Source: an uncultured Candidatus Saccharibacteria bacterium | Lineage (GTDB): Bacteria; Patescibacteriota; Minisyncoccia; Phycocordibacterales; UBA5272 | DNA length: 28,419 nt | Reading direction: 5' to 3' | Assembly: GCA_964648875.1 (NCBI GenBank) | Contig: CAZYMY010000001.1 | Coordinates: 8,302 to 36,720 of the forward strand | Shown: positions 1 to 28,419 of the stretch, piece by piece | Layout: every line of letters begins with the position of its first letter | How positions within the stretch are numbered: the first letter of the stretch is position 1 | Program-made: the position numbers and the translations under genes | Notes under the pieces: generated by a model | Seen by the model: the letters and a program-made list of their open reading frames with translations, nothing else | What the model was told of the DNA's origin: nothing | The model's database searches: none

Positions 1-51
1 CTTATACCAGCTGGTACAGGGGTAGAAGCTAGAAAAAAAGATTCAGAATAA
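1..51 (+). CDS. rpoC: RNA polymerase beta' subunit, C-terminal 16 codons (partial)
   Basis: Frame 1 reads LIPAGTGVEARKKDSE*. LIPAGTG is the conserved C-terminal RpoC motif. Confidence 0.88.
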   Translation, partial: LIPAGTGVEARKKDSE

Positions 52-61
52 ATTTATAAAT

Positions 62-97
62 AAAAAAATGACCCGGATTGCTCCGGGTTGTTTTTTA
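62..97. terminator. Bidirectional intrinsic terminator
   Basis: A-tract, ACCCGGA-ttgc-TCCGGGT hairpin (71-88), then T-tract; lies between convergent rpoC and the 95..331 ORF. Confidence 0.85.
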
Positions 98-331
98 TAT
101 CGCTGATTTTGGAAATTTAGATTTGCAGTGACCATCGAAATTACACTCGCCTCCATTATAGAAACAGCATCCCCAGCTATGTGATCCACATAACATCATA
201 GGAAGTTCTTCCTTTTCTTCTGTGCCTTTTTCTGATTGGGATTTTGAGGTGCACGCCCAAAATATTAGTAGAGCTATCAAAATAATTCCCCAAACTCCAA
301 AAAAGATATAGATCGGATCTAGATTTTTCAT
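95..331 (-). CDS. Small membrane-anchored protein with Cys-rich C-terminus
   Basis: 78 aa: hydrophobic N-terminal helix, charged linker, then CGSHSWGCC...GEC...GHC. Ends at the terminator and starts 12 bp after the upstream ORF. Confidence 0.65.
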   Translation of the reverse strand: MKNLDPIYIFFGVWGIILIALLIFWACTSKSQSEKGTEEKEELPMMLCGSHSWGCCFYNGGECNFDGHCKSKFPKSAI

Positions 332-343
332 ATTTATTTTTTA

Positions 344-1024
344 TTATGGTCTTATGAAAAAATCTGGATCTTTTTTTGGCGTGTTTTCATCTGCGACAGT
401 ACTTGTTTTTCCAAACACACTACCACAAGAATGTCCTGAATCAGGATTTCTGAAGACTTCTTCATAGATAGGCATATCGCCGTCTTTGACAAGTTCTCTT
501 TTTTCCAATTCTTTTTGAGTATTTTCAAAAAGAAGTTCGGGCCCTTCGTCATAGTTTATACTGAAGATAAACATTTCAATAAATAATACTGACAATGTTC
601 CAACGATATAAAAAATAAAAAAAATAGTAATAGCTTTTGGACATGAGTTTTCCTCAAGCCTAGATGCAGCGACTATTGTTAGTAGTGCTGCAAATAACCA
701 AGTAAAACTAAAATAGTACTTAGTTTTCTGAAACAATTTACTCACAGAGTTTTTAAGAGCTTTATTTTTCTTATAATTCAACTCTGTATTTATGCCTTTC
801 AGTTTAAATATTACGTAAGGTGTCAACACTATTATAACCAGTATATAAGCAAAAGATTTAGATATAATTAAAAATATATATGTAAAACTCGTGTTTATTT
901 CTGTAAAGAGTACAGATATGACAGACGGTGCCACATCTTTTATTAGAATTGTCATTAAAAAAACTACAACGAATAGCGCTACCATTGTTATAGACACATT
1001 TAAAAAGGACATTTTTCTTTCCAT
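344..1024 (-). CDS. Hypothetical multi-pass membrane protein
   Basis: 226 aa with about 4-5 hydrophobic segments and an acidic C-terminal tail; no family recognised. Confidence 0.75.
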   Translation of the reverse strand: MERKMSFLNVSITMVALFVVVFLMTILIKDVAPSVISVLFTEINTSFTYIFLIISKSFAYILVIIVLTPYVIFKLKGINTELNYKKNKALKNSVSKLFQKTKYYFSFTWLFAALLTIVAASRLEENSCPKAITIFFIFYIVGTLSVLFIEMFIFSINYDEGPELLFENTQKELEKRELVKDGDMPIYEEVFRNPDSGHSCGSVFGKTSTVADENTPKKDPDFFIRP

Positions 1025-1117
1025 CTTATTTTATTTTATTGGTTTACTGTCTAATACTTTATATCATATTTAGAAAAAAGTCAAATTCTATTTTTCTTCG
1101 CTATTTTGATTATTTTT

Positions 1118-1126
1118 TGTTAAAAT
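1118..1126 (+). promoter_or_regulatory. Extended -10 promoter of dnaG
   Basis: TGtTAAAAT ends 10 nt before the dnaG ATG. Confidence 0.5.
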
Positions 1127-1136
1127 AAAGATAATT

Positions 1137-2897
1137 ATGAATCCAAAAGATCAGATAAAGCAAACAGTTTCTATTTTAGATGTTGTATCAACATATGTGA
1201 GACTTGAAAAAGCTGGCTCGCAATTTAAAGGTCGTTGCCCATTCCACAATGAAAAGTCTCCAAGTTTTTTTGTATCTCCAGATAGAGGAACATATCATTG
1301 TTTTGGTTGCTCTTCTCATGGAGATATATTTTCTTTTATAGAAAAAATGGAAAGCATTCCTTTTTATGAGGCACTTACTATTTTAGCCGATAGAGCAGGT
1401 ATAAAACTCACTCAATACAAAAAAGAAGAAAAAGATAAAGAAAATAATCTTATAAATTTATTGCAAAAAGCAAATAGACATTATGAAAAAAATTTAGAAA
1501 ATTCTCCTGAAGCAAAAATGTATTTAGCTGATAGAGGACTAGACTCAGATACAATAAAAAAGTTTAATATAGGATTTTCTGTTGGCGGAGAATCTAGTTG
1601 GAGAGATTTATTTATAGCACTTAGTAAAGAAGGTTTTTCACCAGAAGAAATGATAGCTGCAGGAGTAATTATAAAAAAAGAAAGTAATGAAGGCGATAAA
1701 TATTTTGATAGATTTAGAGGTAGGATAATGTTTCCAATAAAAAATGTTTTTGGAAATGTCGTAGGATTTTCAGCTAGGATTTTACCAAAATTTGATGATG
1801 GTAAAAGTGGTAAATATATAAATTCACCAGAGACGGATATTTATCATAAAAGTAAAATACTTTTTGGATATGATATGGCAAAAAAGTCTATTGCAGAAAA
1901 AAGAGAAGTCATACTAGTAGAAGGACAAATGGATCTCATTATGAGCTATCAAGCAGGTATAGAAAATATTGTAGCAACTTCAGGTACTGCTGTGACTGAT
2001 GAACATATAAAAATTATAAAAAGATTTGCAGATAAAGTACTTTTATCTTTTGATCAAGATGATGCAGGAGAAAAAGCTATGAAAAGATGCGCATTATTAT
2101 CTTTATTTGGAGGACTTGATGTATTTATAATTCCAAAAAAAGATAATGTAAAAGATGTAGCAGATCTTGTAAAAGAATTTGGTGGAGAAATGTGGAAAGA
2201 ACTTATTTTAAATAAAAAGCATATAATAGAATATTTTATAGATAATATATTTTCTAAAATAAAAGATGAAAGAGAAAGAGGAATAATAGTGAGAAAAGAA
2301 GTACTTTTATTTTTACGAGCTATAGAAAGTGATATAGATAGATCTTATTTTATAAGATATGTCGCAGATAAATTGAAAGCAAATGAAATTGATATCATAA
2401 ATGACATGAAAAGAGTAAAAATAGAAGATAATTTATTAGAAAAAAAAGAAGAAGAAAATAAAATAGATGATATAAAAATTTCAAAAAAAGATAAGACAAT
2501 AAGAGAAATTTTAGCTATTTTAAAATGGAAAGAAATAGAAGAAGATAAATTTATAAATAAATTTTTAAAAGATATAAATAAAGAAGAAAAAGATTATTTA
2601 GAAAATTTATATATTACAGATTTTGCTATATGCAAAGAAAATAAAATAGAAGAGATAATAGAGCAAGATATATTAAAAATAGAAAGAGAAATATCAAAAA
2701 ATACTAATTATATAGAAAATAAAAAGAAATTTATTGATGAAATGCTTTTTGATCTCAGTAAAGCTTTTAAAATAGAGATTTTACAAGAAAAAATTAGATC
2801 TTTAGAAAATATAGAAAATACAGATACAGATGAAAATTTAAAAGAAATTAATATTATTTACAAAGAAATACACAATTTAAAAGCCTCAAAATTCTAA
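1137..2897 (+). CDS. dnaG: DNA primase
   Basis: CHC2 Zn finger (CPFHNEKSPSF...CFGC), DRFRGRIMFPI, KYINSPET, TOPRIM motifs EGQMD and DQDDAG. Confidence 0.98.
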   Translation: MNPKDQIKQTVSILDVVSTYVRLEKAGSQFKGRCPFHNEKSPSFFVSPDRGTYHCFGCSSHGDIFSFIEKMESIPFYEALTILADRAGIKLTQYKKEEKDKENNLINLLQKANRHYEKNLENSPEAKMYLADRGLDSDTIKKFNIGFSVGGESSWRDLFIALSKEGFSPEEMIAAGVIIKKESNEGDKYFDRFRGRIMFPIKNVFGNVVGFSARILPKFDDGKSGKYINSPETDIYHKSKILFGYDMAKKSIAEKREVILVEGQMDLIMSYQAGIENIVATSGTAVTDEHIKIIKRFADKVLLSFDQDDAGEKAMKRCALLSLFGGLDVFIIPKKDNVKDVADLVKEFGGEMWKELILNKKHIIEYFIDNIFSKIKDERERGIIVRKEVLLFLRAIESDIDRSYFIRYVADKLKANEIDIINDMKRVKIEDNLLEKKEEENKIDDIKISKKDKTIREILAILKWKEIEEDKFINKFLKDINKEEKDYLENLYITDFAICKENKIEEIIEQDILKIEREISKNTNYIENKKKFIDEMLFDLSKAFKIEILQEKIRSLENIENTDTDENLKEINIIYKEIHNLKASKF

Positions 2898-2953
2898 ATA
2901 TTTTAATCAAAATATACTTTTTTGCATCAAAAAGTGAATATACTCATTTCCTC

Positions 2954-2983
2954 TTGATTTTTATAGTGATTTTATGTTATAAT
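2954..2983 (+). promoter_or_regulatory. sigma70-type promoter of rpoA
   Basis: TTGATT-18-TATAAT, with the TG extended -10 dinucleotide. Confidence 0.55.
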
Positions 2984-3051
2984 CAATATTATTACTTTTT
3001 AGTTATTTATTAATATTAAGAACAATAGGTCAGAAATAATAAAATAAATTT

Positions 3052-4017
3052 ATGCATTCACAAAATATAAACTTACCATCAAAGCCAAAAGTTATAAAAG
3101 AGGAGGGTAATAAGGGTATTTACGAGATAGATGGTCTATATCCAGGATATGGATATACTCTTGGAAATTCTATGAGAAGAATAATCATTTCTTCTATACC
3201 TGGTGCTGCTATCACATCTATTTCTATAGAAGGTGTAAAGCATGAGTTTTCTACAATAGAAGGTATAAAAGAAGATGTAATAGCAATTATTTTAAATTTA
3301 AAAGCTATACATTTTTCTTTATATTCTGATGAGCCACAAAAAATATCTTTAGAAATTAAAGGTCCAAAAATTGTGACAGCTGGAGATATAAAAACAAATT
3401 CAAATGTTGAAGTATTAAATAAAGATACATATATTTGTGAAGTCACAGGTAAAGTAGCATTTAATATGGAGATGACAATAGAAAAAGGAATTGGTTATAT
3501 ATCAAAAGAGCAAGTAGAAAAAGAAAGAACAGCCATTGGTGCAATATCACTTGATGCTGCTTTTACTCCAGTAAAAAGAGCGGGTTATGAAGTAGAAAAT
3601 ATGCGTGTCGGAGATAGAACAGATCATAATAGATTAAGATTGATTATAGAGACAAATGGTTCTATTTCACCTAGAGAAGTTTTAGAATATTCAATTGAAA
3701 TAATGATAAAACAACTTCAAGCAGTTATAGGATTTAAAGAAAATATTGTAGAAGCTGAGACAGGTATGATGTCAGATAATATGCCTATAGTACTAGATAC
3801 AGCAGATTCTCCAGCAAAAATAAAAATAGAAGAATTAGAATTTTCTACAAGAACAGAAAATGCATTAATTGCTGGTGGTGTAAAAACACTTGCAGGTCTT
3901 TTAAAGAAATCAGAATATGATTTAAAAGAAATGGGAGGCCTCGGAGATAAAGCAATAGAAGAGATAAAAGAATTATTAGAAGGCAAAGGACTTTCTCTTA
4001 AAAAAGAGAAAAAATAA
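3052..4017 (+). CDS. rpoA: RNA polymerase alpha subunit
   Basis: GYGYTLGNSMRRII, GVKHEFSTIEGIKED, RVGDRTDHNRL, and a C-terminal alpha-CTD. Confidence 0.98.
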   Translation: MHSQNINLPSKPKVIKEEGNKGIYEIDGLYPGYGYTLGNSMRRIIISSIPGAAITSISIEGVKHEFSTIEGIKEDVIAIILNLKAIHFSLYSDEPQKISLEIKGPKIVTAGDIKTNSNVEVLNKDTYICEVTGKVAFNMEMTIEKGIGYISKEQVEKERTAIGAISLDAAFTPVKRAGYEVENMRVGDRTDHNRLRLIIETNGSISPREVLEYSIEIMIKQLQAVIGFKENIVEAETGMMSDNMPIVLDTADSPAKIKIEELEFSTRTENALIAGGVKTLAGLLKKSEYDLKEMGGLGDKAIEEIKELLEGKGLSLKKEKK

Positions 4018-4024
4018 TACAGAT

Positions 4025-4053
4025 TTGCAAAAAAACAAAAAAAAGTGTATAAA
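4025..4053 (+). promoter_or_regulatory. Possible internal promoter for rplQ-rplM-rpsI
   Basis: TTGCAA-17-TATAAA in the 50-bp rpoA-rplQ gap. Confidence 0.4.
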
Positions 4054-4067
4054 TTATAGATAAAATC

Positions 4068-4421
4068 ATGAAGCATCACAAAAATTTTAGAAAATTCGGG
4101 CGCGAAAAAAATCAAAGACTTTCATTTGTAAAAGGTCTTGCTATTAATCTTATTAGACATGGAAAAATAGAAACTACAGTAGCTAGGGCAAAAGAAATAA
4201 GACCTTTTGTTGAAAGACTTGTGACTTTAGCAAAAATAGATTCTGTATCAAGAAGAAGACTTGTATCAAGTAGAATTTTAAATCAAGAAGATGAGACAAA
4301 AAAACTTTTTACAGAATATGCTCCAAAATATAAAGATGTATTGGGTGGATATACTCGTATAGTAAAACTTGGACAAAGACTTGGGGACGGCTCAGCAATT
4401 GCTATAATAGAATTTATATAA
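4068..4421 (+). CDS. rplQ: 50S ribosomal protein L17
   Basis: MKHHKNFRKFGR, KIETTVARAKE, GGYTRIVKLGQRLGD. Confidence 0.97.
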   Translation: MKHHKNFRKFGREKNQRLSFVKGLAINLIRHGKIETTVARAKEIRPFVERLVTLAKIDSVSRRRLVSSRILNQEDETKKLFTEYAPKYKDVLGGYTRIVKLGQRLGDGSAIAIIEFI

Positions 4422-4425
4422 AAAT

Positions 4426-4791
4426 ATGGAAAATAAAATAGAAACAAAAGAATATACAATAGATGCAGAAGGTAAATCTTTAGGTAGACTTTGTACTGAG
4501 ATAGCTTCAATTCTTAATGCTAAAAATTCTACAAGTTTTGCTAAAAATATAGTAAAAGATGTAAAAGTAAAAGTTATAAATTCTAGTAAAGTAAAATTTA
4601 CTGGCAATAAATTAAAAGAATCTATTCATAAAAGATATTCTGGTTATCCAGGAGGACAGAAAGTTCTTAATTTATCAATGGTTGCGGATAAAAAAGGTTT
4701 TGCTGAGATAATAAAACATGCTGTACAAGGTATGTTGCCAAAAAATAAATTGCAAGACAAGAGAATGAAAAATTTATCAATAGAAGAATAA
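4426..4791 (+). CDS. rplM: 50S ribosomal protein L13 (short form)
   Basis: IDAEGKSLGRL, HKRYSGYPGG, AVQGMLPKNKL; located upstream of rpsI. Confidence 0.96.
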   Translation: MENKIETKEYTIDAEGKSLGRLCTEIASILNAKNSTSFAKNIVKDVKVKVINSSKVKFTGNKLKESIHKRYSGYPGGQKVLNLSMVADKKGFAEIIKHAVQGMLPKNKLQDKRMKNLSIEE

Positions 4792-4817
4792 GAAGAATAA
4801 AATATAATTAAAAAATT

Positions 4818-5216
4818 ATGACAAAAGAGCAATATATAGAAGCTATAGGTAGAAGAAAGACTGCGACAGCTAGAGTGAGACTCACTCCATCAGCTAAGGC
4901 TTTATTTATAGTAAATGAAAAAGATGTACATGATTATTTTCCTACAACAGATCTTTTAAGTATAGTAAATTCTTCTTTCTCAAAAACTGAAATCAAAAAT
5001 AAATATTCTATTACAGTAAAAGTATCAGGATCTGGTATACATTCTCAAGCTGAGGCTGTGAGACATGGTATCACAAGAGCTCTTGTAAAAGAGGATGAAG
5101 CTTTGAGATCTTCACTCAAAAAACTCGGTTTCTTAAAAAGAGATTCAAGAAAGAAAGAAAGAAAAAAGTTCGGTCTCAAAAAAGCTCGCAAGGGACCAAC
5201 ATGGTCAAAGAGATAG
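4818..5216 (+). CDS. rpsI: 30S ribosomal protein S9
   Basis: GRRKTATARV, GSGIHSQAEAVRHGITRAL, ERKKFGLKKARKGPTWSKR. Confidence 0.98.
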   Translation: MTKEQYIEAIGRRKTATARVRLTPSAKALFIVNEKDVHDYFPTTDLLSIVNSSFSKTEIKNKYSITVKVSGSGIHSQAEAVRHGITRALVKEDEALRSSLKKLGFLKRDSRKKERKKFGLKKARKGPTWSKR

Positions 5217-5240
5217 AAAAATATTTACAAATATTTCTCA

Positions 5241-5272
5241 CAAAAACTACTCGAAAGAGTGGTTTTTGTTTT
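5241..5272 (+). terminator. Intrinsic terminator after rpsI
   Basis: CAAAAACTACTC-gaaa-GAGTGGTTTTTG followed by TTTT. Confidence 0.85.
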
Positions 5273-5283
5273 ATTTGAAATAC

Positions 5284-5312
5284 TTGACATACATTATTAT
5301 ATATTCTATACT
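5284..5312 (+). promoter_or_regulatory. Near-consensus sigma70 promoter
   Basis: TTGACA-17-TATACT, 34 nt upstream of the 5347 ATG. Confidence 0.75.
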
Positions 5313-5346
5313 TTGTGCAGTTATAAATTTTTAAATATATTTAAAT

Positions 5347-5628
5347 ATGATCACTACAGAAGAAATTAAATCAATGTCTTTAGCTTATTTACAATCTTTA
5401 ATTGGATTAATAGAACAGGAGATTTTCAATAAGTCTCATCAACATTATTCTACAGAAAAGCTCCTTAAAATTGCGAGATCTAACAAAGTAAGTGATAAAG
5501 AAGCTCTCCATGCCTTCGATGTCCTTGCGACACGACAAGACTTAAATAGAGAACAAGTTTTACTTTTAAAGGAAGAAGCTGAATCTGATTTTGTAAAATA
5601 TCAATGTGGAGAATGGTTAAGAGAATAA
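5347..5628 (+). CDS. Hypothetical helical protein
   Basis: 93-aa ORF bracketed by its own promoter and terminator; no family recognised. Confidence 0.75.
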   Translation: MITTEEIKSMSLAYLQSLIGLIEQEIFNKSHQHYSTEKLLKIARSNKVSDKEALHAFDVLATRQDLNREQVLLLKEEAESDFVKYQCGEWLRE

Positions 5629-5742
5629 TTAGTTAAAACTAATTACCTAAAATTTTTAAATAGTAATTACTTTAAATAATAATGTTCTTTGTTTTAAAAG
5701 GTTTTACATGTAATTTATACTAAACAAAAGAAATAAGTTACG

Positions 5743-5773
5743 AAAGACTGCTGAAAAAGCGGTTTTTTGTTTT
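5743..5773 (+). terminator. Intrinsic terminator
   Basis: AAAGACTGCT-gaaaa-AGCGGTTTT stem with G-U pairs, then TTGTTTT. Confidence 0.65.
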
Positions 5774-5808
5774 ATGTAAATAGACATACTTTATCTTAAA
5801 ATCAAGTC

Positions 5809-5837
5809 TTTACAAATTGTCTTATTTAGTATATACT
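5809..5837 (+). promoter_or_regulatory. sigma70 promoter
   Basis: TTTACA-17-TATACT. It overlaps the ORF-track TTG start at 5817, which favours the ATG at 5901. Confidence 0.6.
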
Positions 5838-5900
5838 ATATTTAGTAACAAATTTGAACATTTAAATAATATATATATTAACTTTTTTAAAAAACAAAAA

Positions 5901-6521
5901 ATGAGAAAATTATTAGAAGTGACCTTGAGTGAAGTTATAACTTTTTTGTGGAAAGATTTTAACATTTCTGACTTAAAGGCCAAAATCGAAAGATTGCCTT
6001 CACCAGGAACGCGGGTTCCTATTGATTTTGTAGGCAAACAAAAAATTTTAATTTCGGTTGGTCTAACAATTAAGGATGCTAAAGATATTGAAAAATCAGT
6101 AAAGGAGTATATAGCCAGTCAAGGTTATACTTTTGTATCTTTTGTTAATATGCCACAAGAGGAAGAAGGGAATACTGTGTTTAGGTGCCAAGTGGAAAGC
6201 CTAGAGCCAAAATTACAGGCGGAAACTGTAAAAGTAAAGAGTTCAAAACCGGTTGGCCCAGATTTAAATCAGAGTATACTTGATTTTTTTAACGAAATTG
6301 AAGAAACTCCGGTCTATAAAGCCAGAGTAAAAACTTTATTGACAGATAAAGAAATGTTTGAAAAAAAGCTTAGCGATTTACTAAAATTGCAGGGTTTATT
6401 CAAGGTAAAAAATTTTGGTAAAAAGTCAGGAGAATTTCTTTTCTCAGAATTGAGGAAGAAAGGGATAAAGGTTGAAAAGTATCCTCTCTGGAAAGAGAAA
6501 AATAGAAAACAAATAGCTTAG
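5901..6521 (+). CDS. Protein with C-terminal RNA polymerase alpha-CTD-like (HhH) domain
   Basis: 206 aa from ATG 5901. The C-terminus LSDLLKLQGLFKVKNFGKKSGEFLFSELRKKGI resembles alpha-CTD (E. coli [24 protein letters not shown]). Confidence 0.7.
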   Translation: MRKLLEVTLSEVITFLWKDFNISDLKAKIERLPSPGTRVPIDFVGKQKILISVGLTIKDAKDIEKSVKEYIASQGYTFVSFVNMPQEEEGNTVFRCQVESLEPKLQAETVKVKSSKPVGPDLNQSILDFFNEIEETPVYKARVKTLLTDKEMFEKKLSDLLKLQGLFKVKNFGKKSGEFLFSELRKKGIKVEKYPLWKEKNRKQIA

Positions 6522-6544
6522 TTATTTAATATCGTTTGAATAGG

Positions 6545-6578
6545 AACCGTAGTCGTTAGTGACTACGGTTTTTGTTTT
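6545..6578 (+). terminator. Intrinsic terminator
   Basis: AACCGTAGTC-gttagt-GACTACGGTT perfect 10-bp stem, then TTTGTTTT. Confidence 0.88.
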
Positions 6579-6605
6579 GCCCTTAGATATTTTTTATGTT
6601 ATAAT
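6577..6605 (+). promoter_or_regulatory. sigma70 promoter of grpE-dnaK
   Basis: TTGCCC-17-TATAAT with TG extended -10. Confidence 0.6.
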
Positions 6606-6711
6606 TGTATTAACACTAAGGGTTGCTAAGAATTATTTTTTCTGATTATCTGATTTTATTTAGTGTTTTATTGCTCTTTTATTAGAGTGCTCGATTGTAA
6701 ATTAATATTAT

Positions 6712-7329
6712 ATGCAAGATGAAGAATTAAAAAACGAAAATTTATTAGAAGAAAATGAAGATATAGAAAGTGATGATGTGATTTTTGAAGAATTGAATGC
6801 TGAAGGAGAGGTTATGAGTGAAAAAGAAAAACAAAAAATAGATAAAAATAAATTAAAAGAAAAATTTGAAGAAAAAATAGAAAGATTAGAAAAAGAAAGA
6901 GACGAATATCTTTCTGGTTGGCAAAGAGTGCAAGCTGATTATAAAAATCGTGAGCGTGAGATAGAAGAATATAAAAAAGATATTATAAAATTTGCAAATG
7001 CTAATTTTATAAAAGATTTACTTCCAGTTCTTGATGGATATGATATGGCTCGCAGCAATAAAGAAATGTGGGAGTCAGTAGAGGCAAATTGGAGAACAGG
7101 AATAGAATATTTATTTTCTCAATTATTAAAAATCTTGGAAAATAATGGAGTACAAATTTTTGGTGATATAGGTGATAAATACAATACTTCTTTACATGAA
7201 GCTGTGGAGACAGTAGATGTTGAAGAAAAAGAAAAAAATGATACAATTATAAATGTATTACAGAAAGGATATAAAATTGGCGATAAGCTACTCAGGGCGG
7301 CAAGAGTAAAAGTCGGACATTATAAATAA
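6712..7329 (+). CDS. grpE: Nucleotide exchange factor GrpE
   Basis: RVQADYKNRERE, DLLPVLD, LHEAV, VLQKGYKIGDKLLRAARVKV; lies upstream of dnaK. Confidence 0.97.
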   Translation: MQDEELKNENLLEENEDIESDDVIFEELNAEGEVMSEKEKQKIDKNKLKEKFEEKIERLEKERDEYLSGWQRVQADYKNREREIEEYKKDIIKFANANFIKDLLPVLDGYDMARSNKEMWESVEANWRTGIEYLFSQLLKILENNGVQIFGDIGDKYNTSLHEAVETVDVEEKEKNDTIINVLQKGYKIGDKLLRAARVKVGHYK

Positions 7330-7344
7330 AATCAATCCTTAATA

Positions 7345-7377
7345 CTTCCTTAAAATTTAGGGAAGGAGGAAGGGTTT
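7345..7377 (+). repeat. Hairpin plus purine-rich tail in the grpE-dnaK spacer (possible decayed REP-like element)
   Basis: CTTCCTTAA-aat-TTAGGGAAG followed by GAGGAAGGGTTT; same layout as the cysS hairpins. Confidence 0.35.
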
Positions 7378-7509
7378 AAGTAAATTATTAGTTTTTAAAA
7401 AATAAAAATGAATTTTTTCAAGTTAAACCACGCAAGTGAATACTTTCAAAAATTATTTTTGTTTTTTAAATTATTTTAAATTTTGAAATTATAAAAACAT
7501 TAAAAAAAT

Positions 7510-9405
7510 ATGAGTAAAATTATTGGTATAGATTTAGGAACAACAAATTCAGCGGTGGCTATTATAGAAGCTGGTCATCCAAAAATAATAGAAAATGTAG
7601 AAGGCTATCGTACAACTCCTTCTGTTATTTCTTATACAAAAAACGGAGAAAGATCAGTAGGTGTGACAGCAAAAAGACAATCAGTGATAAATCCAGAAAA
7701 TACAATTTATGGAGTAAAAAGATATATGGGTCACTCTTTTAAAGATAAAGAAGTACAAAATGATATAGGAAATGTAGCATACAAATTAAAAGAAGGTGAA
7801 AATGGTTCTGTACTTGTCACACTTTCTGGAAAAGATTATAGACCAGAAGAAGTTTCAGCTATGATTTTGCAAAAAATAAAAGCAGATGTAGAGTCAAAGC
7901 TCGGTGAAAAAATCACAGAAGCAGTCATCACTGTGCCAGCATATTTCAATGATACACAAAGACAAGCTACAGTCGACGCCGGTAAAATCGCAGGACTTGA
8001 TGTAAAAAGAATTATTCCAGAGCCTACAGCCGCAGCGCTTGCATATGGATTCAATTCAAATAGAAATGAAAAACTTGCAGTATTTGATTTTGGAGGAGGA
8101 ACTTTTGATATTTCTATTCTTGAAGTTGGAGACGGTGTAGTAGAGGTAAAATCTGTAGACGGAGACTCTCACTTAGGAGGCAGGGATATAGATCAAAAGA
8201 TAATAAGATTTATTGCTGATAAATTTAAAGCAGAGACAGGCATAGATGTGACAAAAGACACACTTGCTCTTCAAAGAATTGATGAGTCTGCAGAAAAAGC
8301 AAAACATGAGCTTTCAACACAATCAGAATCAGAAATATTTTTACCATTTCTTGCAGCAGGACAAGATGGACCAAAAAATCTTCAAATGAAATTGACTCGC
8401 GCAGAATTGGAAAATATTGCTAGACCTTTTGTAGAAAGAACAATAGAAATCACAAAAAGAGCATTAGAAAATTCTCCATTTAAAAAAGAAGAAATACATG
8501 ATGTTATACTCGTTGGCGGTCAAACAAGAATGCCTATGGTGATAGAAGCTGTTAAAAATCTTTTTGGTAAAGAACCAAATAGATCTATCAATCCAGATGA
8601 AGTGGTGGCGCTCGGTGCTGCTGTACAAGCTGGAGTACTTCAAGGAGATGTAAAAGATGTTTTACTTCTTGATGTTATACCTCTTTCACTTGGTATTGAG
8701 ACAATGGGAAATGTTGCCACAAAACTTGTAGAGAAAAATACAACTATCCCTACACAAAGATCTCAAGTTTTTTCTACAGCTGCTGATAATCAAACTTCAG
8801 TAGAGATTCACATAGTGCAAGGTGAAAGACCCATGGCACAAGACAATAAATCTCTTGGTAGATTTATACTTGATGGTATTCCTCCTGCACCTCGTGGTAT
8901 GCCACAAGTGGAAGTCACTTTTGATCTCGATGCAAATGGTATTTTAAATGTAAAAGCAAAAGATAAAACAAGTGGTAAAGAGCAATCTATAAGAATAGAA
9001 GCAAGCTCAGGGCTCACAGATGAAGATATAAAAAGAATGCAAAATGAAGCAGAAGCAAATGCAGAAATAGATAAAAAGAAAATGGAAATTGCAGAAGCAA
9101 AAAATCTTGCAGATCAGATGATACATACTTCTGAGAAGGCTCTTAAAGACGCTGAAGGTAAAATACCTGATGATATAAAAAATGAAGTCACACAAAAAAG
9201 AATTGATCTTACATCTATCAAAAATAGCCCTGAAAGCTCTCTAGAAGCCATAAAAAAGGCCACAGAAGAGCTTTCTGAGGTAATGATGAAGATTGGGGAA
9301 GCAATGAAAACTTCAAATGATCAGGCTCAAAATTCTAATACAGCTACAGAAAATCCTTCACAAGAGAATAATAGTGAAAATACAAATAATGAGACACAGA
9401 GCTAA
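7510..9405 (+). CDS. dnaK: Chaperone DnaK (Hsp70)
   Basis: [50 protein letters not shown]. Confidence 0.99.
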
Positions 9406-9416
9406 TTAAAGTTTTA

Positions 9417-9445
9417 TAGAAATACAAATTAATTTTGTATTTCTA
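9417..9445. promoter_or_regulatory. Perfect 12-bp inverted repeat (terminator or operator) between dnaK and hicB
   Basis: TAGAAATACAAA-ttaat-TTTGTATTTCTA. Confidence 0.5.
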
Positions 9446-9494
9446 ATAAGGTTTTGATTTTTTGCAAAAAGTTGTATAATTATATTATAAATAT

Positions 9495-9722
9495 ATGAAG
9501 TCAATAATTCAATTTAAGATAGAAAAAGGAGAAAAATACTATGTTGCTAGTGGTATAGATTTACCTATCATTACTCAAGCAAAAACACTTGATGAGTTGG
9601 CGAAAAATATTCGAGAAGCAACAGATCTACATTTACAAAACGCAGATTATAAGAAATTAAATTTTGTAAAAAGCCCTTCTATATTTTTGAGTTTTGAGCT
9701 TCCAAATTTAAAATATGCCTAA
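9495..9722 (+). CDS. hicB: HicB-family antitoxin (short, no evident DNA-binding domain)
   Basis: YYVASGIDLPIITQAKTLDELAKNIREATDLHL matches the HicB partial RNase H fold; overlaps hicA by 8 nt. Confidence 0.8.
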   Translation: MKSIIQFKIEKGEKYYVASGIDLPIITQAKTLDELAKNIREATDLHLQNADYKKLNFVKSPSIFLSFELPNLKYA

Positions 9723-9957
9723 GCTTTTAAGATTAAAGTCAAAAGATATAATAAAAATATTTTTTGATTTTGGTTTCGAAATAATTTCTCAAAAAGGTAG
9801 TCATATAAAAATTTCAAGGAAATCAAAAATAGGTGATAGTCAATCTATGACAATACCAAATCATAAAGAAATGGATATTGGTACTATAAAAGCAATTTAC
9901 AATCAAGCTTTAAAATATATTTCTGAAGAAGAACTTTATAAAAGATTTTATAAATAA
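9715..9957 (+). CDS. hicA: HicA-family toxin (mRNA interferase)
   Basis: FGFEIISQKGSHIKI...TIPNHKEMDIGTIKAI, with the catalytic GSH motif. Confidence 0.9.
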   Translation: MPKLLRLKSKDIIKIFFDFGFEIISQKGSHIKISRKSKIGDSQSMTIPNHKEMDIGTIKAIYNQALKYISEEELYKRFYK

Positions 9958-9981
9958 TTTAAATTTATTAAAATAAAATGT

Positions 9982-10446
9982 ATGAAAGATAAATTGTCAT
10001 TTAAGAGGGTAAAGCAAGATCAATATAAGATAATATTAGACTTAGAAAAATTAGTTTCTAATAATTATACATATTGTCCTACATTTAAAGAGGATGAAAT
10101 AAAAGAAGAAATTAAAAATAATGAATCTTATATTATTTACAAAAATAAAGATTTAGTTGGTAGTATATCTTATTGTATAAAAAATAAAAAAGTATATATT
10201 TCAGATTTGATAGTGATACCTCCTTTTCAAGGATTGGGTATAGGTTCAAAAGCTATAGATTTTGTTCTAAAAAAGAATAAAAGTTTTAATAATATTTGGC
10301 TTGTGACACATCCACACAATTCTCCTGCTATTAAAATTTATTTATCAAAAGGATTTATCATAAAAGAGTGGAAAGATAATTATTTTAGAGATGGTCAACC
10401 AAGGCTTGTATTAGAAAAGAAAAATAAAATTTCTAAAAAAATTTAA
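9982..10446 (+). CDS. GNAT-family N-acetyltransferase (RimI-like)
   Basis: Motif [17 protein letters not shown]; motif [14 protein letters not shown]. Confidence 0.88.
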
Positions 10447-10449
10447 TTT

Positions 10450-10458
10450 TGATATAAT
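10450..10458 (+). promoter_or_regulatory. Extended -10 promoter of dinD(-dnaJ)
   Basis: TGaTATAAT ends 10 nt before the dinD ATG. Confidence 0.5.
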
Positions 10459-10468
10459 AAAAATTATT

Positions 10469-11308
10469 ATGAATAATACTTTAGAAATAATTCCAAATAA
10501 AAATATTAAATCTTTTGAAGAGATAAAACATTATACTGAATATGGTGCTGAGTATTGGCTTGCTAGAGAATTGATGGAGATATTAACTTATGAAAAATGG
10601 GAAAATTTTGAAAAAGTCTTAAAAAAAGCTATTCTATCTTGTGATACAACAGGAGCTGATAGCAGTCAAGAGTTTTTGCTGACGTCAGGAAAAACTATTG
10701 ACAAAGGTGGAAGACCTGGCAAAGATTATATTTTGTCTCGTTTTGCTTGTTATTTGATAGCTCAAAATGGAGACCCAAATAAAAAAGCAATCGCAGATGC
10801 TCAGAGATATTTTGCTTCTCAGACTAGATTACAGGAATTGTATCAATTAGAAATAGAAGATAGAAAAAGAGTAATGTTAAGAGAAGAGATGAAAAGACAT
10901 AATGCTCATTTAGCTAGTGCTGCAAAAAATGCTGGAGTTTTAGATAATTTTGATTATGCAATTTTTCAAAACTTTGGTTATAAAGGTCTTTATGGAGGTC
11001 TTGATATGAAAGAAATACATAATAGAAAGAAATTAAAGCTCACGGAAAAGATTTTAGATTTTATGAATAGTGAAGAATTGGCCGCAAATCTTTTTCGAGC
11101 TACTCAGACAGAAGCAAAATTAAAAAGAGAAAATATTAAAGGTAAAGATAAAGCAAATAAAGCACATTATGATATTGGTAAAGAAGTTAGAGAAACAATA
11201 AAAAAAATAGGTGGTACAATGCCAGAAAATTTAAAAACTCCGCAATCGCTTAAAAAAAGTATAACAAAGTTAAAAAAGATTGATAAGGCTAAAAACAAAT
11301 TAAAATAA
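10469..11308 (+). CDS. dinD: DNA damage-inducible protein D
   Basis: [62 protein letters not shown], as in E. coli DinD. Confidence 0.92.
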
Positions 11309-11313
11309 AAATT

Positions 11314-12435
11314 ATGTCACAGAAAAATTATTATGAATTATTGGGAGTAACAAAGGGAGCTAGTAAAGAGGAAATAAAAAAAGCCTTTTATAAACTTGCA
11401 GCAAAATATCATCCAGATAAAAAAGGAGGTGATGAAGCTAAATTTAAAGAAGTAAATGAAGCATATCAAGTACTTTCAAATGATCAAAAGAGAAAAGAAT
11501 ATGATATGTATGGCCAGACATTTTCTGGTGCTGGAAGCCAAAATGGCGCTGGAGCAAGTGGATTTGGACAAGGCCAAGGATTTGGTGGTTTTGATTTTTC
11601 TGGATTCAATCAAGGAGACTTTCAAAATATGAATTTTGATTTTGAAGATTTGGGAGATATATTTGGAGATATATTTGGTGGAGGATTTTCTTCACATTCT
11701 AAAACAAAAAGAGGTAGAGACATGTCTCTTGAAATGGATATTAATTTTGAAGAATCTATTTTTGGAGTGGAGAGAAATGTATTGATTTCAAAAATATCAA
11801 AATGTAAAACTTGTGCTGGGTCTGGAGCTAAAGTTGGCACAAAGATGGAAACATGTAAAAAATGTAATGGAAAAGGAAAAATAAATGATATAAAAAGGAC
11901 AATATTTGGTGCAATGCAATCTGTAAAATTATGTGATGATTGTCATGGGAAAGGGGAATCTCCAAAAGAAAAATGTAATATTTGTCATGGACAAGGTGTA
12001 TTAAATACAAAAGAAGATATAAAAATAAATATACCAGCAGGTATAAATAGTGGAGAAGTTTTGAGAATGACAGGTATGGGTGAAGCTATTCAAAATGGTC
12101 AATCAGGAGATCTTTATGTAAAAATATTAGTAAAGGTACATAAAATATGGAAAAGGGAAGGACATAATCTTATTATCAATCAAGATATAAAATTATCTGA
12201 TGCTATACTAGGAGCAAAATATACAATATCAGGCATAGATGGAAATATAGAAATAGATATACCAAAAGGTGCAAATCCAAATGATATTTTGATTGTAAAA
12301 GGTAGAGGAGTGCCTTTTGCAAATAATAAAAATAATAGAGGAGACGTACTTATAAATTTGAATATACAAATACCAAAGAAAATCTCAAAAAAATTAGAAG
12401 ATTTTATAAAAGAATTAAAGAAAGAAGGTTTTTAA
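11314..12435 (+). CDS. dnaJ: Chaperone DnaJ
   Basis: J domain with HPD, G/F-rich region, four CxxCxGxG repeats, C-terminal substrate-binding domain. Confidence 0.98.
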
Positions 12436-12446
12436 AATAGAAAAAA

Positions 12447-12620
12447 TTAATTTTTATTTACAATATCAGCACCATTCATATAAAACACTATAAAGAGTAA
12501 TATTATTATTACTAAGAGTATAAAAGTCACGACAAAATTTTTTTTGCCTTTATCTTCTTCTATAATAATATTATTAGAATTTATATTATTTGTATTGTGA
12601 TCTAAATTTTGCAATTCCAT
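12447..12620 (-). CDS. 57-aa single-pass membrane microprotein (not in ORF track)
   Basis: Hand translation: MELQNLDHNTNNINSNNIIIEEDKGKKNFVVTFILLVIIILLFIVFYMNGADIVNKN*. It fills the dnaJ-tRNA gap. Confidence 0.6.
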   Translation of the reverse strand: MELQNLDHNTNNINSNNIIIEEDKGKKNFVVTFILLVIIILLFIVFYMNGADIVNKN

Positions 12621-12722
12621 AATAAAAATAATTTATATTATAATATTATTTTACCATAAATTTTTATATAAAATATTTATTTCAAAAAATACGCTTTTAG
12701 TGTATAATTTATAAATATAATT

Positions 12723-12793
12723 TGCCAGTTCGTCTAATGGTAGGACATATCCCTCTGGAGGATAGTATTGGGGTTCGAGTCCCTGACTGGCAG
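12723..12793 (+). tRNA. tRNA-Gln (anticodon CTG)
   Basis: Acceptor TGCCAGT/ACTGGCA, D arm GTC-TAATGGTAG-GAC, anticodon arm TATCC-CTCTGGA-GGATA, TTCGAGT loop; CCA not encoded. Confidence 0.93.
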
Positions 12794-12850
12794 CAAATAA
12801 TTTATTTTTTTAAAACAAAAAAGATCCATTCAGTATTTTACTAAATGAAT

Positions 12851-13306
12851 CTAAAATAAGATAGTTAGAATTAGATACCCAATAACATTTGTAGCAAAGG
12901 TGCTACAAATAAAATATAAATATATTTTTAAATTAGGTATATTATCCCAACTGTATGATCCTTCCCGGTACCACAGTACTATAAGAAAAGAATCATAGGC
13001 AGTCATTATTACGAACAATAATAACTTTAGGCTAGAGGTTTTCTTCTTTTTGCTCTCTATTATTTTCCTTTCCTCTATCAAAAGAAAGTCCATTTTATTT
13101 AAATCATAGAATATGATCATAGATATAGTGAACAGAAAAGTAAAAATAACCATTAGAAAGAAAGTAAAAATCCCTTCTCCAAAAAACAAAAAGATTTGCC
13201 AAGACAGTAGCATCTTTATACCATTTATGGCTTTATATAGCGTTAACCCCATATAGCCGTCGGTATATATTTTTTTTTCTTTTTTTGCCATCTTTTCTTC
13301 TAGCAT
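12851..13306 (-). CDS. Hypothetical membrane protein
   Basis: 151 aa with about 4 hydrophobic segments. Confidence 0.7.
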   Translation of the reverse strand: MLEEKMAKKEKKIYTDGYMGLTLYKAINGIKMLLSWQIFLFFGEGIFTFFLMVIFTFLFTISMIIFYDLNKMDFLLIEERKIIESKKKKTSSLKLLLFVIMTAYDSFLIVLWYREGSYSWDNIPNLKIYLYFICSTFATNVIGYLILTILF

Positions 13307-13452
13307 TTTCTATTTTTTATATTTACTAATATTATACTAACCTACTTTTTGATTTTATACAAGGTATAAATTGTCGATTATGTCAATATTACAAAAAAGC
13401 TTATTTATTATATACTTCTAATACGTTTAACATAATAACGCTAATCATATTT

Positions 13453-14079
13453 ATGGACTTTGCAGGATATTCAATTTTACTATCTAGCGATCTAGGATCA
13501 TCTTTGAGTTATATAATCATTTTTTTATTATCTATACTCGATACATTATTTCTTATAGGCACTATATTTCCAGGGGGCCTCATGGTCATGGTTCTTGGAT
13601 TTTTGACAGTATTTACTGGTCTTGATTTATATATTTCTTTTTTTGTAGTATTTTGTGGAGGACTCATAGGGGATTTACTCACATATTATTTTGGTACTCA
13701 TGGTACAAATTGGTTTAAATGTGAAAGTAAACTTTTAAAATTAGCATATTTAGAAAAAGGGCAAAAATTTTTTGAAAAATATGGAGACAAAAGTATTATA
13801 TTAGGTAGATTTATGGGTGTAGTAAAAGCTGTGATACCTTTTGTGGCAGGACTTGTAAAAATGGATTTTAAAAAATTTGTTTATTTGAATATTGTATCTA
13901 GTATTTTATGGACATTTTTATATATATCAATAGGGCTTTTTATAGGAAAGACAGTACATAGTTTTTATATATCAAGAGAGATAAAATTTTTTATAATAGT
14001 ATTACCTTTTGCACTTTTATTTGTTTGGTTGATTTTTGAATATAGAAATAAAATATTAAATTTATTTATTAAAAAATAA
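13453..14079 (+). CDS. DedA-family membrane protein
   Basis: IGTIFPGG, GGLIGDLLTYYFG, FFEKYGDKSIILGRF, IPFVAG. Confidence 0.92.
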   Translation: MDFAGYSILLSSDLGSSLSYIIIFLLSILDTLFLIGTIFPGGLMVMVLGFLTVFTGLDLYISFFVVFCGGLIGDLLTYYFGTHGTNWFKCESKLLKLAYLEKGQKFFEKYGDKSIILGRFMGVVKAVIPFVAGLVKMDFKKFVYLNIVSSILWTFLYISIGLFIGKTVHSFYISREIKFFIIVLPFALLFVWLIFEYRNKILNLFIKK

Positions 14080-14081
14080 AT

Positions 14082-15104
14082 TTAATATTTTACTATTACT
14101 TTTGTACCAAGCTCTGCCCAATTATAAAGTTTCTCTGCTTCTCCTGGACTCAAATTTACACATCCATGTGACCATTGCGATCCAAAATTGTCATGCCAAT
14201 ATGCTCCGTGTATTGCGGCTCCTTGAGCTGTAAAATACATTGTCCAAGGTACTCCAGGCAAATCATATTCATCATCAGATATGCCAGGAAGTGGTCCTTG
14301 CATATATCTACTAGGAGTCTTTTCAAATATACTAAAAGTACCTTTTGGTGTTGGTAAATCATCAAGCCCTGTAGAAATATTTATTTCCATAAATATTTCA
14401 TCATTTTCATATGCATACAATTTTTGCTCACTAGTTTTTATTATTATTTCTTTATTAGTTTCATTTTTAGTACTATATCCTTTTGCATATTTACTTTTTT
14501 CACTTTCAATTATTTCTAAAAATTCAGAAGATATATACCATTCTTTTGCTGTTCTTTCTGGATATCTTACCCATTCATCAAATACTATATGATACCAATC
14601 TATTCCGTCAGAATTTATTATTTCTCCATCAGTTTTTAATACTATATTATTTCTTACACTTGCTATCACAGGGCAAGATATGCTTGGACAGGATCTGGCG
14701 CGTACACAAGAGCCTCCAAAATGCTCGCTGCAGCTATCTATTATCTTCACATACATTCCTGTCTCTTTTATTATATTTTGTTTTATTTCTTCTATTTTTA
14801 TAATAGAAGTAGTAGTAGAAATATTTGTGTTTTCAGTTATTGTGTCAGTAGTAGAGCTAGAAAAATTATCTTTATTATAAGAATCATTATAATATCTAGA
14901 AGAATAGTTAGTAGAAAAATATTTATCTATAACAGGTAAAGTTTCTTTTAATAAAGTTTTTTTAATTAAATCTCCATTAGCAAGATAACTTATATAACCT
15001 AAAATTATAATGCCAAGTATAGATAACAATACTATATTAGCTATATAATATACAGATTTTTTCTTTTTTTCTTTTCTTTCTTTTTGTATAAAAGGTGTTT
15101 CCAT
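14082..15104 (-). CDS. L,D-transpeptidase (YkuD family) with N-terminal anchor and SH3b-like domain
   Basis: ISTG...PTPKGTF, GAAIHGAYWH...SHGCVNL catalytic His/Cys; N-terminal TM helix and S/T-rich linker. Confidence 0.92.
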   Translation of the reverse strand: METPFIQKERKEKKKKSVYYIANIVLLSILGIIILGYISYLANGDLIKKTLLKETLPVIDKYFSTNYSSRYYNDSYNKDNFSSSTTDTITENTNISTTTSIIKIEEIKQNIIKETGMYVKIIDSCSEHFGGSCVRARSCPSISCPVIASVRNNIVLKTDGEIINSDGIDWYHIVFDEWVRYPERTAKEWYISSEFLEIIESEKSKYAKGYSTKNETNKEIIIKTSEQKLYAYENDEIFMEINISTGLDDLPTPKGTFSIFEKTPSRYMQGPLPGISDDEYDLPGVPWTMYFTAQGAAIHGAYWHDNFGSQWSHGCVNLSPGEAEKLYNWAELGTKVIVKY

Positions 15105-15196
15105 TTTTTAATAATTAAATAATTTAAAAACATTATATCAAAAAATGTCTATTTTAAATAATATTTAAATAATAGGGGATAATTTGTAAAAGATAA

Positions 15197-16117
15197 TTAC
15201 TTTTTTATAAGTCTTCCAATTATAAAACCAATAAATAAAGTTAATATTGCTATTGCTGTTGTGATGATATTTGTTTTATTAAATAATTTATTTTCATTTT
15301 GTGTATTATCAATAATATTTTGATTAATATTTTGATTTGTAGAAGTTGATTGATTATTATTTATATCTTGCACATTATCATTTGCATATAAAGTCAATGT
15401 TTCTGGTATTAATGGTGAATCTTCTTTATAATAAGAATATCTAGAGTCTCTTTTTATTTTATCTAATTCTCCGACTATAAAAATAGATTCATTGACATAT
15501 CCTCCTTCATAACAATTTCCTAGCCCAGATACAAGCATTACAATTTTTTTATCAAAACCAGGTATAGCATAACCAGCGAAAGTGAAAGGTTGATCTTTAT
15601 AGCATCCAGATATAATTTGTTCTTTTATCTTTTTACCATTTTGATATATAGTGGCATTAAATGTGCTATGTGAATTAAATTCTGTATCATAAGTTGATTT
15701 TTCAGTTTTAATAAATTTTATATCTATAGTTATATTATTTTTATTAAGATCTATAGTAGATAAATATTTAAAATCATTTGTTATTTCAGATATTTTATTT
15801 GATATGTTTAATAAAGGTGTATTATAATCATAAGGTACTTTATTATTTTTATAATAGTCAGTAACTATTTTTTCGCCTTGTTCGCAAGAATATACTATTT
15901 CTTCTTTTTCGTCGATTAAAGATTTTTTAATAAGTTCTGGAGGACAACCTCTACCGCCATGATCAAATTTTGTATAATATACAGATTCATTTGCTTTGTT
16001 ATATTTAAAAATTCCTATATAAGTTGGTCCACCAACGGTAGCATTTACTATATTTACATTTATAAATATGGTAAAAAATGAAAACAAAATAACAAGCACT
16101 TTTATATTTTTATTCAT
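15197..16117 (-). CDS. Exported protein with C-terminal membrane anchor
   Basis: Signal peptide ending VNA, four Cys, N/Q-rich linker, C-terminal TM helix followed by KK. Confidence 0.8.
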   Translation of the reverse strand: MNKNIKVLVILFSFFTIFINVNIVNATVGGPTYIGIFKYNKANESVYYTKFDHGGRGCPPELIKKSLIDEKEEIVYSCEQGEKIVTDYYKNNKVPYDYNTPLLNISNKISEITNDFKYLSTIDLNKNNITIDIKFIKTEKSTYDTEFNSHSTFNATIYQNGKKIKEQIISGCYKDQPFTFAGYAIPGFDKKIVMLVSGLGNCYEGGYVNESIFIVGELDKIKRDSRYSYYKEDSPLIPETLTLYANDNVQDINNNQSTSTNQNINQNIIDNTQNENKLFNKTNIITTAIAILTLFIGFIIGRLIKK

Positions 16118-16168
16118 AGTTTTGTATAATTGATTATGTATTAATTATACAGCATAAACTGATTTTTG

Positions 16169-16239
16169 CTGCCAGAAGTGGAATCGAACCAATATTCACA
16201 GCTTCAAAGGCTGCTGTCCTACCATTAGACGATCTGGCA
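16169..16239 (-). tRNA. tRNA-Gln (anticodon TTG)
   Basis: Reverse complement: TGCCAGA/TCTGGCA acceptor, GCAGC-CTTTGAA-GCTGT anticodon arm, TTCGATT loop with one T-stem mismatch; CCA not encoded. Confidence 0.92.
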
Positions 16240-16484
16240 AAATTTATGTACAGTATTATAACAAAAAAACTGTATAAATACAAAGTTAAAATAATATAAA
16301 AATAAATTCTATGAATAATATCTTTTATATGTCAATTTTTTTATATTACGACATACAAAAAATTTTTTTCTAGTTGCATTTACATTTTAGTTTAGAGTAT
16401 AATAGATAAATAATAAATTATTAATATTAATTATAAATTTTAGTTTCTTTTATTTTTTATTTAAATCAATTAATCACAAAATAT

Positions 16485-16757
16485 ATGTCATCAAATGAGA
16501 ATTTAAATTTTACTGATAATAGAGAAGATAATCGCGAGAAAGTAATTAAATTAGAAATACCAGAAGAAATAAAAAATGAAATGGAAGATAAAATTCAAGA
16601 TAAAAATCTTTCTTATGTATTAGATGTTTTAAAAAATAATAAATTTGATATTAGAGATAGTCAATATTTTCTAGATTTAGACAACAAACTTTCTCAAGCA
16701 GCATGTTGTCTTACATATAGAAATACAATAGAAAAAACAATACGAATGACAGCTTAA
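16485..16757 (+). CDS. Hypothetical protein
   Basis: 90-aa acidic ORF with an upstream TTGCAT-18-TATAAT (16374-16403). Confidence 0.6.
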   Translation: MSSNENLNFTDNREDNREKVIKLEIPEEIKNEMEDKIQDKNLSYVLDVLKNNKFDIRDSQYFLDLDNKLSQAACCLTYRNTIEKTIRMTA

Positions 16758-16763
16758 ATTTAC

Positions 16764-16772
16764 TGTGGATAA
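16764..16772 (-). promoter_or_regulatory. Perfect DnaA box
   Basis: TGTGGATAA (reverse complement TTATCCACA), intergenic. Confidence 0.45.
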
Positions 16773-16820
16773 CAAATACTAATTTTTAATTGATGTGATA
16801 TTATACAAGTATATAAAACT

Positions 16821-17138
16821 ATGGATGAAAATAACGAAATAGAAGACTCAGATTTGAATCTGGAAATAAAGAATATTTTAAATAAATCCAATTTGTCTTT
16901 TGATGAGACAAGAGCCTTTTTTGATGGATTACAATATCTTCCCGCAGATGATAAAAAGCAATTTATAGAAATATTAAAAGAAGATCCTGAATTGATTTAT
17001 CCTCTTTATATAAATTTTAAAGCAAAATTAAAGCTTTTAGAAGAAGAAGAAAATTCTGGACGCTCTTGGGAAGAAATAGTAGAAAGTGAGGTGGCTGAAC
17101 TTGAAAATTATTTAAATAGTAAAGGTAAAAAAATATAA
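16821..17138 (+). CDS. Hypothetical acidic helical protein
   Basis: 105-aa ORF, first gene of an apparent operon. Confidence 0.72.
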   Translation: MDENNEIEDSDLNLEIKNILNKSNLSFDETRAFFDGLQYLPADDKKQFIEILKEDPELIYPLYINFKAKLKLLEEEENSGRSWEEIVESEVAELENYLNSKGKKI

Positions 17139-17149
17139 TTATTTTATTT

Positions 17150-17338
17150 ATGTATCATTTAGCAAAAATATTTTTGATAATAGGGGGTATAAACTGGGGT
17201 TTGATAGGTATTGGTTTATTTTTAAAAAGAGATTTTAATTTTTTAGCTCTTTTATCTTCATTTTATCCAGATTTACCAGCAATACTTTATTGTGTGATAG
17301 GTGCTTTTGCAATATTTCTTATATTTAAAAGATCTTAG
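17150..17338 (+). CDS. DUF378-family small membrane protein
   Basis: LIIGGINWGLIG...ILYCVIG signature. Confidence 0.85.
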   Translation: MYHLAKIFLIIGGINWGLIGIGLFLKRDFNFLALLSSFYPDLPAILYCVIGAFAIFLIFKRS

Positions 17339-17352
17339 TTTATAAATATATT

Positions 17353-18036
17353 ATGTCTTTACCTAAAATTTCAGATTTTGGACAGCCTGCAAAAAATTTT
17401 GTAAGAATAATCTTTTTGATTGTAATAATAACTATTTTTTATAGTATTTTTGATTTGGGAAAAGATTTTTTAGTTAAAAATGATTTTATAGCACAAAATA
17501 ATATAAAAGAAAAAGAAGCTTTTTTAAATGAATTAAAATTTGATTTTAAAATAGTGAAAGTGATAGATGGTGATACTTTAGAAATAAAAAGATTAGATGG
17601 TGAAAAAATAGAAGGTGTAAATGATACATTAAAAGTGAGATTGATAGGAATAGATACTCCAGAGACAGTAGATCCTAGAAGACCTGTAGAATGTTTTGGT
17701 AAAGAGGCTAGTAATTATATGAAAGATTTAGCCTATGGAAAAGTCGCAGCCATTGATTTTGACCCCGCGCAAGCAAAATTTGATAAATATGGTAGATTAC
17801 TTGCTTATGTTTTTGTAAAAAATTCTGGCACACCTCCAGATAATATTATTTTTATAAATGAAGAAATGATAAAAAATGGATATGCATATGAATATACTTA
17901 TAATAGTATCCCTTATAAATATATGGAGCCATTTAAATTTTTTGAAAATGAAGCAAGAGCAAATTATATAGGATTGTGGTCTACAAACTCTTGCAATGGC
18001 CTAAAAACCCCCGTAGCGACACCTCCAAAAAAATAG
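17353..18036 (+). CDS. Membrane-anchored thermonuclease (SNase-like)
   Basis: VIDGDTL, VRLIGIDTPE, DKYGRLLAYV, NEEMIKNGYA, AR...GLW. Confidence 0.93.
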   Translation: MSLPKISDFGQPAKNFVRIIFLIVIITIFYSIFDLGKDFLVKNDFIAQNNIKEKEAFLNELKFDFKIVKVIDGDTLEIKRLDGEKIEGVNDTLKVRLIGIDTPETVDPRRPVECFGKEASNYMKDLAYGKVAAIDFDPAQAKFDKYGRLLAYVFVKNSGTPPDNIIFINEEMIKNGYAYEYTYNSIPYKYMEPFKFFENEARANYIGLWSTNSCNGLKTPVATPPKK

Positions 18037-18045
18037 TGTTATAAT
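18037..18045 (+). promoter_or_regulatory. Extended -10 promoter, probably leaderless
   Basis: TGtTATAAT ends 7 nt before the ATG at 18053. Confidence 0.55.
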
Positions 18046-18052
18046 CTAATAT

Positions 18053-18742
18053 ATGAAAAATTTCTTTTCTATGATGTGGAAAATTGGTATAAGAGTATTG
18101 CTTGTATTATTTATTATTTGGCTTATATATTTTATTATAAATTTTATTTCACCAAAAACTTTTGATTTTCTTAGAAATAAAAAACCTGTAAATACGACAG
18201 AAAATTTTACACAAGAGCAAAATATACCATTTCGATATAGAATATATAATATGTTTTTTAAATCTAGAAGTCTTCCTCCGGAGCCTATAGAAGCAAAAAA
18301 TTCTTCTAGTACAAATGATGGACCTAGAATAATAGGAAATAATATAAGAGATAAAAATAAATTGAGAGAAGATGATTTATATATTTATCCAAATAGTAGA
18401 AAAAATAATGTAGCTAAAAATTTTAGATTTGATGATATTTTAATAAAAGAGACAGGCAAAAATGTATTAAAAGATAATACAAAAATAACAGGACAAATAA
18501 CAAGAGAATATCTCTCATCTTTATATTTTATGATAGATATTTATGATAAAGATGGAAATTTCTTATATTCTTTTCCAGCAAATGGAAGTTTTAATACTAA
18601 AGATGATAGGATATTTGATTTTTCAGCTATAAATAAAAATATTTATAATTATTATGATTATAAAGGGGATGGATTTATGGTGATATGGTCAGACAATCCT
18701 GTCGTAGAAAGTGTTTTGATAATAAATATTATTTTAGAATAA
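18053..18742 (+). CDS. Hypothetical protein with N-terminal TM anchor
   Basis: 229 aa: one TM helix followed by a soluble beta-rich domain. Confidence 0.78.
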   Translation: MKNFFSMMWKIGIRVLLVLFIIWLIYFIINFISPKTFDFLRNKKPVNTTENFTQEQNIPFRYRIYNMFFKSRSLPPEPIEAKNSSSTNDGPRIIGNNIRDKNKLREDDLYIYPNSRKNNVAKNFRFDDILIKETGKNVLKDNTKITGQITREYLSSLYFMIDIYDKDGNFLYSFPANGSFNTKDDRIFDFSAINKNIYNYYDYKGDGFMVIWSDNPVVESVLIINIILE

Positions 18743-18761
18743 TATTTATTATTTTCAACAA

Positions 18762-19229
18762 TTAATCAATATCTAAAATATCTAATTGCTCATTTATTTC
18801 TTTCAATCTATTTTTAAGAAGCTCTAATTCATCAGATATTTTTCCCATTTCAATACCTATTTGTAAACTTTGTGGTGCAGAATTCAATCTTTCAAATTCT
18901 TCATTTAAGTTAGAATAACTATTTTCTTTATCTGTAATTTTTTTATCCAACTCTTCTTTTTTAAGTTTTAAATCTGAAATAATTTCTAATTTTTCTTTTT
19001 CATTTTTTAATTTCTCTATTTCTGAATCTATATCTTTACCAGTTTTAATAAAGTATAAAGCTTCTTTAGATAAAGATTCTAAATCTAATTTTCCAGAATT
19101 ATGTTCATTTATCTCATCTTTTATACTTAAAAGCTCTTGATAAGAGAATTCTCTCACCAATTCTTTCTCTTCATGTTTTATTGTTGTATTTTTTGGTCCA
19201 TTAGTTAAGTCAAAATTAATTCCAGGCAT
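18762..19229 (-). CDS. Hypothetical coiled-coil protein
   Basis: 155 aa, E/K/L-rich heptads; directly downstream of yqeY. Confidence 0.72.
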   Translation of the reverse strand: MPGINFDLTNGPKNTTIKHEEKELVREFSYQELLSIKDEINEHNSGKLDLESLSKEALYFIKTGKDIDSEIEKLKNEKEKLEIISDLKLKKEELDKKITDKENSYSNLNEEFERLNSAPQSLQIGIEMGKISDELELLKNRLKEINEQLDILDID

Positions 19230-19247
19230 ATATTTAAATATAAGATT

Positions 19248-19709
19248 TTATTTTAAGAGTTCATCTATAACTTCTTTTACCATAGAGCCATCTGCTGTAT
19301 CTCCAAGCTCTTTCATCATCATACCTATAAATTGACCTTTTTTTGCGGGGTCTATAGTTTCATTACTTAATTTTTCAGAAACTCTTTTTATTATTTCATC
19401 TCGAGACATTGCTGTTGGTAAAAATTCTTCTATTACTTTTGCTTCAAACATTTCTCCTTCTGCTAGCTCAGGTCGTCCAGCATTTGTATATTGCTCTATA
19501 GAATCTTTTCTCTTTTTTAATTCTCTTTTTAATATTTTTACCACTTCTTCATCTGTTAGGGGAGTGTCAGATGCTTTTCCAGAAGCAATTCTAGCTTCAG
19601 ATACCATTTCATTTGTAAATGCAGCAGACATCATACGAAGTAATCCAAGTCTTTCCATGTTTTTCTCCATCATTGCTTTTTTAAGTTCAGCTTTTATTTG
19701 TTCTTGCAT
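19248..19709 (-). CDS. GatB/YqeY domain protein
   Basis: LKKAMMEKN...LRMMSAA...RELKKRKDSIEQYTNAGRPELAEGE...EEFLP. Confidence 0.92.
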   Translation of the reverse strand: MQEQIKAELKKAMMEKNMERLGLLRMMSAAFTNEMVSEARIASGKASDTPLTDEEVVKILKRELKKRKDSIEQYTNAGRPELAEGEMFEAKVIEEFLPTAMSRDEIIKRVSEKLSNETIDPAKKGQFIGMMMKELGDTADGSMVKEVIDELLK

Positions 19710-19792
19710 AGATTTATTTTTTTATTTCAATTTTTAATGATTATTTATAAATTATATCATAAAATATACAAAGAATCATCTTAGATTTTTTA

Positions 19793-19801
19793 TGTTATAA
19801 T
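19793..19801 (+). promoter_or_regulatory. Extended -10 promoter of rmuC, near-leaderless
   Basis: TGtTATAAT ends 8 nt before the ATG at 19810. Confidence 0.55.
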
Positions 19802-19809
19802 CTCTAAAT

Positions 19810-20931
19810 ATGGATACATTTTCTATGATTTTAATAGGGATAATGCTAGTTATTTTAATTATTTTGATAATTGTCATACTTATTTTTAATAAAAAATTAA
19901 ATACTGAAAAAAGTGGAGAAGATATGATTATTCTCGCTGAGACTTTAAAAAATTTAAAAGATGATATAAAGACAGATATTCGTGAGACTAGACGCGAGCT
20001 CGATAATAAGATTTATACAGGGCAAAAAGATATGAATGAAAATGTTAAGTATCAATTTGAAGCCTCACAAAAATTAATAAATGATATTCATGAACATCTC
20101 GGAAAAGTAAATGAGAGCGTGATAGAAGTAAAAGAAGGTAGCAAGCAAGTAGTCTCTATGACAGAACAGCTTAGTAATCTTGAAAAAGTTCTCACAAATC
20201 AAAAGCAAAGAGGAAATTGGGGAGAAAGTTCTTTAGAGCTTATACTTTCAAATTTTTTACCAAATGGAGTTTATCAAATGCAATATCTTTATAAATCAGG
20301 AGAGCTGGTAGATGCTGTGATTTTTATAAAAGATAAAATACTTCCAATAGATTCAAAATTTTCAATAGATAATTATAGGAGATGTGTAGATGCTGATAAT
20401 GAAGAAGATAAAAAGTTTTTTGCAGAAGAATTTCAAAAAGATATAAAAAAGAGAATAGAAGAAACAAAAAAATATATAGATGAAATAAAAGAAAATACTC
20501 TTCCTTTTGCTTTTATGTTTATACCAAGCGAGGCAATATATTATGATCTAAATGCTGGAGACAATGGAAATCTTAAAATAAATACTCAAAAACTTTTAAA
20601 TTATGCTCAAGAAAAAAAAGTAATAGTAGTTTCTCCTACTTCTATTCTTGCATATTTGCATCTTGTCATCTCTGGTATCAAAGATAGTCAAATAGAAAAA
20701 AATGCTATTGAAATAAAAAAGAAAGTAGAAGAGCTTGGAAAACATATACAAAAATATGAAGAATATATGCAAAAGCTTGGAAACTCTTTAAATACTACAG
20801 TGAATCATTATAATGCTAGTTATAAAGAATTGAAAAAAATAGATAAAGATGTTTATAAAATCACAGACGGCGCAAATGATATGGCTGTAGAGCCAATATT
20901 ACTTGATAAAGTAAATATGGATGAGGAATAG
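19810..20931 (+). CDS. rmuC: DNA recombination protein RmuC
   Basis: N-terminal TM, coiled coil, RGNWGE..LE, IDSKF, FAFMFIPSEAIY, VSPTSILAYL. Confidence 0.93.
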   Translation: MDTFSMILIGIMLVILIILIIVILIFNKKLNTEKSGEDMIILAETLKNLKDDIKTDIRETRRELDNKIYTGQKDMNENVKYQFEASQKLINDIHEHLGKVNESVIEVKEGSKQVVSMTEQLSNLEKVLTNQKQRGNWGESSLELILSNFLPNGVYQMQYLYKSGELVDAVIFIKDKILPIDSKFSIDNYRRCVDADNEEDKKFFAEEFQKDIKKRIEETKKYIDEIKENTLPFAFMFIPSEAIYYDLNAGDNGNLKINTQKLLNYAQEKKVIVVSPTSILAYLHLVISGIKDSQIEKNAIEIKKKVEELGKHIQKYEEYMQKLGNSLNTTVNHYNASYKELKKIDKDVYKITDGANDMAVEPILLDKVNMDEE

Positions 20932-20980
20932 ATATGAATTTAAAATTTTAAAATTTAATTAAAAAATTAAAAAATAAAAG

Positions 20981-22447
20981 ATGAATAAAGGGATTAATTA
21001 TAAATACTATTTTGAAAATAAAAAAATAACCAAACAAGGATTTGGTGTTTTAGGAAGAGGATTAGGGGTTGTAAAATTTTTACTAAAAAATGGTGCTGAT
21101 TTATTGATTACAGATAATAAAGAAGAATCTTTTTTTATAGATCAAATAAATGAACTTAAAAAGTGGATGCAAAATAATGATATTGATGAACAAAGAATAA
21201 AATTTGTATTTGGAAAACATAGAGAAGAAGATTTTATAAATTGTGATTATATAGTGCAGGCAAGTGGTGTGGCAAAAGATAATATTTATTTAAAAAAAGC
21301 AAGAGAAAATAATATCCCTGTTTATCAGGAAAGTTCTTTATTTTTAAAAATAATAATGGATTTTAATAAGAATTTACAAGAAGAAAATAAAATAAAAATT
21401 ATTACCATTACTGGTACAAGAGGAAAGACTACAACGACTTATCTTATTTATAATATATTAAAAGATTATTTTGAGAAAAAATTAAAACATAGAAAAATAT
21501 ATTTAGGTGGAAATGTGCAAGGAATTTCTACTATAGAACTTTTAGAAAAAATAAAAGAAAAAGATATTGTAGTCATGGAGACAGATTCTTGGCTAGCGCA
21601 AGGATTTGAATATATAGAATTTGCTCCCGATATTGCTGTGTTTACAAATCTTATGAGAGATCATATGAATTATTATAAAGATGATATGAGTGATTATTTT
21701 TCTGATAAAGCAAAAACTTTTTTATATCAAAATGAAAATAATATAATTATTGCAGAAGAAGGTTTAAGAGATTATTTAGATAAATATTTAAAATTAGAAT
21801 TTAAAGATAAATATAATAATTTAAAATCTAAAAAGATATTTATAAATAAAGAAGATATTGAAAAAGATAAAGAAATTTTTGAAAGCGAATTAAAAGGAGA
21901 ACATAATAGATTAAATATTTCTTTAGCTATAATGGTGGCAAAAGAATTAAATATAAGTATAGAAAATATAAAAGAAAGTATAAAAAGTTTTAAAGAAGTT
22001 GCTGGAAGACTGGAATTTGTAAAAGAAATAAACAAAGTCAAATATTATAATGATACAACTGCTACTACAGGTGAAGCGGTGATAGCTGCAATAAATGCTT
22101 TTGAAAAAGATAATAATCAAATTATTTTGATAACAGGAGGTAGAGATAAAGATCTAGAAATAGAAAATTATGTAAATAAAATAATTTTAGAAAAAGAAAA
22201 TAAAAAAATAAAAAAGATTATTTTTTTAAATGATGAAACTACCACAGGCACGGCAAAGGTTTTAGAGAAAATGAAAGAAAAAGATTTTGAAGATTTTATT
22301 TTGTGTAAAAATCTAAAAGACGCAGTATCGATGGCAAAAGAAAATGCAAAAGAAAATGATATTATACTTTTTTCTCCAGGATTTGCTAGTTTTGGTATGT
22401 TTTTAAATGAATATGATAGAGGAGAAAAGTTTTTGAAATATATATAG
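20981..22447 (+). CDS. murD: UDP-N-acetylmuramoyl-L-alanine--D-glutamate ligase
   Basis: GFGVLGRG, ITGTRGKTTTT, FTNLMRDHMNYY, GRLEFV...YYNDTTAT, LFSPGFASFGMF.NEYDRGE. Confidence 0.9.
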   Translation: MNKGINYKYYFENKKITKQGFGVLGRGLGVVKFLLKNGADLLITDNKEESFFIDQINELKKWMQNNDIDEQRIKFVFGKHREEDFINCDYIVQASGVAKDNIYLKKARENNIPVYQESSLFLKIIMDFNKNLQEENKIKIITITGTRGKTTTTYLIYNILKDYFEKKLKHRKIYLGGNVQGISTIELLEKIKEKDIVVMETDSWLAQGFEYIEFAPDIAVFTNLMRDHMNYYKDDMSDYFSDKAKTFLYQNENNIIIAEEGLRDYLDKYLKLEFKDKYNNLKSKKIFINKEDIEKDKEIFESELKGEHNRLNISLAIMVAKELNISIENIKESIKSFKEVAGRLEFVKEINKVKYYNDTTATTGEAVIAAINAFEKDNNQIILITGGRDKDLEIENYVNKIILEKENKKIKKIIFLNDETTTGTAKVLEKMKEKDFEDFILCKNLKDAVSMAKENAKENDIILFSPGFASFGMFLNEYDRGEKFLKYI

Positions 22448-22462
22448 TTTTTTTGATTTTAT

Positions 22463-22491
22463 TTGCAAAAAAGTCTATTTTGTGATAATAT
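22463..22491 (+). promoter_or_regulatory. sigma70 promoter of rplU
   Basis: TTGCAA-17-TAATAT with TG extension. Confidence 0.5.
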
Positions 22492-22535
22492 TAATTCATT
22501 AAAAATACTAAAATTTATTAAAAATATTGAAATAT

Positions 22536-22853
22536 ATGACTAATTTTGCAGTTATTCAAACAGGGGGTAAACAATACAAAGTAGAAGCAGGGACTAAATT
22601 AAAGATTGAAAAGATAATTGGTGAATATAAAGTCGGAGATAAATTATCTTTTGAAAATGTTTTACTCACTGTAAATGGAGAAGATGTAAAAGTCGGAGAG
22701 CCTTTTGTGTCAGGAAAAAAAGTAGAAGCAGAGATAATTGATATTGCAAAACACAAGACTGTGGAAGTAGTAAAATATATGCCAAAGTCTCGCTATTTTA
22801 AAAAGAATGGTCATAGACAACCATATTTCGAAATAAAAGTATTATCTGTTTAA
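22536..22853 (+). CDS. rplU: 50S ribosomal protein L21
   Basis: FAVIQTGGKQYKV, KKNGHRQPY. ATG 22536 is preferred over TTG 22527. Confidence 0.96.
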   Translation: MTNFAVIQTGGKQYKVEAGTKLKIEKIIGEYKVGDKLSFENVLLTVNGEDVKVGEPFVSGKKVEAEIIDIAKHKTVEVVKYMPKSRYFKKNGHRQPYFEIKVLSV

Positions 22854-22867
22854 TATTTAAAATATAT

Positions 22868-22907
22868 TAAAATAAAAACTCTCAAATATTTGAGAGTTTT
22901 TATTTTA
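22868..22907. terminator. Perfect 40-bp palindrome, bidirectional terminator
   Basis: TAAAATAAAAACTCTCAAAT|ATTTGAGAGTTTTTATTTTA between convergent rplU and recR; it includes the recR stop codon. Confidence 0.82.
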
Positions 22908-23576
22908 TCCTCTATGATCAAATGCTTCTTTAAAAGTATTTTTATCTACATATTCTATATCTAGTCCGGTAGAAAGCCCTCTAGCCAAAGTAGACATTTT
23001 TACTTTTTCTATACCTACAATTTGAGATAAAGTCTTTTTGAGATAATTTATTGTGTTTTCTCCTTCATCTGTCGCTGGCATTGCAAATATAATTTCAGAT
23101 ATTTTTCCTTGCTCCGCTGAAGCATTTTGCGAAAGCGAGTTTTCTTCTTTTGTATCATTTTGTAAATTTGTATGAATCAAGTTTACAAGTTCTCTTATAT
23201 TTATTATTTCACTTGGTTTTTCTGTGAGAAAGGGAAGTATATTTCCAAGTATAAAATATTTTCCATTATAAAATCCTGTTTTTTCTATTGCGTCTATATC
23301 AAGTTCTTTAACTACTATCATCAATTCTTTTTCATCTCTATTTTTATTATCACAAATATTACATAATTTGTTTTCTCTATTTTGTGATTTGCTAAATAGT
23401 GAAAGACATCTTTCACATATAGAAGAAGAGTCTTTTAAAAGCTCTATGTTTTTTATAAGTTCAGATTTATATTCACTTTTTTGACGAAGTAAAAAATATA
23501 CAAATCTAGCAGCTTGCTTTGGACCAATTCCAGGAAATTTTAAAAATAATTCTTGAAGTTTTTCTGTAGGGTTCAT
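22905..23576 (-). CDS. recR: Recombination mediator RecR
   Basis: FPGIGPKQAARF HhH, C4 Zn finger (CERC...CNIC), TOPRIM-like EIIFAMPATDEGE, STLARGL...EYVD. Confidence 0.96.
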   Translation of the reverse strand: MNPTEKLQELFLKFPGIGPKQAARFVYFLLRQKSEYKSELIKNIELLKDSSSICERCLSLFSKSQNRENKLCNICDNKNRDEKELMIVVKELDIDAIEKTGFYNGKYFILGNILPFLTEKPSEIINIRELVNLIHTNLQNDTKEENSLSQNASAEQGKISEIIFAMPATDEGENTINYLKKTLSQIVGIEKVKMSTLARGLSTGLDIEYVDKNTFKEAFDHRG

Positions 23577-23624
23577 AAAATATTACTAGTAAATAATACT
23601 ATATTTTTAAGGTTTTTATAAGCC

Positions 23625-23652
23625 TTGACAAGTTGTGTATATATGATATACT
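23625..23652 (+). promoter_or_regulatory. sigma70 promoter
   Basis: TTGACA-16-TATACT with TG extension. Confidence 0.65.
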
Positions 23653-23684
23653 ATTATTAGTTTAAATCTTTAAAATATAAAGTC

Positions 23685-24110
23685 ATGATTGAATTTTTGA
23701 AAGACATTTTAATTAGATCTTTTTTAGAAGGACCATTAGGGATTGTATGTGGCTTATTAGCCTGGATTCTTTTATTGTTTTTGTTAACATTAATTGTTTT
23801 TGGAGTATTATATTTATTAGATTACTCTTTTAGACCAGTGATAGAAGGTTTAGGAATGGTAATCTCAAAAACATTCATTCCAGAACACAATGAAACCACT
23901 TGGGTATATAATCTTACATTAAAATGTAGCACTCCACAGACAACACATTATCCCGATGAATGGAAACTACAAATCAAAGTATACGATTCAGAAGGCGATA
24001 TATCAGTTTCAGAAAATATATATAAGAGAGTAAAAAATGGTGATAGTTTAAAAGTAAAATACTCTTATGGTAGAATTTTTGGAACTTTGTATATTAAAGA
24101 AGTACTTTGA
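23685..24110 (+). CDS. Membrane-anchored hypothetical protein with beta-rich (possibly OB-like) domain
   Basis: 141 aa: N-terminal hydrophobic helix, then G.VISK...YKRVKNGDSLKVKYSYGR. Confidence 0.78.
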   Translation: MIEFLKDILIRSFLEGPLGIVCGLLAWILLLFLLTLIVFGVLYLLDYSFRPVIEGLGMVISKTFIPEHNETTWVYNLTLKCSTPQTTHYPDEWKLQIKVYDSEGDISVSENIYKRVKNGDSLKVKYSYGRIFGTLYIKEVL

Positions 24111-24112
24111 GC

Positions 24113-24170
24113 AGAAAGTTGTGATTTTTTATATGTGTAAAAGCATATAGAGATCACAACTTTTTTATTT
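24113..24170 (+). terminator. Long hairpin terminator
   Basis: AAAGTTGTGAT...ATATG-loop-CATAT...ATCACAACTTT, a stem of about 22 bp with G-U pairs and one bulge, then a T-tract. Confidence 0.72.
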
Positions 24171-24197
24171 TATAAATTAAGAATCAGTATCTAAATT

Positions 24198-24256
24198 TTA
24201 AAAATCATCGGGGATGTCTATTTTTGGCATTTCAAAATCACCAAATTCATTTTTTT
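24198..24256 (-). repeat. Displaced copy of the dnaB 3' end (att-like direct repeat, copy 1)
   Basis: 56/59 identical to 25111..25169; still reads KNEFGDFEMPKIDIPDDF*. Confidence 0.92.
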
Positions 24257-24285
24257 AAATAACAAAAAATTAGATAATTTTATAC

Positions 24286-24314
24286 TTGACAATATCTTTT
24301 TTATAGTTTAGTAT
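24286..24314 (+). promoter_or_regulatory. sigma70 promoter of the cassette gene
   Basis: TTGACA-17-TAGTAT. Confidence 0.6.
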
Positions 24315-24362
24315 ATATTCAGATTTTAATTAAATTTCAAAACAAAAAATAAATTTTATAAA

Positions 24363-25061
24363 ATGAAAAAGTTCGTTGTAATAATGATTTTATTGAGTAT
24401 CATCTCAATTAGTCAAGAGCCTAAAGCTCAACAGAGACCTGGTAGCTATTTTGCTACAGAAAATGGTGTATTTCAAAGAGAAGACACTGTAAACATAGTA
24501 GTCTTTGAGACTACTCCCGAGGCTGCAAAGTATCAGTTAGAAATAATGAGACTGATCAAAGAAGATCTTGATACTGTGAGAGTTGATTTTGAAGAAGTGA
24601 AGGCTTTAGAGTGGAAATCTTTTACAAGAGTAATTTTGCAAAAGAAAAGTAATGGAATTATTTTTTTAAATAAAGATAGAGTTATAGATTATGCTCCAGT
24701 AGTAAAAATAGATTTAAAAACGAAAGATAATTATTTTTTTATTTTTCTTTTAATATCTATTTCTCTATTGATAATCAGCTTTTTTTTATTTAAATTAGTA
24801 AAGAAAAAAATATTTATATCATTTATCCTTCTACTTTTTTCTTTTTGCACCTTTTTTATTCTCGGTGTAGCTAGTGTGACAGCTGCCATAGCAGTTATTT
24901 CTGCTTTTACAGCATCTTTTACTATTGTATTTTATCTACTTGCAATGAGTACATTATTATATATATCCTTAAATAAGGGTAATAATGATACTGTGGTTTT
25001 GATTTTCATTTCTATAATCTTGGCAGCATTCTCATTTGTCTCTGGATTATTTTTCTTTTAG
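24363..25061 (+). CDS. Hypothetical membrane protein (signal peptide, soluble domain, about 4 C-terminal TM helices)
   Basis: 232 aa; the only gene between the dnaB-end repeats. Confidence 0.8.
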   Translation: MKKFVVIMILLSIISISQEPKAQQRPGSYFATENGVFQREDTVNIVVFETTPEAAKYQLEIMRLIKEDLDTVRVDFEEVKALEWKSFTRVILQKKSNGIIFLNKDRVIDYAPVVKIDLKTKDNYFFIFLLISISLLIISFFLFKLVKKKIFISFILLLFSFCTFFILGVASVTAAIAVISAFTASFTIVFYLLAMSTLLYISLNKGNNDTVVLIFISIILAAFSFVSGLFFF

Positions 25062-25082
25062 AAGAAAAATAATTAATTTATA

Positions 25083-25110
25083 GCCTCTACGAAAGTAGGG
25101 GTTTCTTTTT
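25083..25110 (+). terminator. Intrinsic terminator
   Basis: GCCTCTAC-gaaa-GTAGGGGT, then TTCTTTTT abutting the dnaB stop. Confidence 0.75.
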
Positions 25111-25169
25111 TTAAAAATCATCTGGTATGTCAATTTTTGGCATTTCAAAATCACCAAATTCATTTTTTT
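25111..25169 (-). repeat. dnaB 3' end (direct repeat, copy 2)
   Basis: Partner of 24198..24256 at a 913-bp offset. Confidence 0.92.
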
Positions 25170-26607
25170 CAATAGATAGAAATGATGTCTTTTTATTATC
25201 AAAGTAAAGCTCTACAAGACCTGTAGGACCATTTCTATGTTTTTCTATTAATATTTCTACAATATTTTTTCTTTCACTTTTTTCATCATGTTTCTCTTTA
25301 TCATCTCTATGTATAAACATCACAATGTCAGCATCTTGCTCTATAGATCCTGAGTCACGAAGATCTGATAGGCGAGGCCTGCCTCCACGAGCTTCTACAG
25401 CACGAGAAAGCTGGGAAAGCGCTATCACAGGTACATCAAATTCTTTTGCCAATCCTTTGAGTGATCTAGATATTTCAGTCACTTGATTTACCATATTTTC
25501 ATATACTCTTGATGTGCCCATTAATTGCAAATAGTCTACTACTACAAGACCAACTGGTTTATCATGATTTAATTTTCGAAGCACACTTCTCATATTCATC
25601 ACAGTATTTGCAGGTTTATCATCAATAAAAATAGGCGCTTGCATGAGTTTATGCATACCTTCTTGAAGTCTTTCTATTTCTTCTTCCATATTTAATTTTC
25701 CAGTACGAAGTTTCCATCCATCTACTTGTGCTTCTGCAGATAGCATTCTATCTACTAGCTGTTGTTTACTCATTTCAAGAGAAAATACTACTGTTGGTAT
25801 ATTTAATTTTACTCCTGCATGACGCGCTATATCAAGAGCAAAAGATGTTTTACCTACAGATGGACGAGCAGCGAGTATTATGAGGTCAGACTTTTGAAAT
25901 CCAGAAAGTTTATTATCAAGATCTTTGAATCCACTAGACACACCTCTCACTTCATTTTGATTTTCAGCTAAATGTATAAAGCGAGAAATTGTCTCATCTC
26001 CCATATCTTTCATAGATACTACTTCACTTTTATTATTTTCATTTGAAGTTATTTCAAAAATCTTTTTTTCAGCTTGCTCTAAAATATTTTCAAGTTCTTC
26101 TTCTTCTCTAAAAGCTATTTCTCCAATATGACTACCAGCTATTATGAGTTTTCTTAAAGTAGATTTTTTCTTTACTATTTCAGCATAATAAATAATATTC
26201 GCAGCAGATCCCACAAGTCCAAGTAAAGAAGAAAGATAATCTGTACCACCAATTTGTTCTAAATCTTTTTTTGCACGCAATTTTGCAGATACAGTCAAAA
26301 GATCTACAGGCTCCTTTCTATTTATAAGTTCTACAATAGTATCAAAAATAATTTTATGTTTTTCAGAATAAAAATCATTTCTGTTTATTATATGTGCTAT
26401 TTCAAAAAAAGAATCTGGTACTAATAGTAGTGAACCAAGCAATGCTTTTTCTGTTTCAAGATCTTGTGGGGGAATGCGAAGTGAAGAAAGCTCATCAAAA
26501 GGTGAGGGGATATTTTTATTTTGAAAATTATTTTTAGAAAAATCATTTCTGTTTTTCTTTCTAGTACTCTGTTCTTCTTGTTTAGCAAAATCTTGTGATG
26601 TTAACAT
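25111..26607 (-). CDS. dnaB: Replicative DNA helicase
   Basis: PPQDLETEKALLGS, Walker A ARPSVGKT, VVVDYLQL, SQLSRAVE, LRDSGSIEQDAD, KHRNGPTG; no intein. Confidence 0.98.
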   Translation of the reverse strand: MLTSQDFAKQEEQSTRKKNRNDFSKNNFQNKNIPSPFDELSSLRIPPQDLETEKALLGSLLLVPDSFFEIAHIINRNDFYSEKHKIIFDTIVELINRKEPVDLLTVSAKLRAKKDLEQIGGTDYLSSLLGLVGSAANIIYYAEIVKKKSTLRKLIIAGSHIGEIAFREEEELENILEQAEKKIFEITSNENNKSEVVSMKDMGDETISRFIHLAENQNEVRGVSSGFKDLDNKLSGFQKSDLIILAARPSVGKTSFALDIARHAGVKLNIPTVVFSLEMSKQQLVDRMLSAEAQVDGWKLRTGKLNMEEEIERLQEGMHKLMQAPIFIDDKPANTVMNMRSVLRKLNHDKPVGLVVVDYLQLMGTSRVYENMVNQVTEISRSLKGLAKEFDVPVIALSQLSRAVEARGGRPRLSDLRDSGSIEQDADIVMFIHRDDKEKHDEKSERKNIVEILIEKHRNGPTGLVELYFDNKKTSFLSIEKNEFGDFEMPKIDIPDDF

Positions 26608-26707
26608 ATTTTTAAAAATAAATTATACCTCTTTTGTAATAGTATTAATCATAACAAAGTTGATGCTATTGATACTAATGGCTTTATATGTTAAATACTG
26701 TGATTTA

Positions 26708-26716
26708 TGTGGATAA
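26708..26716 (-). promoter_or_regulatory. Perfect DnaA box upstream of dnaB
   Basis: TGTGGATAA, 100 bp upstream of the dnaB start. A dnaB extended -10 (TGtTATGAT, minus strand) lies at 26648-26656. Confidence 0.5.
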
Positions 26717-26726
26717 ATAAATCATC

Positions 26727-26755
26727 TTGACAAGTAATATAGTTTATGCTAGCCT
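26727..26755 (+). promoter_or_regulatory. sigma70 promoter
   Basis: TTGACA-17-TAGCCT with TG extension. Confidence 0.6.
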
Positions 26756-26828
26756 AATGATATTAGTTCTTTAAAATCAATCACTAAAAACAAATAAAAT
26801 AACAATTTAAATTTTAAATCTTTAAAAA

Positions 26829-27407
26829 ATGGAAAAATTAAAAAAAATCTGGTCTTGGATTTTGAGTCATAAAATCTGGACTTTAATTATTATTTTTGCA
26901 ATCCTCTTTGGAAGTGTCGGATATAAATCCGACACAGTTTCAGTCTCTCTTTTTGGTAGAGATACCAAAGGTGAAGCAATCGCATTGCTGCCTGTGTATA
27001 CAGAGGCAGCTAATATTTATGGTTTCTTAAGTGCGATTAATTGCACCGCGACAGAAAGAAATTTAGTATCAGTTTTTGGAGTTGCAGTTGGAAAGGCAAA
27101 AAAAAATATTATTTCTGTTATTGGTATTTCTATCGGAAAGGCCAGTGAAAAAATTGTCTCCTTTATTGGTATTTCTATCGGAGATGCGGGTGAAGACATT
27201 CTTTCCGGATTTGGTGTCTCAATTGGAAAGGCTAAAAAAGATATATACTCTGGAGTAGGCATCGCTGTTGGTAAAGCTGATAATAAAATTGAGTCACTTC
27301 TTGGTTTGGCCGTTGGAAATTCTATTCGTTTGAAAGGTTTAGTTGCAGTCAGGGCCGATCCTTGGCCAGACTGTGTATCCATTTTTTGGATACCAATTAA
27401 AAAATAA
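26829..27407 (+). CDS. Membrane-anchored or exported protein with 15-residue Gly-rich repeats (putative beta-solenoid)
   Basis: N-terminal hydrophobic helix; six repeats of the type KAxxxIxSxxGISIG. Confidence 0.82.
   Translation: MEKLKKIWSWILSHKIWTLIIIFAILFGSVGYKSDTVSVSLFGRDTKGEAIALLPVYTEAANIYGFLSAINCTATERNLVSVFGVAVGKAKKNIISVIGISIGKASEKIVSFIGISIGDAGEDILSGFGVSIGKAKKDIYSGVGIAVGKADNKIESLLGLAVGNSIRLKGLVAVRADPWPDCVSIFWIPIKK
27048..27317 (+). repeat. Six tandem 45-bp (15-aa) coding repeats
   Basis: ATERNLVSVFGVAVG / KAKKNIISVIGISIG / KASEKIVSFIGISIG / DAGEDILSGFGVSIG / KAKKDIYSGVGIAVG / KADNKIESLLGLAVG; ATTGGTATTTCTATCGGA recurs at 45-bp spacing. Confidence 0.85.
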
Positions 27408-27437
27408 AATAAAATAAAATGATCTTTGACTGAAATA

Positions 27438-27474
27438 AAAAAGCTGTAGCTTATAAACTACAGCTTTTTGTTTT
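27438..27474. terminator. Bidirectional intrinsic terminator
   Basis: AAAAAGCTGTAG-cttataaa-CTACAGCTTTTT, then GTTTT; between the convergent repeat gene and cysS. Confidence 0.87.
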
Positions 27475-27493
27475 GTATTTTTTTAATTTATTT

Positions 27494-28419
27494 TTATATT
27501 CTATCAAGTCCTAAGCCGAGATATTTATCCATTTTTAATATTAAAATATATTTTTCATCAGCATTTATTTTTTTATCATTTATTATAGACCAAAGAGTAG
27601 CAAGAGCTACACTTGTATTCAAATCATCATTCATAGCAGATATAAATTTGTCTAGATAATTTTTAACCCCTTCAGTCTCGCTTTGCTCGCCAGCTTCCCC
27701 GTGGGAAGCAACACCTTCGTCTGGAGTATTTGCATTTATTCCCCCTTCGGGGGCTAGGGGGACTGTATTTGCATTTTCTTCCTCTCCTTCCGAGAGGGCT
27801 CCAGTGAGGTCAGATTTTATTTTGACTGTTTGTTTCAAAAGTTTTTGATATGCATTGTCGGCTGCCTCTAGTGAATCCCAAGAAAATTTTAATTCTTTTC
27901 TATAATGTGTCATGAGTAATAAATATTTATAAGACAGAGGATTTATATTTTTTTCCTTTAAACTATTTAATCTCAAAAATTCTCCATCACTTTTACTCAT
28001 TTTCCCTTTATCAGCATTTAAAAAATTCACATGCATCCAATAATTTACAAATTTGGTATTTTGCATTTCCTCCCTTTCCTTTGGAAAGGGGCTGGGGGAT
28101 AGGACTGTATTTGTATTTTCTCCCTCTCCTTCCGAGAGGGCTCCGGTGAGGTCGGGCATTGAACATTCACTTTGTGCTATTTCATTTGTATGATGTACAG
28201 GAAGTAAATCTATTCCACCTGTATGTATATCTATATGATCGCTAAGCACAGCGCGAATCATAGCGCTACACTCAATATGCCAGCCAGGGAATCCAATACC
28301 CCATGGACTTTCCCATTCCATTTGTCTTCTACCCTCTCCTTTGGTGAGGGACAGGGAGGGGGTTGGACTAAATTTCCATAAAGCAAAATCTGTTTTATTT
28401 TTCTTTTTATTATTTTCAT
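27494..28419 (-). CDS. cysS: Cysteine--tRNA ligase, 3' part (5' end outside the window), with three in-frame insertions
   Basis: The frame is open to the window edge: KKKNKTDFALWKFSP...RQMEWESPWGIGFPGWHIECSAM, DIHTGGIDLLPVHHTNEIAQSE, KMSKS, AMNDDLNT. Confidence 0.95.
   Translation of the reverse strand, partial: ENNKKKNKTDFALWKFSPTPSLSLTKGEGRRQMEWESPWGIGFPGWHIECSAMIRAVLSDHIDIHTGGIDLLPVHHTNEIAQSECSMPDLTGALSEGEGENTNTVLSPSPFPKEREEMQNTKFVNYWMHVNFLNADKGKMSKSDGEFLRLNSLKEKNINPLSYKYLLLMTHYRKELKFSWDSLEAADNAYQKLLKQTVKIKSDLTGALSEGEEENANTVPLAPEGGINANTPDEGVASHGEAGEQSETEGVKNYLDKFISAMNDDLNTSVALATLWSIINDKKINADEKYILILKMDKYLGLGLDRI
27666..27710. repeat. In-frame REP-like element E6 in cysS
   Basis: ACCCCTTCAGTCTCGCTTTGCTCGCCA followed by the perfect hairpin GCTTCCC-cgt-GGGAAGC; encodes ASHGEAGEQSETEGV. 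Confidence 0.7.
27741..27761. repeat. In-frame REP-like element E5 in cysS
   Basis: CCCCC-ttc-GGGGG plus CTAGGGGG; encodes PLAPEGG. Confidence 0.7.
27780..27811. repeat. In-frame REP-like element E4 in cysS
   Basis: TCCTCTC-cttcc-GAGAGGG plus CTCCAGTGAGGTC; part of a 52-bp direct repeat (27760-27811 vs 28102-28153, 49/52 identical). Confidence 0.85.
28072..28103. repeat. In-frame REP-like element E2 in cysS
   Basis: Perfect CCCTTTCC-ttt-GGAAAGGG plus GCTGGGGGATAGG (19/32 G+C); encodes LSPSPFPKERE. Confidence 0.85.
28122..28153. repeat. In-frame REP-like element E3 in cysS
   Basis: CCCTCTC-cttcc-GAGAGGG plus CTCCGGTGAGGTC; encodes DLTGALSEGEG. Confidence 0.85.
28332..28366. repeat. In-frame REP-like element E1 in cysS
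   Basis: CCCTCTCC-ttt-GGTGAGGG plus ACAGGGAGGGGGTTGG; encodes PTPSLSLTKGEG. Confidence 0.8.

Follow-up and report, generated by a model that had tools for sequence, protein, structure and literature searches.

Small GC-rich palindromic repeats reside in frame within cysS and other housekeeping genes of an AT-rich Paceibacteria genome

The window, a stretch of 28,419 nucleotides, derives from a tiny, AT-rich Paceibacteria (CPR) genome (G000), which is represented by an 85% complete assembly of 471 kb in 67 contigs. One end of the window is occupied by the 3' part of cysS, and within this gene six GC-rich hairpins are found at three sites, where they account for about 8, 30 and 39 extra residues. 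The G+C content is 55% for the cysS inserts, 29% for the remainder of the gene and 27% for the genome. The features, named by site and by the repeat types defined below, are as follows:

27494..28417, minus strand: 3' part of cysS (cysteine--tRNA ligase), 307 codons, an open frame with PF01406/PF09334 homologues
27661..27710, plus strand: site C, module 1, E6-type element; leader ACCCCTTCAGTC..., hairpin GCTTCCC-cgt-GGGAAGC at 27693-27709
27727..27769, plus strand: site C, module 2, type III unit; hairpin CCCCC-ttc-GGGGG at 27741-27753, tail CTAGGGGGA
27767..27813, plus strand: site C, module 3, type I unit; hairpin CCTCTC-cttcc-GAGAGG at 27781-27797, tail GCTCCAGTGAGGTCAG
28058..28106, plus strand: site B, type II unit; hairpin CCCTTTCC-ttt-GGAAAGGG at 28072-28090, tail GCTGGGGGATAGGACT
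28108..28156, plus strand: site B, type I unit; hairpin CCCTCTC-cttcc-GAGAGGG at 28122-28140, tail CTCCGGTGAGGTCGG
28318..28366, plus strand: site A, degenerate type I unit; hairpin CCCTCTCC-ttt-GGTGAGGG at 28332-28350 with one mismatch, tail ACAGGGAGGGGG

The 5' 183 codons of cysS were located at the end of contig C21. This contig end and that of C1 share 55 nt, and joining the two halves gives a whole protein of 490 aa. The class I core of CysRS is present, with its Zn ligands (WHIEC, HxxxE) and KMSKS, and the PDB matches include 3sp1 and 1li5. The first-pass annotation had placed at least six hairpins in this gene, and had noted that they share one orientation, keep the reading frame and spare the catalytic and Zn motifs; all of this was borne out. 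The minus-strand frame stays open throughout the six hairpins for 307 aa, and WHIEC, HHTNE and KMSKS, which are invariant across CysRS alignments, are intact. All five units that can be oriented by their tails are antisense to cysS, and the E6-type element is oriented as its only other copy, which lies inside trmD (contig C62) and is 88% identical over 50 nt. The 5' half, which had been pointed to as a further place for inserts, turned out to be insert-free, leaving the total at three insertion sites.

In the cysS frame, the site A unit reads TPSLSLTKGEG, the type II and type I units of site B read LSPSPFPKEREE and DLTGALSEGEGE, and at site C the type III unit corresponds to ...VPLAPEGGIN... 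and the type I unit to DLTGALSEGEEE. Several of these pieces recur. A 52-nt stretch is common to sites C and B with 94% identity (family D12), the type II plus type I composite of site B is found again in intergenic arrays on C4 and C27 with 86-89% identity, and the CCCCC-ttc-GGGGG hairpin occurs at about 17 loci genome-wide.

The metagenome assembly is fragmented and its contig breaks often coincide with units, C21 ending exactly at the edge of the site A unit, which might suggest an assembly chimera, or else native low-complexity loops that merely resemble repeats. Against this, Logan contigs from runs of two studies, one of these runs possibly being the source sample, span the junctions with 0 differences, covering 27620-27810 (site C), 27781-27896, 28088-28287 (site B), 28125-28346 and 28259-28388 (site A), and support correct assembly of the insert junctions. 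Moreover, the family recurs in genomes of other genera and families that were assembled independently, the nucleotide identity between units extends to synonymous positions, and copies are present in both orientations and in non-coding arrays, which leaves the chimera or native-loop reading with a negligible probability. In four runs, the contigs that skip site B or have empty sites belong to diverged relatives and not to the same strain, and neither a same-strain empty-site allele nor presence/absence polymorphism within one strain was seen among them.

Alignment of CysRS showed that the inserts are lineage-specific, as the first-pass annotation had supposed, being found neither in the enzymes of 10 congeners nor in those of 12 relatives from the database. 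The fold of the 307-aa fragment itself was poor (mean pLDDT 55) and served only for the flanks of site C, so we folded an insert-free full-length relative (P0002, pLDDT 79, pTM 0.84). In this model, sites A, B and C all fall in coil between secondary-structure elements, and solved CysRS structures align as three blocks that skip the site B and C inserts. The predicted structure therefore supports the earlier suggestion that the inserts occupy variable loops, where CysRS presumably tolerates them.

By comparing copies across the genome, we found that the repeat unit is about 40-50 nt long and consists of an AT-rich leader (approximately TGTATTTnCATTTTCT), a C-rich arm, a TTN loop, a G-rich arm and a YWGGGG tail. 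The hairpin is perfect, of 5-9 bp, with the C-rich arm on its 5' side; in unit alignments the leader reads ...ATTTTCT and the tail YWGGGG.... Four tail ends were distinguished, TGAGGTC for type I, ATAGGACT for type II, GGA for type III and AGGTC for type IV, together with at least six stem variants, nearly all perfectly paired. A unit may stand singly or be joined to others. In head-to-tail chains, as at cysS sites B and C, each tail abuts the following leader; head-to-head doublets, seen as type IV/I and type III/III pairs, measure about 57-66 nt. The doublets carry terminal inverted repeats, CTGACCTC...GAGGTC(AG), and single units have none.

Searching the whole genome gave 67 perfect hairpins whose 5' arm consists of pyrimidines only, compared with 1.35 +/- 1.1 in shuffled genomes, and the reversed control pattern had 0 matches in the 251 genomes of an order survey and 0 in the 96 genomes of a family survey, which excludes a chance origin. 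About 55 oriented units obeying one grammar are distributed over 39 sites, confirming the dispersed, non-autonomous palindromic family that had been suspected from cysS alone. Twenty-seven of the 39 sites lie in frame within 22 conserved housekeeping genes (cysS and 21 others) and 12 are intergenic; 69% of the sites are inside ORFs of 150 aa or more. Per base, the site density is about threefold higher in intergenic DNA (12 sites in 12% of the DNA vs 27 in 88%), and local clustering is evident: contig C2 has 6 sites in a stretch of 6.4 kb, and cysS has 3. Reading the units as DNA-uptake sequences was rejected: their density is too low (1 per 8.5 kb), they are patchy within the genus, and they are insertions of 40-90 nt.

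With three sites and six hairpins, cysS is the most loaded gene of the assembly, and its hairpins would form in the mRNA, which had invited the view of a repeatedly targeted synthetase acting as a homing target or as an mRNA-structure control device. Three or more sites in one gene have P = 2.8e-4 per gene, meaning that about 0.14 such genes are expected over some 500 genes; the excess in cysS is therefore mildly unusual and not compelling. Since units also reside in 21 other genes and in intergenic arrays, cysS is better described as a heavily hit host than as a special target. As for a control function, the fold energies of the inserts are modest, only 1.6-2.5 sd below same-composition shuffles, the Rfam scan gave no match reaching the gathering score, and no evidence for such control was found. 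No congener has a hairpin at sites A-C, which argues against a conserved regulatory role. We consider a device or target specific to cysS to be most improbable.

Empty orthologous sites, as judged against 5 congeners, were found in uvrA (2 sites), pheT, tgt, uvrB (2 sites) and ileS. The type IV/I doublets of tgt, uvrB, a class-I synthetase gene and an intergenic locus on C48 are only 0-2 nt plus one 3-nt indel apart. For comparison, uvrA matches its congeners at no more than about 60% of third-codon positions; the near-identity of the copies suggests that the family spread recently. Several inserts seem to replace 1-5 host codons instead of purely adding sequence, and the type III doublets of uvrA site 2, pheT and ileS take the place of about 4 purine-rich codons. 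Such apparent host-codon replacement is unlike classic cut-and-paste MITEs. At uvrB site 2, the type IV/I doublet looks like a clean 66-nt insertion. No target-site duplication was visible at 9 compared sites, where the relatives have 70-87% protein identity and the boundaries are uncertain by a few bases.

The way the units are read is strongly constrained. All 13 type III copies inside ORFs use a single phase per orientation, giving FTPPSGxGG or PLTPEGG, even though 3 frames are stop-free in the former orientation and 2 in the latter, and types I and IV show a similar phase bias. Every in-gene copy preserves the frame and is free of stops, and the ORF census of the genome contains no gene seen to be split or frameshifted by a unit. 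The encoded peptides are hydrophilic, rich in Pro/Gly/Ser/Thr/Glu, even where other frames are open. A bias of this kind is expected only if the sequence is read, and together with the frame preservation it suggests that the units are translated as loop peptides; the single-phase use and the lower density of sites within genes are counted for selection at the level of translation. The opposite reading is that the inserts go untranslated, because they are cut out of the RNA or because ribosomes skip them as they do the Magnusiomyces mitochondrial 'byp' elements or the phage T4 gene 60 gap. Related GC-rich mobile inserts are reportedly bypassed in one yeast mitochondrion (Lang et al. 2014). Excision or bypass sits poorly with the universally open frames and with a phase bias that holds where other frames are open, and we regard it as highly improbable.

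Because the MAFFT alignment of 40 units was not structure-aware, other genomes were surveyed with an IUPAC pattern in place of a covariance model. This pattern covers types I, II and IV and similar stems, leaving aside type III and E6, and what it counts in other genomes are thus minimum numbers. Units were detected in 4 of the 8 genera of the taxonomic family, in 10 of its 96 genomes, and in 5 of 250 other genomes of the order; four of 14 congeners carry them, and a strict type I tail pattern matched single copies only, in 2 of these 14. Bursts are exemplified by G026 (13 copies), G061 (11) and G269 (19), and at 10 of 11 inspected loci in other genomes the units again lie in frame in long ORFs. 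The distribution is patchy, with bursts, and the motifs do occur elsewhere both in the genome and in the lineage.

According to these observations, the cysS inserts are very probably copies of small, non-autonomous, GC-rich palindromic mobile elements that multiplied recently in a Paceibacteria lineage. The repeat family, its lineage-specific presence, the preservation and bias of frame, the loop positions and the near-identity of copies are direct observations. The elements would insert anywhere in the genome, and copies within genes would persist only when they are a multiple of three nt long, meet no stop in the host frame and sit in a surface loop. Such copies would then be transcribed and probably translated into Pro/Ser/Thr/Gly/Glu-rich loop peptides, cysS having simply been hit three times, in tolerant loops.

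No mobilising gene was found, which, like the lack of a visible target-site duplication, speaks against a mobile-element account. The first-pass annotation had linked the elements to DUF559/Vsr-like endonuclease and HUH/RAYT genes, and neither link held: DUF559 and IS110 were not found in the 85% complete assembly of G000, and Y1_Tnp (PF01797) was found neither there nor in 14 congeners. The neighbours of the intergenic arrays are ordinary genes; ten ORFs there, searched against Pfam, gave nothing nuclease- or transposase-like, four of them having no Pfam match.

It would be natural to see the units as REPs, moved as inverted doublets by a Y1 (HUH) transposase that recognizes the single-stranded hairpin. 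Their size, the combination of a hairpin with a conserved linear tail and the head-to-head doublets all fit, and within their genera a full 149-aa Y1 gene exists only in G026 and G061, both burst genomes. However, no Y1 gene was found in G000 or its 14 congeners, four of which carry units, and in seven carriers (G026, G061, G269, G206, G050, G224 and G284) no units flank the Y1 genes, which have either different hairpins beside them or no hairpin at all, so the association was rejected. Since 59% of the genomes in the order have Y1, co-occurrence with units is uninformative. Furthermore, no GTAG or CGTC tag stands beside the hairpin and most copies are intragenic, making a REP/REPIN-RAYT origin unlikely.

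Another route, which has been proposed for mitochondrial GC clusters, is spread without a transposase through replication or repair by the host. Template switching or microhomology would then place hairpin copies at breaks or stalled forks, at the cost of a few host bases. The failure to find a transposase or to see target-site duplications, the purine-rich codons apparently replaced by type III doublets, the local clustering on C2 and in cysS and the tail-to-leader chaining of units are in its favor, as is the precedent of yeast mitochondrial GC42 clusters, which likewise have no known enzyme (PMC4478555). Yet codon loss in variable loops may be an effect of alignment or of later decay, the uvrB site 2 doublet resembles a clean insertion, and the patchiness across families is more in keeping with an element whose own machinery is transferred horizontally. 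We hold this route to be possible but doubtful. For the mobile elements that we favor, it seems that the units are mobilised in trans, by an enzyme or a repair pathway.

Among known systems, the Rickettsia palindromic elements RPE-1 to RPE-10 (Ogata et al. 2000, as summarised in PMC10969869) come close. In that summary they are, like the units, dispersed palindromic repeats of a small AT-rich genome with no transposase known, and a large share of the copies occupy housekeeping genes unrelated to one another, keeping the frame, favoring one phase and lying where the fold can accommodate them (PMC10969869). The units share with them hairpin-forming dispersed repeats and in-frame insertion in conserved genes with absence from orthologues. 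The hosts belong to different phyla, that of the units being Patescibacteria, and kinship at the sequence level would not be expected. RPEs are about 100-150 bp, a length that the units do not reach, and are not markedly GC-rich, whereas units of 40-50 nt and doublets of 57-66 nt have at least 55% G+C and are modular and chained.

REP/REPIN sequences resemble the units as short GC-rich hairpins with a conserved linear flank, found as singlets and inverted doublets in many copies (PMC3337134). Besides REPINs, the doublets recall double-hairpin elements. The tags GTAG/CGTC mark the palindrome end of REPs (PMC3733652), whereas units have neither beside the stem. REPs are also extragenic, and a RAYT gene flanked by the repeats belongs to the system; in contrast, most unit sites are intragenic, and no RAYT was found in G000 or its 14 congeners. 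Mitochondrial GC clusters reportedly reside in frame in coding sequence on occasion, as in var1. They are organellar and mostly intergenic, whereas the units are bacterial, with most sites in protein-coding genes. Like the units, yeast GC42 (PMC4478555), the double-hairpin elements of Allomyces cited in that paper and the sponge RHE (PMC2800124) are GC-rich palindromes in an extremely AT-rich genome, with conserved stems, variable loops, composites formed by merging or shuffling and no dedicated enzyme known; GC42 has an AG target, and no constant AG flank is seen at the compared unit sites. QMITE1 of Coxiella burnetii (PMC5896051) and intragenic MITEs of other bacteria show that small non-autonomous repeats can make in-frame fusions and extra peptides. 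MITEs are marked by defined terminal inverted repeats and by target-site duplications, and their parent IS is usually recognisable; the unit doublets have the first, single units do not, and neither duplications nor a parent IS (Y1, IS110 and DUF559 were searched) were found. Our literature search returned no description of such elements in CPR bacteria. Rickettsia RPEs, REPINs and mitochondrial GC clusters are their closest known counterparts. A bolder proposal, which we put forward only as speculation, is that an undescribed Paceibacteria hairpin superfamily spreads without a resident transposase, by hairpin-mediated template switching or break repair that overwrites a few codons in purine-rich loops. 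It would be a main source of lineage-specific loop insertions in CPR housekeeping proteins, and minimal genomes would thereby keep gaining new translated sequence.

Genomes of CPR/Patescibacteria are very small, and almost all of their genes are essential. Selfish hairpin DNA is nevertheless tolerated within synthetases, polymerases and repair enzymes of a CPR bacterium. Contigs end at units, which means that units break metagenome assemblies; they also make proteins look more diverged than they are, and might be used as markers of strains. Their mobiliser would be either a trans-acting enzyme or a transposase-free mechanism of the kind suspected for mitochondrial GC clusters, operating also in bacteria. 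If translated, the units would offer a natural experiment on the way conserved proteins acquire new loop sequence, and would account for some of the odd insertions in CPR proteins.

The 3' part of cysS reaches the end of the window, which is also the end of contig C1:

27494-28417, minus strand, open reading frame, 3' part of cysS, 307 codons

The remaining 5' 183 codons lie at the end of contig C21, whose terminus is the exact edge of the site A element and which overlaps C1 by 55 nt; the joined gene encodes a CysRS of 490 aa. The six hairpins reported by the first-pass annotation are all present where it had placed them, the reading frame stays open through every one, and the WHIEC, HHTNE and KMSKS motifs are intact; its observation of the cysS hairpins was correct. 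By codon alignment, sites A, B and C have gained a net 8, 30 and about 39 codons, respectively, with a G+C content of 55% in the inserts versus 29% in the remainder of cysS and 27% in the genome. The N-terminal half has no insert.

All three inserts are missing from 12 database CysRS relatives (51-76% identical, gap columns counted; named Paceibacterota/Parcubacteria by their sources) and from the CysRS genes of ten same-genus genomes (414-438 aa). The alignment with close relatives went in favor of the earlier reading, and the cysS inserts are lineage-specific. When solved CysRS structures (3sp1, 1li5/1u0b) are aligned, three blocks match and sites B and C are passed over. A structural model of the window's own CysRS fragment was of poor quality, and the proposed structural mapping was made on the AlphaFold model of the insert-free relative P0002 (pLDDT 79, pTM 0.84), in which all three sites are predicted to fall in coil:

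site A, at residues 205-209, after a strand, coil
site B, between helix 252-264 and strand 273-276, coil
site C, between helices 329-349 and 359-373, coil

As for a possible assembly chimera, Logan contigs from two wastewater and two fish-metagenome runs (one of them possibly the source sample) agree letter for letter with the window over the insert regions (27620-27810, 27781-27896, 28088-28287, 28125-28346 and 28259-28388), and Logan contigs of diverged relatives pass over site B with 17 to 21 other letters there instead.

Other features of this region were also recorded. The CysRS here (27494-27640, alignments A1 and A3) and nearly all close relatives, 414-438 aa without inserts, end directly after the helical bundle, while the relative P0073 and the same-order genome G040 extend about 55 residues further, so that the short C terminus is clade-wide, not a truncation in this genome. 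Adjoining cysS is a 192-aa ORF (26829-27407, plus strand; 35-40% G+C, above its surroundings) with a hydrophobic segment at its N terminus and, after it, about seven tandem repeats of ~19 aa of the type (V/I)xGIS(I/V)GKAxxxI. An 88-nt direct repeat with 85% identity occupies 24196-24283 and 25109-25196, the second copy spanning the 3' end of dnaB, which ends at 25111.

The G000 assembly (470,687 bp, 67 contigs, 85% complete) contains 67 perfect hairpins with a pyrimidine-only 5' arm, versus 1.35 in shuffles, and about 55 of them follow one oriented grammar: an AT-rich leader (about TGTATTTnCATTTTCT), a C-rich arm, a TTN loop, a G-rich arm, and a YWGGGG tail with a subfamily-specific terminus.

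Subfamilies of the hairpin unit
type I: stem CCCTCTCC, tail end TGAGGTC
type II: stem CCCTTTCC, tail end ATAGGACT
type III: stem CCCCC, tail end GGA
type IV: stem CCCCTCC, tail end AGGTC

The stems vary among subfamilies, yet pairing is almost always perfect, indicating that the hairpin itself is the conserved feature. In one type III variant (C27:2256-2330, C4:1688-1749, C9:2808-2864 and C32:4109-4206) the CCCCC/GGGGG stem encloses a 35-nt GC-rich loop insert (TTGCGCCATACGCTGRRGCTYCGGCGGCACGCGGTC), giving the appearance of a hairpin element lodged within a second one's loop. Units occur singly, chained head to tail, or paired head to head; the paired forms (doublets) measure 57-66 nt and have terminal inverted repeats, CTGACCTC...GAGGTC. 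At site B of cysS a type II unit is chained to a type I unit, a combination that recurs in intergenic arrays on C4 and C27 with 86-89% identity. Site C consists, in this order, of E6, type III and type I, and shares a 52-nt block with site B (94% identity); E6 is the GCTTCCC-cgt-GGGAAGC element, a second copy of which lies within trmD.

The 55 units make up 39 sites, of which 27 are inside ORFs of at least 150 aa and 12 are intergenic or in short spurious ORFs created by the arrays themselves; the elements are thus a genome-wide family rather than a cysS feature, as the motif search suggested by the annotation bore out. The 22 host genes are conserved housekeeping genes: cysS, ileS, pheT, a class-I and a Lys/Asp-type synthetase gene; tgt, trmD, ksgA, the CCA-adding enzyme and pth; dnaE, polA and holB; uvrA, uvrB, uvrC, recG and a PIF1-like helicase; and tatD, sufB/D, phosphoketolase and one unannotated ORF. 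Coding sequence makes up about 88% of the DNA, and the per-base density of sites is roughly three times higher in intergenic than in genic DNA, as expected of purifying selection on random insertion. Three sites in cysS have P = 2.8e-4 for one gene and about 0.14 allowing for roughly 500 genes; they are notable yet give no evidence of targeting, and with the same family spread over so many hosts, the proposed preference for cysS falls. Six sites lie within 6.4 kb of the tgt-uvrB-uvrA stretch on C2, so sites may tend to cluster locally in general.

Units also coincide with contig ends (C5:29, C26:4; next to site A, window 28363-28419 and C21:~6680-7307), and recG is apparently split between C32 and C6; contigs break at unit edges, which indicates that the repeats fragment the assembly. 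Separately, domains were noted within two synthetases: a histidine-phosphatase domain (PF00300, residues about 542-705, E = 2e-32) in the middle of IleRS (L014, C5:139-3717), which seems genus-conserved since orthologues in five congeners are of similar length (1160-1192 aa), and, in the PheRS beta chain (L013, C4:13288-15735), an NlpC/P60-like domain (PF00877, E = 1e-7) that occupies residues about 358-459, with the B3/4 domain on one side and B5 on the other.

The five congeners compared all lack the inserts of uvrA and uvrB (two sites each), pheT, tgt and ileS. The type IV/I doublets of tgt, uvrB and the class-I synthetase gene and an intergenic copy on C48 are 0-2 nt and one 3-nt indel apart; in uvrA, identity to the congeners at third-codon positions is only about 60%. 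Two other species of the genus have in-frame units at different places, one in pheT (G006) and one in an ELP3-like gene (G009). Surveys with a degenerate stem, loop and tail pattern, which give lower bounds for other genomes, found 10 of 96 positive in the family (4 of 8 genera; 22 copies in G000, 13 in G026, 11 in G061) and 5 of 250 others in the order, including G269 with 19 copies, while the reversed control pattern had zero matches in every genome of both surveys. Of 11 loci inspected in other genera, 10 likewise have the unit in frame within a long ORF.

The reading phase is strongly biased. All 13 in-ORF type III units keep one phase per orientation (FTPPSGxGG sense, PLTPEGG antisense), out of three and two stop-free frames, respectively; type IV antisense units read LTSPxPSQGGE in 6/7, type I sense units NPLLGRGQGEV in 5/6, and type I antisense units DLTxALSxGEG-like peptides in 4/4. 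Only translation would be expected to produce such a bias to small, polar, flexible peptides, which argues, indirectly, against excision or ribosomal bypass and suggests that the inserts are read. A regulatory role through mRNA structure, also raised earlier, finds no support here: although the mRNA-sense hairpins do fold, the stability of the segments exceeds that of same-composition shuffles by only 1.6-2.5 sd, and no family reached the gathering score in an Rfam scan.

The compared insertion sites show no evident target-site duplication. At uvrB site 2 the 66-nt doublet is an apparent clean insertion, whereas at uvrA site 2 and in pheT and ileS the type III doublets seem to have taken the place of about four purine-rich host codons, and 2-3 codons are apparently replaced at cysS sites A and B; the replacement is suggestive only, given the divergence of the species compared and the location of the sites in variable loops.

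The association with DUF559 or HUH genes that had been envisaged did not hold. PF01797 (Y1/RAYT/IS200 TnpA), PF04480 (DUF559) and PF01548 (IS110) had no match in the 85% complete G000, and Y1 genes are absent from 15/15 genomes of the genus, four of them unit carriers. The burst genomes G026, G061 and G269 do have Y1 genes, flanked by different hairpins (typical IS200-like ends) or none, and with Y1 in 59% of the order's genomes co-occurrence carries no weight. The genes adjoining intergenic arrays are ordinary (rplE/recG, ftsK, tsaE, a transketolase-like gene). As a separate observation, a near-identical IS200-like element with a 149-aa Y1 transposase (end ...TCGCTACATCC-CCRRGC-TWAC-GCCGKGGGG-TATT...) occurs in two genera (L086, G026:C79; L087, G061:C63), and this near-identity suggests recent horizontal transfer of the IS between Paceibacteria genera.

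Among known systems, REP/REPIN is the closest by architecture; its GTAG/CGTC tag, extragenic location and cognate RAYT were each looked for and do not apply to these units. GC clusters and double-hairpin elements of AT-rich mitochondrial genomes are closest by composition and modular merging (PMC4478555). By behavior, the closest are Rickettsia palindromic elements, which are in-frame, phase-biased, in housekeeping genes and without known transposase (PMC10969869). The literature search returned no description of such elements in CPR/Patescibacteria. The earlier REP/MITE-like and RPE-like reading of translated inserts holds, for a dispersed, in-frame, phase-biased hairpin family whose translation is deduced from sequence. 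The elements are selfish DNA of a type already known, RPE-like in character.
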